Source of the DNA: a virus
Taxonomy: Duplodnaviria > Caudoviricetes
Virus record (IMG/VR): IMGVR_UViG_3300010163_000003
Span: 32,001-96,000 of that record
Reading direction: 5' to 3' (one strand)
DNA: 64,000 bases
In this document: positions 1-64,000 of the stretch, piece by piece
How the letters are laid out: every line of letters starts with the position of its first letter
Numbering within the stretch: position 1 is the stretch's first letter
Notes under the pieces: model-generated
The model's database searches: none
What the model was told of the DNA's origin: nothing
What the model saw: the letters and a program-made list of their open reading frames with translations, nothing else
Position numbers and translations under genes: made by a program

Positions 1-88
1 CATGAGGAAATTTGGTCATCAGCGGAAATTGAATATATGACCAAATTTCCAAAATTAAAATTTCGCAAAAATATTAGGAATTGGAATT

Positions 89-1294
89 ATGGAACTAACC
101 CATATTTTTTCTGAGATATTGTGGTGGATAATAGTTGCGATATTTATATTATATTATCCAATAAAAATTTTTATTGAGCATAAAGAAGAAAAGAAATTTA
201 TTGCTCATATGGAAAATTTAAGAGAACAAATTCAAGATCAATATGGTTGGGATATAAGATATTATTCATGTACAAGATTCTCATCAAAGGAAGAATTCAT
301 TAATAAATACGAAATACAGATAGTCGCATTTCGTGAACCAGTTTTTCCTAAAGGACTCTACTTTAAGAATTTTATATATATGGATAAAAACGTTCTATTG
401 AAATATCCGAATCAATTACTGTTAGACTTAGGTGATCTTAAATATGAGTTACAAAACAAAAAAAATAAATCGCCCTCTAACGAGGGCGTATCGAGATCTA
501 AAAATACACAAGAAAGGGGTAAGCATAAGCCTATGGTTGAGATTCCATATATAGATATAAAAGCAACTACTAGTGAAATCAATAGAGTATTAACAGATGT
601 AGTTGATAGATGGCCTGCCAAGATGGAATATTCTATAGAGCCTGTAACTTTAAGAAAAAATAGAAATTCTGGTAGGCGTATAAAATTTAAAAATGAACAC
701 GATGACTTAAAATTTGATGTCGTTACAAAATATGATCCCAATACAGATACCATAATTTTTTGTAACTTAAAGATTGCTAGCATGAAAAAGAAGTTCTATC
801 TTGCAGATATGGGTGTTCAATATCAGCCTGGAGCTTCTGAAGATACTACACTTCTTGCTGTAACTTGTCTGATAAAGCTTGCGGAAGAATTCAATGGTAC
901 TATTGCATGTCTTGCATCGGATGATGTCATGACTATCATTAAGAACGGTAAAAAAGTTGAAGCAGAAGGCATCGGTTTAATAGATACCAATGGTGAAGTA
1001 TATGTACCATCTAATTTCGATAAGCCTATAAGTGTCAAAGATGAAGATGATGAATCATCTTTCCAAATAAATAAACCTATAAACGTATGGCTTGATGAAA
1101 ATCCAAAAGTAAAAGAAAAAATGATGACATATAATACTATGCCAGAAAGAATGGATTTCGTAGGTAAAGTATTAATTCAATTAAAACTACGAGATACAAT
1201 TGATACAGATGAATTTATGGATATATTCAGACAAGCTGGTGTTATAGGTTTTTCTGATTCGTCTGTATCAAATATATATAAGTTATTAATTTAG
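89..1294 (+). CDS. Hypothetical protein with N-terminal transmembrane anchor
   Basis: 401-aa ORF; hydrophobic ILWWIIVAIFILYYPI near N-terminus; no recognised motif. Confidence 0.7.
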   Translation: MELTHIFSEILWWIIVAIFILYYPIKIFIEHKEEKKFIAHMENLREQIQDQYGWDIRYYSCTRFSSKEEFINKYEIQIVAFREPVFPKGLYFKNFIYMDKNVLLKYPNQLLLDLGDLKYELQNKKNKSPSNEGVSRSKNTQERGKHKPMVEIPYIDIKATTSEINRVLTDVVDRWPAKMEYSIEPVTLRKNRNSGRRIKFKNEHDDLKFDVVTKYDPNTDTIIFCNLKIASMKKKFYLADMGVQYQPGASEDTTLLAVTCLIKLAEEFNGTIACLASDDVMTIIKNGKKVEAEGIGLIDTNGEVYVPSNFDKPISVKDEDDESSFQINKPINVWLDENPKVKEKMMTYNTMPERMDFVGKVLIQLKLRDTIDTDEFMDIFRQAGVIGFSDSSVSNIYKLLI

Positions 1295-1313
1295 GAAGGA
1301 GATAAATATAGCA

Positions 1314-2714
1314 ATGAACGACTTCAATTTTGACGAATTATTTAGTGGCCTTAATCTTGATTCGTCTAACACTAACACTACTACCACAACGATAACACAG
1401 ACGCAACCGCAAATCGTTGCAAAGCCTAAAACAGAGGAGGCGAAAATGAATGACACAAATAAATCGTCATTGTTGCAATCTGCACAGGATAAAATGCAGC
1501 GTATTGCGGCGGAGCTTAATGATAGCTATGTAGAACGTGATGTTCTTATTAATCTTATGCAGATAGCTATTGCAACAGGCACTAATTTGCTTATGCTTGG
1601 CCCTCCGGGAACTGCAAAGAGTCAGATTACTCATGACCTGTGCTCTCGTATTGATCAGGCTAATTACTTTCAGTGGATGCTGAATAAGACCACTGACCCG
1701 TCTGAGATTCTCGGATCTTTTTCCGTTAAAGAGCTGGAGAATGATAAGTTTCTTCGTATCACTACAGGTAAGCTTCCTGAAGCACATATTGGATTTCTTG
1801 ATGAAGTATACAAGAGTAACGCTCCTACTTTGAATGCTCTGTTGACTATCATGAATGAACATATCTTCTACAATGATGGCAAAGCTGTTGATATACCTCT
1901 TATCTCTTTAATTGGTGCATCAAATGAACCGCCAGAGGATGAGACTTTGCTTGCTCTGCATGATAGGTTTATCTTCAGAATTAATCTGGAGTATGTTCAT
2001 GACGTAGCAAACAAGAAGCGTATGCATTCTAACTATCTTGACAAGAGGGCTGGTTTGCTTGGACTTGCAGGGCGTAGTTCTATTACTCTTAATGAAATTA
2101 AAGCGTTGCAGGAAGCGACTAATACCGTCAAGGTATCTAAAGATATCATCAACAAATTCATTCGCCTTATCAGTACCCTGGAACGTCAGGCAATTCATGT
2201 ATCTGATAGGCGGCAGAATGAGTGTCTTAAAGTCATGCAGGGTAGCGCCGTTCTTGCGGGACGTAACTCTGTAACGCTTGATGACTTCAAGCCATTGATA
2301 TATGTCTTGTGGGAACAAGAAAGTCACATCCCGATTATCGAAACCGAAATTACAAAGATCATTAATCCGTATGACGACAAGTTCAAAGACATTCGGATAA
2401 ACTTCGAGAGTATTAAGACTAACATTGATACTACTAACGATCCGAATGAAAAGACCAAGAAAGCAATAGAGTCTAAAATGGCGATTGAAAAGCTTGTTTC
2501 TAAAACCAATAAACTTATCAATGATGCCGCTAAGAACAATCGTGACGTAACAGAGTTTACCAACTTCCGTAATAGTATGGTACAATTTATGCAAGAATTG
2601 CTTAACAGTACTCTTGGTACTACTTTTTCTCCATCCAATAAAACTAATGGCACAGTAACCGCTGATAACTCCACTTCTATTATAGGAGAAGATGAAGATA
2701 TCATACCATTCTAA
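1314..2714 (+). CDS. MoxR/RavA-family AAA+ ATPase
   Basis: Walker A GPPGTAKS, Walker B GFLDEVYKS, sensor GASNE, ALHDRF arginine-finger region; RBS ggaagga; adjacent vWA gene. Confidence 0.9.
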   Translation: MNDFNFDELFSGLNLDSSNTNTTTTTITQTQPQIVAKPKTEEAKMNDTNKSSLLQSAQDKMQRIAAELNDSYVERDVLINLMQIAIATGTNLLMLGPPGTAKSQITHDLCSRIDQANYFQWMLNKTTDPSEILGSFSVKELENDKFLRITTGKLPEAHIGFLDEVYKSNAPTLNALLTIMNEHIFYNDGKAVDIPLISLIGASNEPPEDETLLALHDRFIFRINLEYVHDVANKKRMHSNYLDKRAGLLGLAGRSSITLNEIKALQEATNTVKVSKDIINKFIRLISTLERQAIHVSDRRQNECLKVMQGSAVLAGRNSVTLDDFKPLIYVLWEQESHIPIIETEITKIINPYDDKFKDIRINFESIKTNIDTTNDPNEKTKKAIESKMAIEKLVSKTNKLINDAAKNNRDVTEFTNFRNSMVQFMQELLNSTLGTTFSPSNKTNGTVTADNSTSIIGEDEDIIPF

Positions 2715-2729
2715 AAGGGAGGTATACGT

Positions 2730-4466
2730 ATGGCTGTAGATGACTTGTTCGCAAATATAAATTTGTGGGAAGATGTGTCTGAAGAAGAAAAAGCACAAGA
2801 GTTAGAACGACTTCGTGTTCGAGACAGTAATGCAACTATAAAAGAAAACCTTAATGGTAAGTCCACACAAGAAGTGCTTGGGCTTACCAATCTTAAAAAG
2901 GCTATCGTGTATAAATTCAATGCCATTAAGTGTGATATTACTGACGTTGAAGATTATGAAGATATTCTTGCAGAATCTCCAGTAATGCAAAACACCGTAG
3001 CTAGGGGAGAATCATTGCTTCCTACATTTAGGTATCTTCATCAGGATTTCTATCTTAGTCTCGTTAAATACTCGCCAGAGCTAAATCCTGGTGTAGAAAT
3101 GCATGCCTCTACAAGAATGAATCGTGGCATATTCTCTAAGATTATTAATACTCCAGAATTTATTAAACTTAGAAAGATATGCAGGCTTGATAGATTCAGT
3201 GCAGCTTTAGGGGCAGAGATCCTTGGACAAGAAGCTATTGAAATTATAGAAGATTTAATAGCTAAAACTAAAGACGCAGAAGAACAGCGTAAAGCATTGC
3301 AAAAACTTATGGAAAAAGAACAAGAGATTGATGACATTCTTGAAGAACAAGAATCTCTTGACGATATCCTTAAGCAAATGCAACAATCTGGCGGATCACC
3401 TGAAGATCTCCAAGAAGTGTCTGATATGATGAATGAGAATGGACACACGCTTGAAGAAGCTAAAGCTATTGCTAATGCATTGGCTCAACAGTGCGATGAT
3501 CTTATTCAAGAAGATGGCGATGATATAGTTAATGCTGCCAATGCATTAGGCCGAGCAATGACTCAAGCTACCACAGAAATACAAGAAGTGTCTCAATATT
3601 GTGCAACATGGGGACTCGGTGAAGGCGGAGATGGTAAAGTAGCATTCCAAAATAAACGAGAGGCTATCGAAAAGATACGTCGTTCCACTAAACTTAAGAA
3701 AATGACTGATGCTATTGGTCGTTTTAAAGAATCTGCAATCACTGAACAGAAAAAGAAAGCCAAAGATGGAGCTGTTGAAATACACTCCACTGAATTGGGG
3801 GATAAAATACAAGACACTCTCCCATCAGAACGTATGGGGTTGGTACGCCAAGAAACAAAGCTTGACTTCTATCGAAAATTACAAGAGAAACAGCTTCTTG
3901 TGTACAGCAAGAGAGCACACAAGCAAAAGAACAAAGGACCAATCATTGTATGCGTTGATACATCTGGGTCTATGAGTGGTGACTCAGAGATATGGAGTAA
4001 AGCAATGACTATTGGAGTTCTTGAAATTGCTGAAATGCAGAAAAGAGACTTTGCTTGTATAATATATAGCTCTTATGCAGATGAACCTATTATTATACGC
4101 AAAGGAGAAACTGCTCCTGAAAAGATTATTCAGTGCGCAGAAAAGTTTCATAATGGTGGAACAAATTTTCAGGAGCCATTAGAGAAAGCAATAGAATTAA
4201 TTAACACGTCTACCTTTAAAAATGCTGATATATTATTTATATCCGATGGCGACTGTAGTATATCAGATCCTTTCTTGCGTAGATATAAGAAAATTAAGGA
4301 AGAAAAAGAGTTTAATACTCAGGGCGTGCTAATCAATCTTGGGCGAGGTCATTCATACGATGGAACCATGAAAGAGTTCTGTGATAAAATCACTCTTGTT
4401 AGTGATGTAGCAGATTTAAAGGATAGTGACTCTGATATAAACAAATCCATTTTTGGTTCTCTTTAA
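2730..4466 (+). CDS. vWA (MIDAS) domain protein, ViaA-like partner of the MoxR ATPase
   Basis: KGPIIVCVDTSGSMSG (DxSxS), GGTNF, ADILFISDG; follows the MoxR gene. Confidence 0.88.
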   Translation: MAVDDLFANINLWEDVSEEEKAQELERLRVRDSNATIKENLNGKSTQEVLGLTNLKKAIVYKFNAIKCDITDVEDYEDILAESPVMQNTVARGESLLPTFRYLHQDFYLSLVKYSPELNPGVEMHASTRMNRGIFSKIINTPEFIKLRKICRLDRFSAALGAEILGQEAIEIIEDLIAKTKDAEEQRKALQKLMEKEQEIDDILEEQESLDDILKQMQQSGGSPEDLQEVSDMMNENGHTLEEAKAIANALAQQCDDLIQEDGDDIVNAANALGRAMTQATTEIQEVSQYCATWGLGEGGDGKVAFQNKREAIEKIRRSTKLKKMTDAIGRFKESAITEQKKKAKDGAVEIHSTELGDKIQDTLPSERMGLVRQETKLDFYRKLQEKQLLVYSKRAHKQKNKGPIIVCVDTSGSMSGDSEIWSKAMTIGVLEIAEMQKRDFACIIYSSYADEPIIIRKGETAPEKIIQCAEKFHNGGTNFQEPLEKAIELINTSTFKNADILFISDGDCSISDPFLRRYKKIKEEKEFNTQGVLINLGRGHSYDGTMKEFCDKITLVSDVADLKDSDSDINKSIFGSL

Positions 4467-4475
4467 GGAGGAAAT

Positions 4476-5090
4476 ATGACTAATTCAGAAATGACTACAA
4501 TAGAAGATTCAATGGAAGCTTCTATGACTGTTTGTTTTAAGTTGCAAGAGTGTCTGAACAATCCAGACACTCCTCTGCATGTAAAGCAAGTATACTTCAT
4601 GGATCATGAAGCTGAGATAAGAAAGGCAACTAGTACTATTAGTGATACTATTAATAGGATAGCTCAGTTGCCCGCTGAAGAAAAGATGGATATAACAGTT
4701 GCCTTTTCTGATATGTTAGATGAGGCAAAAGCTATGTTAGAAAATACTAGAATGAGTATCTACGATTTTAAACAGTCATTAACTGTTAACAAAGATGTTT
4801 CAGAAGAAGACTTAAAGGTATCTATTACAAAAGAAACTTTAAAAGATATTAATGAGCTTCAAGAAGTACCTACAGGATTTGCTTCATGTAATTATATACT
4901 TACTTGTGGCAACATAATTAGGGCTTTTTATGCTGATGAAAATAATAAACATGACATTAATGCATGTTTAGCTGAGCATATTGAGGCAATATCACAGAAT
5001 CCAAAGTACGATCCTAAAAGTGAAGTAAGATTGTTTAAGATATCTTCTAAAGAAATTCCTTTAAAGGAACGGATAATATATACTGTGTGA
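4476..5090 (+). CDS. Hypothetical protein
   Basis: 204-aa ORF, strong RBS aaggagg, tight operon packing. Confidence 0.75.
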   Translation: MTNSEMTTIEDSMEASMTVCFKLQECLNNPDTPLHVKQVYFMDHEAEIRKATSTISDTINRIAQLPAEEKMDITVAFSDMLDEAKAMLENTRMSIYDFKQSLTVNKDVSEEDLKVSITKETLKDINELQEVPTGFASCNYILTCGNIIRAFYADENNKHDINACLAEHIEAISQNPKYDPKSEVRLFKISSKEIPLKERIIYTV

Positions 5091-5097
5091 GGTAGTT

Positions 5098-5379
5098 ATG
5101 GAGATACCCAAATTTAAATTTAATCCACACAGTTTATTGGATAAAGAGCACCAAGCCTATGAACATTATAAAATGGTATGGATGCTTAACCATGGATATA
5201 CTTTGCACAATATTCTTCTTGCTCTTGATTATTGTATGAGCGAATACAGCGAAGACTTTGATGAAGCTATAGAAAACTTTGAAAATAATATAGGATTCCA
5301 TGGTGAAATATGGCCTTATTTTTATGAGTTCATGCAATGTGAATATCATGAATGCGGATACGATAAGGAGGAATCATGA
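5098..5379 (+). CDS. Hypothetical protein
   Basis: 93-aa ORF, RBS gaggt, ATGA overlap with next gene. Confidence 0.65.
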   Translation: MEIPKFKFNPHSLLDKEHQAYEHYKMVWMLNHGYTLHNILLALDYCMSEYSEDFDEAIENFENNIGFHGEIWPYFYEFMQCEYHECGYDKEES

Positions 5380-6350
5380 GTAAAGCAATATATAAAACAC
5401 ATAAAGATTTTCCCCAGAACTTGCTTCTGGGGAATCTTATGTTTATGACACTTGGCGATATGAAAATACCTGTATCTGAGCTTAAAGATATATTTAATGT
5501 TAATAACATTCCTGAACATTATGTTAGGGATATATCTGCGGCTGATGCATACCGCCGCGCTTCGTCTGACCTTAAGAATCGCAAGGTGTTTTGGAAAGAC
5601 GACATGGGAAACGCAGAAGTTTGTCGTGTCGAGGTGGACGAGGTACGTAGCGATATAATAGGTATTAAACGCATTGTAGGTATAAAGCAAATAGATGAAG
5701 GAGCTGAGGAAGTCGGCTATCTTCCTATTGCTGAACTTACATTTAATAGGAACGGAAGCAGTATAGGTGCAGTTCCGCTTATAGATTGTAGCGATGCAAA
5801 TTATTCTGAAGTTAATGATCTGTGCAGACTTTTTGAATCCAATTATAATGATTGGTCTGTGTATCATAATAAAGCTACAGTACGAAATATTATTAATCGT
5901 ATAGTAGCTGACACTCACCCTATCAATCTCACATCTACAGGATTATGTAAGTTTACACCTCAGTCTTCTACCAATCTCCTATACAATTTAAAACATGCTC
6001 TTGAAGCTATGAATACTTTTCTTACTCCTGGTCAAAATGGAATAGAGAATGCTATGGAAATTATACCTGTTATTGACACAGATGAACAGAGAGATACCAT
6101 AGAAAAGAGCTTTAGAAATGAATCCCTTAGTGAGATGAACGCTATGGTGATAGAACTTAAACAAGTTCTTCAATCTAAACAGACATTGTCATCTCGTACT
6201 GCCGCTTCTTATGTTGAAAGATTTAAAGATCTTAAGGCAAAAGCTGCGGACTATGAAAATCTTCTCGGAATCTACGTAGATGCATTGCATACTCAACTTG
6301 CTGAAGCAATACAACTCGTTGATGATAACACTACAAAGAAAGGAGCATAA
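5376..6350 (+). CDS. Conserved phage/ICE protein, DUF6744/DUF3150-like
   Basis: 324 aa; LG..F..ADAYRRA N-terminus and C-terminal helical bundle recalled from proteins that accompany MoxR-vWA pairs; family call from memory. Confidence 0.5.
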   Translation: MSKAIYKTHKDFPQNLLLGNLMFMTLGDMKIPVSELKDIFNVNNIPEHYVRDISAADAYRRASSDLKNRKVFWKDDMGNAEVCRVEVDEVRSDIIGIKRIVGIKQIDEGAEEVGYLPIAELTFNRNGSSIGAVPLIDCSDANYSEVNDLCRLFESNYNDWSVYHNKATVRNIINRIVADTHPINLTSTGLCKFTPQSSTNLLYNLKHALEAMNTFLTPGQNGIENAMEIIPVIDTDEQRDTIEKSFRNESLSEMNAMVIELKQVLQSKQTLSSRTAASYVERFKDLKAKAADYENLLGIYVDALHTQLAEAIQLVDDNTTKKGA

Positions 6351-6352
6351 CT

Positions 6353-7216
6353 ATGGATAATGTATCTAGGTTATGTCCTCATTGTGGCTCTGCTCAATTT
6401 ATGGCATTGAAACAATACGCATGTATTGTACAGGTGGATGGTCTTGGTCTTAACGATGTTCCAATTATAAATATCGTTAAAGAAGGCCCAAAGGGTCAGT
6501 ATGAGGTTAAAATATTTAAATGTCTTAAGTGTAAACATGACATTGATGTCAATGACTTGATTACTGGTGTCAAGTGTAAGCATTGCGGTAAGACTTGTTC
6601 TCCAGATGAAATTGACGAGAATGGCATCTGTGATACATGCAATATGATTATTAACAATCCTGCACTCGCAAATGCTTCTGCTGCGGATCTTCTTAAGCTT
6701 CTTGCGAAAGCATATCGTAAGAATAGTTCTGTGTCACAAAAGATTGAAAAGAAAGTAGAACATGCTACTCAGATAGAACAAAAGCTTAATGAAGAAAACA
6801 CAGCAGCAGACGACATTTTAAATGGAGTGACACCACAAGATGCAATACCACAGAAGAGGACTAGAAAGAAAGCTACGAGGAAAAATCCAGCGCCACAGGA
6901 GAATCAAGAAACAACGCAGGAAAGTAACGAAGCTGATGGGCATGTCGTATATGTACCTGATATACCCGCCGAAAGCGTCGTTCAAGAGAACAATGACAGT
7001 CAAGTACAACCTCCGACGCAGCCTGAGAATATACCAATAAATACTGAAGAAGCTCAAGCTGCTATAGCATCTGAACAAGATGCTCCGTTCCCTGATATTC
7101 CAACTCCGAGTATTCCAGACATGCCAACAGATGCTCAACAGTTTACTAATGCAGAGCCACCAGCACCTAGCGGATTCAATATGTTTGATGCTAGTGACGA
7201 TGATGAACCCTTCTAA
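6353..7216 (+). CDS. Zinc-ribbon protein with disordered acidic tail ending DDDEPF
   Basis: CPHC, CLKC, CKHC, CDTC pairs; P/Q/E-rich C-terminal half. Confidence 0.75.
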   Translation: MDNVSRLCPHCGSAQFMALKQYACIVQVDGLGLNDVPIINIVKEGPKGQYEVKIFKCLKCKHDIDVNDLITGVKCKHCGKTCSPDEIDENGICDTCNMIINNPALANASAADLLKLLAKAYRKNSSVSQKIEKKVEHATQIEQKLNEENTAADDILNGVTPQDAIPQKRTRKKATRKNPAPQENQETTQESNEADGHVVYVPDIPAESVVQENNDSQVQPPTQPENIPINTEEAQAAIASEQDAPFPDIPTPSIPDMPTDAQQFTNAEPPAPSGFNMFDASDDDEPF

Positions 7217-7223
7217 GACAATA

Positions 7224-7252
7224 TACACCACGGACAAATTGTCCGTGGTGTA
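7224..7252. repeat. Intergenic inverted repeat (14-bp arms, 1-nt centre)
   Basis: tacaccacggacaa-a-ttgtccgtggtgta; no clear U-tract. Confidence 0.85.
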
Positions 7253-7271
7253 ATCCTTTATGGAGGAAACA

Positions 7272-8006
7272 ATGGATAATTATTTACCTTTTGAAGTTAC
7301 TCAAACCAGTAATGGTACAGAAATTAAACTTTATCCTGAACGTGTAACTGAAAGTTTATACGATAAACTATCAAAAGAAGATGCAAACTTAGGAGCAGAG
7401 TCAGTAAAGAATAGTATGCAATTCCATACTATTTATACTCATTTGTATAATCAGTGTTGCAACACTAACTGCTCCATTAAAGATGGTGATGAGTTTAGAG
7501 CGGTCCCTAATGGTAATGCACATGCTTCTGTGATGTTCATTAATAAAATGCCTACAACATATGAAACACGAAGCTATTATAGTGGCTGCGATAGAGCGGC
7601 TATATTCTTTTCTTTAATCTTACAAAAGTTAAATGTAAATAGAGATGATGTATACTTTACAGATTTAGTAAAATGTAGTCAGCCATTTCATGATGATTGT
7701 GTTAAGACATGCTTTGATACCTATCTCTCTAAGGAGATATATTATGTACAACCAAAAGTTATTATATTCAATGGCCTGTCCATGTTGAAAAGTTGTGCAG
7801 TATTGGGTATAATCAACGGCTTGCCTGATGACGCTAAGTATGGTATGATATATAATGTTACAATTGGAGCGTATCCAGCCCAAGTTATAGCAATCTATGA
7901 ATTAAATAGAGTCCTCAATAAGACTGGCGAAGATTATGAAAAATGTAAAACACAGTTATGGACTCAGATTTTAACAGCATTTAAAGCAAGTACAGGAGGT
8001 CAGTAA
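7272..8006 (+). CDS. Uracil-DNA glycosylase family-4-like fold protein, degenerate active site
   Basis: GNAHASVMFI, RDDVYFTDLVKC, YLSKEIYYVQPKVIIFNG match the UDG4 scaffold; GEAPG and HP motifs replaced; start moved to the ATG after ggagg. Confidence 0.65.
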   Translation: MDNYLPFEVTQTSNGTEIKLYPERVTESLYDKLSKEDANLGAESVKNSMQFHTIYTHLYNQCCNTNCSIKDGDEFRAVPNGNAHASVMFINKMPTTYETRSYYSGCDRAAIFFSLILQKLNVNRDDVYFTDLVKCSQPFHDDCVKTCFDTYLSKEIYYVQPKVIIFNGLSMLKSCAVLGIINGLPDDAKYGMIYNVTIGAYPAQVIAIYELNRVLNKTGEDYEKCKTQLWTQILTAFKASTGGQ

Positions 8007-8007
8007 A

Positions 8008-8316
8008 ATGAATGTATCAAAAATCCGTATCAATGGCGCTCGTGTTCTCGTAAAAGAATTTAAGTATGAAGACAAGATGTCTTCTGGCATCATTGTATCA
8101 GGTCGTAGCAAGCAGCAAACTAATCAGGGTACAGTGGTTGCAGTAGGTGACGGAGCTATCCTTGAGAATGGTACTCGCGTTCCCATGCGCGTTAAAGAAG
8201 GGGATAGGGTAATCTATTCTGCATTCAGTGGTTCTCCCATCAAGGAAAAAGCAGATGACCCGGAAGAGTATCTCATCCTTAATGAGCGTGATATTCTCTG
8301 CATCATAGAGGATTAA
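8008..8316 (+). CDS. groES: Co-chaperonin GroES (Cpn10)
   Basis: RVLVK, SGII mobile loop, GTVVAVGDG, VKEGDRV, YLILNERDIL. Confidence 0.93.
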   Translation: MNVSKIRINGARVLVKEFKYEDKMSSGIIVSGRSKQQTNQGTVVAVGDGAILENGTRVPMRVKEGDRVIYSAFSGSPIKEKADDPEEYLILNERDILCIIED

Positions 8317-8320
8317 TACT

Positions 8321-8665
8321 ATGGTAGACTTCATTGAAATGTGGAAACCAATTCATATAATAAGGTCCATCCATGATAACAAAACGCATAAGATGTCTCA
8401 AAAAAGATATGAATATCATTCTTTTTGCAAGGTTATAGACGATTATCGTGACATGTATAAAGCTGATAAAGTTCTCTTCGATTTTGCGAAACACGATATA
8501 GCGCTTCATCGTTTATTCTTTGATGAACAGAAGAACACATATGCATATTCATTTACCATTGGCGATGTTCAGTTATGTGTTGAGATAGAAAAAGAAAGCC
8601 TTATGGATATGGTAAGAGAAATATATGGTGGAGTGTTAGACAACGATGATGCTAAAAATAACTAG
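8321..8665 (+). CDS. Hypothetical protein
   Basis: 114-aa ORF in operon packing. Confidence 0.6.
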   Translation: MVDFIEMWKPIHIIRSIHDNKTHKMSQKRYEYHSFCKVIDDYRDMYKADKVLFDFAKHDIALHRLFFDEQKNTYAYSFTIGDVQLCVEIEKESLMDMVREIYGGVLDNDDAKNN

Positions 8666-9443
8666 CCGTTGCTCTATGGGATGTACCCATTGTATGAACG
8701 ATGCTCAATGTCCTGGCGAAGATATGGATCTCGAACTTATGGATTATGCTATGGATTTTGTTCAATTATATGGAGGCCCATTTCTTATCGTCAGCGGTGG
8801 AGAACCTACACAGCATAAAGATTTTATGGGTGCAATGAGAGTATTGAAAAACAGATATGCTTCTGCCCCGTCATTCTCTCCTATATATATTACAGTAACT
8901 ACTAATGGTTTGTGGTTACAAGAACATTATGATGAGTTTTTAATTCTTAAAAACGAATTTAAACATGGACCATTGGAAGAACATGAAACATTATTATGGC
9001 AAGTTACAAATGACCCAAGATATTATCCTGTGTCCTTGGATATGACTAATCCTGTTTTTGAAGAAGATTCTGTTATGGTTTTTAATGAAGTTCCTCAGAT
9101 TTATCCTCAAGGCAGAGCTGTTAAAAATAACTTACCATGGAAAGCTAAAGCATCAAAGTGTTTTAACATAAGATCTATTACTCATCAAATGGTAGATCGG
9201 TATAGACGTGCCGACCTTAGAGATATATTATTAACATTGGTATCTCATAATAAATTCTGTACTCCTCATATCGATATTAATGGCAATATTAAGTTAGGAG
9301 AAAGTGATTTGTGTCCAGTGTGTAGTAATATATTCAAAAGCTCAGACAAAATTGTTGATGATATATATTTTTTCCGTTGTAATAAATGCAAACATATTAA
9401 CGACAAATTATCTGACGAATATAAATCTCTTATTGGAGAATAA
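8646..9443 (+). CDS. Radical SAM protein with Cys-rich C-terminus
   Basis: CSMGCTHC (CxxxCxxC), SGGEPT, VTTNG; C-terminal Cys cluster. Confidence 0.85.
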   Translation: MMLKITSRCSMGCTHCMNDAQCPGEDMDLELMDYAMDFVQLYGGPFLIVSGGEPTQHKDFMGAMRVLKNRYASAPSFSPIYITVTTNGLWLQEHYDEFLILKNEFKHGPLEEHETLLWQVTNDPRYYPVSLDMTNPVFEEDSVMVFNEVPQIYPQGRAVKNNLPWKAKASKCFNIRSITHQMVDRYRRADLRDILLTLVSHNKFCTPHIDINGNIKLGESDLCPVCSNIFKSSDKIVDDIYFFRCNKCKHINDKLSDEYKSLIGE

Positions 9444-9457
9444 AAAGGAGGTTCCGT

Positions 9458-10651
9458 ATGTTTGAAATTTCCATTGAGCAATCAGTGTTGGCTAAAGCTA
9501 TAGAGTATTTAGAACCAACTGTAGGTAAGAATACTAAAGGCTTAGGAGATAATTGTATTAGTATGTGTACTACTAACCACAATACTGTCGAATTGTATAC
9601 ACTTAATACAGTTGAATGCACTGCGCTTGAGGCCATTGTATCGTTTAGTTCTGCTCCTAATGAAGTTGCTCCGTATGTAGACTTCAAACGATTCAAGACA
9701 ATAATCTTATCTATTCCTGCTAATGAAATTATATCTATTAAAGAAGGCATTAATAAGATAGACATTTCATTTGGATTAAATAAACGTCCAGTAAGTTTAG
9801 TTGGATGTAATAATGGTATGATACCAAGACCAATGGCTCAGTCTAGTGCTAACGCTAATTGCATTTCTATACCAAAGAATCTTGTACAGCGTACTTTAAC
9901 AAGAGCATGCGCTATTATAACAGATAGCAATTCTGCTCCAATATATAATTGCATTCGTTTTTCTTCTCATATGAATAATATTGAAGCAACTGCTCTTGAT
10001 ATCTCACGTAAGCGTACCTTCGTAGAACACGGTAAAGCTGTATGCAATAATCCTGATGACGAAGTGCTTGTCGAAGCATCTAAACTTAAGAAATCTATGA
10101 AGTTATTTGAAGACTATAACGAAATAGAATTTACCATGGATTGTTCTGTCATACAGCTTAAAGCGGCAGACCCTGTTGCCCAGAATTCTATGAAGACAAA
10201 GGGCATGATAGATAATATCAGATACTTTTGCCAGCGTATCTCAGGTAACTTTCCAAATAATATTGGAAAAAACTTTTCAACATTACCTAATGAATTCATT
10301 GAGCTTAATGTCGATGATATATATAAATGCTTCACCCGCATTAAAGCTATAGAAGACAAGACTAGCGCTGGTGTCATTAATTTTGACGCTAATAACAATG
10401 GTGTTATCATATCTATGAATACAACATGCGGAAATGTAGAGGAAGAAATATCTTCTGTTCAATATACGAATAGTTTATTCAGTGTAAAGTTTAAGTATCC
10501 AGATATTATGGATATCTTAAAGGTAATTGGGACTGGAACATTTGAAATAGGTGTCCTTCCAAAGTACCCTAATAACTATATCGTAAGAGCAACTGGACAA
10601 ACGGATGTCATGTTTACTGTCCCAATCATGGCTGGAGCTAACGCTCCATAA
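9458..10651 (+). CDS. dnaN: DNA polymerase III beta sliding clamp-like protein
   Basis: 397 aa three-domain pattern; ATALDISR, QRISGNFPN (cf. LIDG.FP), terminal VPI; lies next to dnaE. Confidence 0.7.
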   Translation: MFEISIEQSVLAKAIEYLEPTVGKNTKGLGDNCISMCTTNHNTVELYTLNTVECTALEAIVSFSSAPNEVAPYVDFKRFKTIILSIPANEIISIKEGINKIDISFGLNKRPVSLVGCNNGMIPRPMAQSSANANCISIPKNLVQRTLTRACAIITDSNSAPIYNCIRFSSHMNNIEATALDISRKRTFVEHGKAVCNNPDDEVLVEASKLKKSMKLFEDYNEIEFTMDCSVIQLKAADPVAQNSMKTKGMIDNIRYFCQRISGNFPNNIGKNFSTLPNEFIELNVDDIYKCFTRIKAIEDKTSAGVINFDANNNGVIISMNTTCGNVEEEISSVQYTNSLFSVKFKYPDIMDILKVIGTGTFEIGVLPKYPNNYIVRATGQTDVMFTVPIMAGANAP

Positions 10652-10666
10652 CAAATACTATTTACA

Positions 10667-11146
10667 ATGTCAACAAATGCTACGAAAAAGACTATAGTGG
10701 TTTTAGATCCTAGTGGTCTTTTTCTAAGCTTTTGTACTTGGAAGAAAGCATTTAAGTTATTGTGCCGGGGACGGGCCGTTCGCTTGAACGTTAACACCAT
10801 AAAGTTAAACGAAACACCTCAAATGCGGAGACAGCGTAGGCGTAATATCATTCTAAGAGACGGAGACACATGTTACATATGTGGTCAGCGTGTCATTAGA
10901 AAAGGTAATGCAACCATTGACCATGTAGTTCCCAAGTCCAAAAGCAATAAGGCAGACGTATATGGTAATATGAAATGTTGTTGTGATAGATGTAATTCAG
11001 ATAAAGGGAATATGATGCCTTCTGAATACATTAAACATATTCTTGATAATAGAGAACGATATGATTATATATCAGATAAAAGGCTCAAAGATTTATCTCT
11101 GTTGTTTAAAGAATATGAAGAATTATTCACAGAAAAGGAAGAGTAA
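10667..11146 (+). CDS. Free-standing HNH endonuclease
   Basis: RDGDTCYICG, TIDHVVPKS, NMKCCCDRCNSDKG. Confidence 0.88.
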   Translation: MSTNATKKTIVVLDPSGLFLSFCTWKKAFKLLCRGRAVRLNVNTIKLNETPQMRRQRRRNIILRDGDTCYICGQRVIRKGNATIDHVVPKSKSNKADVYGNMKCCCDRCNSDKGNMMPSEYIKHILDNRERYDYISDKRLKDLSLLFKEYEELFTEKEE

Positions 11147-11147
11147 T

Positions 11148-12335
11148 ATGATTGAATATGCTCAACTTCATTGTCATACTAAATATTCTATACAAGATGG
11201 AATGCCATCTCATAAAGATTATGTAGATGCCATTTATAATGCTAATGAAAAGAGTGATAAATATAAATGCGTTGGCTTTGCAGCTACGGATCATGGTGTT
11301 ATCTACGGACTAGCTCAGCAGTATAACGCATGTAATAACCCCGATCATAAAGAACGAATAACTAAAGCTATCTATGGATGTGAAGTATATCACTGTATAG
11401 ATATAAATAATAATCCAAATAAAGATAGGTTCCATCTCGTTCTTCTTGCAAAAAATCAAAAAGGATTAACCAATCTATATCAGATAGTTTCTCATGCAGG
11501 TATGCATCCTATACATGGTAGGTCAAAAGATTTTCCAACTACTGACTTAGAATATATGACTATGCATGGTGAAGGAATCATAGCTCTTACTGCCTGCCTA
11601 GGTGGATTGATACCAAAGTTAATTCAAGCAGGAGATATAACAAAAGCAGAAGGATTTCTTCAATGTATGATGCATATATTTGATGAGGTTTGCTTAGAAG
11701 TACAGCCTCATGATATGCCTGAGCAACTTATGGTTAATCAAACTTTGGTACAGCTATCTAAAAAATATAATCTGAAGTTAGTAATGACTTCTGATAGTCA
11801 CTATATACATGCAAGTGACTCACAGTATCATGACATATTAAAGAACATGTGTCATCAAAAGCCATTCAGTACAAGCAATCATATGTTCTTAGCAGAAGAA
11901 ATGGAACAGTACTGTATTAAAAATAATATTCCATTGGAATGTATATCTAATACTGGATTGATTGCTAAGGAATGTAACGTTGACCCTAAACCTAAAGATA
12001 ATAGAGGATTATTACCTGTATATAAATGTCCTCCAGGGTTTACAGAAGAGACTCTTCTTCGTAAAGTAGCATATGAAGGGCTACAAGAAAAAATGATTAA
12101 GAACAACGTGAGCAATCCCGTAAAATATTTTAAGCAAATGAACTATGAACTTGAAGTAATATGTGGACAAGGATTTGCTAGTTATTTCTTAATCTTATGG
12201 GATTGGTTTCAATGGTGTAGGCAACAAGGCATATTATTAGGCCCAGGACGTGGTAGTGCTGCTGGTAGTATAGTGTCTTATGCATTGAATCTTACGAAAG
12301 TAGACCCAATAAAGAATGAGTTTTATTTTGAGCGT
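11148..12335 (+). CDS. dnaE: DNA polymerase III alpha, exon 1 (PHP domain and start of palm)
   Basis: LHCHTKYS, ATDHG, GCEVY, FHLVLLAKN, TSDSHY, GPGRGSAAGS, ends at FER followed by in-frame TGA at the intron start. Confidence 0.95.
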
Positions 12336-12522
12336 TGAAGAGAGAAGGCGCTCCGAAGCAGGCTATGGCGACCTGTGGACAAAAACTCCGTTAAAAGGGG
12401 AACGAAGCTTTTCAAGCCAATCCCTTACCAAGTCTGTAAAGAAATTTACAGATAGTGTCTAACGACTAGAGTTGAGGCGTTCAGCTAATAATTACTCCAA
12501 GAAAGCGGGGAAACTATAATAC

Positions 12523-12551
12523 TTGACAATATATCTAATAAGTGTTATTAT
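12523..12551 (+). promoter_or_regulatory. SigmaA-type promoter for the intron 1 endonuclease
   Basis: TTGACA-17-TATTAT with TG extension. Confidence 0.75.
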
Positions 12552-12588
12552 TTTGATAGAAATAAGAGACACGAAAGGATTGAGTCAA

Positions 12589-13395
12589 ATGCCATTAAAA
12601 GAAACTTATATTAAACGTGTAAATGGAAAAGAATATTTATGTCATAGAAAATCTTATGAACATCAATGCAAATATTGCAATAAAACTTTTTACAGTCATA
12701 AGAATGTTCAACATTATTGTAGTCGTTCATGTAAATCAAAAGATTATTCATATAAAACTAGAGATAACTTGAACGGGTTCAGTTATAACGATGAATCTTT
12801 CTTTGAAAATAAAATTGATACAGAAAATAAAGCATATGTTCTAGGATTATTTATGGCGGATGGTAGTATTTCTAACAATCAAATATCGATTAGTTTGAAT
12901 GATTTGGATATCATTGAACAAATAAGAGATATGGTAAATCCAAATCGCAAAGTATATCATAATAAAAATTCGCATACCATAGTATGGAGAAATAAAGAAG
13001 ACTTAGACTTCTTAAAATCCATTGGAGTCACCATTAAAAAATCATACGATGCCAGAATATATTTTGGGATACCAAAAGAATTAATGCATCATTATATTCG
13101 TGGATGGTTTGATGGAGATGGTTGCGTATTTCAGAGTAAGACACATGATAAAAAAACTAATAAAGATTATTATTATAATTATGTGTCTTTCACTACTGGC
13201 AGTGTTGATTTCATAAAAGATTTACAAACAGTATTATCTGAAAATGGAATAAGCACAACATATAATGAAGATTGTAGAAAAGCTACATGGTACGTAACTA
13301 TAAAGAAAAAAGGTATGGTACAAAAATTCTTTCAGTATATTTACAAAGATGCTAATATTAAGTTAAATAGAAAGTATTATAAGTTTATGAGATAG
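12589..13395 (+). CDS. Intron-encoded LAGLIDADG homing endonuclease with N-terminal zinc ribbon
   Basis: KAYVLGLFMADG and HYIRGWFDGDG; CKYC...YCSRSC; RBS gaaagga; stop codon lies in the P7 3' strand. Confidence 0.9.
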   Translation: MPLKETYIKRVNGKEYLCHRKSYEHQCKYCNKTFYSHKNVQHYCSRSCKSKDYSYKTRDNLNGFSYNDESFFENKIDTENKAYVLGLFMADGSISNNQISISLNDLDIIEQIRDMVNPNRKVYHNKNSHTIVWRNKEDLDFLKSIGVTIKKSYDARIYFGIPKELMHHYIRGWFDGDGCVFQSKTHDKKTNKDYYYNYVSFTTGSVDFIKDLQTVLSENGISTTYNEDCRKATWYVTIKKKGMVQKFFQYIYKDANIKLNRKYYKFMR

Positions 13396-13483
13396 TCTAA
13401 CCTGGATTGGAATTGACCAATCGATGCAAATGAGTGAGAACTCCAGAGTGCAAGATAAAGAGCTTGCAGCTAATAACAAAATG

Positions 13484-13522
13484 TTTCTTTCTCCTCAACG
13501 AAGAGATTTGCCTGACATTGAT
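13484..13522 (+). CDS. dnaE: dnaE exon 2 (39-nt micro-exon, FLSPQRRDLPDID)
   Basis: Matches the conserved DnaE FLNPER.S.PDID motif; in frame with exons 1 and 3; preceded by intron G and ends in U. Confidence 0.93.
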
Positions 13523-13532
13523 AAATTAAGGG

Positions 13533-13584
13533 TTGCTTAATTTCAAAAGTCATGATATAATTAGCCTATCATTGATACAGATGT
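13533..13584 (+). promoter_or_regulatory. Promoter of the intron 2 endonuclease with an overlapping copy of the exon junction (candidate operator)
   Basis: TTGCTT-17-TATAAT (13533-61) with TG extension; 13560-84 matches ligated exon2/exon3 at 22/25 nt. Confidence 0.75.
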
Positions 13585-13608
13585 CTGTATTATAGAAAGG
13601 TGAATATC

Positions 13609-14496
13609 ATGGCAAAACGTTATGATAAAGAAATTGAAGAAAAAATTGTTGACGCATATAATAGTGGATTGAGTGCATATAAAATTGTAGAAGCAATCCC
13701 TGAATTATATGGCAAGAGACCAAGTGTCATTTACGGTGTGCTTAAAAGATTAGGTATTCAAGTTAGAAGACCTACTATTGTTACTGATGAACAAAAAATT
13801 AAACGTCGTAAGTTTCATGTACAAGATGATTTCTTTTCTGTTATTAATACAGAAGAAAAAGCATATTGGTTAGGATTTATATATGCAGATGGCTATATAA
13901 AAACTAATGCTGATGTTATAGGTATTTCGTTAGCAGAAGCAGACATAAATCATCTTGAAACTTTTAAGCAATCTATAAAGTTTACTGGCAAAGTTAAAAA
14001 ATATGTAGAAACTCAAGGCTATAATGCGGGAGCTACATATGCAAGAATTATAGTAACCAGTAAACAAATGAAAAATGATCTAATAAAACTTGGAGTAAAA
14101 GAAAAGAAAACTAATATATTAACATTTCCTACTGAGGATCAAGTTTCACCTCATCTTTTAAATCATTTCTTAAGAGGATATTTTGATGGTGATGGATGTT
14201 TAACACACCTTAACCAGCGAAAAAGTGGAATATGGGAATGGGCTTTAAAAATAATCGGGACACGCGAAATGTTAGAAGGTTTTCAAAATTTCTTTGGTAA
14301 GCATATAAAATTATATCAACGATTTCCAGAACGCAATGTTAATAACTATAGTTTAGAATACGGTGGAAATCAACAAGTTAAAAAATTCATGGATATGTTA
14401 TATGCTAACGCAACAATTTATCTCAATAGAAAATTCCAAAAATATAAGCAACTTTTGTCGTCCATGGTTGACGCTACAGAAAACCATGGATTATGA
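13609..14496 (+). CDS. Intron-encoded LAGLIDADG homing endonuclease with N-terminal HTH-like segment
   Basis: KAYWLGFIYADG and HFLRGYFDGDG; RBS aaaggtga. Confidence 0.9.
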   Translation: MAKRYDKEIEEKIVDAYNSGLSAYKIVEAIPELYGKRPSVIYGVLKRLGIQVRRPTIVTDEQKIKRRKFHVQDDFFSVINTEEKAYWLGFIYADGYIKTNADVIGISLAEADINHLETFKQSIKFTGKVKKYVETQGYNAGATYARIIVTSKQMKNDLIKLGVKEKKTNILTFPTEDQVSPHLLNHFLRGYFDGDGCLTHLNQRKSGIWEWALKIIGTREMLEGFQNFFGKHIKLYQRFPERNVNNYSLEYGGNQQVKKFMDMLYANATIYLNRKFQKYKQLLSSMVDATENHGL

Positions 14497-14803
14497 ATGC
14501 GGAATTAAGCTGGAACCGAGAGGAACCAGAACCGAAGGCGTAGTTTATAAACTACTAAACCATATAAGTTTTAAACGAAATTGGTAATGTCTGTAATATC
14601 AGACAGTCAGGGGCAACGGGTAGAAGATGAAATAATTCTTCCACGAGACCGCATTAACTTTGTAGCTGAAATAATGAGTTAAAAAGTTACCCTAGCCTGG
14701 GCATGAATTAACATGCCGATAACATAGACTACGAGGAATCTATGAAATGAGGTTATCAAGCCTCCAGAGGATAGGATAAAAAGCCTATCGTTAATAACAA
14801 GCG

Positions 14804-17038
14804 ACAGATGTTCCTCGTGACCGTAGGGCGGAAGCCATTGAATATCTAAAAACTAAGTATGGCGAGGCGAACGTTAGTCAAATAGTAACCTTTGGTGAGT
14901 ATAAAATAAAGAATACTATCAAAGCTATTATGTCTATGCTTGGCTGTAGCTTTCAGGAATCTAATGAAGTTACTAAAAACATACCAGACATTGTAGATGG
15001 CAATGCAGTAACTTATGAACTCATAGAAGATGTAGCATTACATCCTGATAAAGATAAGTATGCTACTATGTCTGAAAGTGATAAAAACAGTCTTGGTAAG
15101 ATATATAATAAACTCAAAGAACTATTTCAAAAGTATCCATTAATATATAGTGGCGTTAAAAATGTTTGTGGATGTCTAGCTAGCACGGGTATTCATGCTG
15201 GTGGTGTAATTATATCCAGCAAACCAATAAATGAAAACGCTGCTATTATTGATGGAGGAGATACAGCGGTACTTCCATTAGTACAGGTAGAGATGACTGA
15301 TTTGGATTTCTTTGGTCTTCTCAAATATGATCTTCTTGGTTTAAAGACTCTTGATGTCATTAAGAAAACCATGGAACTTACTGGTCTTGATTATGACTGG
15401 TATGATTCTGAAGACTTTAGTGATTCTGCTGTATATGATATGTTAAGGAATGGAGAGACTACAGATGTCTTTCAACTCTCTACTTTCACTCCTACCAGTA
15501 TGCTGGTGGATTTTAACGTGCGTGATATTGATGGTATCTGTGCAGTTAATGCCGGAAACAGACCCGGTCCGCTTGAAAAGGATAAGACTAGCGGTAAATC
15601 TATGGTTGACACTCTCGCTGAGCGTACTAGGGTGGGTACTTTTGAAGGATTTCATCCAGATATTGATCCAGTACTTGAGAAGACTATGGGATGTGTCTGG
15701 TATCAAGAACATGTTATTAAGATTGGTCAGATAATGGCTGGATATAATCTCGGTGATGCTGATAGTCGTATTCGTAAAGTATTAGGTAAGAAATTAAAGA
15801 AAAAGATACCTGAAATACGTAATGAATTTATTTATGGTAAAACATCTGTGTATGATGAAGACCATAATGTAATTGGCATTGGTGATTCTCCTTCACCTTA
15901 TTGTGAAGGAAGTCTTGCTAGAGGATATAGCTTAGAACTTTCTGAAAAGATATTTGATATCATGGAAGCCTTCGCTAAGTATTCTTTTAATAGATCCCAT
16001 TCATTTTGTTATGGAGTGTTAGCATATAAGACTGCATGGCTGTCTCTTCATTATCCAGCAGAATTTGCAGTAGCAAACTGTACTATCAATGGAGAAACAG
16101 AAGCTATCACTTCTACTCTTGCTCTTGCAAAACGTCGTAAGATACCTATTCTTCCACCTGATATAAATCATTCACAGATAGGATTCAGCCTTGATAATGG
16201 AGCTATCAGATACGGACTTAAAGCCATTAAAGGTATTGGTAGTTCTGTATTGAACTTCATTGAAAGATATAAAACATTGGACACAGTACCGTTTAAAGAT
16301 TTCGATGATTATTATAATAGGATTCATGACGTAAATAATCCTGTTGTAATACAGTTAATAAATGAAATCAGACAACGTACTGGTAAACAAAGTCCTAATC
16401 CTATGAAGAAGGATGTCGAATTAGCTCTCATATTGTCTGGAGCATTTGATTATTGTGAAAGCAATAGGTACGCTTTGCTTTATCATTATATTGCAGACAT
16501 TCGTAAAGAAAAATCTTGCAAGGTAATGGGCGAAGATATTGATGTTATTGATAAAGATAAATTATCTAAGCAATACAAACGTAAAGTTAAACTTGCTTTA
16601 GAGAAACATTATATGGGTAGTTATATATCTGAACATCCTCTTGACCCATTCCCCTATACTGATTTCGATTCTTGTAAAGAGAATGAGACAATTAAGACTT
16701 CTGGTATTGTTATCAGTGTTTCTTTAAAGCAAACAAAGAAAGGCAGTTCGTTTATATCAATGAGAATTAAGTCTAAAGATGATATAGAAAGAACTGTTAA
16801 TGTGTTTAATGAAAAACAGATTGATTCCATTAAACAAAATGTAAAGAAGAACTCTATTGTGATTGTAACTGGTAAAGTAAGCAAAAAATTTAATAATATT
16901 AATGCTTCTTCTGTGTCGCCTGTCGCATTTAAGAAACAGACTATTGATACAGAACAGCTTGATATCAATGTACAAGATACCAAGCAAGCTCCAGTTATAC
17001 CTCCAGTAGAATCTGTAGGATATGGCAGCATCTTCTGA
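14804..17038 (+). CDS. dnaE: dnaE exon 3 (palm, fingers, HhH, OB); spliced protein 1153 aa
   Basis: TDVPRDRRAEAIEYL in frame with the 14930 ORF; GIHAGGV, KYDLLGL, YSFNRSHS, LPPDINHS, GLKAIKGIG, LEKHYMGSYISEHPL. Confidence 0.95.
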   Translation, partial: TDVPRDRRAEAIEYLKTKYGEANVSQIVTFGEYKIKNTIKAIMSMLGCSFQESNEVTKNIPDIVDGNAVTYELIEDVALHPDKDKYATMSESDKNSLGKIYNKLKELFQKYPLIYSGVKNVCGCLASTGIHAGGVIISSKPINENAAIIDGGDTAVLPLVQVEMTDLDFFGLLKYDLLGLKTLDVIKKTMELTGLDYDWYDSEDFSDSAVYDMLRNGETTDVFQLSTFTPTSMLVDFNVRDIDGICAVNAGNRPGPLEKDKTSGKSMVDTLAERTRVGTFEGFHPDIDPVLEKTMGCVWYQEHVIKIGQIMAGYNLGDADSRIRKVLGKKLKKKIPEIRNEFIYGKTSVYDEDHNVIGIGDSPSPYCEGSLARGYSLELSEKIFDIMEAFAKYSFNRSHSFCYGVLAYKTAWLSLHYPAEFAVANCTINGETEAITSTLALAKRRKIPILPPDINHSQIGFSLDNGAIRYGLKAIKGIGSSVLNFIERYKTLDTVPFKDFDDYYNRIHDVNNPVVIQLINEIRQRTGKQSPNPMKKDVELALILSGAFDYCESNRYALLYHYIADIRKEKSCKVMGEDIDVIDKDKLSKQYKRKVKLALEKHYMGSYISEHPLDPFPYTDFDSCKENETIKTSGIVISVSLKQTKKGSSFISMRIKSKDDIERTVNVFNEKQIDSIKQNVKKNSIVIVTGKVSKKFNNINASSVSPVAFKKQTIDTEQLDINVQDTKQAPVIPPVESVGYGSIF

Positions 17039-17081
17039 TATGTAACTTAACATTGCACCCTCGCCTAAAATATTGTATAAT
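17038..17081 (+). promoter_or_regulatory. SigmaA-type promoter of the ssb-recA-uvrD operon with an overlapping 20-bp motif
   Basis: TTGCAC-17-TATAAT (17053-81); atatgtaacttaacattgca at 17038-57 recurs at 23864. Confidence 0.7.
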
Positions 17082-17107
17082 ATTAATATAAAGGAGTGGG
17101 TGCAATT

Positions 17108-17353
17108 ATGCTTAGTGATGAAGTAATGAATTATATGTTGGCTAAAGCATATAGAGACTCTATAGCAAAGACTAAGCCACCTGTTGTTAAGCGAGACATA
17201 TCAGAAGAAGAAGCCTTACAGATATTTAATGAAATAGTAGAGTTATACAAATCACATAATGTGTCTTATCAGTGTGCTTGTAGGCTTACTATGGCATTGA
17301 ATCATGCATTTCTAACTGGCGCTGTAGAGTTATACGAACGTGAAATGAACTAG
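17108..17353 (+). CDS. Small hypothetical protein
   Basis: ORF directly after the promoter and aaggag RBS. Confidence 0.65.
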   Translation: MLSDEVMNYMLAKAYRDSIAKTKPPVVKRDISEEEALQIFNEIVELYKSHNVSYQCACRLTMALNHAFLTGAVELYEREMN

Positions 17354-17400
17354 CGCTAACGCGCTTATATCGTAATATTATACAAAGGAGAAATAACATT

Positions 17401-17946
17401 ATGATTGGTACAAATAATGTTTGTATGTTCCAAGGTCGTATCACAAAAGATCCAATATATTCTTCGTATACATGCCAAGGACAGCAAGGTCCATACCAGT
17501 TGGATAAAGCGTTATTTACTATTGCAGTGGACCGTCCGCTATCTTCAGACCAGCGCCAAAAGGCAAGGAATGGAGATAAAAGCATTAAGACCGCAGACTT
17601 TGTTCCTGTTTCATTGACAGGATCGCAAGTAGCTACGTTGAAACAATACTTCTTTAAAGGCAAAGGAATTACTGTCCTTGGGCATTATGAAGAATATGTT
17701 ACAAAAGACCCAAATACTGGTGAAAATAAATACGGACATACAATTGTCGCTGAAAGGATAGGCTTCACTGTGCAAGATCCAAAGAACGCACAACAAGGTC
17801 AGCCTCAGCAACAACAGTATCAGCAACCACAACAGCAATATCAGCAACCGCAGGCACAGTATCAACAGCCACAGCAGCCTCAGTTTGGAACACCGCCTCA
17901 GCAAACAAACTTTAGCATGTTTGATGAATCCAATTCTCCGTTTTAA
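17401..17946 (+). CDS. ssb: Single-stranded DNA-binding protein
   Basis: GRITKDP, FTIAVDR, TADFVP, KGKGITVLG; Q/P-rich linker; acidic tail ending PF. Confidence 0.92.
   Translation: MIGTNNVCMFQGRITKDPIYSSYTCQGQQGPYQLDKALFTIAVDRPLSSDQRQKARNGDKSIKTADFVPVSLTGSQVATLKQYFFKGKGITVLGHYEEYVTKDPNTGENKYGHTIVAERIGFTVQDPKNAQQGQPQQQQYQQPQQQYQQPQAQYQQPQQPQFGTPPQQTNFSMFDESNSPF
17799..17900 (+). repeat. Imperfect tandem repeat encoding (QQQYQQP)n in the SSB linker
   Basis: cagcaacaacagtat/cagcaaccacaacagcaatat/cagcaaccgcaggcacagtat units. Confidence 0.7.
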
Positions 17947-17958
17947 GGAGGTATAACA

Positions 17959-18321
17959 ATGGAAAGTAGTAAGGCCGCTGGAGCTAAGGAAGCAGTAAGT
18001 ACAATGATGTTTTACTATTTGTCATCTCTTATAGGTACACAAGAAGATCCTAAACAATATATAGCTGGCGAACTTGGAAACATGATTGGGCTGACAGAAG
18101 ATCAAATAGCTTATGTACGTTCAACGATCAATACTGACAATAAAATTATCAGCAGTCTTCAGACTTCCATTGATTTATTAAATAACATGTTAGAGTCTAA
18201 AAAAATAGACATAGACTCTATGAATATTGTTATTGAAATCATGAAAACATTAAAGGCAGAGTGTACAAAAGCTATTACTAAATATATAGGTGAAGAGTCT
18301 GATGACATGGAGGAATCATGA
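17959..18321 (+). CDS. Hypothetical protein
   Basis: 120 aa, RBS aaggaggt. Confidence 0.7.
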   Translation: MESSKAAGAKEAVSTMMFYYLSSLIGTQEDPKQYIAGELGNMIGLTEDQIAYVRSTINTDNKIISSLQTSIDLLNNMLESKKIDIDSMNIVIEIMKTLKAECTKAITKYIGEESDDMEES

Positions 18322-19487
18322 ATCCAAATAAAAAGAAAAACTTAATGAAAACTATTGAAGGTATCAATAAACAATTTGGAGCTGATACAGTTATGACTGC
18401 TGCTAATGCAATGGCGGCAGGCAAACTTACTAAAAAAAGAATCAAGACTCCATCATTAGAGTTTAATGATATGCTTCATGGAGGTTTCGCAAGTATCGTT
18501 GAATTATTTGGACCTACTGGTTCAGGTAAAACTTCACTTGCTATTGAAACCATTGCCTTAGCACAAAAAGAAGACCCCGATTTTATTGCCGCTTGGTTAG
18601 AAACAGAGGGGTCAGTTACCGCAGAAATTCTTGCCGCTCATGGTATAGATATGGAGCGTTTAGTATTTTGGAGGCAAGAAGATGTGGGCAATGCCGAAAA
18701 CGCTCTCGATATCGCTAGGGGCTTTATTAACGGTGGCGATATTGATCTTATGGTTGTTAACTCTATCGCAGGATTAGCTCCAAAGGTAGAGACGGAAGAT
18801 GACTTAGAGAAACAAAACATAGCTCTTACTGCTCGTTTGTTATCTAAGTTCTTTAGAGTTGCCACAAGTGCAGCATCTAAGAATGATATTGTTCTTCTGT
18901 TTATCAATCAGATACGCGATAATGTTGGCGTTATGTATGGAGACCCTACAACTACTCCTGGAGGTAAAGCTCTTGGATTCTTTGCAAGTCAACGTATCCG
19001 TATGAGTAAAGTTAAGCTCCAAAAGAGCGACCCGATATCCGAACAAGATGGATTAAAGATATCCTGTTCGACGTACAAGAATAGGTTTGCTAACGGAGAG
19101 AATCCTTACACTAAATGTACCTATTATGCAACTTATGCTAATGGTATAGATTCTATTGTAGCTATTCCTCAATTGCTTCTTAACGCAAAGATAGTACGTC
19201 AAGCTGGTGCATGGTGGTATTATGAAAATGAAAACGGTGAACCGATCACCTTCAATGGAGCGGTTTGTAAATGGAGAAGTCATTCTGCTTTTATTGATGC
19301 TCTCAGAAGCGATAAACAGTTGACTCAAATGTTTATCAATAAACTCAATGGTCAATTGGCAGAAGATCAAAGCGCTGAAGAAGAAGCAGAGGCTAAACAA
19401 ATGCAATCAAGAATCAATCAAGAAGGTGATGCTATGGAACGAAGCATCGAAACAGATGAAATAAATACTGTTCTTACAGAAAATTAA
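18318..19487 (+). CDS. recA: RecA/UvsX recombinase
   Basis: IVELFGPTGSGKTS, VVNSIAGL, FINQIRDNVGVMYGDPTTTPGGKALGFFAS, AGAWWYY. Confidence 0.95.
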   Translation: MNPNKKKNLMKTIEGINKQFGADTVMTAANAMAAGKLTKKRIKTPSLEFNDMLHGGFASIVELFGPTGSGKTSLAIETIALAQKEDPDFIAAWLETEGSVTAEILAAHGIDMERLVFWRQEDVGNAENALDIARGFINGGDIDLMVVNSIAGLAPKVETEDDLEKQNIALTARLLSKFFRVATSAASKNDIVLLFINQIRDNVGVMYGDPTTTPGGKALGFFASQRIRMSKVKLQKSDPISEQDGLKISCSTYKNRFANGENPYTKCTYYATYANGIDSIVAIPQLLLNAKIVRQAGAWWYYENENGEPITFNGAVCKWRSHSAFIDALRSDKQLTQMFINKLNGQLAEDQSAEEEAEAKQMQSRINQEGDAMERSIETDEINTVLTEN

Positions 19488-19512
19488 AAAATAAAATAAG
19501 GAGGAAGTTCCC

Positions 19513-20238
19513 GTGCCTACTAATCTTAGTATGCTCAATGAGCAGCAGAGGGCTGCTGTACTGGAAAGTGTTAACCATAATGTAGTTCTCCTAGCTGGAG
19601 CTGGCTCAGGGAAAACTTCTACGCTCATTAAAAGGACTCAGTATCTTATTGATGATCTTGGTGTGAGTCCTGAAAACATTATGATGATTACGTTTACCAA
19701 CAAGGCTGCGAATGAAATTAAAAGCCGTGTTGCAAACGTATCAAAGGACTATTATAAAATGTGGATTGGAACATTCCATCACATTTGTTGCCGTATAATG
19801 CGTATGTTTGGTAGCAAACTTGGTATCGAGAATTTTACTATTCTCGATACCAAAGATGCTAAAAACATTATTAAAGAAATCCTTACTTCTCGTAGTATAG
19901 ACGCTAGCCGTTATGTCATTAATGGTATGGCGGCTAAAATTTCTAAGTTTAAGAATGATTTAGTTAGACCAGCTAAGGTATTATCCGATGGCAAAGAAGA
20001 TAAACTCATAGCAGATGTATATCAAGAATACCAGAATATCTGCTGGAGGAAAAAATGTTTTGATTTCGATGATCTTATTATATATGCCATCCTTCTTCTT
20101 AACTCTTACTCTGATGTTGCTGACTGGATTCATAACACTATTAAGTATCTCATGGTTGATGAGACTCAAGATACAAACAGTGCTCAATTCACCCTCATTA
20201 ACCTTATTAGTGGCAATAACAATGTTATGTGCGTCGGT
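19513..20238 (+). CDS. uvrD: UvrD/PcrA SF1 helicase, exon 1
   Basis: LNEQQ, AGAGSGKT, ITFTNKAA, GTFH, VDETQDTN, ends at VG of motif III. Confidence 0.93.
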
Positions 20239-20633
20239 AAATAACATTGCTGACGTTAAACCGTACTAATTGCGGGAAAGTCGTATATTATATAGATACC
20301 GCTTTATGTTGGAAACAACATAAGTAAGCAGATAAGTTAACTCTTATTGGATGGTAATAAGTCTATATAAATGACAATCACATCAAAACGCAGCCAGGTT
20401 CCCTAACGTAAAGGCGAGGGAGCAAGGTTCATCGACTAGGGAAAGCTATAGACGCTGAAATACGCGGTGAAAATAAGGTAGAGTAACATCTACACGAAGC
20501 AAGTAGACGTAGTGCCATTTTTGCATGGTTGGTCTTAAGTAATAACCCATTTAAGGGAAGTAGCTTAATATAAAATCCATTAAAACGAAATGAGCGGCGG
20601 CTAAATAGCCGAAGATATAGTCAGTTTAAACTA

Positions 20634-20662
20634 TTGCAATATCTAAAACTATATGATATAAT
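20634..20662 (+). promoter_or_regulatory. SigmaA-type promoter for the intron 3 endonuclease
   Basis: TTGCAA-17-TATAAT with TG extension. Confidence 0.75.
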
Positions 20663-20693
20663 ATTCCTACCAATAAAGAAAGGGGTATTATAT

Positions 20694-21395
20694 ATGCAAA
20701 AATATAGTCTCGATGAAAATTATTTTGACGTTATCGATACAGAACATAAAGCATATTGGCTAGGCTTTCTTTATGCTGATGGTTCTCTGTCAAAAACCAC
20801 TTCAAGTAGTAGTGGAAAGAATCGATTGCAACTTACGTTGTCAGTAAATGATATAGAGCAACTTGAAAAATTCAAAAATGATTTAAACTTTACTGGTCCT
20901 ATTCATAAAAGTACTCTTTCTAATGCTTATAAAATGGACACTGAAGTCTGTTATATGCATATCAATTCAAGACCATTATGTATCTCATTAGAGAGACATG
21001 GATTTGAATTAAAAGATAATAGAGTAGCTATTCCTAATATGTCTAAAGATTTAATACCTCATTTTATTCGTGGATATTTTGATGGTGATGGATGTATTAG
21101 TGTATTTGAATATGACGCTAAAAGAAGCAATGGAAAGACTTATCACAGGTATTGTCAAGAATTTTCTATTACTTCTAACGAAGATATATTACAAGAGTTT
21201 AAAAGTATTTTTGAAAAAGAATGTAATGTATCTAAAAGGGTAAAATTCAAAGTTTATAATCGTACATCTAAAGCTGTATCTTTAAGATATGGTGGCAAAC
21301 AAGATGTTATTTCTCTTTATCATTATATGTACGATAATGCTACCATCTATATGGCAAGAAAGTACAATAATTTTCAACAAGTTTTATTGCGATAG
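20694..21395 (+). CDS. Intron-encoded LAGLIDADG homing endonuclease
   Basis: KAYWLGFLYADG and HFIRGYFDGDG; RBS gaaagggg. Confidence 0.9.
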   Translation: MQKYSLDENYFDVIDTEHKAYWLGFLYADGSLSKTTSSSSGKNRLQLTLSVNDIEQLEKFKNDLNFTGPIHKSTLSNAYKMDTEVCYMHINSRPLCISLERHGFELKDNRVAIPNMSKDLIPHFIRGYFDGDGCISVFEYDAKRSNGKTYHRYCQEFSITSNEDILQEFKSIFEKECNVSKRVKFKVYNRTSKAVSLRYGGKQDVISLYHYMYDNATIYMARKYNNFQQVLLR

Positions 21396-21401
21396 CAAAC
21401 G

Positions 21402-22574
21402 GATGTTAATCAAAGTATCTATGCATTTCGTAATGCAAAGCCTCAATACCTTGAGTATTTCGCAGACCACAGAGCAAATACTATAAAGCTAAAACTAGAA
21501 CAAAATTATCGCTCTAGTAAAACTATTATTGATGCTGCAAATCATGTAGTTAATCACAACGTTTTTGGCACCAAGCTTAAAATGTTTTGTACTAACGAAA
21601 CAGGTTCGCCTATCTCATATTATACAGCTCAGAATTCTACTGATGAAGCACGTTGGATAGTTTCAGAAATTAAAGCTAGTGGTAAACCATATTCTGATTT
21701 TGCAGTTATCTATCGCACTAATGTACAATCTCGTCTTATAGAACAAGAACTTACCAAAGCTGGTGTTGGATATACTATCTTTGGCTCTCAATCATTTTAT
21801 ACTCGTAAAGAAGTACGTGACCTAATTGCTTATTGCAAAGCAGTTATTAATCCTAATGACGAGGAGGCGTTTCGTCGTGTTCTCGGAACTCTTAAAGGTG
21901 TTGGCAAAGTTACTATCAATAACATGGTTAACAATGCTAGGGCTAAAGGTCTTAACATGCATTGTGCAATTAAATCTTATGCCAATAGTGCCTCCCTTAG
22001 CTCTAGCGTGCGTGTGCGTTTATCTCGCGTTGATGGAATCCTAAACCATACGTATACTAAATGTTCAGATATCATCAATGATGTCTTGTTTCTTACAGAA
22101 TATCGTACAGAGTTACGCGCAGTACAGACTGAAGAGACTATTGAAAAGCTTGCTATTATAGATGAATTTGAAGAAATGGTTAAAACTATGGAAGCTAATA
22201 ATAAAGATCAGTCTATGGTTGAAACTATTGATCAGATATCTACGCTTTCTGATGCTAAAGGCGCAGAAAAAGAACAGCTTAATGCTGTAAAACTTATGAC
22301 TGCACATGCATCTAAAGGTCTTGAGTTTGAGAATGTGTTTATTATTGGAACAGAAGAGGGTTCTTTCCCTCATGCAAATGCTATCAATACTCATAAGTCT
22401 GAAGCTATTGAAGAAGAACGTCGCTTGTTCTATGTAGCTATGACTCGTGCTAAGAAACATTTGTATATTACCAATGCCAAGCGTATTGGTAATATTTCTG
22501 ACGGATTTACATTCGCAAGACCAAGCAGATTTATTAAAGAAATCCCTTCTAATCTCATAGAAGAAGCATTTTAA
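21402..22574 (+). CDS. uvrD: UvrD/PcrA helicase, exon 2; spliced protein 632 aa
   Basis: DVNQSIYAFR, LEQNYRS, AVIYRTN, MTAHASKGLEF, EERRLFYVAMTRAK, PSRFI; in frame with the 21582 ORF. Confidence 0.93.
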   Translation, partial: DVNQSIYAFRNAKPQYLEYFADHRANTIKLKLEQNYRSSKTIIDAANHVVNHNVFGTKLKMFCTNETGSPISYYTAQNSTDEARWIVSEIKASGKPYSDFAVIYRTNVQSRLIEQELTKAGVGYTIFGSQSFYTRKEVRDLIAYCKAVINPNDEEAFRRVLGTLKGVGKVTINNMVNNARAKGLNMHCAIKSYANSASLSSSVRVRLSRVDGILNHTYTKCSDIINDVLFLTEYRTELRAVQTEETIEKLAIIDEFEEMVKTMEANNKDQSMVETIDQISTLSDAKGAEKEQLNAVKLMTAHASKGLEFENVFIIGTEEGSFPHANAINTHKSEAIEEERRLFYVAMTRAKKHLYITNAKRIGNISDGFTFARPSRFIKEIPSNLIEEAF

Positions 22575-22586
22575 GGGGGAAGAATT

Positions 22587-23234
22587 ATGGCGGATAAAGG
22601 CTATAATTATAAAGATAAAGGCTCAGTAAAATTAAGTGATGAGTTTAGACAAAAATTTATTGTAAACATTAAAGGGAAAGAAGCAGTTAAGTTGGAAGGC
22701 TTAACTGTACTTGCTCATGAGAAAGGACTTTGGAAACTTGAAACAGAGATTATTCAGTTCCCTAGCGACGCTAATCAGTGGACTGCTATATGCCGTACTA
22801 CAGTGGGTGGTTATGACTATGACCCAGTTACTGACAAGATACGTGAAGTCATATACTCAGACATTGGCGATGCAAACCCCAGCAACTGTACTAAGCTGGT
22901 AGCTGCATCTTATATCCGTATGGCTTCTACACGTTCACAAGGACGTGCGTTAAGAAAATATACGGATATAGATATGGTATGTTCGTCTGAACTTGATAAT
23001 GCGACGGAAGAACCACCAGAATCAATTATAACAATTGAACAGCTTACAGAAGTAAAGAAGATGCTAAAAGAGAAAGGATTCAATCAAGAAAAGTTTGGTG
23101 CCTTATTATTTAATCTCTTTAAACACCAGAACTTCGCGCAGTTAACTATGTCTCAGGGTGACATACTAATCAATACATTACATTCCTATCCAGATATACA
23201 AAAACAAAATGAAAATGTCAATGATGCCAGTTAA
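22587..23234 (+). CDS. Putative Rad52-like single-strand annealing protein
   Basis: DIGDANP...IRMASTRSQGRALR resembles the MAETRA.GRALR helix of Rad52-like proteins. Confidence 0.5.
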   Translation: MADKGYNYKDKGSVKLSDEFRQKFIVNIKGKEAVKLEGLTVLAHEKGLWKLETEIIQFPSDANQWTAICRTTVGGYDYDPVTDKIREVIYSDIGDANPSNCTKLVAASYIRMASTRSQGRALRKYTDIDMVCSSELDNATEEPPESIITIEQLTEVKKMLKEKGFNQEKFGALLFNLFKHQNFAQLTMSQGDILINTLHSYPDIQKQNENVNDAS

Positions 23235-23268
23235 ACATGGTATATCTTATTAAAAAGGAAGTGATATA

Positions 23269-23781
23269 ATGATTACAGAGTATAACTATGATAATGCAAT
23301 GAAAGTATTAGAACAATTTAAAGATTCTAACATTGCTACATTATACATTAAAAATGAAAATGGTATATGTGTAATGGAATATACTCTAGTGGAAAGTTAT
23401 CATCCCGAATTAAGAGATAAAATTTCTGCTCGACTTAGAACTGTAATGCCTCAACGGTTAGGGTTAATTAAAATCTTGAATGATTTTATCATCACTAGAA
23501 CAGTAGATCCTAGCGTGTCACTTAATCTTGAATTTAATGCTGTAGAATCAGATAAACCAAAAATATTGTACACATTGAATGGCAACATGTTACAAAGTGA
23601 AGATTATGTAGGATTACTCGACAAATGTATGAATAAAATTGATTTTCTTACAGGGAAGCTTGGTATAGGAAACCTTCCTGTTGATGGCCTGTTCCGCAAA
23701 ATAGGTACAGGTAAAGGAAGAAAGCATATACCAGTAACTGTTAAAGACGTAATATGTGCGTTAAACAAAACCGTTCACTAA
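23269..23781 (+). CDS. Hypothetical protein
   Basis: 170-aa ORF with RBS. Confidence 0.65.
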   Translation: MITEYNYDNAMKVLEQFKDSNIATLYIKNENGICVMEYTLVESYHPELRDKISARLRTVMPQRLGLIKILNDFIITRTVDPSVSLNLEFNAVESDKPKILYTLNGNMLQSEDYVGLLDKCMNKIDFLTGKLGIGNLPVDGLFRKIGTGKGRKHIPVTVKDVICALNKTVH

Positions 23782-23784
23782 TTG

Positions 23785-23822
23785 AACTCCCCCTACCAAA
23801 TTAAAGGTAGGGGGAGTTTTCT
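23785..23822 (+). terminator. Intrinsic terminator
   Basis: 13-bp stem aactccccctacc/ggtagggggagtt followed by T residues. Confidence 0.8.
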
Positions 23823-23834
23823 GTTAAATATATA

Positions 23835-23883
23835 TTGTAAATGCTTTTGAAATGTATTATAATATATGTAACTTAATGTTGCA
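23835..23883 (+). promoter_or_regulatory. SigmaA-type promoter of the sbcCD operon followed by the 20-bp motif
   Basis: TTGTAA-17-TATAAT (23835-63); atatgtaacttaatgttgca at 23864-83. Confidence 0.7.
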
Positions 23884-23898
23884 AAACGAGAGGTTAAT

Positions 23899-26298
23899 AT
23901 GAAAATATTACATGTCACAGACTCACATGGTACAATGAAAAGTCCTGAAAGCAGAAAAGATATATACTATATAGCATTTCTGCGTAAGTTATACGAGCTT
24001 GGACTTGTCGTAAAGAAGGAAAATATAAACGTTGTAGTGCACACTGGTGACTTGTTTCATACTCCAAGGGTATCCAATAAATTTGCAGGTCAAGTATCCG
24101 AGATGATTAAAGACATGGGTATTCCATTCTACGTAGTACCAGGTAATCATGATATCGAAGGATACAACATAGATACTATTGACCAAACAATGCTTGGATT
24201 ACTTTCAAAAACTGGTGTAATTACCATACTTGATAGAAGCCACCCAGTTACTCTTGATGTTCATGAAGATGGAGAATCATATACAGTTGCTTTAAGTGGA
24301 CAGGAGTATTATGCAAACATTGACAGGGGGAATCCACAAGATTTTGAAATGCAGCAGTGCGAAGCGGATATTAACATATTGGGCTATCATGGTTATTTAT
24401 CTAATATTGATCAACCTCCTGGGATTATCTATACTCCTACCAATAGTGTTATTACCGACGCTGATATTATCCTTAGTGGACATTATCACAGACAATTTGA
24501 AGCCGTAGTTGGGGATGTAAGTATATATAATCCTGGTTCCATGATGCGTGTAGACCAAACTGATTATAATAGAACACATACTCCACAATATGGTATACTT
24601 CATATATCTGTTGATGATAATATCGGTCTTCAATATGAATACACATTTCATAAATTTAAATGTGCAGTCCCATCAGAAACAGTATTTGACTATAGCGGAA
24701 AGGGTCAAGATAAACAATTTAAGATAAGTTTGGATGGCTTTAAAAATTCTATCATAAATTCAATGAGTTCTATTCAAACTGGAACAGATGTATTAAAAAG
24801 TATACAAGACATTATTAACACATTTGATCCTCAAGATGTTCTTCTACAAGATGTAGGTAAATCTGCTATATCTGCTTATCAATCTGCTTATACTGTTATG
24901 TCTCGTAACGATGTAGTCAGTCAGGGATACGTTCCTGATACAAATTATAAGTCTATAGTTAGAGTTACAATTGATGGCTTTCAATCTCACAAAAATACTG
25001 ATATTGTTTTCAATAATACAAGTGGATTAACTGTTATTTCTGGTGAATCAAACAATGGGAAAACCTCTATTTTTAGGGCCATCATGTGGGCAATTGATAA
25101 CTATCCGTTAGGCAATGCTTTTATTACAGCGGGAGAAAAAGTATGTAACGTTACAATTTACTTCAGCGACGGCTCAAGTATAACTCGTGTAAGAAGTATC
25201 AATGATACTGGTAGTTATATTGTAGATAATCCTGTGAATGGAATGCCTGTTCTTAAAACATATAAAGGTTTCACTAATTGTATTCCTGTTGAAGTTGAGA
25301 ACACACATCAAATGCCTAAAATACCTGTTACAAGAGATATACCTACGCATCTTAATGTTATGTCTCAACTTGACCCCCCTTTCTTAATTTCTGAAAGCCC
25401 ACAGAATAAAGCGGCTGCTATAGGTAATATTACTGGAACAAATATTGCCGATACTGCTATAAGAGCTTTAAAGGCTTCTATTAGGACTGGTAAATTTATA
25501 TGTGATGAGTCTGATAAAAAGATTATTAAGAAGCAATCCGAATTAGATGCATTACCTAGCGTCGAATTATTAGATGAAGCATCTAATGTTAGTTCAAAGA
25601 TAGAAGGTTTCATCAGGTGTTCTGAAAAGTTTATTAACGATGAAACATCTCATTATAATAATCTTCAGTCGCTCGACCAAGAAATACAGAAAGAAGATGC
25701 TAACGCATCTAAATATAAATCCCTTCTTGTGTTAAATCCCATTATTGAATTGGCAGATGAATATCGGATACAAACAGCTACTTGTCTCACGTATATTGAA
25801 CAAAATAATGCATTACTAGAAGAGACTGACAAGTGTAATGCTTTGTTGCGTCAACACCAATTTATGTCCACTGTCAAACAAGCATCTGAATATGCTGCTG
25901 ATCAATTACAATCTTTGCAAAAATTAAGCAATATACTTTCTGCGTATAATATATGTACTCAAAATATTGCAAAGGAAACAGATACTATTCAATTAATCCA
26001 AGGTTATTTAACGTTGTCTAATAGTATCACTAACTATATTTCTACCATTACATCGTTTGTAAAAACATTGATGCATCCTATGTCGCAATTAAATGACGTA
26101 GATAATGAAATAGAAAAGGGAAAGAAATCCCTTAGCTCTATTAAGAAATTATTAAGGAATGCCAATGCTGAACTAGAATGGCAAAGAAATGATAGAATTA
26201 ATTTCATTCTAAAGAATGGAATATGCCCGTGCTGTGGTCAGCCTGTTGAAACTGAAGAACAAGCTGAACATATTGGACATTTTATGGAGGAGACATAA
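23899..26298 (+). CDS. Mre11/SbcD nuclease fused to the N-terminal half of Rad50/SbcC (Walker A, coiled coil, zinc hook)
   Basis: LHVTDSH, HTGDLF, PGNHD, SGHYH, YNPGS; then IDGFQSH, GESNNGKTS, Q-loop SQLD, terminal CPCCGQ. Confidence 0.88.
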   Translation: MKILHVTDSHGTMKSPESRKDIYYIAFLRKLYELGLVVKKENINVVVHTGDLFHTPRVSNKFAGQVSEMIKDMGIPFYVVPGNHDIEGYNIDTIDQTMLGLLSKTGVITILDRSHPVTLDVHEDGESYTVALSGQEYYANIDRGNPQDFEMQQCEADINILGYHGYLSNIDQPPGIIYTPTNSVITDADIILSGHYHRQFEAVVGDVSIYNPGSMMRVDQTDYNRTHTPQYGILHISVDDNIGLQYEYTFHKFKCAVPSETVFDYSGKGQDKQFKISLDGFKNSIINSMSSIQTGTDVLKSIQDIINTFDPQDVLLQDVGKSAISAYQSAYTVMSRNDVVSQGYVPDTNYKSIVRVTIDGFQSHKNTDIVFNNTSGLTVISGESNNGKTSIFRAIMWAIDNYPLGNAFITAGEKVCNVTIYFSDGSSITRVRSINDTGSYIVDNPVNGMPVLKTYKGFTNCIPVEVENTHQMPKIPVTRDIPTHLNVMSQLDPPFLISESPQNKAAAIGNITGTNIADTAIRALKASIRTGKFICDESDKKIIKKQSELDALPSVELLDEASNVSSKIEGFIRCSEKFINDETSHYNNLQSLDQEIQKEDANASKYKSLLVLNPIIELADEYRIQTATCLTYIEQNNALLEETDKCNALLRQHQFMSTVKQASEYAADQLQSLQKLSNILSAYNICTQNIAKETDTIQLIQGYLTLSNSITNYISTITSFVKTLMHPMSQLNDVDNEIEKGKKSLSSIKKLLRNANAELEWQRNDRINFILKNGICPCCGQPVETEEQAEHIGHFMEET

Positions 26299-26301
26299 TA
26301 T

Positions 26302-26673
26302 ATGAGTAGAACGAGTCATAAAAAATCTGTAAAAACTCCCCCTGTATTTAGGTGTGGACAAATCATACGACATTTTAAATACTGGCAATGTACTTTGAAA
26401 GACAGAAAAGCGAACAGATATATGTACAAAATTATTGGAATTGGTATGCTTCCTGATAATGATACTCCTATGATGGTATATCAAGCATTATATAAACCTT
26501 ACAATGCATACATCCGTCCACTTTCTATGGCTCGTGATCTTGTTGATAAAACATTATACCCTAAAGCACGACAAACTTATCGCTTTGAAATATGGAGTGA
26601 AGAAAATGAATTATGCAGAAACCCTCAACAGTTACGAACAGACACTAAATACACTCAAAGAGCAATGTGCTAA
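26302..26673 (+). CDS. DUF1653-like protein
   Basis: IRHFK, YKIIGI, MVYQALY, YIRP, YP.ARQTYRFE. Confidence 0.7.
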   Translation: MSRTSHKKSVKTPPVFRCGQIIRHFKYWQCTLKDRKANRYMYKIIGIGMLPDNDTPMMVYQALYKPYNAYIRPLSMARDLVDKTLYPKARQTYRFEIWSEENELCRNPQQLRTDTKYTQRAMC

Positions 26674-26923
26674 TGCTGAGAAGAATGCAATCATTGCCGA
26701 GACCAACCTTAAGTCTTTAAAGGATAGGAAGAAACAGCTTGTTGATGAGTGCGTTAAAGCTACAGGTAAATCTATCGAAGAGCTTCCTAGTCTTTTAGAG
26801 GAGCAAAAAAAGAATCTCGATGCTATTATGGAAAGCTTATCTAAGATTCATTTTGGTGGAGAGATCACAGAAGATACTGTTAATGCACTGAAAGAAATAG
26901 CTGAACGTTTTAATATAAAGTGA
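26606..26923 (+). CDS. Coiled-coil protein (possible missing Rad50 coil segment)
   Basis: Start at the ATG after ggag; heptad-rich 105 aa. Confidence 0.65.
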   Translation: MNYAETLNSYEQTLNTLKEQCANAEKNAIIAETNLKSLKDRKKQLVDECVKATGKSIEELPSLLEEQKKNLDAIMESLSKIHFGGEITEDTVNALKEIAERFNIK

Positions 26924-26930
26924 GGCTATT

Positions 26931-27647
26931 ATGAGGCATAAGACAAGTGATTTCTATATCGCATTAGGTGCTATAAAAGATCAAGCAATGGTTGCAAAAG
27001 CACTTAGGCGTGAGATTGAAAAAGATATAAAAGAAGCTAAGCAATGTAAGAAAAAAGAAAAACATTCTGTAGAAGTAGACACAAAAGCTATAGAGCTTAT
27101 AAAGTCAGCTTCTGATGCTTCTCGTTCAAGTGTTAAAACACATTTTGAAGACATTGTTACTCAAGCTCTTCAGTTTGTTACCCAGAGTTCTGATTATAAA
27201 TTCATTATTGAAGAGAAGAATTCTGGTAACAAACCAGGATATGAATTTTATATTCAATCTTCTGTTAATGGAACAGTAACTAAACAAAAACCAGAGGACG
27301 CTAACGGCGGAGGGTTTGTTGATATCATTTCTGTTTCATTAAAGTTTGCGTACCTTATATTGTTTAGCAATCCTACAATTAAAAATTCAACTATACTTCT
27401 TGATGAACCAGGTAAAATGATATCAAATGCGATGTCGATTAAATTTGCAGAGTATCTTAAATTCCTTGCTCAGCAATATAACAAACAAATTATTATGATT
27501 ACCCATAATGAAAATCTAATCAATCTTGCTAATGAACATTTTACTGTAGTAAAAGACGTTAATGGCATAAGTAATGTCGTTAACGAAAAAGACTTACCAC
27601 TAAACCTTTTAATGGATTTATTTAACGGTACTGAAACGGAGGAATAA
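26931..27647 (+). CDS. C-terminal half of the Rad50/SbcC ATPase
   Basis: Signature-like ANGGG, Walker B/D-loop ILLDEPG, H-loop QIIMITH; no Walker A. Confidence 0.85.
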   Translation: MRHKTSDFYIALGAIKDQAMVAKALRREIEKDIKEAKQCKKKEKHSVEVDTKAIELIKSASDASRSSVKTHFEDIVTQALQFVTQSSDYKFIIEEKNSGNKPGYEFYIQSSVNGTVTKQKPEDANGGGFVDIISVSLKFAYLILFSNPTIKNSTILLDEPGKMISNAMSIKFAEYLKFLAQQYNKQIIMITHNENLINLANEHFTVVKDVNGISNVVNEKDLPLNLLMDLFNGTETEE

Positions 27648-27651
27648 TAAT

Positions 27652-28383
27652 ATGCAATTAGCACTTGTTAATGGAGACAAACAACTCGTTATCAATTTTG
27701 ATGGATTCAGGGTTGATAGTATTGAAGAAATTAGTGCATTGATGACCGAAGCAGGTAAACTTTTCAACACATATGATAACCATGTTTGTCATTGTAAAGA
27801 GAAGTCAAGCTCTAATGCACCTACTCATGTACCTGCTCCTCCACAAGAGCGTGACTTCTCTGTCCGTGAAAGATTGCCAAACAATGTCGTAGATCTTAGC
27901 ACCTTGAATGTTAAACAAGCTAAAGCATCTAATGTTCTTGTTCGTTGTCCTTCATGTGGTCAGAGTCATTGTGTAATGGTTAAGCTTGAAAATGAAAGTT
28001 ATTTCATGCGTAAAGATTATAAATTACAAGAATTTATAATCATTGGTCATTACCCTGTCGAATTTGATTGTATTAAACATGCATATATTCAATATGGCGA
28101 AAAGCCCAATGATTATTTCAAACGGATACAATCAATGGGAGAAATAAATTCTAATGATTTCAATGTGTCGCCTGACACTGAATTATTTTGCCCTATTTGT
28201 GGCAAGGGTGACGAATTCAAGTCATGGAATGACGCATGGGAACATCCAGAAAAATATTTTGAACATGAGCATATATGTGAAGCATGTGGCGGAGAGTGTT
28301 CTCTTATCGTAAGTAAAGATAATACTGATAACCATATGGACAAATATAAGTGTGAAACATGCGGCTCACTGTGGGATGATTAA
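27652..28383 (+). CDS. Multi-zinc-ribbon hypothetical protein
   Basis: CPSC, CPIC, CEAC, CETC pairs. Confidence 0.7.
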   Translation: MQLALVNGDKQLVINFDGFRVDSIEEISALMTEAGKLFNTYDNHVCHCKEKSSSNAPTHVPAPPQERDFSVRERLPNNVVDLSTLNVKQAKASNVLVRCPSCGQSHCVMVKLENESYFMRKDYKLQEFIIIGHYPVEFDCIKHAYIQYGEKPNDYFKRIQSMGEINSNDFNVSPDTELFCPICGKGDEFKSWNDAWEHPEKYFEHEHICEACGGECSLIVSKDNTDNHMDKYKCETCGSLWDD

Positions 28384-28393
28384 GGAGGATATT

Positions 28394-28696
28394 ATGAAAA
28401 GTAATGAGATCCGTGAAGTTTTAAAGGCTCTTGAAAGCGATTTGTCTCCTGTGGCCGTAGGCGATTATTCTCCCAACAAAATGGCTCGAATGCTCAGGGA
28501 ACGTGGATTAATTAAATGTACAGCTGACATGAATCGTCTTGCTCTTGAGATGATACAGCAGATAATTAGAGATGGCGATGAAATCCCTGTTCATTATTAC
28601 AATAAGAACGAAGATATGCCTGAAGGCAGCAGAGTTATTAACGACGTCCCTTGTCTTACAGATGATTATATCGCTACTTACATGAGTGGAGAATAA
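28394..28696 (+). CDS. Hypothetical protein
   Basis: ATG after aaggagg. Confidence 0.65.
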   Translation: MKSNEIREVLKALESDLSPVAVGDYSPNKMARMLRERGLIKCTADMNRLALEMIQQIIRDGDEIPVHYYNKNEDMPEGSRVINDVPCLTDDYIATYMSGE

Positions 28697-28699
28697 TAT

Positions 28700-28717
28700 T
28701 CGCCCCTAACGGGGCGA
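28700..28717 (+). other. GC-rich intergenic hairpin
   Basis: tcgcccc-taac-ggggcga; no U-tract. Confidence 0.6.
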
Positions 28718-28744
28718 TAGTGAATATGTTTAAGGAGGTAGCCA

Positions 28745-29953
28745 ATGTACGACATTGATACTGCCGACTTAAAAGCTCATGCACCTCTTATTCCATATAT
28801 ACAGAATCATTATAAAAATAAAATCATTCCCGAAAAAAGAACTAAAGGGACAGTCTTTTGTAAATGCTTATGGCATCAAGAAGATACACCTTCATTAGCT
28901 TTCTTTGAGAATGGAACGTACAAGTGTTTCGGTTGCGGAGCGCACGGAGATGTTATATCTCTCGTGCGCTCCATTGAAGGTGTAGGCTTTGAAGAGGCAT
29001 GTAAAATTATCGCAGATAATGTAAACTATCCACTTATCATGCGTAATATTAATCCTGCTCATGAAATATATAAAGATAAACTCGATGAATTTAACCGTAG
29101 GTATTGGGCGAATCTTCAGAATAATTCTACTGCATTAAATTATGTCATGAACGTTAGAGGTATTAACGCTAACATGATTGACTTATATAGGCTAGGTTTT
29201 ACCGACTCAGAAGAATATAAATATCGAACTGATATTGGAAATATATCTTCTAAGTTAGTATTCCCAATACTTGAACATCGCAGACGAAAAGCAAAATGCG
29301 TAGGTATGGCTTATAGGACACTAGGCAATGACAAACCTAAGTATCTTAATGACCCTAATCAAGAAGGTAAACAAGGGCAAGATAACGCTTTAATAAATGT
29401 ATTTATTAAGGGCAACATGCTTTATGGTTTACCTCAAGCATACGAGGGCATATCTAAATTCAGATATGCTATTATTGTTGAAGGATATTTCGATGTTATC
29501 AGCTTATATCAAAGTGGATTAACAAATGCAGTAAGTACAATGGGAACTAATATAACAATGGCTCAACTTGATGCATTGAAAAAGATAACAGATAATGTTC
29601 TTATATGTTATGACGGAGATAATGCTGGTATAGAAGCCACTTCTAAAAACATTAAAAAGTTATTAGAGTATGGTTTCAATGTTGCTGTATGTTCTTTAAG
29701 TGCAGGGCAAGACCCTGCTGACTTATGCAAGTCATTAGATTTTAATTATTTTAAAGTTAATGATGCTATTAAAGAACACACAACACAAGGAATAGAATTT
29801 ATTGTTAGTCGAATCGTTCAACATTATGAAAGTATAGTTATTAAAGAAAGAATTAAAGCAGTGAAAGAGGGACTATCTTTTATTGAATGCATTAAAGATC
29901 CATCAATGAAAGAAGTGTTTAAAAATTATTTGAATAAGCGATTGGATATATAA
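28745..29953 (+). CDS. dnaG: DNA primase (DnaG type)
   Basis: CLWH..DTPS, CFGCG zinc finger, PKYLN, IVEGYFDV, CYDGDNAG, QDPAD. Confidence 0.93.
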   Translation: MYDIDTADLKAHAPLIPYIQNHYKNKIIPEKRTKGTVFCKCLWHQEDTPSLAFFENGTYKCFGCGAHGDVISLVRSIEGVGFEEACKIIADNVNYPLIMRNINPAHEIYKDKLDEFNRRYWANLQNNSTALNYVMNVRGINANMIDLYRLGFTDSEEYKYRTDIGNISSKLVFPILEHRRRKAKCVGMAYRTLGNDKPKYLNDPNQEGKQGQDNALINVFIKGNMLYGLPQAYEGISKFRYAIIVEGYFDVISLYQSGLTNAVSTMGTNITMAQLDALKKITDNVLICYDGDNAGIEATSKNIKKLLEYGFNVAVCSLSAGQDPADLCKSLDFNYFKVNDAIKEHTTQGIEFIVSRIVQHYESIVIKERIKAVKEGLSFIECIKDPSMKEVFKNYLNKRLDI

Positions 29954-29961
29954 GTGAGGTT

Positions 29962-31041
29962 ATGGTATTGAGTAATTTTACTAACTTTGGTTCTAACTAT
30001 TCCAAAGACGAACAAGAACAAATGCTGCATGCTGTTGTTAATGCCGATGGAGTAGACGACACTACTACATTTATTGACATCAATGACAAAATTGATTTTA
30101 AATGTCAGAGATGCGGAGCATGTTGTTTAAATAGAGACGATATACTTCTAAATGCATATGATGTTTATAGGATATCTAAACATCTCGGGATGAGTTGTTT
30201 TGACTTTGTCAAGAGCTATACAGAAATTGGCTTAAGCGGAGACAAAAGGCTTCCAACAATAAAACTTAAAACTAATCAATTAACTGGTTATTGTCCCTTC
30301 CTTATGTTCGATTATATGCATGGCGGCGTTTATAAATGCAAAATCAATGATGTTAAACCTGGAGCATGTGCAAGTCATCCTTTAGGAATTTTATCTATGT
30401 GTGATAGAGATGATACAGATCATATAGAAACTACTCTTGTTAAAGTAGAACAGTGTGACAAAAGTAAAGTTGGAAACATGATTAATGTAAGAGATCATAT
30501 GGCTTATTATTTTAATCATGAAAAAGAATATAACTTAGCTCATATACTGTCTATTACTGTAGCCAATAATTTTGATTGGCGGTTGTTATACTTTATATCA
30601 ATGGCTTGTACTGCAAGTCTCATCAAGAAAGGTCTTCCATTAAAAGATGACATCATGGCATCTACAATAAACGTTGTTGCAAGCGTAGCTCTTCACTATA
30701 TATACTTTGAATATGACATCAATGAATACTTCATTCCGCAGGCAGAAGAAAATCTTGCAATAATTAAACATCTATTCGTCGAACCATTTAACGAACATGA
30801 ATTGTTAATGGAAGCTATGTGCGGTATATTTACGAATTGTACTGGAGAAGATCCTAAAGAAGTATTAAAATACGCCGATGAACATGGCATTGACATAGAG
30901 GACATTCTTAAAGAGTATGCCGATGGTAAGCGTAAAATTGATTACGAAGGATTTAAGAAAAAGAAACATCCTGAAGAAGATAGTAATGACTACGAATACA
31001 GTGACAACGAAGAAGAGGAGGCATACGACGATGAATGCTGA
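29962..31041 (+). CDS. YkgJ-family Cys-cluster protein with acidic tail
   Basis: FKCQRCGACC, CPFL, CKI...KPGACASHP. Confidence 0.75.
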   Translation: MVLSNFTNFGSNYSKDEQEQMLHAVVNADGVDDTTTFIDINDKIDFKCQRCGACCLNRDDILLNAYDVYRISKHLGMSCFDFVKSYTEIGLSGDKRLPTIKLKTNQLTGYCPFLMFDYMHGGVYKCKINDVKPGACASHPLGILSMCDRDDTDHIETTLVKVEQCDKSKVGNMINVRDHMAYYFNHEKEYNLAHILSITVANNFDWRLLYFISMACTASLIKKGLPLKDDIMASTINVVASVALHYIYFEYDINEYFIPQAEENLAIIKHLFVEPFNEHELLMEAMCGIFTNCTGEDPKEVLKYADEHGIDIEDILKEYADGKRKIDYEGFKKKKHPEEDSNDYEYSDNEEEEAYDDEC

Positions 31042-31414
31042 TGAAGTTTTTAACGCTCAAGAACTTAAAGCTTTTGAAGCCTTAGATGAAATTAATAAAA
31101 AGGTTAAAGCCCTTGAAAAGGAAAAGAAACGATACAGTGATAAAGTTAAAGCTCTAATGCAAGACAAGAAGGTTGATTCCATAGAGCATGATGGGACCAA
31201 GTTTTCTATTACTAAAAGCGAACGTCACGTTGTTAAGTCATCAAACGATTTTGTATCTAAACTTATATCCATGGGCAAGAAAAGCCTTGTGAGATATGAA
31301 ATTGTTCCAGATGTTGAAAGCATTTTAGCAGAAGTAAATGCTGGCGCATTGGATAAAGATTTCGTTGATGATTATATTAAAGTTACTCCTATTACAACTC
31401 TTCGGTGTACCTGA
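31031..31414 (+). CDS. Hypothetical protein (coiled coil)
   Basis: ATG at 31031 after gaggagg. Confidence 0.65.
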   Translation: MNADEVFNAQELKAFEALDEINKKVKALEKEKKRYSDKVKALMQDKKVDSIEHDGTKFSITKSERHVVKSSNDFVSKLISMGKKSLVRYEIVPDVESILAEVNAGALDKDFVDDYIKVTPITTLRCT

Positions 31415-31965
31415 TGTCCGTTGAGGATATGAAAAATTATCTCTTGCCTTTAGATATTCCACCTGAAGGCAAGAGATACGCCTTAAACTTCTGCAAAAAG
31501 ATAAAATATATGGAGGGACTAAGAAGAAAAGCTGCTACCGATACTGGAAGCAATGTCTCTCTTGGGTATGGAGATATAAATTCTAAAATATGTTTTATCT
31601 TTCAATCGCCTAATGAATTAGGCAAGATAAAAAATAGAGTTCAAAGTGAATTGGACAAGTATTCAATAAATTTCTGGCAAGTATGGACCACCTTTATTGA
31701 TAAAACTAACACAGAATATCCAGACAAATTAACACTGTTGGCTTATGAAATAAATGCTGTAAATCCTACAATTATATATTTTTTTGGAGATAATGAAGAT
31801 ATATATAACGATACAATAAATAGTATTTATAACTGTAAGCCTAGTAATTTACAAAAACACTTCTTCATTGACATTAATGATTTAGGTTCTGATAATCCAG
31901 ATATTAAATCTGTACTATGGAAGAAGATGCATTACCTTATAAACTACCAAACAATAGATAAGTAA
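31414..31965 (+). CDS. Second degenerate UDG-like fold protein
   Basis: GYGDINSKICFIF, VWTTFIDK, LAYEINAVNPTIIYFFG align to the UDG4 scaffold and to the 7272 gene. Confidence 0.45.
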   Translation: MSVEDMKNYLLPLDIPPEGKRYALNFCKKIKYMEGLRRKAATDTGSNVSLGYGDINSKICFIFQSPNELGKIKNRVQSELDKYSINFWQVWTTFIDKTNTEYPDKLTLLAYEINAVNPTIIYFFGDNEDIYNDTINSIYNCKPSNLQKHFFIDINDLGSDNPDIKSVLWKKMHYLINYQTIDK

Positions 31966-31977
31966 AGGAGAATTACA

Positions 31978-32532
31978 TTGAGTGATTCTAAAGGATTTAA
32001 CCCGTCAGAAATTCGCAGAGCATATAACAGTGCGCAATGGAAAGCAAAAGAAGACTGGTACGCCGAACAAGTTAACAATTTAGTTATTGGTGACATGCCT
32101 ACTCCTGCTGAAGTACAAGGACTTGCATCTCAAATAGATGCTTTACTTTCTATGGCACGTATTGATTATGCCTATGTAGCTCAAGCGTACAATAGGTATT
32201 CTATGCAGTTAAAAGCTGAAGAAAAACGGTTATTTGTTGACCTTAAACTTCAGCCTCCTACACAGTATGCTGGACTTAAGCTTACTGTAGACGAGATGAA
32301 AGGTGTGGTAACATCTTGTCTCATGAATAATAAATGGGCTGGCACTCAGTACTCATTATATCAGCTTGTAGAAGAATCTAGCTCTCGTGATATATTTATG
32401 GAGGCTGTCATTAAAACTCTTCAAGATAAAAAGGATCTCCTCATTACTCATAGTGGTATGCTGAAGATTGAAAATAGTCTTAGCGCTCTCTCGCCTAGTG
32501 TACCAAAGGGAGGAAGTATTCCTAATGGATGA
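31978..32532 (+). CDS. Helical hypothetical protein (possibly a UvsY-like mediator)
   Basis: TTG start after aaggag; helical pattern; function is a weak guess. Confidence 0.55.
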   Translation: MSDSKGFNPSEIRRAYNSAQWKAKEDWYAEQVNNLVIGDMPTPAEVQGLASQIDALLSMARIDYAYVAQAYNRYSMQLKAEEKRLFVDLKLQPPTQYAGLKLTVDEMKGVVTSCLMNNKWAGTQYSLYQLVEESSSRDIFMEAVIKTLQDKKDLLITHSGMLKIENSLSALSPSVPKGGSIPNG

Positions 32533-32701
32533 CAGTATTCATGTTGAAATAACTCCAGATATGATATATATTGCAACTGAAAACTCTAGTAGAGCGCGTT
32601 ACAATTTTGGGAACATTGCCTTTAATGATATAGAAAATCGCAAGAGCAGAATTATTGAAGCGTTTAGTAATTATGTTAGAAACTACTACAGGGGTAATTA
32701 A
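32525..32701 (+). CDS. Small hypothetical protein
   Basis: ATG after ggagg. Confidence 0.5.
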   Translation: MDDSIHVEITPDMIYIATENSSRARYNFGNIAFNDIENRKSRIIEAFSNYVRNYYRGN

Positions 32702-32703
32702 GC

Positions 32704-32898
32704 ATGGATATAACTATTACAATGGATGTCTGTCTTTCGCAAAAATATGTTAATGATAAAAGTCACGAGGTAAGAATTAAAGAAAGAAATCATGATTGGG
32801 GATTTTATCGTATTCCTAATGATGATCTTGATAACATAGTTAAAATCTTTTCCGATTATGTTTATACTCATCTTAATGGAGTCAAGAATAATGTGTGA
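32704..32898 (+). CDS. Small hypothetical protein
   Basis: 64 aa, operon packing. Confidence 0.5.
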   Translation: MDITITMDVCLSQKYVNDKSHEVRIKERNHDWGFYRIPNDDLDNIVKIFSDYVYTHLNGVKNNV

Positions 32899-33457
32899 AT
32901 ATTATGATATCTGTAAAAATAATCATAGTTGTTATAGATGTTTTAATCATGAGTTATTAAATATTAAAGGTAAAAGACATATGACTCGTATCACAAACAT
33001 CACAGAACCTCATGATTATAAAACATCTATGCGAGATGATTCATGGAAAGATCTTGAGCAACAAGTAGCTGATAAACTTAACAATGTTCCCACCATACAA
33101 GATGCAAGAAGGAGTAGAGCATCAGGCTCTTTATGGTTTGAGAAAGGCGATGTTGTTGACGCTATTCTTCATCCTGAATGTAAAGAACGTACAGGCAAAG
33201 AGTTAAAAACTGGCGAGAAGACCATGACTATTAAAAAGGAATGGCTTGAAAAAGCATCTAAAGAATGCGAACAAGAAGGTACAACAATGTGTTTACCTTT
33301 CAGGTTTAAAGGAGACAAAAATATATATTGTATCTTCAATAATAATGATATTGCTACTCTTATTACAACTATGAAATCATATATGCTTGACAATGAAACA
33401 AAAGATACAGAAATTAAGCAACTAAAAAAATTACTGGAGAATTATAAACATGAGTAA
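32891..33457 (+). CDS. PD-(D/E)xK nuclease, Hjc/resolvase-like
   Basis: LEQQVADKL, ASGS...KGDV, PECK. Confidence 0.6.
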   Translation: MCEYYDICKNNHSCYRCFNHELLNIKGKRHMTRITNITEPHDYKTSMRDDSWKDLEQQVADKLNNVPTIQDARRSRASGSLWFEKGDVVDAILHPECKERTGKELKTGEKTMTIKKEWLEKASKECEQEGTTMCLPFRFKGDKNIYCIFNNNDIATLITTMKSYMLDNETKDTEIKQLKKLLENYKHE

Positions 33458-33485
33458 TAGCTTTCATGAATTTGGAGAATAACAA

Positions 33486-34703
33486 ATGGAATACGTTGCA
33501 TTGTATCAAAAATATAGACCTGATTCGTTTGATATGATATATGGTCAAGAGCCTATCGTTAATACTCTAACAAGTCAGATAGTAAATAATCGTATATTCC
33601 ATTCATATCTTTTTAGTGGTCCAAGAGGAACTGGCAAAACTACTGTAGCAAAATTATTTGCTAAAGCTATTAATTGCAGTGCTCCATTTAAAGCTAATCC
33701 TTGTGGTAAATGTTCTTCATGCATTAATACACAACAAGGAACGAATATAGACATAGTGGAAATAGATGCTGCATCAAACAATGGCGTAGATAACATTAGA
33801 GCAATCATTGAAGAATCTAGATATATGCCTCAGTTTGGTAAGTATAAAGTATATATCATAGACGAAGCTCATATGTTATCAGCTTCTGCTTATAATGCAT
33901 TGCTTAAAACTCTTGAAGAACCACCATCCAATGTTGTATTTATATTGGCAACTACAGAATGTCATAAGATTCCTGCTACAATATTTTCTCGTTGTCAGCA
34001 TTTTACCTTTAGGCTTATACCAGAATATGATATTGTAAATTGTCTAAAATTTATATGCATTAATGAAAGTGTACAATACGACATAAAAGCTTTGCAATAT
34101 ATTGCAAAGCTTGCTAATGGTGGTATGAGAAATGCAATTAGTATGCTTGATCAATGTATAGGTCTTAATCGAGATAGTGTTGACTTATGTATAGTAGAAC
34201 AGTTATTTGAAACAGTGGATTCTGATGTGATATCATCTATTATATCTTATATCAATAATAAAGATAGCGTCTCTATCTTTAAGATACTAGATAAGCAAAT
34301 GGAATTTGGCAAGGATCTTCTTTCATTATGTTCTAAACTGTATGATGCATATAAAGAACAACTTATGTTCAATCAAAACAATCCTCTTTTCCAACGCAAC
34401 ACTAAGATACTTGGAGAAATGGAAGAAAGAATGAAATGGAATAAGAGTCGTACTACTTTTGAAGTAGGTATATTAAAATTATGTGAACCAACTGCTAGTG
34501 ATAATTATGAATCATTGTCAGCAAAAATAAATGGAATTGAGAACACATTGAAAACTTTGATTAATAATATTGCTAGCGCAGGTACACCATTTAATGTGTC
34601 TAATAATCTTATTCCCAGAAATGAAACAAAAACTAAAATTGAAGAGTTTTGTCTCAAATATGGGATTAAGAAAACTAGAAACAAACACTTGATTATTTAC
34701 TAG
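33486..34703 (+). CDS. dnaX: DNA polymerase III clamp-loader gamma/tau subunit
   Basis: LYQKYRP, SGPRGTGKTT, EIDAASNNGVD, IIDEAHML, LLKTLEEPP, SRCQ. Confidence 0.95.
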   Translation: MEYVALYQKYRPDSFDMIYGQEPIVNTLTSQIVNNRIFHSYLFSGPRGTGKTTVAKLFAKAINCSAPFKANPCGKCSSCINTQQGTNIDIVEIDAASNNGVDNIRAIIEESRYMPQFGKYKVYIIDEAHMLSASAYNALLKTLEEPPSNVVFILATTECHKIPATIFSRCQHFTFRLIPEYDIVNCLKFICINESVQYDIKALQYIAKLANGGMRNAISMLDQCIGLNRDSVDLCIVEQLFETVDSDVISSIISYINNKDSVSIFKILDKQMEFGKDLLSLCSKLYDAYKEQLMFNQNNPLFQRNTKILGEMEERMKWNKSRTTFEVGILKLCEPTASDNYESLSAKINGIENTLKTLINNIASAGTPFNVSNNLIPRNETKTKIEEFCLKYGIKKTRNKHLIIY

Positions 34704-34711
34704 GAGGAACT

Positions 34712-35152
34712 ATGAAAGATGGTATAACATTATCTCCACGACATGGAGTCAATCCATCAATTACAAAATGCTTCTGGTGTGGAGAAGATATAGGCGTTAA
34801 ATTATTTGGTAAGATCGGGAAGAATGATGACGAAGCTCCACGTCATATCATCGTAAATTATGAGCCATGTAACAAATGCAAAGAAGCATTTAAGCAAGGA
34901 ATCTTAATGATTGGCGTGTCTGAGGACCAAGTCATTGATAACATGCCTCCAATCAGTGAGTCTTGCGGCGTTAAATTATATCCTACTGGAGCGCATGCTG
35001 TCGTTACAGAAGACTTTGCTAAGTTTATCTTTAAGGATATTCCAAAAGAAGAACTGGATACAATCCTTAAAGCAAGAAAGGTATTAATGCCTTCAGAACA
35101 TGTGATACAATTATTAAAAGCGTTAGAAGTTAATGAGGAGGAAAACAAATGA
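34712..35152 (+). CDS. Hypothetical zinc-binding protein
   Basis: CFWC and CNKC; RBS aggagg. Confidence 0.7.
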   Translation: MKDGITLSPRHGVNPSITKCFWCGEDIGVKLFGKIGKNDDEAPRHIIVNYEPCNKCKEAFKQGILMIGVSEDQVIDNMPPISESCGVKLYPTGAHAVVTEDFAKFIFKDIPKEELDTILKARKVLMPSEHVIQLLKALEVNEEENK

Positions 35153-36264
35153 TAATCATTCCTGCAAGTTATGAAGTATACTCTAACCCCGATCCTCTCA
35201 AGAAAATTGAGAGGATCGCACGAATATGCTACAAATCAGAGGATAAGATTTGCGAAGGTTCTGACATTAAAATGATTAAGAACCTGGTAAAGCGTCAGCA
35301 TTATGCGATGCTTGAACATGCTTCTGTATGCGTTGAAGTTAATCCTGAACTGTATAACGATGTAATGAATTCATTGGATTACACGGAACATACTTTGTAT
35401 GATAGTACCTTCTTCTATAGCTTCAAGAAGACAAGGAAACCTTATCTGCTGTTTACTCATTTACATACTCAGAACGAAAACTTAAAAGATCATTACGTTA
35501 TCTCTGGGAATATACGCGCATGGCTTGAAGCATTTGAAATGATGGCAAAAGAGTTTGGAATACCAGAAGCGCTCTATAATGTTATAGTAGAAGCTACTGG
35601 TGGCGAAGATGGCCCTATTGCATTTTCTCGTCCACGCTATGAAGAGCTTGCTAATAGTAAAAATATATTTGCTGACTATAGCTCGAAGCATTCTAATGGT
35701 GGCTATCAGTATTGTGCGCTAATTGAAGATGTAACTAAACTAACGCCACAAGAACGCATAGTTCATGAAGATATGACAGTAATATTTACAGTTGACCGTG
35801 GCGTAGCTCATGAACTTGTGCGTATGCGCGATTGTTCTTTCGCTCAAGAATCTACTCGCTATTGCAATTATGCTAGCGATAAGTTTGGTTCAAACATTAC
35901 TTTTATTAAACCATTTGAGTTCGATAATAAATCACATGAGTATTGGATATGGAGTAATACTATGAAATCGATAGAATCATCATATCTTGCACTCATTGAT
36001 AACGGGATTAAACCACAAATGGCACGTTCTATCCTTCCTAACTCTGTAAAATCAACAATAGCCGTGACTACTAACTTGAGAGAATGGCGACACATATTTA
36101 ACTTACGCGCTTGTGACGCTACAGGGCCTGCTCATCCTCAAATGAAAGAAGTAATGATTCCTCTCTTTAAAGAGGTTAGAAGTACATATCTTTTTGCTTT
36201 TACTGGCTTAAAGTTACCTGGAGAAGAAAATGAAAGTGTTAAAAATAATATGGAAGATAATTAA
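35149..36264 (+). CDS. thyX: FAD-dependent thymidylate synthase
   Basis: IERIARICY, HYAMLEH, DRGVAHELVR, FAQESTRY, ARSILP, TNLREWRH, AHPQM. Confidence 0.9.
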   Translation: MIIIPASYEVYSNPDPLKKIERIARICYKSEDKICEGSDIKMIKNLVKRQHYAMLEHASVCVEVNPELYNDVMNSLDYTEHTLYDSTFFYSFKKTRKPYLLFTHLHTQNENLKDHYVISGNIRAWLEAFEMMAKEFGIPEALYNVIVEATGGEDGPIAFSRPRYEELANSKNIFADYSSKHSNGGYQYCALIEDVTKLTPQERIVHEDMTVIFTVDRGVAHELVRMRDCSFAQESTRYCNYASDKFGSNITFIKPFEFDNKSHEYWIWSNTMKSIESSYLALIDNGIKPQMARSILPNSVKSTIAVTTNLREWRHIFNLRACDATGPAHPQMKEVMIPLFKEVRSTYLFAFTGLKLPGEENESVKNNMEDN

Positions 36265-36448
36265 ATTTCTTCTAGGAGTTATATCATTTTGTGGCATGTG
36301 GTTTATAATAATAACACATGATTTCCCAAATGAATATAATGCTTCAATTGCAATGCTCTTATGCGCATGCATTACTGTTTTCTTACTAATATTGCCCAGT
36401 GATTTTCTTGATTGTATAGAATTTTATCGAGTTAAATGGCCTAAATGA
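36230..36448 (+). CDS. Small membrane protein (2 TM)
   Basis: Two hydrophobic stretches in 72 aa. Confidence 0.55.
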   Translation: MKVLKIIWKIIKFLLGVISFCGMWFIIITHDFPNEYNASIAMLLCACITVFLLILPSDFLDCIEFYRVKWPK

Positions 36449-36461
36449 ATCTTAAAAAAGC

Positions 36462-36490
36462 TTGATAAAGTTACAGTTTTGTGATATCAT
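36462..36490 (+). promoter_or_regulatory. Putative promoter of spoVG
   Basis: TTGATA-17-TATCAT with TG extension. Confidence 0.5.
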
Positions 36491-36522
36491 ATTATTATCT
36501 TGTTAAGGAGGCTTAAGCCAAT

Positions 36523-36810
36523 ATGAATATCACAGACGTTCGTATGAAATTAATCGACAACGACACAAAGATGAAGGCTGTGGCTTCCATTACTATCGAC
36601 GGAGCTTTCGTAGTTCACGATATTCGCGTGATTGATGGCGATAAAGGTTGCTTCGTTGCTATGCCTTCCAAGCGTGATAGTGATGGAACTCATAGGGATA
36701 TTTGTCATCCTATCAATGGCGAGACTCGTCAGATGATTAAGGATCTTGTACTTAATAAGTATGATGAGATTTGTGCGTTGGAACACGATGAAAATCAGGA
36801 CGAAGACTAA
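36523..36810 (+). CDS. spoVG: SpoVG family nucleic-acid-binding regulator
   Basis: MNITDVR, KAVASITID..FVVHDIRVIDG, FVAMPSKR, DICHPIN. Confidence 0.95.
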   Translation: MNITDVRMKLIDNDTKMKAVASITIDGAFVVHDIRVIDGDKGCFVAMPSKRDSDGTHRDICHPINGETRQMIKDLVLNKYDEICALEHDENQDED

Positions 36811-36820
36811 CCATTAGATA

Positions 36821-36854
36821 GGCGCTCCCCTTACGGGGAGCGCCATTTCGTTTT
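36821..36854 (+). terminator. Intrinsic terminator
   Basis: ggcgctcccc-ttac-ggggagcgcc followed by atttcgtttt. Confidence 0.75.
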
Positions 36855-36867
36855 AGGAGATGATAAT

Positions 36868-37059
36868 ATGTTTGGCGAGAAACAAACTGTTAGTCAAGTA
36901 TACACTAGCTCATTCGATGGACCAGTTGAAGTAGATTACAATACTGGTGTATATAAGGCGGCACAAAATCAAGGAGCCGCTTTTAATGAAGAAGGGCTAA
37001 AAGATGTAACTTTCCATAAAACAAAAAAAGGTGTATCAAAAGCATTGGATAATTTTTAG
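36868..37059 (+). CDS. Small hypothetical protein
   Basis: 63 aa, RBS aggag. Confidence 0.55.
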   Translation: MFGEKQTVSQVYTSSFDGPVEVDYNTGVYKAAQNQGAAFNEEGLKDVTFHKTKKGVSKALDNF

Positions 37060-37087
37060 TGACAATATGAAGTAAGTATGATATAAT
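37059..37087 (+). promoter_or_regulatory. SigmaA-type promoter
   Basis: GTGACA-17-TATAAT with TG extension. Confidence 0.6.
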
Positions 37088-37119
37088 GATTTAAAATAAT
37101 ATAAGGAGGGTGCTCTTTA

Positions 37120-37305
37120 ATGAAGCAACCTAAAAAACTTACTAGAAATCAAAAAATTATACTTACCAAAAACGGAATGGATGCTAATTCTTATATGTTG
37201 TTAGAAGATAGCAATGACAGATTTACTGTAGTAATGAAACCAGAATATGATGTAAGACGAACTATAAAGTATACTGGCGAACGGTCAGGTATATTATTAA
37301 CATAA
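37120..37305 (+). CDS. Small phage protein (DUF6906-like)
   Basis: MKQPKKLTRNQK start typical of small Firmicute phage proteins; own promoter and RBS aaggagg. Confidence 0.6.
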   Translation: MKQPKKLTRNQKIILTKNGMDANSYMLLEDSNDRFTVVMKPEYDVRRTIKYTGERSGILLT

Positions 37306-37310
37306 AATCT

Positions 37311-37352
37311 TTAGGGGGAGGACGCTGCAATATTGCAGCGTCCTCCCCCTAA
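37311..37352. terminator. Perfect 42-bp palindrome at the convergence of the two arms (bidirectional terminator candidate)
   Basis: ttagggggaggacgctgcaat|attgcagcgtcctccccctaa, flanked by A/T tracts. Confidence 0.8.
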
Positions 37353-37357
37353 CTTTT

Positions 37358-37711
37358 TTAAACGTTATTAGATGTGGCTATTTCTTCAACTTTCTCTTTG
37401 CTTGCTTTACTAGCAAGTATGTTCTTCATGTCATTTAATGCATCTTCTATTATTTCCGTAAGCTGTGCCTCTGTAAAGAAGAAAGTTATAATAGGAAATG
37501 CTTCATGTAAATAGCTATATACTTCTGCAAACTTAATACGTCCTGTATTACTGCCCCATGCTTCTTCTGCTGTAGATACAGCATATAAAGCTGCTTTAAC
37601 AAGTAATCCACGCCTATTCCTAAATATAGCTACCAATAAACCAGTGATTATTACTATCGTGCATACGAACATTGCAGGCTCCTTGAACATTTCTAAATTC
37701 ATTATACTCAC
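37358..37711 (-). CDS. Putative holin (LL-H-like)
   Basis: N-terminal TM, then AVSTAEEAWGSNTGRIKF and IIEDA. Confidence 0.6.
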   Translation of the reverse strand: MSIMNLEMFKEPAMFVCTIVIITGLLVAIFRNRRGLLVKAALYAVSTAEEAWGSNTGRIKFAEVYSYLHEAFPIITFFFTEAQLTEIIEDALNDMKNILASKASKEKVEEIATSNNV

Positions 37712-38706
37712 TCCTTAATATTTTTCATAGCTATTGCTTGTGCTTGTAACTTACGAACAGCTCTTTTCTTGTGTTCATTAATGGTAGACCTGTGACTACC
37801 ATACATCTTTCCTATTTCTATATCGGTCTTTTCTTCTATAAAGCTTAGTACTATTAATTCTCTTTCATAAGGAGTAAGGCATTCAAATAACTCACTACAT
37901 GTTACACCACTTGTCCAGTTAAAATTTAAGCAATTAACATCGTATGCGCTAAGATTTTCTGGTTCTTTCATTGTAAGTTTATCTGTACTCTTTATATCGT
38001 TACGTCTACTTTCTTCTGTAATTATCCTATCTATTTTCTTTGCAGTAGTATCGTCTTTAACAAAGATTTCATCTTGATGGTCTTCATCCATGTCATCAAA
38101 TTGATCTCTTAGGTTTAATACATTTAAATGAACAAGAGGGTCTTTAATTAGTTTAGATAAAAATCTATAAGCTTCCCAATGAAAGCATTTAGATACATAC
38201 ATATGAAACGTACCATTCTTTTTATGGTATATCTCACCTTCATGAGTTATTTTATATTTATTAGCCATGTTCAATAAAGCAAGGACTAATTCATTGTATA
38301 TGTCACTATAATCATATCTATCAAAAAGAGTTTTAATCTTAACACAAGTAAGAGAAAATACTTTCTTCTTCTCTTCCTTTGGTAGTTTTCTTACTGACTT
38401 ATCTATAAATAGAGAAACAAATGAAGATATTGTTGGGCTTACTCTTGTTATTACTTTCCCGCCTTTTGAAGTATATGTAGTGTAAGGTAGATTACCTAAT
38501 TTGATAAATTTCGCATACTTACTTATGAAAGGATGGAACACTTTGATTATATACTCTGTAGCTTCTCTGCTGCCGTCCTTGTACCGAACAAGATTCAACT
38601 GTAACTGTTGATAATCTTGTTCGGTAAAGTAGACATCTTCATTAGGGCCATGAATTGGCTCGTATTCTTTATCTATCTTATTAATAAAGTATTGTTCGCC
38701 AATCAT
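37708..38706 (-). CDS. Phage sigma70-family RNA polymerase sigma factor
   Basis: Region 2-like DIYNELVLALL/TFHMYV; region 4 LTPYERELI...KTDIEIG..TINEHKKRAVRKL. Confidence 0.8.
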   Translation of the reverse strand: MIGEQYFINKIDKEYEPIHGPNEDVYFTEQDYQQLQLNLVRYKDGSREATEYIIKVFHPFISKYAKFIKLGNLPYTTYTSKGGKVITRVSPTISSFVSLFIDKSVRKLPKEEKKKVFSLTCVKIKTLFDRYDYSDIYNELVLALLNMANKYKITHEGEIYHKKNGTFHMYVSKCFHWEAYRFLSKLIKDPLVHLNVLNLRDQFDDMDEDHQDEIFVKDDTTAKKIDRIITEESRRNDIKSTDKLTMKEPENLSAYDVNCLNFNWTSGVTCSELFECLTPYERELIVLSFIEEKTDIEIGKMYGSHRSTINEHKKRAVRKLQAQAIAMKNIKE

Positions 38707-38720
38707 GGCAGCACCGTCCC

Positions 38721-39248
38721 TTAAGGCTGAAGAGAATGAATATAAGCAACACCAATAGATATTGCATCGTATATATCACTAGTCTTGTTTTTATTCTGCT
38801 TGTCACTATAAGGGCCGATTGCTTGTATAATTTGATTGTCTTCTCCAAATATGTTTATTACCTGTTTTGCTACTTCTTCTTTAGTGGCATTACCCTTTAA
38901 GCCAAACAGTAAACGTATTTGAGTAGGTAACATATGTATCACAGGCCATCCTGGTCTAAGGAATGTACCCATAATCGCTCCACGTAACGTTGCCAGTTGT
39001 AATCCTGTTTTAAGATTTCGACCAGAGAACCCATCTTCCAAAACAATAGTGTCTACATCATTCTCCACTGCGAAATAATATAGCTCATCTATTATCTGCT
39101 TGATACGTTCATCTGTAGTATTTTTAGAAGAAGTAGTAATTCTATTTACCTCTTCTAACTCACAACGATTCTTGTTTATAGCTCTTCTTATGATAACTGC
39201 ACCAGTTGAGGATAATGACGGATCAATAGCAAGTATCTTGTTGTTCAT
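38721..39248 (-). CDS. ruvC: RuvC-like Holliday junction resolvase
   Basis: ILAIDPS...TG, IVLED, GNATKEEV, DIYDAI. Confidence 0.85.
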   Translation of the reverse strand: MNNKILAIDPSLSSTGAVIIRRAINKNRCELEEVNRITTSSKNTTDERIKQIIDELYYFAVENDVDTIVLEDGFSGRNLKTGLQLATLRGAIMGTFLRPGWPVIHMLPTQIRLLFGLKGNATKEEVAKQVINIFGEDNQIIQAIGPYSDKQNKNKTSDIYDAISIGVAYIHSLQP

Positions 39249-39251
39249 ACG

Positions 39252-39401
39252 TTACTCCTTTATAGTAAACAAAGGCGTTTGTTTATCATCGTCAGGTTTC
39301 TTAAAGTTGTCATTGATATGCTTTGCTATATTATCTGATACAATGGTTTCATTGTTATCTGTAATTTCAAGAGAACCACCATTGATATTCATTTTCATCA
39401 T
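39252..39401 (-). CDS. Small hypothetical protein (49 aa, not in ORF track)
   Basis: Open frame MMKMNINGGSLEIT... filling the gap, RBS gggtga. Confidence 0.4.
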   Translation of the reverse strand: MMKMNINGGSLEITDNNETIVSDNIAKHINDNFKKPDDDKQTPLFTIKE

Positions 39402-39406
39402 ATATA

Positions 39407-40174
39407 TCACCCTAGTTTTGAATGGCATACGTTACGATACTCACAATGATAACATCGTTTATCAGGCGATACGCATCTGATATTATTATGCAGACATAAT
39501 ACTGTACCATATACAGTATCTTTAAGCAACTGAATATCTTTCTCGGATCTGTAACTTGCAATTACTTTTTTCTTATAAATGTCTACATACAATAATTCAA
39601 ATTGATCTACATTGAATGACTCTTTAAAGGCATAAGCTGCCGCAGATAATTCAATGTCATGATTCATTTGACCTACCATTGCAAACCTGTTATTTTCAGA
39701 ATTGAATTTCATAACCTGAATTGATTTAGTGCCATCAGAATTTGTTACTTCCCTAACATATTCCCATATGCCTTTCAAGATAATGTTATGACCTATGTCA
39801 ACAGCATATGGTTTATTTATTATAATAGGGAACTGTGGTATATTCATAAGCTCTTCAAAGGTTATGATAGCGTCAATACCAGCTTTACGTTTAGCATCAT
39901 ATGTATCTCTTATGTACGAAGAAGGAGTGCATATTAATTGTGAATTAGTTTTTGTCTTAACCCATTGTTTGCCCCATTGGTACTTTAAGAACTTCATATT
40001 GTCCTTTAAAGTACCATCTCTTAGTGCATAGAGATAATTGTAGAAAACTTTATGCAAACTGATATCGTATAACTCTTTTAAGTTATACTCATTTGGATCT
40101 TCTTTTTTAATATCATAATACCTAGGACACCAGCAGAAGTCAACTACGTCCTTTATTTGGATTTCTTTGTGCAC
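39407..40174 (-). CDS. Cas4/AddB-like Fe-S PD-(D/E)xK-fold protein, degenerate catalytic motif
   Basis: N-terminal FCWCPR and C-terminal CYHCEYRNVC; D...ExK motif not evident. Confidence 0.6.
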   Translation of the reverse strand: MHKEIQIKDVVDFCWCPRYYDIKKEDPNEYNLKELYDISLHKVFYNYLYALRDGTLKDNMKFLKYQWGKQWVKTKTNSQLICTPSSYIRDTYDAKRKAGIDAIITFEELMNIPQFPIIINKPYAVDIGHNIILKGIWEYVREVTNSDGTKSIQVMKFNSENNRFAMVGQMNHDIELSAAAYAFKESFNVDQFELLYVDIYKKKVIASYRSEKDIQLLKDTVYGTVLCLHNNIRCVSPDKRCYHCEYRNVCHSKLG

Positions 40175-40493
40175 GCATACTCACTGGCCTTCCAAGCTGT
40201 GGCTTACCGTCTTTTCGTTCAGCTAACAGTCCGGGAGTCTGTCTATCAACTAAGTCCCATATTTCCTGTTCGCATTTCCAATGAATATGCCATTTGAATT
40301 CATGCTTTCTAATCTTAGGATCAGTGCTGAAATCTTCAGGATACATAGGTTGACCACAATGCTGACAGATAATAACCTCTCCGGGTTTAGGAGGTGGCGG
40401 AACCATATAGTTTCTTCCTTTTGCCTTTTCTTCTTCAGTAAGGTAAGCACTATTGGCTGCAACAAATCTTGCTAAGTTTTCTGAGTCAGGCAT
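40140..40493 (-). CDS. Hypothetical zinc-binding protein
   Basis: CQHC...HWKC; RBS aaggagg; upstream promoter. Confidence 0.65.
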   Translation of the reverse strand: MPDSENLARFVAANSAYLTEEEKAKGRNYMVPPPPKPGEVIICQHCGQPMYPEDFSTDPKIRKHEFKWHIHWKCEQEIWDLVDRQTPGLLAERKDGKPQLGRPVSMRAQRNPNKGRS

Positions 40494-40524
40494 ATGAATA
40501 GCCTCCTTCAGTATTTGTAATTAT

Positions 40525-40553
40525 ATTATATCAGAAAAATTTTCACTTAACAA
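40525..40553 (-). promoter_or_regulatory. SigmaA-type promoter
   Basis: TTGTTA-17-TATAAT with TG extension on the minus strand. Confidence 0.55.
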
Positions 40554-40935
40554 CTTCTTTTTCAGCATTGTGAATACATTCCATTACTTCTTTAGGAACA
40601 TATATGGTAAAGTTTTTACGTTTAATCATTCGCTCTCTATCTTTATAAGTATGAGAACAAATAGGAATCTGGCATGTTTGACATGCAACATAAAGATGGC
40701 TTGCTTTATTCATACACTTATCGCAGATAGGACAAGGATTATAACGAGGACAAGTTTTAAACTTGTCCTCGTGCGCCTCGAATACATCGCGGTTGCGTCT
40801 ACCAAGCTTTTGATTTTCATCCAAAGCACGGCGTAACTTCTGTTCATCAAATTTAGGAACGCCAGTAATGGGGTCCACTTGAGAATCAGATTTTGCCATT
40901 TCATAAAGAGCTTGAATACTATGATTTGTTAGCAT
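40543..40935 (-). CDS. Cys-rich hypothetical protein
   Basis: CPICDKC, CQTC..ICSH. Confidence 0.65.
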   Translation of the reverse strand: MLTNHSIQALYEMAKSDSQVDPITGVPKFDEQKLRRALDENQKLGRRNRDVFEAHEDKFKTCPRYNPCPICDKCMNKASHLYVACQTCQIPICSHTYKDRERMIKRKNFTIYVPKEVMECIHNAEKEVVK

Positions 40936-41452
40936 TGTTCTTTCTCCTCTCTTTAAAGGCAAGATAATCTTTTCTCATGATTTCATATGTTTTATCATCG
41001 CAATAGTTACCTGCCATGTCCAAAGTAACGTCGTGCCTAACACAAAGTATACGTCCACCAATCTTCTTTACCAATCTATCGTAACTGGCTTCGACAGGAT
41101 TCCCAATGACAACAGAGAACTCCATTCTGTTCATTTGGAATTTGGTGAAGATGTCATCAATGCATTGAGCGAGGTCTCGACCGAATCCAGTTTTGTCTTC
41201 ACTGAAGTTAATAGCCCCGAAACCGATAGCCATATTACAGCCACGATCAACACCGTAACCAATGTAGCCATTTACCTCACCTTCTTTGTTTAACGACACG
41301 AATCTACGACAGTATTTGTCTCCGTTTTCTTTGTCGAGCTTAAAAACACTGTGCGTATCGCCGTAGAAATAATACTGATATTTAGGGTCATACCACACGT
41401 TGTAAAATAATTCTCTAATTTTGTCTTCGTATTTGTAAGCATTGTCAAGCAT
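40919..41452 (-). CDS. GNAT/RimJ-like acetyltransferase-fold protein
   Basis: GYIGY, IF.KFQMNRM..V..GNP...Y..L.KKIGG, YEIMRKDY. Confidence 0.55.
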   Translation of the reverse strand: MLDNAYKYEDKIRELFYNVWYDPKYQYYFYGDTHSVFKLDKENGDKYCRRFVSLNKEGEVNGYIGYGVDRGCNMAIGFGAINFSEDKTGFGRDLAQCIDDIFTKFQMNRMEFSVVIGNPVEASYDRLVKKIGGRILCVRHDVTLDMAGNYCDDKTYEIMRKDYLAFKERRKNNANKS

Positions 41453-41464
41453 AATAATCCTCCA

Positions 41465-41653
41465 TTAATCCTTGTCGGGTATCTTGATGTATAATCCGCA
41501 ATGACACATTCCTTCATTCATCTCTCGAAATTCTTTGCACATACATTTAGTATCTGGATTCTTTAAGAGAGAACATGGGCAGTATCCGTCATTTTCCTTA
41601 AGTTGTCGTTGTACTTCTTTAGCGTACTCTTTGTCTGGATTCATTGTAATCAT
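41465..41653 (-). CDS. Ferredoxin:thioredoxin reductase catalytic (beta) subunit-like protein
   Basis: GYCPC...CMC...CHCGLY triple-Cys-pair signature. Confidence 0.85.
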   Translation of the reverse strand: MITMNPDKEYAKEVQRQLKENDGYCPCSLLKNPDTKCMCKEFREMNEGMCHCGLYIKIPDKD

Positions 41654-41655
41654 TG

Positions 41656-42141
41656 TTATGAAATCCTTTCTGCGTACTGATTGTCAGATGCAAGAGTAAC
41701 TCCAAGTACGTCATCATACCTACTTGACCTATTGGGAATATAACGTCCGTACTTGATGATGATATTAGGGAGCCTCTTTAAAAACTCAACATCTTCCATA
41801 ATTTCCTCTGGGTTATAGCCAGTGTAAATAACAATGTCATCATTGCAGTGATAAATAAGACGTAATGACTTTATAACACTGAACATTTCATCTGTTTGTT
41901 CAAATGGCTCTAGCCCACCAAAAACAATGGCAGAAGTTATGTCATTATCGAGGTATCTCTTACATAACTTACTTGTTGGAATGTCGATGGAGGCGCATGA
42001 ACGCCATCCATCATTCTGACATACCGACATAGGAATTCCTGCTTCGATACAGCATTTACCGCCACAGGATATTGTACCTATAAACATTGAAGGCTTCTTG
42101 TAATTCACAAAGTCTTCGTCGATAATTTCTTTTACTCTCAT
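41656..42141 (-). CDS. nrdG: Anaerobic RNR activating enzyme
   Basis: Radical SAM-like Cys cluster, FGGLEPF, IYTGY, KYGRY, LASDNQY; next to nrdD. Confidence 0.85.
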   Translation of the reverse strand: MRVKEIIDEDFVNYKKPSMFIGTISCGGKCCIEAGIPMSVCQNDGWRSCASIDIPTSKLCKRYLDNDITSAIVFGGLEPFEQTDEMFSVIKSLRLIYHCNDDIVIYTGYNPEEIMEDVEFLKRLPNIIIKYGRYIPNRSSRYDDVLGVTLASDNQYAERIS

Positions 42142-42279
42142 ATTGTTCCTCTATAGGGATAGTCCTATTAGTAGCAGTAATAGTTGTAGAAATGGTTTCT
42201 GTATTATCTTGTTTTATCCAGACACCATTCTTCTTAATCAAAAAAGATTTAGTACTGCATTTCATTTTATTTTCCTTCT

Positions 42280-42361
42280 TTAATCACGTTGCATTTCTGC
42301 ATACTCATACCACTGACGGGTAGTAAATTCTTTAAAACGATCCTTTGAATATGCTCTTGTA
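42280..42361 (-). pseudogene. Orphaned duplicate of the nrdD 3' end (TRAYSKDRFKEFTTRQWYEYAEMQRD*)
   Basis: 26 codons plus stop, 20/26 aa identical to the functional NrdD C-terminus at 43064-43144; no start codon. Confidence 0.9.
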
Positions 42362-42368
42362 AGCCTTT

Positions 42369-43067
42369 TTATTGAATCGCTTTTTCCATAGTTGAAATTA
42401 TATCTTCTTCTTTGTTAATTTCAACTAGCCTAATATTGTGTTTTAAACAATATTCTTTTTTAGCTATGTCTCTATCCTTAGCTGCTTGAAATACACTGTC
42501 AGGAACTTTGAAAACATTGGAATAATGTTGTTCGCCTTGATATTCAATTAAACATTTCAAAGTACCATCTGCATTGAGTACCGCAAAATCAAATCTTAAT
42601 GGATACTTTTTGCCTCTTAAGTCAGAGAAAGTATATTGTTTCTTAAATAGAATGTTATGCTCTTTTAAAAAATTTTCTATCATAACTTCTCTATAAGATA
42701 TTACGCATCCACAAGATTTTGTTTCTCCAAATCTTAAATAAGAAGATATAACATTAATTTCTCCTCCACAATCACATTCGCAATGCCATAATGCTCTTCC
42801 GTTTTTAGATCCAACACGATGAGTTACAACAAGTTTTCCAAATCTCTGTCCAGTTAAATCAACAGAACGAGCTTTTGAAGTTGCCTCTTTATTTAAACAA
42901 CCACAAGATAATGTTACGCCATTTTTAAGATGAAGTCCTCTTATCTTTTTAATAGTTCCACAGTCACATTTGCATATCCAAACAGGGGTTCCTTTAACTG
43001 TTGTATCTCTTTCAAGAACAGTTAGCCTACCAAATCTTTTTCCAGTTAGATCAATAAGTTTACTCAT
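42369..43067 (-). CDS. Free-standing putative homing endonuclease (2x DLTG.RFG.L.V/CxCxCG repeats plus Vsr/DUF559-like nuclease)
   Basis: Repeats LIDLTGKRFGRLTV and VDLTGQRFGKLVV; LRFDF...LIEYQGEQHY...DIAKKEYC; ATGA overlap with the nrdD stop. Confidence 0.8.
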   Translation of the reverse strand: MSKLIDLTGKRFGRLTVLERDTTVKGTPVWICKCDCGTIKKIRGLHLKNGVTLSCGCLNKEATSKARSVDLTGQRFGKLVVTHRVGSKNGRALWHCECDCGGEINVISSYLRFGETKSCGCVISYREVMIENFLKEHNILFKKQYTFSDLRGKKYPLRFDFAVLNADGTLKCLIEYQGEQHYSNVFKVPDSVFQAAKDRDIAKKEYCLKHNIRLVEINKEEDIISTMEKAIQ

Positions 43068-44983
43068 TCTCTCATATCCTGAGCATATTCATACCATTGT
43101 CTTGAAGAGAATTCTTTAAAGCGATCTTTTGAGTAAGCTCGTGTAGGAACAAGATATCCAACTATTCGTGCATAAGTATCAAATACAGGATTACCGCATA
43201 CAGGACAAACATTAGTACCAACAAAACCATGATGATTCTCACACTCATTTATACGGGTATTGAATGCAAAATAAATAACTCCAGATTCAGCAATCTTATT
43301 GAGCATATCCCACGCTACATCTTCATTTGGGAAGTTAGATTCAAGATTTATATGTAGAATAGAACCGCCTGAACATTTAGCGTCAAGGATAGAAGCTACA
43401 CTAAGCTTTTCTTTGATGGTGGCTTTAGCCGATAATGGTATCCACTGATTGCTATAGATGAACGTATCCCCTTGCCTACCATAGATAAGAGAGTCTTTTT
43501 GACAAAGAATAATAGCAGCGCGTTCAGCAGGCACAGATTCAATGTTAAAGGAATATTCATCGGTAAAGTTATCTTTGATATCGTTAAGAACTTCAAAGAT
43601 TTTACTTGCAAATTCTATACCCTCTTTAGTATAGCTTACATAACCCAGTTCATCAACCTTAATATAACCAAAAGCTTTAATTGTTTCATACATACCAAGG
43701 ATGCCCATAGTACAATACTGTTTATCAAGCTCTACAGCACCATCTTGATAGTTAGGAAGAAGGCCCTTTTCAATATTGCGTTTAATGATATGACGTACAA
43801 CGTCAAGAGTTTTACAACACAATACAGCACGTTTACGAAGAAGAGCAAGGTATTTCTCTTCATCAAAATTAGTCTCTAAAGCAATACGCATCAGGTTAAT
43901 CGTATTAACCTTTACAGAACCAATAGAAAGAGCTGTACCACCAATGGAATTGATAAATGCATTTAGCTTTTTGGTATCAGAAAGTAAGCGGCAACAATTA
44001 CTAAGAGTCGTAACATCACCACTGACAAAGAAGTTGCTATCATTCCAGGTAACATTATGATTACTACACCAACGGGCAAACTCTTCATCAACAAACTTAC
44101 CGTTCTGGTACAGCAAACTGTATGAAAGGACCGGGAAAGTGAACATATTCTCGCTTCTTACTTGAGACACTACCTCCATAAACATCTTCTGATGCTCTAT
44201 AAGCCCCTCCACTTCATCAATGACATATGTACCATCTGGATACTGTATGCCGCCAAACAGAGACTCTATATAGTTTCTATCAAAAATAGAAACATTAACG
44301 AAAGCACTCTGATCGATACGCATGAAGGGTTGATTGAGACGATAGATAAGTTTCTGGAACGATTGTTTGATATAGTACTCAGGGTTCTTAAGAACGTAAC
44401 CGTCCTTACAATCCTTCTTCCAGAAATAATATGTCCAGATAAGAATGTTAGGAATACCTACAGCTCCAGAAGACCTATTACTCATGAAGCTAATGTACTC
44501 TATAACGTCATCCAAGAATGTTGTTAAATGTTTCGGTGGCTGATTATTGTAATTTTTGAGGAAGAACAAGCCCTCAGTAGCAAGACGAGTAAGGTCATAC
44601 GCATAGCAATACGGAATGTAAGAAGCAGTGTGAGCATCATGCAAATAAAAACCGCCGCTATATTCTGTCTCTAACCATTCTTTTGCGGTTGGAAGTCCAT
44701 ACTTTTTCGTAATCTCATAGAAGATTTTGCTGAATACGAAAATCTTATCATGAGGCTTGCTCTTCTCAGATAAGAGACTGCGGATATCTTTTGTAGAAGC
44801 ATTGGCATTAGCATCTATCGTAACATCAGCCACATTCTTATCTATAAAACCGTTAATGAAATCGGAAAAATTAAGCTGTGTCTCATGAAATCCGTTAAGA
44901 AGCTCGAAAGATTCACCGTACCTATCTCCTAAACGATGAAGCGCTCTTTCGAAATCCTTACATGTTTTTATTGGCATATTCAT
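43064..44983 (-). CDS. nrdD: Class III (anaerobic) ribonucleotide reductase, no ATP cone
   Basis: YLHD, PYCY, FTFPV, SNCCRL, ESVPAE, SGGSI, CPVCG, RIVGYL glycyl-radical motif. Confidence 0.93.
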   Translation of the reverse strand: MNMPIKTCKDFERALHRLGDRYGESFELLNGFHETQLNFSDFINGFIDKNVADVTIDANANASTKDIRSLLSEKSKPHDKIFVFSKIFYEITKKYGLPTAKEWLETEYSGGFYLHDAHTASYIPYCYAYDLTRLATEGLFFLKNYNNQPPKHLTTFLDDVIEYISFMSNRSSGAVGIPNILIWTYYFWKKDCKDGYVLKNPEYYIKQSFQKLIYRLNQPFMRIDQSAFVNVSIFDRNYIESLFGGIQYPDGTYVIDEVEGLIEHQKMFMEVVSQVRSENMFTFPVLSYSLLYQNGKFVDEEFARWCSNHNVTWNDSNFFVSGDVTTLSNCCRLLSDTKKLNAFINSIGGTALSIGSVKVNTINLMRIALETNFDEEKYLALLRKRAVLCCKTLDVVRHIIKRNIEKGLLPNYQDGAVELDKQYCTMGILGMYETIKAFGYIKVDELGYVSYTKEGIEFASKIFEVLNDIKDNFTDEYSFNIESVPAERAAIILCQKDSLIYGRQGDTFIYSNQWIPLSAKATIKEKLSVASILDAKCSGGSILHINLESNFPNEDVAWDMLNKIAESGVIYFAFNTRINECENHHGFVGTNVCPVCGNPVFDTYARIVGYLVPTRAYSKDRFKEFSSRQWYEYAQDMRE

Positions 44984-45001
44984 TATTGCATCCTCGCCCT
45001 T

Positions 45002-45202
45002 CTAGGGAATTTGATTCACCCACCTTACGGCAGCATTAAAGTCAAGTAGCTTGCCATCAATAGAAAGCATTGGGACAGTGGTTATCCCCATATCAAGCAT
45101 ATCTTGCATAGAATTATTAACTGTATAGCAAATGTTTTTACCATCAAGTTTTTGCTTTAAGACGTTACACTTGGGGCAACCAGTTGAGTATAATATAGTC
45201 AT
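45002..45202 (-). CDS. nrdH: NrdH-like glutaredoxin
   Basis: YSTGCPKC, TVP, IDG. Confidence 0.8.
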   Translation of the reverse strand: MTILYSTGCPKCNVLKQKLDGKNICYTVNNSMQDMLDMGITTVPMLSIDGKLLDFNAAVRWVNQIP

Positions 45203-45351
45203 ATTAACCACCTTATAAAATCAATCAATAGATTTACTAAGCATATGTATCCTAATGAAAGTACATACATACTAACTATTACGATAACAATAGCTAATAG
45301 AATATGACGTTGCATCCAATCTTCTATCGCAAGATAGAATTTACGTATCAT
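45199..45351 (-). CDS. Small membrane protein (50 aa, not in ORF track)
   Basis: MIRKFYLAIEDWMQRHILLAIVIVIVSMYVLSLGYICLVNLLIDFIRWLI; ATGA overlap with nrdH. Confidence 0.55.
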   Translation of the reverse strand: MIRKFYLAIEDWMQRHILLAIVIVIVSMYVLSLGYICLVNLLIDFIRWLI

Positions 45352-45679
45352 TTTTTTCAAGCTCCATAACCGTCATAATGCAGTAGTTTGCCATATCAAG
45401 AAGCGTATCGATGATAGACTCATCGCCAGTATCAACATCGTGATTTTTTGCTAGTGTCTTGACGCGATTATATTTGTCACTGATACGAGTAATAGCTGAC
45501 ATTATTCCAAGATCAGCATAAGTTTGATGGAATGAGTCACCATAAGCAGCATTCTTTTGTACATAGGTATCATGTATCTTCTTTAACAATTGAGTATGAC
45601 GAATAGTATCGGTCACTTCTCCATCACCTATTGGCTTGAGACCCATAGCTTCGTAAGCAAGATTATTTGTGTATTCCAT
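45341..45679 (-). CDS. DUF1599 / nucleotide-modification-associated domain protein
   Basis: KNAAYGDSF, RISDK..R, ESIIDTLLDMANYCIM. Confidence 0.8.
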   Translation of the reverse strand: MEYTNNLAYEAMGLKPIGDGEVTDTIRHTQLLKKIHDTYVQKNAAYGDSFHQTYADLGIMSAITRISDKYNRVKTLAKNHDVDTGDESIIDTLLDMANYCIMTVMELEKNDT

Positions 45680-45690
45680 AATTGTCTCCT

Positions 45691-46065
45691 TTAAGTATAA
45701 ATCCAGTTGGTTTCTCCATTATGCTTCAAATCGTTTTCTTCAAACTTTAAAAGCATAGCTTTTATTGTGTGTTGTAATTCCGCTTCGATAGTCTTTGACT
45801 GACATATCTTAAGGAACTCTACTACAGGCCATAACTTTCCTACGATAACCTTGTCTTCTTGGCTGTAAAGATATAGGTCATAAGACATTGAACTTAATGT
45901 AGTCTTTATATAATAATCAGATGGATAATCTGACATTGCTTCTATCATATCAGTAACCATCTTTTTAATCTGAGCATCAATCTTGGCCCATGACAAAAAG
46001 TATTTTGTGTATTTGGGATTAGATTTAGCCATGGATTCAAGTTCAGTCGTATTGAATGCATCCAT
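45691..46065 (-). CDS. Hypothetical protein
   Basis: About 124-aa ORF, operon packing. Confidence 0.6.
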   Translation of the reverse strand: MDAFNTTELESMAKSNPKYTKYFLSWAKIDAQIKKMVTDMIEAMSDYPSDYYIKTTLSSMSYDLYLYSQEDKVIVGKLWPVVEFLKICQSKTIEAELQHTIKAMLLKFEENDLKHNGETNWIYT

Positions 46066-46465
46066 TGTCACAATCCCTCTTTCGTAATATTTCTTCTATG
46101 GGCATTTCTTTACCCAAACGATACATGATAGTTGTTCTTGGTATGCCAGTCTCTTTAGACCATTCAGAAATGTTCTGTGTCTTACCTTCATAAGTAAGAT
46201 ATACAGCGTTAGGAGTAGGATTTTCTTCTTTAATTTTGCACAAAGTTTCTGCGGCTTTTTTGGAACGATAATGACCACAGCTCTTAATAAGACCATGAAC
46301 TACACCATATAGAGGAAGCTCTACTGTGCTACCGCAACTGCAATCACATTTCGCCCATTTATTGGTGTTCCAAGATTTATATTTTTCAGTTGTGGGTTTG
46401 TTGATAAGCTCTCTAATGGTAAGTTCATTAAAGGTCTTATTAATGAGGCTCTCCATACATTTCAC
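46043..46465 (-). CDS. Homing-endonuclease-derived DNA-binding protein lacking a nuclease core
   Basis: KTFNELTI..KCDCSCG..KSCG plus C-terminal LTYEGKTQNISEWSKETGI..TI..RL HTH; no HNH. Confidence 0.6.
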   Translation of the reverse strand: MKCMESLINKTFNELTIRELINKPTTEKYKSWNTNKWAKCDCSCGSTVELPLYGVVHGLIKSCGHYRSKKAAETLCKIKEENPTPNAVYLTYEGKTQNISEWSKETGIPRTTIMYRLGKEMPIEEILRKRDCDNGCIQYD

Positions 46466-46477
46466 CAGCCTAAAATT

Positions 46478-46591
46478 TTATTTATGCTTTATCCTTTTAC
46501 GGATTACTTTTCTATACATAAACTTGTAAATGAGACCAGCACAAGCTCCTATAGTAAAGCCTCCAATAGCGCCAATAATATAGTAATGCAT
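46478..46591 (-). CDS. 37-aa TM peptide with cationic tail (not in ORF track)
   Basis: MHYYIIGAIGGFTIGACAGLIYKFMYRKVIRKRIKHK; RBS gaggt. Confidence 0.5.
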   Translation of the reverse strand: MHYYIIGAIGGFTIGACAGLIYKFMYRKVIRKRIKHK

Positions 46592-46599
46592 TTTATACC

Positions 46600-47736
46600 T
46601 CAACCAAATATTATTTGTGAATATGTTTTCTGGGCAACTGGGTCACATTCTTTCATGAAAGCCATCTCTGGATAAAACTCAAAGAATGCTCTACCTTTAT
46701 ATGTTCCAAACTTGTTCTTTGCAAAGTGTACTTCAAATATTGGTTGCTTAAAGGGAACCCCTTGTTTCATGAAAAAGACATCTGCTCCGTCACCTTTGTA
46801 ATGAACTTCGTTATATACAAGAAGAACAGCCTTGGCTTCGTACTTAATCTTTACAGCTTCCCTTATGTCATCCAGTATAGGACGACGGTTGCCATTGAGC
46901 TTCTTAAGTTCCGCTGTGCAGATTACAGTGATGTTATAATTCTTTGCCAAATCAGAACACCATTGAGCAAGAAAATCATATTTCTCTTTGTCTTGTAGCT
47001 TAGGTTGGTTCATGATGTTTAAATCATGAAAGTTGTCTATACAGACAACTATCTTCTTGTCTATACCATTGGCATCAAAGTAAACCAATCTTTTCTTTAC
47101 CTCCTCCTCTATATCTTCTATAAAGGAAGAGAACGTAGAGTCATATGCACAATACTTATCAACATTAGCACGTATATTAAGTATGGCTTGCTTACGACGT
47201 ATAAGCATCAGAGGATATTGAACATAGTTCAACGGAGTTTTTACCGCATTGATTATCAATCTGTTAGAGCAAGCGGCTACTCTTGATAATTTATCTGCCA
47301 TAGCATCATCAAGTGAAAAATCCATAACATATACATTATCATTGTTTTGAGTAATTTGCCACGCTAACTGAGTAATGAAGCCTGTCTTTCCTAGGTTACT
47401 GTCTCCGCCTATTATAATAAAACCAGGAAATAATCCTCCCTCAAATGCTTTATCAACGCAATCGAATCCTGTCTTGATACCTACATTTTTTGCTTGCCAT
47501 GCTGCAACCTCGAAATTATCGAGCGTCTGCCACATGGCAAGCTGATAATCCTCTGTAGGCTTATCTGGAAACGAGAATGTAATGTGTTCAGCTTGTGATT
47601 GGTCTATCTGTATGGAGCAACTGGTGTCAACATATGCGCTATCCTGTGTGTTGATAGCTGGACCATAAAAGTTCGGATTATCTATCGTTATTACTTTTTG
47701 AGTTTCTTGGTCATTGATTGTGATTTTGTTGCTCAT
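46600..47736 (-). CDS. dnaB: DnaB-like SF4 replicative helicase
   Basis: GIKTGF, GGDSNLGKT, FSLDD, CIDNF, RRPILDDIRE..IKYEA, AKNKFG. Confidence 0.85.
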   Translation of the reverse strand: MSNKITINDQETQKVITIDNPNFYGPAINTQDSAYVDTSCSIQIDQSQAEHITFSFPDKPTEDYQLAMWQTLDNFEVAAWQAKNVGIKTGFDCVDKAFEGGLFPGFIIIGGDSNLGKTGFITQLAWQITQNNDNVYVMDFSLDDAMADKLSRVAACSNRLIINAVKTPLNYVQYPLMLIRRKQAILNIRANVDKYCAYDSTFSSFIEDIEEEVKKRLVYFDANGIDKKIVVCIDNFHDLNIMNQPKLQDKEKYDFLAQWCSDLAKNYNITVICTAELKKLNGNRRPILDDIREAVKIKYEAKAVLLVYNEVHYKGDGADVFFMKQGVPFKQPIFEVHFAKNKFGTYKGRAFFEFYPEMAFMKECDPVAQKTYSQIIFG

Positions 47737-47749
47737 ATCATTACTTTAC

Positions 47750-48205
47750 TTACTTAGTTCCAGTAGAACCAAATCCGCCTTCCCCACGTACTGTTTCATC
47801 AAGCTCTTCTACTTCGTGGAATACGGGATGTACTATTGGATGAAAAATGACTTGTGCGATACGCTCTCCATCTTCAACCACTTGAGTTACCTCTCCATGA
47901 TTATGTAATGGCATGAACCATTCGCCACGGTAATCAGCATCAACTACGCCTACCTTATTAGCGGGAGCAAGGCCACTCTTAGTGGCGAGACCGCTACGAG
48001 CGTATTCGAGGGCCACATAGTTAGGATCAAACGATGCAGAAAAACCGAGAGGGATAAGTTTAGTTTCATGAGGAGGGATAGATATCACCGGAAAATCTAA
48101 GCATGCATACACGTCATACCCAGCGGAATCAGGTGAACCAGCAGTAGGAAGCTTAGTGTTAGGTCTGAGCTTTTTTATCTTGATATCGATTAACTGTTTT
48201 GCCAT
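47750..48205 (-). CDS. dut: Trimeric dUTPase
   Basis: SAGYD, ARSGLA, GVVDADYRGE, GERIAQ, RGEGGFGSTG. Confidence 0.96.
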   Translation of the reverse strand: MAKQLIDIKIKKLRPNTKLPTAGSPDSAGYDVYACLDFPVISIPPHETKLIPLGFSASFDPNYVALEYARSGLATKSGLAPANKVGVVDADYRGEWFMPLHNHGEVTQVVEDGERIAQVIFHPIVHPVFHEVEELDETVRGEGGFGSTGTK

Positions 48206-49226
48206 TTTTATTGTCTCCTTTTTGTGAAAGCTTACACGATGATGAATTGCATTCGGATATAGTCTTTAAAGTACTACATCCAAATTGTTTATCTCCAAGA
48301 AATATACTACGCACAGTACGTTCCAATTCTTTCTCACCTGTCGGTTTAACGTTACGAGAGTTCCATTCTGATATAAAAGTAATGGTTTCATTTAATGACT
48401 TACCACTACTTTTACAAAAGCTTGAAAGACATGCTATGGTAATATTTCTACTACCTTCTACGGCACCATGTTCTAAAATATATTCTATACATGGTGGAGT
48501 AAAATTTAACACAGCTTTATATCTTCTATCTTTATTAATTTCCTTATGATATTTATAGAACTCTTCTATTGTACGCTTAAATTGTTGTTGAGCATATGAA
48601 TTGAGATGATAATCCAGAACATGAGAGGTGCGTGAGCACCGCGCCATCTCTCGGATTTCATCTATTGTACTGTTTCGTAATTCGTCAGGAGTCAAAGGAA
48701 TTTTATATAGAGATGTTTTTTCATGTATAGAATTAGGTATTCTAAACATGCGCTTAGAGTCATAGATTTGCAAGTCAATCGTTTTGTATTTAGTAAAGGA
48801 ACTAATAGACCCAGCCATATGCTTATATACCTGATTAAGTATCGGCGTAGGTTCTACACCTAGAATATAACTGGGCACTATTAGATGTACACCTTTACAT
48901 CCACTGAAATATATAGATACGTATTCATCTGATATATGATAACAAATTTTTAAATAGCTTAATGCTGTAATGGCATCAGCCCTGACTTTTTCAAAGTCTT
49001 CTTCATCATCAAAATCCAGATAGAAGTCTCCATATAAATCTGCGTTATCAACATCAGAACGATTATACCTATAAGCAGTTTTAAATACGGAGAAATTGTT
49101 TCTCTCCTGCGCAAAGATGCTAACTGTTTTATAGGGTATATACCTGCCACGGCTAAACCCTTTGTGTCCATTAGCAACATAACCGTACCCTACTTCACAC
49201 AGATAGCACTCTTTTTCTGAGCACAT
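48159..49226 (-). CDS. Archaeo-eukaryotic primase (AEP/PrimPol) with PriCT-like domain
   Basis: FYLDFD, YFSGCKGVHL, IDLQIYD..RMFRIPNS, PPCI...GSRN. Confidence 0.82.
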   Translation of the reverse strand: MCSEKECYLCEVGYGYVANGHKGFSRGRYIPYKTVSIFAQERNNFSVFKTAYRYNRSDVDNADLYGDFYLDFDDEEDFEKVRADAITALSYLKICYHISDEYVSIYFSGCKGVHLIVPSYILGVEPTPILNQVYKHMAGSISSFTKYKTIDLQIYDSKRMFRIPNSIHEKTSLYKIPLTPDELRNSTIDEIREMARCSRTSHVLDYHLNSYAQQQFKRTIEEFYKYHKEINKDRRYKAVLNFTPPCIEYILEHGAVEGSRNITIACLSSFCKSSGKSLNETITFISEWNSRNVKPTGEKELERTVRSIFLGDKQFGCSTLKTISECNSSSCKLSQKGDNKNGKTVNRYQDKKAQT

Positions 49227-49815
49227 AAGAATCTCCTCCTGAGTAGGAACAATTATTTTTTATTTCATTCAAATACTGTCTAGCTACTGGCAAGTTATCC
49301 CTGAATGAACCAAAATTGAATTCAATGTGTTCGCTATGATATAAGCGACCAACATGTTCAATCATAAATAATACAATATCGACACCATATTCGGCTATGT
49401 AACTATTCAAGAAACCCTGAACTCTTTTAGGAAACCATACGCTTCTATCTGCACCAGTCTTGTTATAAAAGAATTCAGCTAACTCTTGTATAGTATAGCT
49501 GGCTCTTGGCTCTATCCAATATTCATTGGTACTGCTAGTTATGGCTCCAGTATCTACATCATGATGTACTGGATTTAAGCTGCTCATTATATTCAATTCC
49601 CTATGATAGTATCGACACCCAGACTTAATGATATTTTTATTTATATTTTTAATGAACCTGTTCCACGTAAAAGACGTGTGATGATGGAATGAGTACATGA
49701 TACAATTACGAATGTCATCGTATGTATAACCTCTATCCAATATACCATTAAATTGAGACACGATACTATCATAAGTAGAATTGTCTTTTAGTAACATCAT
49801 ATATGTAGCAGCCAA
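49195..49815 (-). CDS. Hypothetical protein
   Basis: 206-aa ORF in the replication operon. Confidence 0.65.
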   Translation of the reverse strand: MAATYMMLLKDNSTYDSIVSQFNGILDRGYTYDDIRNCIMYSFHHHTSFTWNRFIKNINKNIIKSGCRYYHRELNIMSSLNPVHHDVDTGAITSSTNEYWIEPRASYTIQELAEFFYNKTGADRSVWFPKRVQGFLNSYIAEYGVDIVLFMIEHVGRLYHSEHIEFNFGSFRDNLPVARQYLNEIKNNCSYSGGDSYVLRKRVLSV

Positions 49816-49838
49816 GTCATATACGGAACCGTTCTTAA

Positions 49839-50633
49839 CTAGCTGCCCGTTTTTCCCAGGCGTTCAGCCCAAGCCAAGAAGTCTTCAATGTTTTCAGGAG
49901 TGATTTGCATTTTGCTTACGAAGTTTGGATTCCACATGTGTACATAGTTTCCAAACATCTCACTGTTGATAATCTCTTGATCCTTCTTGAACTGATTCAT
50001 TCTGTCTATTTGATGCTGTGTAAAGCCATTTAATTTGGCCTGTGGTGTATCGTAATCAGAAGTAACATTAGTATTAGGGTTAGATTGTGAAGGCTGTTGT
50101 GGCGTATCCTGAGCTGGTTGTTGAGCATCTTTTGGTGCATTAGGATCATTAGGCCCAAAGTAAAATGGAATGTCTGGTTCTACTGGGAATTTGCTAGCAT
50201 CTACCTTATATGTAGAAGCTGGCTTCTTTTCTGTACCATTTACAGCATTCATAATCTGTTCTGGTGTCATACCAGCGGGAGTTTCTTTTACTTGATGTGA
50301 AAGATTTTTGTCATCACTACGCAAAATAGTATTCCCACTGCCATTATCAAGCATCCTGTAAGCACTGAGAAGAGCATGTAAATGGCTTTCTCCGCAATTA
50401 TTGGCATTACAAGCGTACCTCCCTGTAAGTACTCGTCCAAAGACATACAATGTAACGGTGGTAGCTATCATTGTACCATCCATAAGGACTACCTCGTTTG
50501 ATACTTCCCATGTCCAATCGTTACCAAAAATGTGGTTAAGAGTATCAATTATGTGTGAGCTGTCGGTTTTTTCGTACTTATAAGCACTCATTTGGTGGCT
50601 CATGAAATGCTTAACAAGTTCTGGATTACTCAT
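49839..50633 (-). CDS. Rad52/Rad22-like annealing protein
   Basis: IIDTLNHIFGNDWTWEV motif; start at the ATG after aaaggag. Confidence 0.6.
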   Translation of the reverse strand: MSNPELVKHFMSHQMSAYKYEKTDSSHIIDTLNHIFGNDWTWEVSNEVVLMDGTMIATTVTLYVFGRVLTGRYACNANNCGESHLHALLSAYRMLDNGSGNTILRSDDKNLSHQVKETPAGMTPEQIMNAVNGTEKKPASTYKVDASKFPVEPDIPFYFGPNDPNAPKDAQQPAQDTPQQPSQSNPNTNVTSDYDTPQAKLNGFTQHQIDRMNQFKKDQEIINSEMFGNYVHMWNPNFVSKMQITPENIEDFLAWAERLGKTGS

Positions 50634-50663
50634 AGTTATTCTCCTTTCTGAGAAGGTACTTCT

Positions 50664-50692
50664 ATCATACAACTTAAAAACCTGAATGTCAA
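50664..50692 (-). promoter_or_regulatory. SigmaA-type promoter of the minus-strand replication operon
   Basis: TTGACA-17-TATGAT. Confidence 0.75.
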
Positions 50693-50699
50693 TACCTAA

Positions 50700-50781
50700 A
50701 ATGAAAAGAGTCCAGAAAAAATATCTGGACTCTAGCCACCACCTATTGAGTAATCCCATGGATATGGAACCATTCAGCTCA
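50700..50781 (-). ncRNA. Candidate small RNA (about 80 nt) with its own promoter and terminator
   Basis: TTGCAA-17-TATAAT at 50816-50788; bulged hairpin; 10-bp terminator stem agagtccaga/tctggactct plus U-tract. Confidence 0.45.
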
Positions 50782-50824
50782 CATACTATTATATGCTGTC
50801 AGAAGAAGAATTGCAAGCATAAAT

Positions 50825-52093
50825 TTATGATAATTTATATTTTACTCTAGCGCCATATATATTAGGAGTCTCCTGCGTACCATCTATTGTAAACCTTACC
50901 ATCATTTTGTGACCTTGTAGCCTAAATGGACAAGTGTTGACTACTTTATGGGTATTTCCGTCAGAATCATAATAGAAATATTCTTTTGAAATACTATATG
51001 TAGTGTCTTCCAATGTGTTATTATACAATGGCTCAACATTATATATCATAATATTTCTATCAGTCTCTTTAAATGTATATATCATTTCAAAATCGCTATG
51101 GTCACGAGTATAGGTATTATGTGTAATATTTATATTCCGGATGCCAAGATACCATATGCGTCTGTTGTTCTGCAAATCAGGGATTGAGTTAGCTTGTCTC
51201 ACTCGAAGTTTAATACGTATTTGATTTGCTTGTACAGCAGGGAAATTAAATTTAAGATTACTTGCATCTCTTATAGCAGAATAGTATACTGGGTTGCCAA
51301 ACGTATCTTGTATATCACTATATTCTTTGCAGCTATGATGAGCTTGAAAACCAGGAACGAGTTCCCATGCTCCATTAGTTTTATAATATACACCAAGGAC
51401 ATCTACTTGACCTATTGGGAACAAAGATATATCTATTTGATTAATAAGACGTGTAGTGATAATATCTTCAGGAAGACCTATTACAAGCTCATTATCGATA
51501 TAATCTAAATCTATTGTAGAAATAATTTTTCTAAACCATGCATCTGTATTGCTTCCACTAAAAGCATTTAATGGATCTGTATCTTCTATAGTTATCACAC
51601 TAGGATTGTCCTTAAAAGAATCAGGGCCTATATATACTTGTAAGCTGGGAGGAACAAGTATCTCATCATAGGTTTCATCATACAAACACGTTTTACTTAC
51701 AGAGTTAGACACATGAGCTGTTACCGAACTAGAATTGCAATCTACCATAGCAGCAAAATCGTCATTATTAGTTGTAGCGTCATATACATACTCTGTCATG
51801 ATACGAAAATCTAAATCAGGATCTGTCATATTTTGATATTGTTCATGTAATTGAGATACGTTAGCCATTACTTCTTGTAACTTTCTAGCATAGCAATATG
51901 ATTCTATGTCATTCATAAGCTTTAATTCGTATATGCTTTTCTGTATTTGATTTGCTCTATTAAATAAATCTAATATATCATCGAATGATTCCTTTTGCAT
52001 GTTATTTAATTCAGAGCTACTCATAATAGAACGAAATTTAAATTCTCGTTCTTTAATGCTAGGAATATTTCTAGTAGATAATTGATTACTCAT
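50825..52093 (-). CDS. Putative virion structural protein (paralog family)
   Basis: N-terminal helical segment, beta-rich body, C-terminal TPNIY motif shared with neighbours. Confidence 0.6.
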   Translation of the reverse strand: MSNQLSTRNIPSIKEREFKFRSIMSSSELNNMQKESFDDILDLFNRANQIQKSIYELKLMNDIESYCYARKLQEVMANVSQLHEQYQNMTDPDLDFRIMTEYVYDATTNNDDFAAMVDCNSSSVTAHVSNSVSKTCLYDETYDEILVPPSLQVYIGPDSFKDNPSVITIEDTDPLNAFSGSNTDAWFRKIISTIDLDYIDNELVIGLPEDIITTRLINQIDISLFPIGQVDVLGVYYKTNGAWELVPGFQAHHSCKEYSDIQDTFGNPVYYSAIRDASNLKFNFPAVQANQIRIKLRVRQANSIPDLQNNRRIWYLGIRNINITHNTYTRDHSDFEMIYTFKETDRNIMIYNVEPLYNNTLEDTTYSISKEYFYYDSDGNTHKVVNTCPFRLQGHKMMVRFTIDGTQETPNIYGARVKYKLS

Positions 52094-54224
52094 TAGTATC
52101 CCCCTTTGCTGATGAGATATATGCTCCAGTACTAAATCTAGTATCAGTATCCCATAAATTAATGTAGTATCTAGATTTATCTACCGCATTTAATATAGGA
52201 TGTTTAATATTATTAGAATTATTAATGATAGTATCTAATGTTTTAAATTGTTTTTCTAAGTCATTATATATTTTATATAACTCTGTAAGGTTATCAAATA
52301 ACATCTTGTTCATGTCTTGATGTTTCTTTGATTCTGATGGACCTCTATATCTATTGTTTAATCTAGTCGCTTCAGGATATTTATTTTTTATTTGTATTTC
52401 ATTAAAATTACTTTCTGTAGTATCTTCAGGGGCTATACCAGTTATTAAACATGTAGTCTGCTTACGAACACCATTGCGTTCAGAATATGAAACTGTAATA
52501 GTATTAATACCTACATGTTCTATCTTATTTGCATTTGTTACAAAGTTCTTAACTATAGATACAGTGCCATCACTGTAATAAGCTTTTACGGTCATGTATG
52601 CTGTACTAAAAGATTTACCGACTACTATGTCTGGACCGAAATACTCAGCAGTAATTTCAGTTAATTGCACATCTGGAACAATGCCTATAACAGGCATTTT
52701 AGTTGTTAAATCTCCTTTTTCTCCAAAGGATTTTTTAACTAGTATATAATTAATGCCTTCATGGTCTACAGTAACAGGTAAGAAACTACATTCTTTATAG
52801 TCAACATCTTCATATATACTATCACTAGTAGTAGTGCTTGTATAATATATTTTTATTCTACATTTATCTTGCAGAAATTCTTTACCCACTTCTACACTGC
52901 CACCAGTATAATATGCAATAAGATTAGCAGGTACTAAATCAAATGCTTTAAGGCCAGCTAAATAACATTCATAGCCTTTATAGTACACACGGAACTTACT
53001 AACATTAGTTGCAGATACAATATCTCCTTCAGGAAAACTATAGTCAGATACAACTTGGCTAGAGCCATCAGAGAAATAAGCAACAACAGTACAATATCTT
53101 CTTTTTATAGATTTACCATAAGCAATATTAGGGCCATCATATATAGCTTCTATACGAATTAATTTCTTAATACCAGGAACATATACTGTAGCAGTAAGTT
53201 CATCACTATCTTCGGTAATATATTTAACAGTAAATGTGTTACTTCCGCTGCTGTGTATTGTTCTATCAACAGGTGTAATAGAATATCCAGTTCCTACTGT
53301 TACTGATGATGGAATGTTAATAGAAATAGAATTGGTAGCATTAGTAGGTAACACACCAGTAGCATATGCATCTGGAAGCATAGATATAGTAATATTAGTT
53401 TGCCTTCTTACTATGCCATTTAATTTTAATTCCAGTTCACGAGCATTTAGAGATTCCAAAGATGCTACGCTAGATATATCAAATTGCTCATCAGTATTTG
53501 GGTTAGAATCGGTAAGGGTAAACCAATCTGTAGTTGGTGTCACAGAAGAACCTGTTTTAAATCCTTTACCTTGTATTCTAAAAACAGGGGAACCTTTTCC
53601 CAAAGTTAAATAATTTGGTTTAAAAGTTATACTTGGAGCGTTGGTAACTGCTGGAATATCTCCTCCATACCATATAATAGCTTCATTACCATCTCTAAAG
53701 TGACCCGTTACTGTAAGATAATTAATATCAAAAGCTTCATCAACAGGCACAGCAGGGCCATTATATGATGCACTAATGCTTACTATGGGTTCAGTTGCTG
53801 TTTGATCTACAAATACTATTAGAGTATGGTCAAATGTACTTGCCTCTCCATCAGCATAAAACACGACAGAGCTTTCTGTAAGAGCAAATGGTTCCATATA
53901 ATATTGAGCACTGTTATTATTTACAGCAGTTTGTACTGTCTTATCTAATTTATTAATATCTGCTACAAATCCATTGTAATCTCTATCTACTTCAAATAAA
54001 TTACTATAAATAGACTTAAGTTCTCTAAATTTAACTACTTTATATACAACACCATTTATAGGGTCAGTAGGATTATATAGCTTTACTTCAGGTGCAGTGT
54101 AAAATATACGAAAATCAGGATCTTTATTTAAATTAGTAAATACTTGAGGAGCATATTCTTGAGCTATGTCGGTAACGCAACTCCCCTCTAAGATATACCA
54201 GTTCTTGGTGTCTCTATATACCAT
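52086..54224 (-). CDS. Virion protein with tandem bacterial Ig-like (Big_3-type) repeats
   Basis: Four repeats I.A.Y.GP...G..F.....V..Y(Y/F)SDG. Confidence 0.75.
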   Translation of the reverse strand: MVYRDTKNWYILEGSCVTDIAQEYAPQVFTNLNKDPDFRIFYTAPEVKLYNPTDPINGVVYKVVKFRELKSIYSNLFEVDRDYNGFVADINKLDKTVQTAVNNNSAQYYMEPFALTESSVVFYADGEASTFDHTLIVFVDQTATEPIVSISASYNGPAVPVDEAFDINYLTVTGHFRDGNEAIIWYGGDIPAVTNAPSITFKPNYLTLGKGSPVFRIQGKGFKTGSSVTPTTDWFTLTDSNPNTDEQFDISSVASLESLNARELELKLNGIVRRQTNITISMLPDAYATGVLPTNATNSISINIPSSVTVGTGYSITPVDRTIHSSGSNTFTVKYITEDSDELTATVYVPGIKKLIRIEAIYDGPNIAYGKSIKRRYCTVVAYFSDGSSQVVSDYSFPEGDIVSATNVSKFRVYYKGYECYLAGLKAFDLVPANLIAYYTGGSVEVGKEFLQDKCRIKIYYTSTTTSDSIYEDVDYKECSFLPVTVDHEGINYILVKKSFGEKGDLTTKMPVIGIVPDVQLTEITAEYFGPDIVVGKSFSTAYMTVKAYYSDGTVSIVKNFVTNANKIEHVGINTITVSYSERNGVRKQTTCLITGIAPEDTTESNFNEIQIKNKYPEATRLNNRYRGPSESKKHQDMNKMLFDNLTELYKIYNDLEKQFKTLDTIINNSNNIKHPILNAVDKSRYYINLWDTDTRFSTGAYISSAKGDTNE

Positions 54225-54231
54225 ACTACAC

Positions 54232-56271
54232 CTACTTTCCTGTTAGTCTAAAGTTAATTAATGCAGGAGATACATTTGAGTTATTGCTATGTAAAATAGC
54301 CATGAGCCTAAACTTTAAATGAGCATTAGGGAAATAATTTTTCATATCATCTCTTAAGCATCTAAAAGTTATAAAGTATCCCATGTCTTCCATAAGATTA
54401 GCAACTACATCATCAGCGCTTGGTCTAACGCATACATAGTCATCTTTAATTGTATAGTATTCATATGTTTCTCTAGTAGCAGAAGTTAAAATGGTAGGAT
54501 TAGTATACTTCATTGCAGGCATAGCAAATACATTATCACTAATACATTTAAGATTTACATTATGATATAACATTTTAATAGCGTTTCCTCCAACTGGACA
54601 ATATACACAAAATTGTATCTTATTAGGTCCTTTACGGATTGCAAAAGAGTACTTGTTAGTGTCCACAGCAGTAATTTCGCAACCATTTACAAATACTCTA
54701 ATTTGAGCGTTTGTTACAAATTCAGTTAGATCTTTATCACACACTTTAATAAACTGATTGAGAACGTTAGTGGTTTCATCAGACATGATATATTGAGTAA
54801 ATGTATACAATTCTCCAGTATTAATTTTAAAAGAAGAATAATTTTCGCAATCCATAAACATTTGATATTCATCGCATATATCTATAAAATTAGTAAAATC
54901 GTCAACTTCTAAATTAAAGTCATAATTATCTTGCTGTTTTTTAGGAGCATATCTTTTAACTGACCACATATTATATCCTGGTCGCAATTTAATACTATTT
55001 CTATTAGTGCCTTCTGGTAACTTTATCAATCTAGTAAGGCCATCCGACATTGCTTCCCCGAAGCCCTCTAAGTGATAGTTAAGTATTTTATGACGCTCTT
55101 CAAACATAAATAATTCATGGTCTTTATGATTGTCGATAGAATCCCATCCTATTTTATCTTTTTCATTATCGAAACCAATAAAATAATCTATTCTAGTACC
55201 AGCAAATATCATGTCTTTAGCATCTAATCTAATTGTACTACTAAGGTCAGCAAAATCTATTAGTTTACTTACAAAGATAGCTTTACTTTCATAATTCTCT
55301 AAAGCAATGGATATATTCTTAAGGATAAAATAATATTGATAATAAACTATGCCGCCATCGCTAGATTGTATTCCATCTGGTTCTGACTTTTTACATATAA
55401 TCTTTAAATATCTAACAGTCTTTTTATTGAAATTCCATTCGATAAAACTACTATTAGAAGTGTCATAAACACTTACATAATTCTCTGCATCTTCTGATAA
55501 CCATAGTTCGCATGGTAAATCTTTAGTGGCAGTAAATGAAAAAGATACAGAATTGATAGTAACAAGCTTACCAATGTCAACAATTATAGTAATACTTTTA
55601 GAACCATTTTCCATATTAAGAAATGATGCAATAAAAGTATCATTGAAAGTATCATTTAATACTCCCTTTAAAGAACCTTGAGTTTTTACTGTAGAATTAT
55701 GCCCAATTTCTTGTATAGATATCTTGGCACCATCAAGACTAATTTTATTTACTTTAGTATTTGTTTTATCTATTACTACTTTCTTTTGAAGTAAATCTAC
55801 AAATGCAGAGGTATATGGAATATTGCGATAAGTATCACCATAGAACTCTATGTTATACATATCATCAAATACTTGAACATATTGTTGCACATTACTATTA
55901 CTTTTTAATGCTTCAGATATATTTTCAATACGAAGATGAAGCTTACTAAGAGCAGCCCAAACTTTATCTTTTTCTAGATCATAATATTCCTGCATTGCTA
56001 CAGCTTTATTGTTTGCTTCTACATTAGCCTCATAAGCAGTTTCAATGTCTTCCTTGAAAGTTTGAAAATTATGATTATAATCATCTTTGCTTGACTCTTC
56101 ATAAGGTTTTTGCTTTATAGGAGAGTAATATGGCATGCCTAATGTATGTTGATTGAAATAATCTATAAGTAGTCTATTCAATTCAAAGTTATTAGGCTCT
56201 ATACCTTTTTGTAAAAGCTCTTGTGCTATTTCATTTTTCTTTCTTTCGTATTGTATAGAACTAATACTCAA
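54232..56271 (-). CDS. Putative virion structural protein (paralog family)
   Basis: DDYN helix, discoidin-like DIGKLVTINSV..VRYLKI, C-terminal SPAL..FRL. Confidence 0.6.
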   Translation of the reverse strand: MSISSIQYERKKNEIAQELLQKGIEPNNFELNRLLIDYFNQHTLGMPYYSPIKQKPYEESSKDDYNHNFQTFKEDIETAYEANVEANNKAVAMQEYYDLEKDKVWAALSKLHLRIENISEALKSNSNVQQYVQVFDDMYNIEFYGDTYRNIPYTSAFVDLLQKKVVIDKTNTKVNKISLDGAKISIQEIGHNSTVKTQGSLKGVLNDTFNDTFIASFLNMENGSKSITIIVDIGKLVTINSVSFSFTATKDLPCELWLSEDAENYVSVYDTSNSSFIEWNFNKKTVRYLKIICKKSEPDGIQSSDGGIVYYQYYFILKNISIALENYESKAIFVSKLIDFADLSSTIRLDAKDMIFAGTRIDYFIGFDNEKDKIGWDSIDNHKDHELFMFEERHKILNYHLEGFGEAMSDGLTRLIKLPEGTNRNSIKLRPGYNMWSVKRYAPKKQQDNYDFNLEVDDFTNFIDICDEYQMFMDCENYSSFKINTGELYTFTQYIMSDETTNVLNQFIKVCDKDLTEFVTNAQIRVFVNGCEITAVDTNKYSFAIRKGPNKIQFCVYCPVGGNAIKMLYHNVNLKCISDNVFAMPAMKYTNPTILTSATRETYEYYTIKDDYVCVRPSADDVVANLMEDMGYFITFRCLRDDMKNYFPNAHLKFRLMAILHSNNSNVSPALINFRLTGK

Positions 56272-58090
56272 TGCTATCGCCTCCTGTAGTAAGCTTTAAC
56301 TTGTAGTAATATACTATGGGGGTAGCATATTCAAGAGGATAATAATTTGGATCTTCATCTTCAGCAGTCTTTGCTTCCAATACCAATGGCTGAGATAAGG
56401 TAACTGGACGTTCCATATATATTTTAATCATGATTTGTTTTGGCTCTCCTACAACCATGATATGTTTACTACGCTTATTTTCTGTAGTAGAAGCAATTAA
56501 ATTATCAATAGAATTATTATTTACATAGTATTTATAAATGCCAGAATACGCTCTATGAATAGGATATATTGGATGCCATGTTACACCATAATCTAAACTA
56601 ATATAGTATTTTAGAATTTCTGGATCGTCTCCAGGGATATATTCTTTTGTTTCCAATACTACGCTAGTTATGGGTTCTTCAGTAGTATATACACAACTTA
56701 CATATTCTCCGCTTCTTGCAAACGTACAACTACGTATACTTATTTCACGTATACCTATCATATATCTATAAGCATCTATCATCTCATGAGATGCTTTTTT
56801 CTCTATTGTACTGGCAGGAGTTTGGAATAAATTATTTTTAATATAATAATCATTGGGATAAGTAGTAGAAGTAGAAGGATATTTAAGCCATTTCGTAGTG
56901 GGTTCATATTTGCATCCTAATAAAGATACAGATGGTTTATCTCCATCTACACGAGCATACATATCAGAATAATCATATTCCTGAAATATAGACATATTAC
57001 TTGTATTAGCTACAGTGTAATAGAAATGACCTACCTTAGTTAAATATTTAGAAGGCTGTAAAAAAGTAATTTCTATACGTTGTACTTTTTGAGGAGGAAA
57101 TGGAAATACTAACGTACCATCAAATGCTATATTGGTAGCTACTTGATAGGCTACATTAGAAGCAGCGATAACTTCACATTTTTCAATGATAGCTGGTTTA
57201 ACACCTTTAATATCTGATAAGTAAGGATTAAGAGTTACCCAAGAACATACTTTTTCTTTAGTAAGCTTGACCACAAGTTTTAATCTTAAGGGGTCATTGT
57301 TATTAATCCAGCTTATTCCCTCATCATATTCAAATCCAAAAGAATTACAGTCGATTCTAATTTGATCTGTAATAGAAAACAGCTCATATTCAAACCATGT
57401 ATCTACATTTTCATCAGCTAGCTCAGTTAGCTTCATATGTAAACCGTTTTGTCCAACAAAATGTAATTCATTGTTCAAAGTATCTACGCAATGAGTATTG
57501 CCAGGAAATCCATTACTAACTGTTTCATCTATTTCAATATATTTAATAGGAGAATTAGCTATAGTCTCATGACGTAATGTTAATATAGAATCATTGGTAT
57601 TTACATAACATGAATTACTTGCAGCGATATTACCAGTGTAATTAATATCGCTGAACATTTCTGTAAAGATAACAGTATTAGTACCTTGATTAACACTAAT
57701 GCTTTCACCTATAGCAGCTATCTTTTTAGATAGATATGCCACTTCATTAGTTAGCATAGTACGCCCAAGTTCTGCATCAATTAAGGACTGTGAGACTAAA
57801 TCCTTCAGAGTCTCACAGTCCTTAATGAGGTATTGCATGTCATTATACGATTCCGTTATCATGGCATTATACTCATCAGATATTGGAGTACTCACTGCTG
57901 GCCTATATTTAAACGTAGGCTTAGTCAGTGAATCATAAAACTCTGATAACATCTTTTTAATACGATAATAGTACTCAGTTTTTGTGCGTATTTTGCCATT
58001 GTTATAATCATATTCTATTTGGGCTAACATGGTACGAAGCTTGTTATCTATACTCTTACTTTTATCAGTATATTGTAACAAGTTTCCCAT
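56261..58090 (-). CDS. Putative virion structural protein (paralog family)
   Basis: SDEYN helix, YYISLDYGVTW, C-terminal TPIV.YYKL. Confidence 0.6.
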   Translation of the reverse strand: MGNLLQYTDKSKSIDNKLRTMLAQIEYDYNNGKIRTKTEYYYRIKKMLSEFYDSLTKPTFKYRPAVSTPISDEYNAMITESYNDMQYLIKDCETLKDLVSQSLIDAELGRTMLTNEVAYLSKKIAAIGESISVNQGTNTVIFTEMFSDINYTGNIAASNSCYVNTNDSILTLRHETIANSPIKYIEIDETVSNGFPGNTHCVDTLNNELHFVGQNGLHMKLTELADENVDTWFEYELFSITDQIRIDCNSFGFEYDEGISWINNNDPLRLKLVVKLTKEKVCSWVTLNPYLSDIKGVKPAIIEKCEVIAASNVAYQVATNIAFDGTLVFPFPPQKVQRIEITFLQPSKYLTKVGHFYYTVANTSNMSIFQEYDYSDMYARVDGDKPSVSLLGCKYEPTTKWLKYPSTSTTYPNDYYIKNNLFQTPASTIEKKASHEMIDAYRYMIGIREISIRSCTFARSGEYVSCVYTTEEPITSVVLETKEYIPGDDPEILKYYISLDYGVTWHPIYPIHRAYSGIYKYYVNNNSIDNLIASTTENKRSKHIMVVGEPKQIMIKIYMERPVTLSQPLVLEAKTAEDEDPNYYPLEYATPIVYYYKLKLTTGGDSIEY

Positions 58091-58104
58091 AACAATCCTC
58101 CATG

Positions 58105-58392
58105 TTAATTTAGAGCCTTAATGATTTCGTTACGTAATGTAAATATCTCTGATTCAGGATACATTTGCCGACACATTAAAGACATTGTGATATTACCTGA
58201 GAAATTAAAGTCAGCCATATCGTAGACAGCATCGCCTACATCTTGAGGGTCATTAGATTCTGTCTCACCGTCCATAACTGATTTAGCACATCTCTTTAAA
58301 GAGTCACGGCAATAATTATCAAGATATTCTGAAGTAAGATTATCTATTACTTCATTGACGGCTTTAACCTGTTCATCAGTATATGTTTTCAT
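58105..58392 (-). CDS. Small acidic protein (YTDEQ family)
   Basis: MKTYTDEQV start. Confidence 0.65.
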   Translation of the reverse strand: MKTYTDEQVKAVNEVIDNLTSEYLDNYCRDSLKRCAKSVMDGETESNDPQDVGDAVYDMADFNFSGNITMSLMCRQMYPESEIFTLRNEIIKALN

Positions 58393-58401
58393 TATGATTC
58401 A

Positions 58402-58728
58402 TCACCTATTATATACGCATATTGGTGTACCGGTATGTAATTCATTATGAAGAGCATCACATAAAAGATCAAGAACTGCATTAGGTATAGTATTAGGGCA
58501 CCCACCCATTTTATATTCCTTAACGCACATATCATTTTTAATATAATCTCGTAATGTATCTTCTATGAAATCACAATGTTTATTTGCTTGCATTTGTTCA
58601 TGGGTCATATCTTTTAATACTGTACGATATTCTTCATCCATAAATTCTGTAGTATACTTGTCGATTATTTCGGCTGCACGTACTACCTGTTGCTCTGTGT
58701 AGAGCATTTTAGGTTCTGTAAAAGCCAT
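58402..58728 (-). CDS. Small protein (YTEQQ family)
   Basis: Start MAFTEPK after aaaggag; LYTEQQV motif. Confidence 0.65.
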   Translation of the reverse strand: MAFTEPKMLYTEQQVVRAAEIIDKYTTEFMDEEYRTVLKDMTHEQMQANKHCDFIEDTLRDYIKNDMCVKEYKMGGCPNTIPNAVLDLLCDALHNELHTGTPICVYNR

Positions 58729-58741
58729 TATAAAAACTCCT

Positions 58742-59065
58742 TTAATCGGTTGACGGAACTGGTTCCTCTTCTGGTGTACCTTCTTCAAGAGCGTCAATAC
58801 GTTTCTTTACTTCTCCTGCCATATACATAGCAACGTTGTGCATAGTATCACCAGTACCAACAAGTCCATAGCCAGTCTGACGCAATGGCAAATCAATGAT
58901 AGAATCATAAGCGTCATTGGCAATCTCTTGAGACGACTTGCCAGCCTTCATACCAGCAATAATAGCGGCGGATGGGAACGTACAATTTTGTACGTCAGTA
59001 AAATGTCCCATCACTTCGTAACCAGCATCACATACTTGCTGGATTTGTTCATCTGTATATGCCAT
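58742..59065 (-). CDS. Small acidic protein (YTDEQ family)
   Basis: MAYTDEQI start, RBS ggaggag. Confidence 0.65.
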   Translation of the reverse strand: MAYTDEQIQQVCDAGYEVMGHFTDVQNCTFPSAAIIAGMKAGKSSQEIANDAYDSIIDLPLRQTGYGLVGTGDTMHNVAMYMAGEVKKRIDALEEGTPEEEPVPSTD

Positions 59066-59361
59066 TAATCAATACTCTCCTCTTCCGTATTTAATCCATC
59101 AATAACTTTCCGTACTTCAGCCATGCCATAACGTACTTGGTTATTAGTAAGTGCTTTAGTGTTTACAGTTTGAAGAGGAACAAATTCCTTATCAAACTTA
59201 TCTAAGTAACGAATCATTTCGTCACAAGTTTCAGGCGTTGGATCTTTACAAATTTCATTAGCTGCATGAGTAATTTCCTGAACTGGAATATATCCATGGC
59301 AATACTCATAAAGAGCATCGTGAATCTTTTGCTTATTTTCATCGGATAATGTAGCCATCAT
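59065..59361 (-). CDS. Small acidic protein
   Basis: MATLSDENKQKI; RBS aaggaggt. Confidence 0.65.
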   Translation of the reverse strand: MMATLSDENKQKIHDALYEYCHGYIPVQEITHAANEICKDPTPETCDEMIRYLDKFDKEFVPLQTVNTKALTNNQVRYGMAEVRKVIDGLNTEEESID

Positions 59362-59370
59362 ATAACCTCC

Positions 59371-61665
59371 TTAAATAGTTGTAAACATTAACTTATAGCT
59401 TTTAAGTACAGGAGTAATCCATGTGTCACGTTTAGTATTTCTACGTAATATAGCTTTAAGTCTCATGCTACAATCAAAGCTAGGATAGTTTATTTCTATT
59501 TTTTGATGAGAACTAATAGGTTGATTAAAATATACATAACCACCATTGGTATAATATTGTACTATGTTACTATCTGAATTGAAATTTTTATAGCTATCAG
59601 CAGGACACTGTTTATTGGTTACGCATTGTATAACACTATTAGAAAGGCTAGTTTGATTATAAGTTTTATTTGTGTCCATGTCAATAATTTTCACGAAACT
59701 CGTTGTAGAATCTGGATTTATCTTACTATAATAAGGATAGCCAGATAATTTATAGCAAGCAGTACCATTACCCATAATCTCATCGAAAGAATTAGATGGT
59801 TCTGGTTCCCCTGTCACATCTATTAATGTAAGTTCTTTAGAAATATCAGCGGGGGTATAAGACACAGTGTACATAGCAAAATGATCTATATTAGATATTT
59901 CTATTGCAATTACATCAGATTCTGGGTCATCTGGATTTTCCCTACGTATTCTATAATCTGCTTCTTCTACCAGTGTTATATCATTCATAGTAACAACAGG
60001 ACGTTCCATTTCTATAGTAGGAGTACTAGTACCATCTGCTTCTAGTTTATTGATTACTACATTTCTACATACAGCAGGATGTCTTAAGTAGCATACATCA
60101 TAATCAAGTTGCAACAATTCATTATGTACGTAAGATTTATTAATAGGGCATATAGGTTTCCAATCCTGATACGATGGATTATCCTTAGTAGATACATAGA
60201 ATTCTATATCGGTTACTATTTGTCCATTAGAATCATAAAAATGTTCTTCCTCTGTTTCTAACCTAATGGTATCTATAGGGCCATTACAATCTATCTTTTG
60301 AGATACCCATATACCTGCACGTTGAAATTCTACAAAGTTAGGAGCTATATTATAAAATCCATACGTATATTGATATTTAGTTACTGGAAGCACTTTATCT
60401 CTATTGTTAATAAGTAAATCATTAATGTCAATATTATCATTGGAGACAAGTTTATTGTTAATATATTTCCATACTGCATCATCAGCGGCTCTATCTAAAT
60501 ACAGTGGCTTGAATACCGCTGTATTGGGCATATTAGCATCTGAACCATCATTATATGTAGCATTAAACCATAATTCATTTTTAAACATTTGATTGCATGA
60601 CATGAGATAGGTGCTTTTAATGCAATGTAATTGATTGATTAATATATATAAACGTTTACAGCTTATAGTTGGGAAATGAAATGTATGTTCTTGCTTTACG
60701 CTTGTTTCGTTAAGCCAGCTATAGCTTTCGTTATCAGGATATACAATACTATATATCTCGTCATCTTCATCATCACTTAAAGAATACCTTATGGCAATAA
60801 TATCAATAGGGAAATTGCCATATGGTCTTAGAGTGATTTCATTTATCTTTGCAAGAGCTTCAAATACAAGACATATTTCGCACATAGCGCCGCGAGGTAA
60901 ATCATAATAAGAGCGGTTAAGTTTACCTAAGCCAGTGGCATCATCATATTCTAACCCTTTTATCTTTAATTCAGAGTCAGCCAATATAGTCTCAGACCAA
61001 TATGTGCTCATGGATGTATCAATGGCGTTTTCTAACTTGGTCTCAGAATTTTTTGCTTTAATAAATCCTGCTCCATATTGTTTAGTTAAAATTATTTCAC
61101 CAAGTTGAACCCCTGATTTATATACCATAACATTTTGTTGTCTAGTATACCCAAGAGTAATATTCTCTTGTTCAGAGTTAAAATGTGCATAAGTATCAAG
61201 AGGCATTTTTTCTCCATAGCGTTCTGTATAATACTTAGAGTCTAACTCTTGAAAGTTAGTAGTACGGAATCCCTCTATAAAACAATATGGATTGCCTGCC
61301 GTGCCTATTACAGCTTCATATTCATCTAACTTATCGTTAAGGCCAGCTATTGTAGAAAATAAAGTATTAACAATACTTTCATTAAGCATTTGATGCTGGT
61401 TTAAAGAATCGTATAAATCATTAATATAATAAAATGTAGTAAGAATATCTATATATAATTCAAATGCGGTTTGGTTATAATCATCTGCATTAGTAATACC
61501 ACTTTGTGTTCTTACGGTAGTTATTAGATTCTTTTGATTAATACCAGATAGTAAATTTTCTTTATACCTTTCTTTTTCAGAAGAAGTCATGTAACGCATA
61601 TCAGTAAGCTCAGAAACAACTTTGGCGGTAATTTCTTCTTTAAGTTTACTCAGATGTGTTTCCAT
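59371..61665 (-). CDS. Putative virion structural protein (paralog family)
   Basis: ADDYN helix, NAID..STYW, C-terminal TPVLKSYKL; start METHL after aaggag. Confidence 0.6.
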   Translation of the reverse strand: METHLSKLKEEITAKVVSELTDMRYMTSSEKERYKENLLSGINQKNLITTVRTQSGITNADDYNQTAFELYIDILTTFYYINDLYDSLNQHQMLNESIVNTLFSTIAGLNDKLDEYEAVIGTAGNPYCFIEGFRTTNFQELDSKYYTERYGEKMPLDTYAHFNSEQENITLGYTRQQNVMVYKSGVQLGEIILTKQYGAGFIKAKNSETKLENAIDTSMSTYWSETILADSELKIKGLEYDDATGLGKLNRSYYDLPRGAMCEICLVFEALAKINEITLRPYGNFPIDIIAIRYSLSDDEDDEIYSIVYPDNESYSWLNETSVKQEHTFHFPTISCKRLYILINQLHCIKSTYLMSCNQMFKNELWFNATYNDGSDANMPNTAVFKPLYLDRAADDAVWKYINNKLVSNDNIDINDLLINNRDKVLPVTKYQYTYGFYNIAPNFVEFQRAGIWVSQKIDCNGPIDTIRLETEEEHFYDSNGQIVTDIEFYVSTKDNPSYQDWKPICPINKSYVHNELLQLDYDVCYLRHPAVCRNVVINKLEADGTSTPTIEMERPVVTMNDITLVEEADYRIRRENPDDPESDVIAIEISNIDHFAMYTVSYTPADISKELTLIDVTGEPEPSNSFDEIMGNGTACYKLSGYPYYSKINPDSTTSFVKIIDMDTNKTYNQTSLSNSVIQCVTNKQCPADSYKNFNSDSNIVQYYTNGGYVYFNQPISSHQKIEINYPSFDCSMRLKAILRRNTKRDTWITPVLKSYKLMFTTI

Positions 61666-64000
61666 CTTTCTTACTCCTTCCTCCAAATACTTGATAGTAT
61701 ATTCTTGGATTTTGATAATAATTACTTAAATATCTTGGGGTATACGTATATATATATTTTCTTTTAGTTTGATTATAACAGTCATCTACTGCCATATAAC
61801 CATCTTTATTTATATATAAAACATGGGAATTATAAAGACGTTCTGGAGGTTGGTTAGCAGCCCAATCAAAATACTCTAACTTTTTTAGATCACTTGTTAG
61901 AAAGCCACGCACTGTTTCATCAGTTTCAGGATTCCAATACATACCATAATGACCATCAATAAAATATTCTTCTCCAGGATTCATTAAACCAGATATTACA
62001 GCAAAGTCTTCGGCGCTAGTAACCGGGAATAATTGATATCTTGTTGCTAAAAAATTATTTACAATACTTATATATGTTTCTGGTATATCTGAAACAATAA
62101 TAACCTTATCTTTGTAAGTGGTACTAGCTGTAATACTATCATTAATTTTTTCTAGTATTTTTGCTTGGGCAGTTATATAACCATTTTTATTATAAAAACC
62201 TTGTACAAGTATAGGTATTCCAGAATAAGTCATATACATATATGGTATTGGAACTTCCATAGTATAAGGAAAATCTTTAAATGTAGCATCTTCTTGCCAT
62301 ACAGGTCTATCTTCATCATATCTAAAATAAAATTTAATATGTTCCACATTGCCCATGTTTGTTGCTATATCGTTTGGTAAAGTAATTTTAACTTCTGATG
62401 TACTATCTACATTAGTTACATATCCATCATTAGATTCTTCCGTTCTATTGGAGCAGAAGAATACGTCTTTAAAGTAAGAACTTTCTTGAGAATAACATGC
62501 GTATCCATAATGAGCTTCTTGATCAACAAATTCAGAAAGAGCAGAGAAATCTTCTAAATTAAAATCAAATAATGGGTTCTCAAGTGGATCTGGAATATCT
62601 ATAATCTCTTCATTAACAACACTATTCCACGTATGTGGCTGATTATATTTTAACCATATTCTAAAATTGTTTCCATTCCGTTTTACTAGAACAGTGATGC
62701 CATTGCTTAAACTATTCCATTTAACACTTGATGTAGAATGTATCATTTTACATAAAGAATTATCAACAGGTTTTATGGCATAATATTTTACATTATTAGT
62801 TGTTCCATCTATATTACTGTTTGTATAATTCTTTCTTATATATGCAACGCATCCATTCATGAAATATGTAGAATTTCCAAGATGCTGTCCACCTAAAATA
62901 CACACTAAAGATATTCTATCATGTGTAACATCATTATACATTAATTCAACGCCTATAGCATCATCATCTTCGCTATTAGAAAACAATGTTACTCTATGTG
63001 TATAATTTTTATATGTACCTTTACTTAAAAAAGCGTCCCAATAATACTCATTGTTCATTGTACACATAAAAGATTTTAATGAGTCATCCCATATCCAGTT
63101 ATTATTATTTGGATCTCCATAATGAATACCTTCATCAAAGATCTTCTTTAAGGTTTCTGCATCTCCATCTTGTATTATGTCTGTTGTTACATCTTCTTTT
63201 ACTCTAACAAAATTGATATTACCATTTGGAAGAGGGATTTCATCCTCATATATTAAATAAATATTATTTTTAGCTTTATCTTCATAAAATATAAGTTCTT
63301 CTTCTGTCAATAAATTATTTATATATTGTCTTAATTTAGCAAGTTCTTCATCTGTATACTTAATGGCTTCTTCATACCAGATACAAAGATGTTTTTGTAA
63401 TTCTTCAAGTTCTTGCACATATTTCATTATAATATCTAAAATATTTATTAATGGAGCAATAGCTAAATTATATCTCATAATTAAACTTTGTTCTAATCCA
63501 TTTAAATATTCTATATATGTCTTTAATGATTGTTCTAAATATTCTAATTGAATTAAATCTATTTGCACTTTACTTCCGGTATATACTAACATATCTAAGA
63601 CATCTTTGTTGGGATGATAGTGCTTCCCAGAAGATATTGAAAGATTGTTTAGCTTATCCTCTAATCCATCTATGTTCCCAATTGTATGTATATGCTCTAA
63701 AGGGGTTCTACTGTCAAAAAGCCTAGAGTCATTCCCTTGGCAAATAGTATCAGCTTGATTACCAAAATCTTTATTAAAAGCTGTATTTTTGTCGAAAGCT
63801 ACTTCTCCATTAAAATCTTGTACTGTTAAAGTAATATGACCAGTCTTTCTATTTATATGGAATACTCCGCCACTATCTTTTAATATATCTCTTTTTACTC
63901 TAGTTAAAGATTCTACGATAATAGCCTCTATATTGTTAGTATTTTCACTGATTTCTATTGTGAAATATCTATTGATAATTCTAAGTAAATACTTCTCTAT
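61646..64000 (-). CDS. Tail-fibre-like protein, 5' end outside the window
   Basis: Frame stays open from 64000 (IEKYLLRII...AFNKDFGNQADTICQGNDSRL.D.R.P..H.H.I..IDGL), a tail-fibre-type motif; lectin-like SEDDDAIGV domain. Confidence 0.7.
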   Translation of the reverse strand: MEKYLLRIINRYFTIEISENTNNIEAIIVESLTRVKRDILKDSGGVFHINRKTGHITLTVQDFNGEVAFDKNTAFNKDFGNQADTICQGNDSRLFDSRTPLEHIHTIGNIDGLEDKLNNLSISSGKHYHPNKDVLDMLVYTGSKVQIDLIQLEYLEQSLKTYIEYLNGLEQSLIMRYNLAIAPLINILDIIMKYVQELEELQKHLCIWYEEAIKYTDEELAKLRQYINNLLTEEELIFYEDKAKNNIYLIYEDEIPLPNGNINFVRVKEDVTTDIIQDGDAETLKKIFDEGIHYGDPNNNNWIWDDSLKSFMCTMNNEYYWDAFLSKGTYKNYTHRVTLFSNSEDDDAIGVELMYNDVTHDRISLVCILGGQHLGNSTYFMNGCVAYIRKNYTNSNIDGTTNNVKYYAIKPVDNSLCKMIHSTSSVKWNSLSNGITVLVKRNGNNFRIWLKYNQPHTWNSVVNEEIIDIPDPLENPLFDFNLEDFSALSEFVDQEAHYGYACYSQESSYFKDVFFCSNRTEESNDGYVTNVDSTSEVKITLPNDIATNMGNVEHIKFYFRYDEDRPVWQEDATFKDFPYTMEVPIPYMYMTYSGIPILVQGFYNKNGYITAQAKILEKINDSITASTTYKDKVIIVSDIPETYISIVNNFLATRYQLFPVTSAEDFAVISGLMNPGEEYFIDGHYGMYWNPETDETVRGFLTSDLKKLEYFDWAANQPPERLYNSHVLYINKDGYMAVDDCYNQTKRKYIYTYTPRYLSNYYQNPRIYYQVFGGRSKKDGNTSE

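Follow-up and report, generated by a model that had tools for sequence, protein, structure and literature searches.

Mobile group I introns of phages were described in T4 td, a nucleotide-synthesis gene, and in sunY, with a single intron in each gene. Both introns carry an endonuclease gene in a peripheral loop (I-TevI and I-TevII, respectively), with a reading frame that enters ribozyme elements, an organization that is also found at the locus described here. For the GIY-YIG enzyme I-TevI, a leader hairpin and an internal promoter separate endonuclease expression from splicing, and the protein acts as its own repressor through a decoy homing site to which it binds. I-TevII is of HNH type, whereas both endonucleases of the present locus belong to the LAGLIDADG class.

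Phage introns prefer conserved sites in polymerases (PMC3984707), as in the Bacillus phages SPO1, SP82 and Bastille, in which introns encoding I-HmuI or I-BasI occupy a conserved site of the polymerase gene (PMC2814812, PMC3984707). These systems likewise join a group I intron and a homing endonuclease to a replicative polymerase, but the polymerase is of family A, the endonucleases are HNH nicking enzymes and the intron is single. In dnaE itself, Bacillus phage vB_BceM_WH1 (gp235-237) has an intron after PDVDTD and a second one further downstream, while Bacillus phage S4-2 has one between KFP and DIDTD, with an ORF that is HNH-like by eye. These dnaE introns are group I-like and lie in the same catalytic-motif stretch as those reported here, but belong to other ribozyme families and use other sites; in GenBank they appear as separate CDSs or are unannotated, and no paper on dnaE introns was found in the literature searched.

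Two introns of the same family as those described here interrupt the topoisomerase II gene of Bacillus phage AR9/PBS1 (gyrA-like; NC_031039, gp044), which is annotated as a three-part join. They share P3, P7, P8, P9 and the 3' tail with the dnaE introns, are 80-82% identical over core parts to the second of these (intron 2), and also lie in a replication gene, where the short exon between them encodes a conserved motif. However, neither AR9 intron contains an ORF (their lengths are 354 and about 355 nt), and the intervening topoisomerase exon measures 99 nt, whereas here an exon of 39 nt of dnaE is flanked by two introns that both contain a LAGLIDADG gene.

The window analyzed here is a 64,000-nt stretch of a 218-kb phage genome, an uncultivated IMG/VR record. 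We conclude, with a probability of roughly 90%, that its dnaE, the only recognizable DNA polymerase gene, has been invaded by two mobile group I introns, related to each other and inserted at points separated by 39 nt (Table 1).

Table 1. Features of the split dnaE locus, in window coordinates
Feature	Position	Strand	Description
HNH endonuclease gene	10667-11146	+	Free-standing, between sliding-clamp gene and dnaE; Pfam HNH_5/HNH, PHROG HNH families
dnaE exon 1	11148-12335	+	396 aa; PHP domain and palm start; ends ...YFER
Group I intron 1 (predicted)	12336-13483	+	1148 nt; terminal G 13483
Intron 1 P1	12330-12335/12348-12353 (IGS)		6 bp, GAGCGU/GCGCUC; U12335.G12348 pair
Intron 1 P10	12339-12347/13484-13492		9 bp, strong, into micro-exon
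Intron 1 P2	12359-12362/12372-12375		
Intron 1 P3	12386-12391/12505-12510		
Intron 1 P4	12396-12400/12421-12425		
Intron 1 P5	12407-12410/12414-12417		
Intron 1 P6	12433-12440/12445-12452		
Intron 1 P7	12464-12468/13393-13397		
Intron 1 P8	12511-12524/13372-13386		
Intron 1 P9 domain	13402-13468		
Promoter-like site	12523-12551	+	TTGACA, 17 nt, TG-extended TATTAT; P8 loop, upstream of HE1
HE1	12589-13395	+	LAGLIDADG homing endonuclease gene, 268 aa; intron 1 P8 loop
dnaE micro-exon	13484-13522	+	39 nt, 13 aa, FLSPQRRDLPDID; carries catalytic D407 and D409
Group I intron 2 (predicted)	13523-14803	+	1281 nt; terminal G 14803
Promoter-like site	13533-13561	+	TTGCTT-17-TATAAT; -10 box in 5' arm of HE2 leader hairpin
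HE2 leader hairpin	13549-13613	+	Pairs Shine-Dalgarno and AUG of HE2
Junction copy	13560-13584	+	Copy of ligated exon 2/exon 3 junction; 22/25 nt match, 15 consecutive spanning the junction
HE2	13609-14496	+	LAGLIDADG homing endonuclease gene, 295 aa; intron 2 P1 loop
Intron 2 P1 (putative)	13519-13522 (exon)/14457-14460 (IGS)		4 bp, UGAU/GUCG; U13522.G14457
Intron 2 P2	14461-14469/14482-14490		
Intron 2 P3	14497-14502/14649-14654		
Intron 2 P4	14510-14513/14526-14529		P4-P6 placed by eye
Intron 2 P7	14618-14622/14688-14692		
Intron 2 P7.1	14623-14627/14637-14641		
Intron 2 P8	14655-14659/14685-14689		
Intron 2 P9	14697-14699/14765-14767		Hairpins 14700-14717, 14723-14744 (insertion), 14749-14764
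Intron 2 P9.2	14770-14775/14784-14789		
dnaE exon 3	14804-17038	+	744 aa; remaining palm, fingers, HhH; begins TDVPRD; third catalytic Asp D585 (KYDLLG)

Removal of both insertions yields a continuous dnaE of 3462 nt and 1153 aa with a single terminal stop, at the coordinates and junctions that an earlier sequence-only reading had given. The joined product presents the domain order of family C polymerases across the exons (PHP, palm, fingers, HhH; Pfam), matches Pol III alpha structures in the PDB (E 1e-48), and aligns without gaps at both junctions to the intron-less genes of its two closest relatives, L004:4768-8241 (58.6% identity over 1148 aa) and L111:6001-9459, an alignment that the same reading had proposed as a check. 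Exon 1 matches Pfam PHP and positions 2-92 of the DNA_pol3_alpha profile, and exon 3, 57% identical to L004, matches positions 107-260 together with DNA_pol3_finger and HHH_6. The 14 profile positions that neither exon matches thus identify the micro-exon as the missing part, and it fills positions 93-106. Likewise, the PDB Pol III alpha matches of exon 1 extend to residue 390 of the E. coli protein and no further than residue 452 in Taq, and by alignment the micro-exon corresponds to FLNPGRLSFPDID in L004 and to residues 453-465 in Taq.

A gene caller would see this locus as fragments. An in-frame TGA comes directly after exon 1, and an ATG lies inside exon 3, at 14930. This picture could suggest a dead dnaE, broken by endonuclease cassettes, in a phage that depends on the host replicase. 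We regard such decay as very improbable, given that both junctions restore the frame exactly, the 3.4 kb of exons are free of frameshifts and stops, the protein is 59-70% identical to intact relatives and the ribozyme cores are intact. Furthermore, dnaE is part of a replication module that also includes genes for a clamp, SSB and a recombinase, and a search of the 218-kb genome revealed neither a polymerase of family A or B nor another dnaE. The HNH gene immediately upstream has a 51% identical homologue at the same place in L111; because L111 is intron-less, we consider this gene a resident of the lineage, unlinked to the introns.

Joining at the protein level, by an intein or a split intein of the kind seen in cyanobacterial DnaE, or separate translation of the pieces, also deserves mention, since LAGLIDADG domains occur in inteins too and DnaE is well known for hosting inteins (PMC4853749). 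Nevertheless, this is vanishingly improbable here, and we reject an intein: the insertions are not in frame with the host protein, with stops immediately after exon 1 and six codons past the micro-exon, the endonuclease frames are unfused to the exons, the micro-exon has neither a start codon nor a ribosome-binding site, and Pfam finds only LAGLIDADG-type domains, and no intein splicing domain, in both intron ORFs. An in-frame stop soon after a 5' exon, as at this locus, has been viewed as an aid to intron folding (PMC3984707).

The position of the introns relative to the active site follows from alignment to Thermus aquaticus Pol III alpha through L004. We take the catalytic aspartates to be D401, D403 and D555 in E. 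coli and D463, D465 and D618 in Taq. Taq D463/D465 correspond to D407/D409, the D-I-D of PDID, and D585 lies in a motif resembling KFDFLG, such that all three catalytic aspartates of a family C polymerase are present. Since D407 and D409 are both within the micro-exon, intron 2, which directly follows D409, does not separate the catalytic pair, contrary to the earlier placement of this intron between the two aspartates; introns truly at that point (PD/xD, the slash marking the insertion) are found in other phages. With two of the three catalytic aspartates in the micro-exon, an active polymerase would require correct removal of both introns. Joining exon 1 straight to exon 3 stays in frame, as had been noted, and the proposal of two group I introns around an active-site micro-exon, without whose splicing no polymerase could be made, appears sound.

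Both insertions are recognizable from their sequences as group I introns of a widespread phage intron family. As previously read, each 5' exon has U as its last base and each intron has G, and these terminal Gs lie 6 and 5 nt, respectively, past the AAUAAC motif of the family, as in other members. Both introns keep the core order P3, P4-P6, P7, P7.1, P3', P8, P7', P9, with the P3-P8 pseudoknot. The 3' motif of the family is carried by 103 IMG/VR stretches, and across 92 family sequences covariation analysis gave standard pairs in 95.8% of cases for P7, 97.0% for P7.1, 86.7% for P8, 71% for P3, 98.0% for P9a, 99.7% for P9b and 100% for P9.2. Every covarying helix shows several pair types, and both dnaE introns retain the pairs. 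P7 has three pair types at two positions. It reads GACUA/UAGUC in intron 1 and GGGUA/UACCC in intron 2; the AR9 version is GCAUA/UAUGC, and a Clostridium phage terminase intron that matches the same family has GCGUA/UACGC. A group I covariance model search, proposed in the sequence-only reading as a check, failed to recover them: Rfam RF00028 (Intron_gpI) had no match in 12000-15200, whether the cut-off was the gathering score or an E value as high as 10, and over the whole genome it hit three other places (52.3, 18.5 and 10.9 bits) but neither of the dnaE introns. Because the covariation evidence supports the introns, we read this miss as limited coverage of the model.

In intron 1, P1 and P10 were located as described before, the named helices consist of standard pairs throughout, and the minimum-energy fold recovers P1, P3, P4, P5 and P6. 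At its 3' end, HE1 encodes J8/7 and the P8 3' strand, and the P7 3' strand takes its first three bases from the TAG stop of this gene. The protein has two stretches of Pfam LAGLIDADG_3 (PF14528; E 4.8e-18), matches PHROG 4645 endonuclease, and has the acidic residue in both of its LAGLIDADG motifs (...LFMADGS and ...WFDGDGC).

Intron 2 is arranged differently, with its endonuclease gene in the P1 loop, so that the guide sequence and P2 fall inside the 3' end of the HE2 frame; the last 40 nt of HE2 encode the IGS and P2, and its stop adjoins P3. HE2 is 28% identical to HE1, also matches PF14528 and PHROG 4645 (E 1.4e-61), retains both motifs with their acidic residues (...FIYADGY and ...YFDGDGC), and has more than 6000 homologues, the closest at 52-59% identity. 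The family alignment is poor over P4-P6 of this intron. Its P1 includes two wobble pairs among 4 bp, with the IGS about 935 nt from the splice site, and as some 20 such matches per 1281 nt would be expected by chance (a rough, uncalculated estimate), it is positional homology alone that points to this pairing. The guide lies directly 5' of P2, its conserved place in the family alignment, and exon and guide vary together, GUCG facing the exon end GAU in intron 2 and GCCG facing GGU in AR9. No convincing P10 was found for intron 2. The further suggestions of the sequence-only reading, that accurate P10 pairing would be essential and that splicing may gate replication, are speculative.

A P1 that is short and must form across a loop of this length, with no clear P10, raises the question of whether one or both introns lack efficient self-splicing and need a helper, either their own LAGLIDADG protein as maturase or a host chaperone, which would limit DnaE output. 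Bacterial and phage introns are known to be assisted in splicing by LAGLIDADG maturases and by chaperones (PMC3984707). We consider this dependence unlikely, as the covarying core helices are all intact in both introns, and those family members that occupy the same dnaE site but have no ORF (L014, L060 and L069) must splice without an intron-encoded protein. We favor a primary transcript that would fold as two independent ribozymes, each supporting guanosine attack at the P1 U.G pair followed by exon ligation at the terminal G, and thereby joining exon 1, micro-exon and exon 3 into the message for the 1153-aa DnaE. HE1 and HE2 presumably cut the intron-less dnaE of co-infecting relatives, and repair of the break would spread the intron.

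Since HE1 overlaps P8, J8/7 and P7, and HE2 overlaps the guide and P2, translation on the precursor would compete with ribozyme folding. In read-through RNA, leader hairpins may mask the start codon along with the ribosome-binding site, and promoter-like sites inside these hairpins could uncouple endonuclease expression from splicing, as in T4 I-TevI. The HE2 leader hairpin is predicted at -26.3 kcal/mol (z -6.18), none of 200 shuffles folding equally well, and in an RNA begun near 13568 the HE2 Shine-Dalgarno and AUG would be unpaired. For HE1, positions 12523-12588 of read-through RNA form a weak hairpin over the Shine-Dalgarno (z -2.86), and the site upstream is the top promoter consensus match in 10500-17300 (11/12), being a consensus match only; the scan as a whole gave 38 sites against 33.7 in shuffled sequence, which is no excess.

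Intron 2 also contains a copy of its own ligated exon junction, scoring at a level that none of 300 shuffles reached, with no comparable copy in six other dnaE introns. This copy shares bases with both the -10 box and the expected start of the HE2 promoter-like site, and it makes up the core of the hairpin in which the HE2 start codon is hidden. It might be a working HE2 binding site through which HE2 represses itself by a homing-site decoy, like I-TevI, although we judge this distinctly unlikely; to our knowledge, such autorepression has not been described for any LAGLIDADG enzyme. The T4 sunY intron also has a sequence resembling its exon junction (PMC3984707), which is split by the ORF, whereas here it is intact and upstream of the HE2 ORF.

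Two introns this close in a family C polymerase had been thought rare, which proved overstated. A lineage of IMG/VR phages of about 100 kb (L014, L060, L075, L080, L084, L110, L074, L058 and L079), whose DnaE shares only about 28% identity with L004 (the DnaE described here has its intron-less relative in L004), carries an intron of the same family at the identical site (after ...TTTGAGCGT, FER/FL) and with the same P7, GACUA/UAGUC. In some copies the P8 loop contains a LAGLIDADG gene with 28% identity to HE1. In the last five contigs there is a second intron as well, and the micro-exon between the two measures 33 nt (FLNPERVSMPD); the second intron is a different, T4 td-like ribozyme and lies two codons upstream (PD/LD), between the catalytic aspartates. 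Judged by sequence, the twin-intron layout thus recurs in other phages, and the present locus is a genuine and tidy further example. Many other phage dnaE genes have one intron within the same 17-codon stretch around the catalytic motif, in which at least five intron sites are found.

Family C replicative polymerases join the well-described hosts of mobile phage group I introns, and in the comparison set the 17 codons around the DnaE PDxD motif serve as a multi-site landing pad in unrelated phage lineages. The five insertion sites have received ribozymes of at least two families, together with LAGLIDADG and HNH-like endonuclease genes, and the introns show natural presence/absence polymorphism, their content differing even among contigs of the 100-kb lineage. 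Gene callers fragment such genes and lose the micro-exon, as in the GenBank record of vB_BceM_WH1, and because RF00028 is blind to this intron family, many phage genes would be recovered with a covariance model built for it. In this compact system one can ask how two ribozymes share a 39-nt exon, how a guide-containing endonuclease frame is kept from blocking splicing, and whether intron endonucleases mediate competition among co-infecting jumbo phages.

The phage dnaE gene reads continuously once two insertions are taken out. Joining exon 1, the micro-exon and exon 3 yields 1153 codons with a single terminal stop, bearing out the product that the sequence-only reading had proposed, and exon 1 can also be joined directly to exon 3 in frame, so that skipping of the micro-exon would indeed keep the frame. 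The gene belongs to an IMG/VR record of an uncultivated virus, 218,431 bp with direct terminal repeats, of which the window covers bases 32001-96000. Across this genome, neither a second dnaE nor any polymerase domain of family A or B was found, and dnaE is thus the phage's only recognisable DNA polymerase. Just upstream of it lies a small HNH endonuclease gene that has a counterpart at the same place in L111, an IMG/VR phage with an intron-less dnaE (51% identity), and is absent from L004, another such phage.

Features of the dnaE region in window coordinates, and insertion sites in dnaE genes of the comparison loci (L-numbers, IMG/VR or GenBank); a slash marks the insertion point
Feature or site	Position or locus	Remarks
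Sliding-clamp gene	9458-10651	upstream neighbour of dnaE
Small HNH endonuclease gene	10667-11146	directly 5' of dnaE; 1 base from stop to dnaE start
dnaE exon 1	11148-12335	PHP domain; Pfam DNA_pol3_alpha positions 2-92
Intron 1	12336-13483	
P8 of intron 1	12511-12524 with 13372-13386	14-bp stem, one bulge; HE1 in its loop
HE1, LAGLIDADG gene	12589-13395	in P8 loop of intron 1
dnaE micro-exon	13484-13522	encodes FLSPQRRDLPDID; supplies 14 profile positions absent from exons 1 and 3
Intron 2	13523-14803	
HE2, LAGLIDADG gene	13609-14496	last 40 nt contain guide sequence and P2 of intron 2
P2 of intron 2	14461-14469 with 14482-14490	9 bp
dnaE exon 3	14804-17038	Pfam DNA_pol3_alpha positions 107-260; fingers; HhH domain
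SSB gene	17401-17946	downstream of dnaE
UvsX-like recombinase gene	18318-19487	downstream of dnaE
FER/FL (intron 1 site)	L014, L060, L069	no ORF; about 360 nt long; of the same family, with the same exon sequence, TTTGAGCGT
FER/FL (intron 1 site)	L075, L080, L079	P8 loop with LAGLIDADG gene
PD/xD	L084, L110, L074, L058, L079, L115, L117, L119, L120, L132 and others	T4 td-like ribozyme
FP/DID	GenBank Bacillus phage S4-2	
PDID/TD (intron 2 site)	window only, among compared loci	intron 2
PDVDTD/F	GenBank phage vB_BceM_WH1	annotation has three dnaE CDSs

The exon boundaries are corroborated by these two phages of 210-213 kb, in which dnaE is uninterrupted. The spliced DnaE is 58.6% identical to the L004 protein (L004:4768-8241) over 1148 aligned residues, and 70% identical to that of L111 (L111:6001-9459) over exon 1; FER/FLSPQRRDLPDID/TDVPRD aligns to FERFLNPGRLSFPDIDTDIPRS free of gaps at both junctions against either relative. 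Within one lineage, the insertions have therefore been gained or lost, which is expected of mobile elements.

The end of exon 1 corresponds to residue 390 of the E. coli protein and residue 452 of that of Taq, and the P-D-I-D of the micro-exon, aligned through the intron-less L004 protein, falls on Taq 462-465. Given the catalytic residues of Pol III alpha, which we take to be Taq D463, D465 and D618 (E. coli D401, D403 and D555), D407 and D409 both lie in the micro-exon, while the third catalytic aspartate, D585 (KYDLLG), is encoded by exon 3. Intron 2 thus follows the second aspartate, and the claim that it sits between the first two is to be corrected.

Both insertions are, judged by comparison with their relatives, group I introns of a large family. 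A blastn query consisting of the last 307 nt of intron 2 matched both introns of the topoisomerase II gene of Bacillus phage AR9/PBS1, a three-part join in its GenBank annotation, as well as an intron in the terminase gene of a Clostridium perfringens phage, and a 35-nt pattern from the common 3' end of the family matched at least 103 stretches in IMG/VR. RNAalifold, run on 92 aligned family members, no two identical and the two window introns among them (intron 1 without its ORF), predicted P7, the next helix P7.1, P8, a three-way P9 domain and P9.2, with standard pairs across the 92 sequences at 95.8% in P7, 97.0% in P7.1, 86.7% in P8, 98.0% in P9a, 99.7% in P9b and 100% in P9.2, and with several pair types at most positions of these helices. 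In P3, named from intron 2, standard pairs make up 71% and single positions show as many as six pair types, the alignment being poorer in this stretch. The family's helix pairs are preserved in both window introns, P7 reading GACUA/UAGUC in intron 1, GGGUA/UACCC in intron 2, GCAUA/UAUGC in AR9 and GCGUA/UACGC in the Clostridium phage, and the terminal G lies 5-6 nt 3' of a conserved AAUAAC in both, as in other members. The identification of twin group I introns is hence supported by family comparison and by helix pairing in each, whereas the group I model search proposed for it, with Rfam RF00028, gave no match on either intron at the gathering score or at E up to 10.

A search for paralogous introns elsewhere in the genome found the family's 3' motif only in the two dnaE introns, and the locus as a whole had no megablast match among GenBank phages. 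RF00028 did match C1:4065-4401 (outside the window), window positions 20229-20646 and C1:117324-117523 (outside the window), at 52.3, 18.5 and 10.9 bits, respectively, and these matches point to further, putative group I introns of other families.

The P1 and P10 expected of intron 1 were both recovered, the former as a 6-bp hairpin with a U.G pair at the splice site and the latter as nine P1-loop bases beside the guide sequence that pair with micro-exon nucleotides 1-9; P2 to P7 all lie within 135 nt after P1. The 3' end of HE1 encodes the 3' strand of P8 and J8/7, and the P7 3' strand begins with the HE1 TAG stop. A promoter-like site in the P8 loop 5' of HE1 (TTGACA, 17 nt, TG-TATTAT; 11/12) is the best match of the region, and the HE1 transcript is predicted to start near 12558.

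The core of intron 2 runs uninterrupted from P3 to the 3' end at 14497-14803, directly 3' of the HE2 stop codon. In the family alignment, the guide sequence stands directly 5' of P2, which in intron 2 is GUCG at 14457-14460, pairing with UGAU of the micro-exon; the AR9 guide, GCCG, pairs with exons ending in GGU. Since the final 40 nt of the HE2 frame contain both guide sequence and P2, HE2 occupies the P1 loop. The short P1 predicted here draws on position and on exon/guide co-variation, not on statistics, P4-P6 were assigned by eye only, and a search for P10 in intron 2 gave no convincing candidate. Guide candidates 5' of the ORF (the hairpin 13523-13543 and GUUG at 13532-13535), which had no U.G pair or just 3-4 weak pairs, were dropped since the family alignment puts the guide at 14457. 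Also discarded were an apparent 10-bp helix, 13535-13544/14501-14510, whose 3' arm is a conserved P3/J3/4 segment common to AR9, and a P7 at GACUA near 14726-14730, the comparison with AR9 placing this helix at 14618-14622/14688-14692. The closest HE2 homologues share 52-59% identity with it, several on contigs of about 200 kb; among HE2 relatives in IMG/VR, identity is at most 42%.

Ribosomes on the HE1 or HE2 frame of the precursor would traverse ribozyme elements. In the HE2 leader, a hairpin at 13549-13613 pairs both the Shine-Dalgarno sequence and the AUG; its free energy is -26.3 kcal/mol (z -6.18), and of 200 shuffles none was equally stable. The HE1 leader is a weaker form of this design (z -2.86). 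Inside the 5' arm of the HE2 hairpin lies the TATAAT of a promoter-like site, TTGCTT-17-TATAAT, and RNA initiated there, with a predicted start near 13568, would be devoid of that arm, making HE2 translatable; the promoter scan overall showed no enrichment over shuffles. A leader hairpin delaying endonuclease translation, as its pairing suggests for HE2, would be a likeness to T4 I-TevI, for which, according to Gibb and Edgell in 2010, splicing reportedly needs delayed translation.

The core of the same HE2 hairpin, 13560-13584, agrees with ligated exon 2 and exon 3 in 22 of its 25 nt, including a run of 15 across the junction, a score reached by none of 300 shuffles. This copy overlaps the -10 box and, read in the exon frame, gives PIIDTD, the first catalytic aspartate being lost. 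Pseudo-junction copies sought in six other dnaE introns were not significant, and parts of the copy (CCUAUCA...UGAUA) resemble leader or P1-loop hairpins of L115, an interrupted comparison locus, and of AR9 intron 1. Four candidate readings can be offered, none established: the copy may serve HE2 as an operator; it may be left over from an earlier insertion 8 nt downstream; it may offer, with the internal UGAU at 13573-13576, a cryptic 5' splice site that the hairpin renders harmless; or it may be the mark of invasion by an endonuclease gene as understood by Loizos et al., although there, as PMC3984707 recounts it, the ORF splits the site, unlike in the window copy.

The twin-intron layout had been thought rare, yet tblastn of an intron-less DnaE against loci gathered for other purposes uncovered many interrupted dnaE genes. 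The FER/FL and PD/xD sites are occupied together in five contigs (L084, L110, L074, L058 and L079), enclosing a 33-nt micro-exon, FLNPERVSMPD. The PD/xD introns of L115, L117, L119, L120 and L132, loci gathered via the HE2 search, carry an HE2-like gene near the 5' end; that of L084, at 371 nt, is too short for one. Among GenBank phages, 1203 of the 1344 records with a tblastn DnaE match cover at least 80% of a 160-aa segment uninterrupted in one place, so its interruption is the exception there. Reviews note a preference of phage introns for conserved polymerase, reductase and terminase sites (PMC3984707; PMC12350094), and within the literature library covered, no paper was found on dnaE group I introns or on phage micro-exons between group I introns.

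In Bacillus phage vB_BceM_WH1 (L007; LC597490.1, 194353-198551), the three dnaE CDSs, gp235-237, surround two unannotated group I-like introns, and in the unannotated record of phage S4-2 (L113; PQ069204.1) the insertion between KFP and DIDTD has an ORF that is HNH-like by eye. At L175:3374-4501, dnaE is interrupted after ...GSP by a sequence that stays in frame for about 30 codons up to a stop, and resumes at DIDVDF; the interruption may be an intron read through at its 5' end, or of some other nature. The five twin-intron contigs have near-identical exons and different intron content. Together with L014, L060, L075 and L080, they form a lineage of about 100 kb in which near-identical dnaE exons occur in four intron states: a FER/FL-site intron without an ORF, with a LAGLIDADG ORF, with a second intron in addition, or with both. 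This intron-state polymorphism is natural material for homing studies.

Follow-up and report, generated by a model that had tools for sequence, protein, structure and literature searches.

The LAGLIDADG endonuclease gene of the second dnaE intron in this phage appears to be subject to two layers of control, both of which are known from phage T4 introns. Folding of the read-through RNA points to a hairpin that hides the start codon and whose other strand is the -10 region of the gene's own promoter, a layer that very probably stands. Directly after this promoter, at about +1 to +17, lies a look-alike of the dnaE (I)DTD(I/V) codons, the presumed homing site. It is conserved in 13 of 13 loci and can tentatively be read as an operator. 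The analysed window of 64,000 nucleotides corresponds to bases 32001-96000 of a virus record that is 218,431 bp long and has direct terminal repeats; the G+C content of the genome is 34%.

The split dnaE gene, its intron and the endonuclease

The exons, the intron and the endonuclease gene were located as follows.

11148-12335, + strand: dnaE exon 1, open in the spliced coding sequence
13484-13522, + strand: dnaE exon 2 (FLSPQRRDLPDID, 13 codons), which ends in the 5′ half of the presumed endonuclease target
13523-14803, + strand: intron 2, a group I-type intron ending in G and preceded by U (-1); its endonuclease gene is placed 5′ of the ribozyme core
13609-14496, + strand: LAGLIDADG homing endonuclease gene, 295 aa, Pfam LAGLIDADG_3
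14461-14490, + strand: P2-like hairpin TCCATGGTT/AACCATGGA at the ORF end; the same stem is formed from differing sequences in relatives, as judged by eye only
14496-14502, + strand: 5′ strand of P3, AATGCGG, pairing with CCGCATT at 14649-14655; 5 of 7 pairs compensatory, homologous to P3 of compact family members
14618-14622, + strand: 5′ strand of P7, GGGTA, pairing with TACCC at 14688-14692; 100% paired, two compensatory pairs
14804-17038, + strand: dnaE exon 3
14804-14814, + strand: first bases of exon 3, ACAGATGTTCC, which form the 3′ half of the presumed endonuclease target

Joining of the three exons yielded an open dnaE coding sequence of 3462 nt (1153 codons), and the Pfam match DNA_pol3_alpha was divided between exon 1 (positions 2-92) and exon 3 (positions 107-260). 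Dozens of intron-less DnaE proteins encoded on related contigs of about 200 kb contain FERFLSPQR(T/R)(D/E)LPDIDTDVPR unbroken. FERFLSPQRTDLPDIDTDVPR is uninterrupted in these relatives and the exon 2 sequence is contiguous; the closest intron-less DnaE shares 77% identity over exon 1. This unbroken reading confirmed both dnaE splice junctions at the protein level. The boundaries of intron 2 given in the preliminary description, with T13522 as the last base of exon 2, G14803 as the last base of the intron and exon 3 from 14804, hold in view of the open spliced reading frame and the contiguous intron-less alleles. Moreover, the intron-less relatives reveal a patchy intron distribution, the pattern expected of a still-homing element. 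Each of the two dnaE introns carries a LAGLIDADG gene.

Precise excision of intron 2 restores dnaE and leaves an exon-final U and an intron-final G, as in group I introns. The endonuclease gene is placed between the 5′ splice site and P3. The intron family comprises more than 102 IMG/VR loci sharing GGAATTAAGC...GAACCGAAGG. Alignment of 11 3′ parts displayed 13 helices with 96.2% of cells paired and 40 of 60 pairs compensatory, compared with 28-42% in slid controls. The helices include a P3/P7 pseudoknot, which was assigned by homology with compact ORF-less family members. These exhibit a canonical P1 with U.G, followed by P3, J3/4, P4-6, P7 and an S-like element; the S-like context in the family reads AAAAG(A/T)TA(T/C)GC. 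Candidates for P1 in the dnaE intron were weak, namely UCAA, which follows the first hairpin, and GUCG, which precedes the hairpin at the ORF end. As guide sequences, GUCAGGGG (around 14606) was rejected because the entire intron family shares it as a J6/7 element of the core, and the 3′ tail GUUAAUAAC because it, too, is family-wide. Pairing of the -10 box with GAUUAU as P2 was dismissed as not conserved. The Rfam model Intron_gpI gave no match on the window even at lax thresholds and also missed the AR9 gyrA introns, which have similar 3′ ends. Megablast against phage records returned nothing, and distant blastn displayed short matches only, to the intron 3′ ends of AR9, PBS1 and phiR1-37.

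The AF2 model of the endonuclease (pLDDT 90) consists of three N-terminal helices (7-47) of HTH-like arrangement and a double LAGLIDADG core. The nearest folds found with Foldseek were I-AniI (E-value 1e-9), I-Tsp061I, the bI3 maturase and I-SmaMI, and the N-terminal region of some homologs has precomputed HTH Pfam matches. The model is that of a monomeric two-motif LAGLIDADG enzyme in which the alpha-beta-beta-alpha-beta-beta-alpha fold occurs twice, each LAGLIDADG helix bearing an acidic residue. Both motifs, GFIYADG and GYFDGDG, are invariant among homologs and both catalytic Asp residues are present, so that the enzyme looks active as judged from its sequence. Membership in the GIY-YIG protein family of I-TevI was rejected on account of the Pfam LAGLIDADG_3 match and the I-AniI-like fold; any likeness to I-TevI is one of mechanism, by analogy only.

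Homologs of the endonuclease number in the thousands. DNA was recovered for 12 relatives with 49-59% identity, which together with the window make 13 loci; the exons are known for 12 of these. In all 12 relatives the endonuclease gene resides in dnaE at the same place and in the same gene neighbourhood, and intron 1 is absent from all of them. Ten relatives share the exact insertion site, in which ...(A/G)T(T/A)GAT precedes and A(C/G)NGAT(A/G)T follows the intron. In the two others (L120 and L335), the insertion point is shifted 6 nt upstream, between PD and IDTD.

Promoter and start-codon hairpin

The leader between the 5′ splice site and the endonuclease gene contains the following elements.

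13523-13543, + strand: first hairpin, AAATTAAG-GGTTG-CTTAATTT, directly after the 5′ splice site; TTGCTT occupies its loop and 3′ strand
13533-13538, + strand: -35-like TTGCTT, followed by a 17-nt spacer
13549-13558, + strand: 5′ strand of the AUG-hiding hairpin, GTCATGATAT (GUCAUGAUAU), over the -10 box
13553-13561, + strand: extended -10 box TGATATAAT, with TG at 13553-13554 and TATAAT at 13556-13561; predicted endonuclease promoter
13573-13592, + strand: inner hairpin TGATACAG-ATGT-CTGTATTA
13597-13602, + strand: Shine-Dalgarno (SD) sequence AAGGTG; AGGAG or AGGTG is kept in relatives
13604-13613, + strand: 3′ strand of the AUG-hiding hairpin, ATATCATGGC (AUAUCAUGGC), containing the ATG at 13609

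A TGn plus TAnnnT element is present in 12 of the 13 homologous loci. The TTGCTT-17-TATAAT promoter described previously stood only in part: the extended -10 box carries it, whereas TTGCTT agrees with TTGACA at 3 of 6 positions and the site was not listed by a generic promoter scan. Promoter-like matches in the AT-rich leader stretch were not above chance. The -10 box is at once one strand of a hairpin, and either role could account for its conservation. The stem of the first hairpin was predicted by RNAfold with differing sequences in most of the 13 loci.

The -10 region pairs with the start-codon region. For the read-through RNA of the window, a minimum free energy of -26.3 kcal/mol was calculated (z -6.45; reached by 0 of 200 shuffles). 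All three AUG bases were paired with bases upstream of the predicted transcription start in the minimum free energy structures of 13 of 13 loci, with z scores from -2.7 to -7.2. The stems differ in sequence and register, for example UUUAGCUAU/AUGGCUAAA in L248 and AUGUUAUAAUU/GAUUAUAACAU in L334, which accounts for the failure of RNAalifold to find a consensus fold in the leaders. RNA begun about 7 nt past the -10 box folded weakly (-0.8 to -8.5 kcal/mol). Since the 5′ strand of the hairpin overlaps the -10 box, any start 6-8 nt downstream omits this strand. This pairing in 13 of 13 loci is the clearest regulatory feature of the leader and was missing from the preliminary description.

The arrangement suggests that in dnaE read-through RNA the -10 stretch would pair with the start-codon region and leave the endonuclease untranslated from the pre-mRNA. 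Transcripts from the gene's own extended -10 promoter would begin inside the hairpin, lack its 5′ strand and be translatable. The hairpin layout thereby argues for a real internal promoter. A smaller hairpin formed by the look-alike near the ribosome binding site, noted before, was found at 13573-13592, where the RNA of the copy folds back on itself in a form private to the window phage. The inner stems vary among relatives and the partners of the motif differ between loci, the motif being positioned in the apical part of the AUG-hiding hairpin.

The exon look-alike at the endonuclease promoter

Three nested segments describe the look-alike.

13560-13584, + strand: extended copy of the ligated exon junction, 22/25 identity, reading ATTAGCCTATCATTGATACAGATGT
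13570-13584, + strand: exact 15-nt copy, CATTGAT followed by ACAGATGT (CATTGATACAGATGT); candidate operator, covering about +1 to +17 counted from the predicted start of the endonuclease transcript
13574-13584, + strand: family-conserved core GATACAGATGT, consensus GATACNGAT(A/G)T

Ligation of 13498-13522 to 14804-14811 gives ATTTGCCTGACATTGAT on the exon 2 side of the junction and ACAGATGT on the exon 3 side. At 13570-13584, 15 of 15 positions agree with the ligated exons, 7 nt coming from the end of exon 2 and 8 nt from the start of exon 3. Recomputation reproduced the reported 22/25 match with 15 consecutive identities spanning the junction, for which 0 chance matches are expected. The 25-mer at up to three mismatches had this sole site in the 64-kb window and none in 100 dinucleotide shuffles; in shuffles of the UTR, the copy gave p values of about 0.001-0.002. 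The 15-mer is unique in the 218-kb genome. In IMG/VR, the exact 15-mer displayed chance matches and unrelated DIDTDV-coding genes only, scans for close relatives with the endonuclease and exon 1 yielded none, and a search for the motif-plus-promoter pattern returned one chance match. The copy had been placed over the -10 box and the transcription start. Its weak 5′ end does touch the -10 box, whereas the exact core begins 8 nt past it. By sequence, then, a homing-site-like element is present at the endonuclease gene's own promoter.

The element is kept in the family. The core GAT(A/T)(C/G)NGAT(A/G)T was found between the -10 box and the SD sequence in every locus, preceded by (C/T)A(T/C)A in most. 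Thus, a junction-like element with fixed spacing to the promoter is retained by the homologous introns in 13 of 13 loci, the core lying 12 nt past the extended -10 box in ten loci and 7 nt past it in three. When the leaders (72-92 nt) were searched for their closest 14-mer to the ligated exon sequence, this element came out best in each of the 12 loci whose exons are known, always matched to the same exon codons; the p values of this best 14-mer in single loci ranged from 0.002 to 0.43. Core and exon agreed at 10 of 11 positions in 10-12 of the 12 loci, the exception being the wobble base of a Thr/Ser codon. Pairwise identity of the core was 0.84 and equalled that of the matching exon codons. 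Within the same genes, 4-fold synonymous sites reached an identity of no more than 0.43, and the 11 nt that follow the core gave 0.34, which indicates that the core is under purifying selection.

Differences between element and target are also shared. In 11 of 12 loci, the T found at exon position -4 is replaced by A in the motif, and the similarity is gone upstream of -7. The relatives match the target over about 11-13 bp only; LAGLIDADG enzymes normally read about 20-22 bp. In the window phage, copy and target differ only at -8, -9, -13 and beyond +8 (+9 to +11). The GA>AT change previously suggested to block cleavage is private to this phage and lost ground to the family-wide differences, the A for T at -4 and the missing similarity upstream of -7. 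The 15/15 match of the window results from a T at -4 of its element and from the exon codons GAC, ACA and GTT happening to fit the old motif. Sequence comparison thus identifies the perfect match as a sharpened version of the family element.

The motif was absent from the other TGnTATAAT promoters of the genome. Three introns of the family in other genes (L418, L382 and L355) and the uvrD intron of this genome contained no significant exon copy. Outside dnaE, the leaders of family endonucleases in a helicase gene, a terminase gene and one further gene lacked the motif and any significant exon copy. Its absence from these promoters and leaders shows that the motif is neither a general promoter element nor a general element of the intron family.

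The element follows changes of its exon. At position +7 of the junction, exon and motif both have G in the window, L248 and L334 and both have A in the other nine loci, so that the check for exon co-variation agreed in 12 of 12 loci. Where the exon encodes Asp-Val (GAT GTN) the element reads GATGT, and where it encodes Asp-Ile (nine loci) the element reads GATAT or GACAT. L334, whose exon reads AGT GAT GT, has the element TGTGATGT and thereby matches its own AGT codon. Elements were nearer to their own exon than to the exons of other loci (permutation p = 0.007, without phylogenetic correction). On the endonuclease tree, whose support is modest to weak, the G-state loci are not monophyletic and fall on non-sister branches. 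The wobble base at +3 did not co-vary with the exon, and the co-variation signal amounts to two or three lineages at one informative non-wobble position. Three columns of the endonuclease alignment (residues 56, 148 and 266 of the window protein) separate G-type from A-type loci, a pattern indistinguishable from phylogenetic signal.

In L120 and L335, the element aligns to the IDTD(I/V) codons and not to the shifted junctions. The description of the element as a junction copy therefore applies to the window, where the match runs across the junction, and not to these two relatives, in which the codons are followed although the intron sits 6 nt upstream. Judged from the sequences, the element copies the coding sequence around the catalytic aspartates of dnaE rather than the junction as such.

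Readings of the look-alike and comparison with known systems

The leading, though tentative, reading of the look-alike is an operator that is bound but not cut by the endonuclease, as in I-TevI but in another enzyme family. The endonuclease, perhaps aided by its N-terminal HTH-like domain, would bind the look-alike DNA without cutting it and block RNA polymerase, resulting in negative feedback. Cleavage would be prevented by the missing distal target upstream of -7 and, in 11 of 12 loci, by the A that replaces T at -4; for the window phage, where the central 15 bp equal the target, we assume that the site is spared. We infer the transcription start, the binding, the lack of cleavage and the repression from the arrangement of the locus. 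The operator reading is favoured because an exon-reading protein acting on a DNA site would explain the likeness to the exon, the position at the promoter, the conservation and the tracking of exon changes. With slightly more reserve, we propose that a catalytically intact LAGLIDADG enzyme with an HTH doubles as repressor of its own gene via a target mimic that co-evolves with the homing site.

The motif could instead act as RNA, either near the apex of the leader hairpin as a conserved element recognised by a protein, for example the endonuclease as a maturase-like translational repressor, or through the ribozyme, as an exon mimic competing for the guide sequence or as a mark of a processing site. 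The motif does lie in the apical part of a conserved hairpin and adjoins the SD sequence. In five loci it is in a loop, where its conservation is not explicable by pairing, the closest folds of the protein include the maturases I-AniI and bI3, and in the window and L330 the 5′ half of the motif equals the 5′ exon end. However, A for U at -4 in 11 of 12 loci would pair worse than the exon with any guide, and the two loci with the intron 6 nt upstream follow the IDTD codons and not the junction. These two observations weaken the RNA decoy put forward in the preliminary description, as the mismatch is systematic and the element tracks codons rather than the splice site. Moreover, the candidate P1 partner, located right behind the first hairpin, lies upstream of the predicted start and would be missing from promoter transcripts, no conserved partner or consensus fold was found in the leaders, and recognition of RNA by a protein leaves the exon likeness and its co-variation unexplained. 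An action as RNA is thus unlikely. It is distinctly unlikely that the motif is a promoter-proximal DNA element for a factor other than the endonuclease (an initially transcribed region, or the site of a host or phage regulator), with an exon likeness due to coincidence and GAT-rich composition. The fixed spacing to the -10 box would suit such an element, exon and motif alike consist of GAT(A) repeats of 6-nt periodicity, so that a resemblance by chance is more probable, and several single-locus p values were non-significant. Against this stand the absence of the motif from the genome's other extended -10 promoters, the best match at the same exon codons in 12 of 12 loci, the G/A agreement in 12 of 12 and the adherence of L334 to its own AGT codon.

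The element may well have originated as a relic of invasion or repair. A target-like intron sequence beside the endonuclease ORF is what the invasion model described by Loizos et al. (cited in PMC3984707) rests on, and a motif left by entry of the endonuclease cassette, through such an invasion or a repair duplication, might be kept by linkage. That it is now nothing but this relic is very unlikely. The copy is intact and lies wholly upstream of the ORF instead of being split over its flanks, its identity is 0.84 versus 0.43 at neutral sites across enzymes that are themselves 44-59% identical, and it still follows exon changes; the fossil proposed earlier as an alternative has accordingly lost weight. 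Finally, the copy might be a real second cleavage site, at which breakage of intron DNA would, for instance, promote recombination or carry the cassette into introns without an ORF. Cutting would be compatible with the identity of the central 15 bp to the target in the window phage and with the retention of both catalytic aspartates, but each copy of the genome would bear the cost of a self-cut site next to the gene, the relatives differ systematically from the target at -4 and upstream, and no ORF-less dnaE intron carrying the site was found. We regard a second cleavage site as extremely unlikely.

Homing endonucleases are needed in small, well-timed amounts and otherwise harm the host gene and the phage. 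To our knowledge, self-control through a target look-alike has been demonstrated for I-TevI alone. The literature gave no LAGLIDADG autorepressor, in agreement with the earlier statement that no such feedback is known for this family, and for this reason the analogy to I-TevI is apt. If the operator reading is true, it would be the first autorepression feedback for the LAGLIDADG family and a living intermediate on the way from a homing endonuclease to a WhiA-like transcription factor; LAGLIDADG-derived regulators such as WhiA could plausibly have started in this way. Hairpin and target mimic would then be a convergent solution in an unrelated enzyme family and phage group, not an oddity of T4, and the element would provide a natural bound-but-uncut site for LAGLIDADG enzymes, the scaffold of engineered meganucleases. 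Conservation in 13 loci together with co-variation makes a stronger case than sequence likeness alone.

In the T4 td intron, the I-TevI operator shares 15 of 20 nt with the homing site, overlies a late promoter and, in the accounts of the work of Edgell et al. 2004 in PMC2988022 and PMC3943268, is bound as tightly as the homing site but cut about 100-fold less. As in I-TevI, an intron-encoded endonuclease has its own intronic promoter with a look-alike of the homing site (15/20 in T4; 15/15 and 22/25 here), the differences from the target are expected to spare the look-alike from cutting, and an RNA hairpin would block translation of read-through RNA. Unlike I-TevI, a GIY-YIG enzyme with a separate binding domain and a ruler linker, the enzyme described here is predicted to be a monomeric double-LAGLIDADG protein with an HTH-like N-terminus. 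In place of a T4 late promoter it has a sigma-70-like one, the site follows immediately past the -10 box, and autorepression is predicted here from sequence. Putative operators have also been listed for I-TevII in the nrdD intron and I-TevIII in the nrdB intron, covering the GIY-YIG and HNH families (PMC2988022, Fig. 4B). They share with the present case a likeness to the homing site at the endonuclease promoter on a sequence basis, whereas conservation in 13 loci and exon co-variation come in addition here, in a different enzyme family.

The T4 td, nrdB and nrdD introns contain hairpins that hide the ribosome binding site and have a promoter inside (PMC2988022, PMC3943268); according to section 12 of PMC2988022, such translational control by a late promoter within a hairpin hiding the ribosome binding site goes back to Gott et al. 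1988. Here, too, read-through RNA would fold over the initiation region with the internal promoter inside the hairpin (its start being predicted). In contrast to the T4 introns, where the SD sequence is paired, the AUG is paired in the dnaE intron and the 5′ strand is the -10 box itself. The footprint reported by Loizos et al. 1994 for I-TevII in the sunY/nrdD intron (cited in PMC3984707) likewise involves a junction-like intron sequence beside the endonuclease ORF. As presented in that source, the likeness is split over the ORF flanks and read as a scar, whereas the element found here is intact, upstream, conserved and co-varying. WhiA, a transcription factor of Gram-positive bacteria, combines LAGLIDADG and HTH domains (PMC3384342), as does the present endonuclease; gene regulation is the function of WhiA and is proposed here. 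WhiA has lost catalysis and carries its HTH C-terminally, while the dnaE intron enzyme keeps both catalytic Asp residues and has its HTH-like domain at the N-terminus, so that the likeness we draw is one of fold.

Intron 1 and the endonuclease promoters

As a hot spot, dnaE hosts selfish elements of several types. Intron 1 was found in none of the 12 related dnaE loci that carry a homologous endonuclease and is also missing from intron-less alleles, so the 39-nt micro-exon (exon 2) arose recently, when this lineage was invaded a second time. The elements compared here are as follows:

12336-13483: intron 1 of dnaE
12523-12559: promoter of the intron 1 LAGLIDADG gene, TTGACA-17-TATTAT with TG upstream, 11/12
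20239-21401: uvrD intron, with a LAGLIDADG gene at 20694-21395 and a TGATATAAT promoter at 20654

The predicted promoter of the intron 1 gene is strong. Its -10 box is overlapped by TATTATTTTGATAG, which shares 11/14 positions with the 3′ end of exon 1, TTTTATTTTGAGCG (p ~0.02, uncorrected), and may represent a second, weaker target mimic at an endonuclease promoter. A TGATATAAT promoter precedes the LAGLIDADG gene of the uvrD intron, as it does the gene of dnaE intron 2. An exon copy was sought in the leader of the uvrD intron gene and none was found (best match 9/14, p 0.88).

Intron position and further elements at dnaE

Among the related loci, L120 and L333 are sisters on the endonuclease tree (support 100/99), and their introns lie 6 nt apart. 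The intron is inserted directly after CCTGAT in L120 versus CCTGATATTGAT in L333, and in L120 the six bases ATAGAC are located 3′ of the intron (L120:3908/5177). The difference is a recent slide of the intron between repeated GAT codons. L335 displays the same shifted site as L120, but its 3′ intron end differs (GGGTAGTAACG).

A free-standing HNH endonuclease gene (10667-11146) lies immediately upstream of dnaE, a position kept in every relative extending far enough. In L334, an additional LAGLIDADG gene is present upstream, in the PHP-domain region (L334:1-1443). Inteins with LAGLIDADG domains occur in two proteins of the same DnaE family (P0182 and P0202; 1507 and 1541 aa).

Ribozyme family, 9-mer repeat and ORF-end hairpin

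The core signature GGAATTAAGC-N12-40-GAACCGAAGG (14503-14545) was present at more than 102 IMG/VR loci (L336-L437 among the matches listed). Judged by this signature, these introns form a very large phage group I intron family, which the Rfam Intron_gpI model did not detect. They reside, with or without ORFs, in terminase, helicase, capsid-like and other genes.

The 9-mer ATGTCTGTA, particular to this phage, occurs twice: directly after the intron 2 copy of the exon 2/exon 3 junction (13581-13589) and at 14587-14595, where it makes up the 5′ strand in the P6-extension hairpin. It is complementary, G.U pairs included, to ACAGATGT in the junction copy and in exon 3.

A further hairpin lies at the end of the intron 2 endonuclease gene:

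14455-14492: covarying hairpin TCCATGGTT/AACCATGGA in the final codons of the ORF, with GTCGTC 5′ of it

The nucleotide sequence GTCGTC is kept even in cases with an earlier ORF end. As to role, the hairpin is a candidate P2, fossil P1 or guide. It resembles P1 of the compact, ORF-less family members (exon CAUGGU, guide GCCAUG), except that it lacks their U.G pair.

Follow-up and report, generated by a model that had tools for sequence, protein, structure and literature searches.

The module lies on the plus strand of a complete gut phage genome (218,431 bp, with terminal repeats), within the 64,000-nucleotide stretch of DNA that was analysed (the window). All four open reading frames listed in the first-pass annotation were confirmed at their coordinates. 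They encode a 799-amino acid protein (23899..26298), a 123-amino acid DUF1653 protein (26302..26673), a small helical protein of 105 residues (26606..26923) and a protein of 238 residues (26931..27647). Each gene has a GGAG or GAGG Shine-Dalgarno sequence and an ATG start codon, and neighbouring genes either overlap or are separated by spacers of 1-13 nt. The module is fronted by a promoter-like site (TTGTAA-17-TATAAT, 23835..23863), a weak, consensus-only candidate that was the top plus-strand match to the promoter consensus within 23200-29000. A terminator scan found no plus-strand terminator before a G+C-rich hairpin at 28700-28717, which was assigned to the minus strand. A megablast search with the region found nothing among phage records. 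The downstream neighbour (27652..28383) encodes a Cys-rich protein of 243 residues for which neither a family match nor a lead in a protein atlas was obtained. Its position is conserved, with homologues of 229-250 residues that follow the 238-residue protein's counterpart in relatives L003, L005, L009 and L010 and usually overlap the stop codon of that gene, and it is a possible further member of the module.

The 799-residue protein was identified by Pfam, PHROG, homologues, AF2, Foldseek and VIA as a fusion of Mre11, a linker and the N-terminal half of Rad50. Its first 260 residues (23899..24678) form an Mre11/SbcD nuclease domain. Pfam Metallophos spans residues 1-198 (E = 5.5e-14), metallophosphoesterase motifs I-V are complete, and the metal ligands (D8, H10, D51, N83, H84, H164, H195 and H197) are all present and invariant in 20 homologues. 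The fold is nearer to Mre11 than to the rest of the superfamily, with VIA Z scores of 22.7-23.2 against archaeal and human Mre11 (3av0_A, 3t1i_A and 3dsd_A) and 21.0 against S. aureus SbcD, compared with at most 17.6 for purple acid phosphatase and other metallophosphoesterases; Foldseek also matched the domain to Mre11 (E = 4e-13). Residues 261-350 are predicted by AF2, at low confidence, to form three helices. A region of the length of the capping and helix-loop-helix segments is absent from the homologue in Bacillus phage 0305phi8-36 (Yoshida et al., PMC3175470), and the covalent Mre11-Rad50 fusion may replace the C-terminal helix-loop-helix with which Mre11 otherwise binds the base of the Rad50 coiled coil.

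Residues 351-530 (24949..25488) make up the N-lobe of a Rad50 head. AAA_23 spans residues 355-652 (E = 9.8e-11), SMC_N was matched as well, and residues 351-546 match 5h67_A, the N-terminal chain of an SMC head made of two chains (VIA Z 11.9). Motif checks verified Walker A (GESNNGKT, residues 382-389, 25042-25065) and the Q-loop (Q490, 25366-25368), and they found no Walker B in this half. From the N-lobe rises an ascending arm helix of ~260 residues (515-773, 25441..26217), which AF2 (model m11c3995b5b00) resolves into helices 515-550, 555-652 and 657-773; the model of the entire 799-residue chain is of moderate confidence (pLDDT 65). Among 20 homologues the ascending helix is variable in sequence and free of indels. 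It is segmented by four conserved Pro motifs, which coincide with dips in pLDDT. The helix leads to a predicted zinc hook, CPCC (residues 776-779, 26224..26235), and a tail of 20 residues (26236-26295) is then terminated by TAA. Residues C776, P777, C778, C779, G780, Q781 and F795 are invariant in 20 homologues, and NCBIfam Rad50 models align residues 612-794 to the hook region in the middle of archaeal Rad50. The first-pass annotation had described one reading frame that holds the phosphoesterase motifs, Walker A, the Q-loop and a coil and stops about 20 residues after CPCC, and the motif check and Pfam bear out this description.

The signature, Walker B and H-loop had been placed on the separate 238-residue gene, and motif and Foldseek analyses agree. 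This protein (hereafter the C-half) consists of an 83-residue helix followed by a head C-lobe that carries a signature-like NGGG (residues 125-128, 27303-27314), Walker B (D158/E159, 27402-27407), a D-loop and an H-loop (H192, 27504-27506); no P-loop was detected in it by the motif check. The signature has Asn in place of the Ser of the canonical SGGE/Q. AF2 gave a model with pLDDT 92 in which residues 2-84 are a single helix. In Foldseek the highest-ranking matches were C-terminal chains from two-chain Rad50/SMC heads (1f2u_B, TMt 0.77; 1f2t_B; 5h66_B), the protein aligns with the C termini of E. coli SbcC and T4 gp46, and it matches phrog_15167 (E = 6e-36). Searches of PDB sequences with phmmer gave marginal matches only for this protein and for the DUF1653 protein. 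The Metallophos domain, the AAA_23 domain and the C-half each occur exactly once in the whole genome. The catalytic motifs of both halves are invariant across relatives. At E <= 1e-10 the C-half family comprises 454 clusters, the best 150 of which are all short, stand-alone proteins (89-323 residues). In a FastTree phylogeny of C-lobes, all split forms and one coil-less form fell into one clade with a support of only 0.58; the fused type was not monophyletic in this tree.

Related loci were collected from viral contigs with an alignment as query, a single-protein query having given no match; a 50-sequence alignment of the C-half was too divergent to serve for this search. The split, whose conservation in related genomes had been named as the check on its reality, is found at the same break point in every hook-bearing relative among 73 fetched loci, and no relative in this set has one continuous hook-bearing sbcC. 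The R555-type fusions of 1,041-1,066 residues in the fetched loci are without CxxC. Homologues of the 799-residue fusion number 418, and the 120 listed are all 792-804 residues long. In ~30 of ~30 diverse loci, which span four positions of the Mre11 gene, the N-half ends 5-36 residues past CxxC. Pig-gut contigs and others keep the gene set at 45% identity, and L010, L036 and L038 keep it at 31-34%; it is also present in 0305phi8-36, one of three cultured phages with the split (the others are phBC6A51 and vB_BboS-125). Frames and spacers between the genes vary among relatives. Since the break recurs in related phages and Bacillota elements, dozens in all, Rad50 need not be a continuous chain through the hook. 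These observations support a conserved multi-chain Mre11-Rad50 that is the product of neither decay nor an assembly error. We found no paper that describes the split.

The longest reading frame of the small gene has 139 codons and opens at 26504, but homologues place the start at the ATG at 26606, which gives an overlap of 68 nt with the non-conserved 3' end of the DUF1653 frame. These homologues have 77-114 residues and immediately precede the C-half whichever of the four gene orders is present, which supports the 105-residue protein as a conserved partner of the C-half. It is composed of a helix of ~50 residues, an invariant G54 with a Pro-containing turn, and a helix of ~25 residues. No known coil segment shows significant similarity to the family, and the protein atlas gave no lead. 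Word-indexed searches with the 105-residue protein, and with the family alignment among longer proteins, returned nothing from an index that is weak for short divergent helices. At one locus (L008) no small gene is present between Mre11 and the C-half, and the C-half there bears an additional N-terminal stretch of ~90 residues. Homology of the small protein to this extension was considered and dropped because the score of the small-family HMM was too weak (E about 0.005 in a tiny database).

We next compared the length of the ascending helix with that of the returning pieces. Across eight type D loci, the difference (ascending minus returning length) is +5.5 (range -15 to +28) with the small protein included and +79 without it; single-chain controls gave -38 (E. 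coli SbcC) and +6 (T4 gp46) with the same formula. In this phage the post-hook tail, the 105-residue protein and the C-half helix together provide ~196 of ~274 residues and thus fall ~78 residues short. The ascending helix is 78-85 residues in excess in this phage and in eight of nine other fused-type loci, and 62-202 residues in excess in types B and C, with the maximum of 202 in phBC6A51. With such shortfalls the pieces supplied in trans cannot pair with the whole arm at 1:1. A returning strand tiled by multiple copies of the small protein was considered and rejected, as the residuals are not quantised (72-91, 117-150, 175-193 and 218-279). The lengths match in the short-armed type D but are ~78 residues apart here, and any arm architecture proposed for this phage is accordingly tentative. 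Of the earlier proposal that two or three chains form a complex with the returning coil supplied in trans, the conserved multi-chain set stands, whereas the returning coil is not simply provided in trans.

We consider it probable, at roughly 80%, that the module specifies one SbcCD-type Mre11-Rad50 DNA-end nuclease made from at least three polypeptides. The domain identities, the complete motifs, the conserved break and gene set and the single copy of each part are established by the results above, whereas we infer the physical assembly and stoichiometry, the position of the small chain and the binding of zinc. Chain 1 (799 residues) tethers Mre11 covalently to the Rad50 N-lobe and continues through the ascending helix to the CPCC hook and the 20-residue tail. 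Chain 3 (238 residues) brings the C-lobe, including its signature, Walker B, D-loop and H-loop, behind an 83-residue helix. The N- and C-lobes would have to dock non-covalently to create the ATP site, as in engineered two-chain Rad50 heads; ATP would clamp two such composite heads, and two CPCC motifs would share one zinc ion. Chain 2 (105 residues) might lie against the ascending helix and form the middle of the returning strand, with the post-hook tail on one side and the chain 3 helix on the other. It is read as a returning-strand piece because the arm-length sums in type D close only when it is counted. At the break, where the slot is variable, the DUF1653 gene would be a passenger.

The role of chain 2 is where a different reading carries most weight. 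The complex may well be multi-chain while the 105-residue protein acts as an adaptor or regulator, for example as a hairpin that clamps the junction of the N-half and C-half helices; the hook-proximal part of the ascending helix would then pair with that of a second protomer or fold back on itself, giving an arm unlike the canonical antiparallel coil. The returning pieces amount to ~135-207 residues across loci against ascending helices of 141-355 residues, which leaves 78 residues unpaired here and 202 in phBC6A51, and both the conserved Gly/Pro break between the two helices of the small protein and the segmentation of the ascending helix by its Pro motifs and pLDDT dips fit such an arrangement. 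Yet the eight short-armed type D loci match in length only if the small protein is a linear piece of the strand, and the L008 protein resembles a fusion of the small protein with the C-half. We regard an adaptor as rather unlikely, but as a reading to be kept in mind.

The protein encoded at 26302-26673 belongs to DUF1653 (Pfam PF07866, E = 3.9e-7, above the cut-off). Its gene sits exactly at the break in this phage, L003, L005 and L031, and adding its 123 residues brings the length difference within the range of single-chain Rad50, as would be expected of an integral fourth subunit that fills part of the returning strand or caps the hook. Such a function is improbable. The gene is missing from the close relatives L032, L034, L035 (45% identity) and L037 as well as from L010 and 0305phi8-36, all with the same arm lengths, and where it occurs its product varies from 91 to 154 residues with the arm unchanged. 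Other lineages fill the slot with DUF1292, an HNH+AP2 endonuclease-like gene, unknown reading frames or Mre11 itself; in vB_BboS-125, gp33 (HNH_3 and AP2 domains) is located exactly at the break. This slot is variable, and the DUF1653 gene that fills it in some genomes does not belong to the conserved set. The first-pass annotation had given both intervening genes a start and a frame of their own. Both do have their own starts, but the DUF1653 frame is shared with the 799-residue protein, TAA and one codon apart. Among relatives the overlap falls in a different frame, which makes the sharing seen here incidental.

That shared frame would also suit the rejoining of a single Rad50 chain by RNA splicing, protein splicing or recoding, which we judge very improbable. 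The junctions are 1-13 nt or overlapping and each gene has its own ribosome-binding site, with no room for an intron core, and the small gene begins 7-13 nt after the hook gene in 0305phi8-36 and L010. A post-hook tail of 20 residues could not accommodate an intein fragment, relatives differ in their frames and spacers, and, as a weak further indication, no Rfam match was obtained at E <= 1 in 19000-29000. An assembly or sequencing artefact, or a pseudogenised sbcC of which only the Mre11 part is relevant, has nothing in its favour beyond the unusual layout and is next to impossible given the same break and lengths in hundreds of independent assemblies and in cultured 0305phi8-36, phBC6A51 and vB_BboS-125, the invariant catalytic motifs in both halves and the complete genome with terminal repeats.

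A broader proposal goes beyond this locus, and we offer it tentatively, with the odds somewhat against it. A large clade of phage and Bacillota-element Rad50 proteins might be obligatorily multi-chain, cut just after the hook and furnished with a systematically shorter returning strand. The hook-proximal arm could then be unlike that of any solved Rad50 or SMC protein, for example a coiled coil formed by the ascending helices of two protomers, or a helical bundle built in segments, with a non-covalent gate next to the hook. How a signal travels along the Rad50 arm, and whether a covalent turn is needed at the hook, are open questions in the field. Here a break exactly at the hook is kept under selection in hundreds of phages, and its natural pieces can be expressed separately, mixed, labelled or omitted singly. 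Bacillus phage 0305phi8-36 (gp8, gp7 and gp5) is a cultured relative that is open to genetics. The analysis also provides names for three very common phage families that are now called 'exonuclease', 'hypothetical protein' and 'ATPase'.

SbcC, Rad50, gp46 and SMC-type proteins are described as single chains that run up the arm, turn at the hook or hinge and come back to their own ATPase head. The phage module shares with canonical Mre11-Rad50 (E. coli SbcCD, T4 gp47-gp46 and P. furiosus) the Mre11 fold and ligands, the two-lobe ABC head, the helical arm, CxxC and an operon context beside recA, uvrD and primase. It differs in that the Rad50 chain stops 20 residues past the hook, with C-lobe and returning strand as separate gene products; in that Mre11 is fused to the Rad50 N terminus rather than docked via a C-terminal helix-loop-helix; and in that the returning pieces are ~78 residues shorter than the ascending helix. 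With no intramolecular fold-back of one polypeptide, it would work like Rad50 but is not a single-chain Rad50. The nearest structural precedents are PDB entries 1F2T/1F2U, 1II8, 3QKR and 5H66, which are engineered two-chain Rad50/SMC heads, laboratory truncations without arm or hook. There too, lobes on separate polypeptides reconstitute the ABC head, and their C-terminal chains are the best matches of the 238-residue protein; the phage division is natural, keeps the arm and cuts at the hook rather than in the head.

The Mre11-Rad50N fusion itself is not new. Mre11/Rad50 fusions were reported for Mimivirus R555 and twelve others, among them gp8 of 0305phi8-36 (A7KV18) (Yoshida, Claverie and Ogata, 2011, PMC3175470), which is 34% identical to the 799-residue protein over residues 1-569. 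The R555-type proteins likewise have an N-terminal Mre11, but are single chains of ~1,040-1,350 residues with both lobes, whereas the 799-residue protein contains the Rad50 N-half only. That study recorded one P-loop NTPase segment as 'not observed' for the 0305phi8-36 and Anaerostipes fusions and left it unlocated (PMC3175470). The present analysis fills this gap for 0305phi8-36: the 'missing' ATPase segment is encoded on its own, two or three genes further downstream, alongside a conserved small partner. Finally, the locus recalls the 'fractured genes' broken by free-standing endonuclease genes and containing split inteins (Dassa et al., 2009, PMC2677866), in which the pieces of a repair or replication gene are likewise translated separately and the gene at the break varies and can be endonuclease-like. 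In contrast, the phage locus is without a split intein, there being no room for intein fragments in the 20-residue tail or where the small protein begins; the gene in its slot is DUF1653 and not an endonuclease; and its break is old, is fixed throughout a large clade and does not reflect a recent invasion.

The module lies on a complete viral record of 218,431 bp with direct terminal repeats, in a window (bases 32001-96000) of ~34% G+C, and the genes of this stretch all share the same orientation. Four genes sit close together, every one preceded by a Shine-Dalgarno sequence and starting at an ATG of its own. They encode a 799-aa fusion of Mre11 with the N-terminal half of Rad50 (23899-26298, + strand), a 123-aa DUF1653 protein (26302-26673, +), a small protein of 105 aa (26606-26923, +), and the 238-aa C-terminal half of Rad50 (26931-27647, +). 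The layout described in the first-pass annotation, an Mre11-Rad50 N-half fusion with a separate C-half, was confirmed. The last 68 nt of the DUF1653 ORF overlap the small-protein gene (26606-26673); the overlapping C-terminal extension is not conserved and is absent from the DUF1653 proteins of relatives. A promoter-like site (23835-23863, +) lies upstream of the fusion gene. Our scan gave no match to a terminator on the + strand ahead of a hairpin at 28700-28717, and this hairpin is listed on the - strand. Directly 3' of the C-half gene, a Cys-rich protein of 243 aa with several CxxC pairs is encoded (27652-28383, +). It gave no family match. Homologues of 229-250 aa occupy the same place in the related loci L003, L005, L009, and L010, where their gene mostly overlaps the stop codon of the C-half gene, and the protein may belong to the module as well. 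Upstream, the UvrD-like helicase of the window is present as two ORFs of 253 and 330 aa (20634-22574, +), the latter containing UvrD_C only; in L003, L005, and L010 UvrD is a single ORF of 623-633 aa.

The nuclease domain of the fusion (aa 1-260) matches Mre11 and retains every metal ligand (Pfam Metallophos, 5.5e-14; Foldseek against Mre11 structures, 4e-13), with a VIA Z of 23 versus Mre11 and at most 17.6 versus other phosphoesterases. A poorly modeled linker (aa 261-350) leads to the Rad50 N-lobe (aa 351-530), which carries Walker A (382-389) and the Q-loop residue Q490, matches in fold the N-terminal chain of two-chain SMC heads (Z 11.9), and is followed by no Walker B anywhere in the protein. 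AF2 predicted arm helices at 515-550, 555-652, and 657-773, then the CPCC turn (776-779) and a last helix at 786-798, and NCBIfam Rad50 models place aa 612-794 on the mid-protein hook region of archaeal Rad50. Among 20 homologues of ~45% identity, CPCCGQ and F795 are invariant, and the arm helix region is variable in sequence and free of indels.

The 238-aa protein was modeled by AF2 from a 50-sequence alignment (pLDDT 92) as a single helix (aa 2-84) leading into an alpha/beta lobe. Its top structural matches, 5h66_B, 1xex_B, 1f2t_B, and 1f2u_B (TMt 0.77 for 1f2u_B), all come from Rad50 and SMC heads engineered as two chains, of which they are the C-terminal ones, and the two-chain Rad50 heads in the PDB demonstrate that non-covalent lobe complementation works in vitro. 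The protein could be aligned to the C-terminal ends of E. coli SbcC and T4 gp46 over a stretch that takes in the signature, Walker B, D-loop, and H-loop, and it contains no P-loop. Because the Metallophos domain, the AAA_23 domain, and the C-half each occur just once in the whole genome, each Rad50 half has the other as its sole possible partner.

The split is widely conserved. We found 418 homologues of the fusion (792-804 aa among the 120 listed), mostly on gut-metagenome contigs of about 200-220 kb, and the same four genes are present on contigs at 45% identity. In Bacillus phage 0305phi8-36 (218,948 bp) the counterparts of the fusion, small protein, and C-half are gp8 (769 aa), gp7 (92 aa), and gp5 (236 aa), with an unrelated gp6 between the last two. 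The stand-alone C-half family comprises 1,910 clusters at E<=1e-3, of which 454 remain at E<=1e-10; its best 150 members are all 89-323 aa, with no full-length SbcC among them. Profiles of Mre11, the N-lobe, the coil plus hook, the small protein, and the C-half were run on the ORFs of 73 fetched loci. A hook-bearing N-half was detected in about 30 non-redundant loci, in all of which its ORF ends 5-36 aa past the last CxxC, and a search of the 73 loci for a hook-bearing relative with a continuous Rad50 chain found none. The split after the hook is therefore real. An intron, intein, or recoding event is opposed by the junctions, which are 1-13 nt long or overlapping, the 20-aa tail, and the lack of conserved frames; an Rfam intron search of 19000-29000 gave no match at E<=1.

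Single-chain relatives were of three kinds: distant hook-less fusions, one coil-less form, and controls. The Mre11-Rad50 fusions of 1,041-1,066 aa without CxxC (IMG/VR loci L050, L055, L058-L060, L063, L064, L066, L071, and L072) are probably the R555-like fusions described by Yoshida et al. (2011). The coil-less form, a 352-aa protein of a Peptococcaceae MAG (L021, 4194-5252), joins an N-lobe (aa 3-165) straight to a C-lobe (aa 185-350) with neither arm nor hook; it adjoins an Mre11 gene and sits among the split forms in a C-lobe tree. In Microbacterium phage Magritte (OR553905.1; L017), gene 155 encodes a 350-aa Rad50 N-lobe protein without CxxC and gene 2 a C-half-like 'exonuclease'; these genes, separated by about 39-93 kb in the linear record, may constitute a dispersed split. 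In L012, a 603-aa HerA/FtsK-like ATPase (DUF87; 823-2634) is encoded immediately 3' of a stand-alone C-half.

Four gene orders were distinguished by the position of Mre11: fused in front of the N-half (type A: the window, 0305phi8-36, L031-L038), after the C-half (type B: phBC6A51, vB_BboS-125, L039), before the N-half (type C: Desulfofundulus thermobenzoicus and two Bacillota MAGs), or inside the break (type D: L008, L040-L048, L054, L061). In all four, a small protein of 77-114 aa is encoded directly 5' of the C-half, except in 0305phi8-36, where gp6 intervenes, and L008. Members of this family share a ~50-aa helix that is separated from a shorter one (~25 aa) by an invariant Gly and a turn containing Pro. 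The slot right after the hook varies in occupant: DUF1653 (the window, L003, L005, L031), DUF1292 (L036), unknown ORFs (L038, phBC6A51), Mre11 (type D), or nothing (L010, L032, L034, L035, L037, 0305phi8-36). In vB_BboS-125 it is filled by gp33 (L016, 4017-4589), a homing-endonuclease-like gene with weak HNH_3 and AP2 matches located exactly between the hook-ending N-half and the small protein. Since arm lengths are equal with and without DUF1653, we read this protein as a passenger that the first-pass interpretation should not have included. Given the endonuclease-like occupant and the resemblance of the break to 'fractured genes' (PMC2677866), insertion of a mobile gene could have caused the original break.

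The most interesting puzzle of the module is a length mismatch in the arm. The ascending coil was estimated by counting from the Walker A lysine up to the first Cys of the hook and subtracting 114, which we take to be the N-lobe remainder as calibrated on P. furiosus Rad50 numbering; the returning coil was taken as the summed residues of the tail, the small protein, and the C-half as far as Walker B, less 87. For the two single-chain controls, this formula put ascending minus returning at -38 (E. coli SbcC) and +6 (T4 gp46). Eight type D loci gave a median of +5.5 (range -15 to +28) when the small ORF was included and +79 when it was left out, which indicates that the small protein is exactly what completes the arm. 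L008 has no small gene, and its C-half is extended at the N-terminus by about 90 aa. The excess was 62-202 in types B and C, and in type A it was 78-85 in nine of ten loci and 32 in L038. The window value of +78 means that, of about 274 ascending residues, the identified pieces suffice to pair about 196. The initial proposal of a complex of two to three chains with the returning coil supplied in trans holds for the most part but falls short where the arm is concerned. Filling of the returning strand by n copies of the small protein is opposed by residual lengths that are not quantized. Conserved Pro motifs near aa 553, 614, 660, and 727 of the fusion, with coinciding dips in pLDDT, hint at a segmented arm.

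Part of this system has been noted before. Yoshida, Claverie and Ogata (2011) listed 0305phi8-36 gp8 among Mre11/Rad50 fusions, and reported that in gp8 and an Anaerostipes protein one segment of the P-loop NTPase 'was not observed' and that gp8 is without the region of capping/HLH length; they found neither the downstream C-half nor the small protein (PMC3175470). In the paper on 0305phi8-36 genomics the only mention is of a 'DNA repair exonuclease', and PHROGs entries for the pieces read 'exonuclease' (phrog_16465) and 'ATPase' (phrog_15167). No account of a naturally split Rad50 or SbcC turned up in full-text literature searches. The module is a widespread new variant of a known machine, the fusion half of which was already published.
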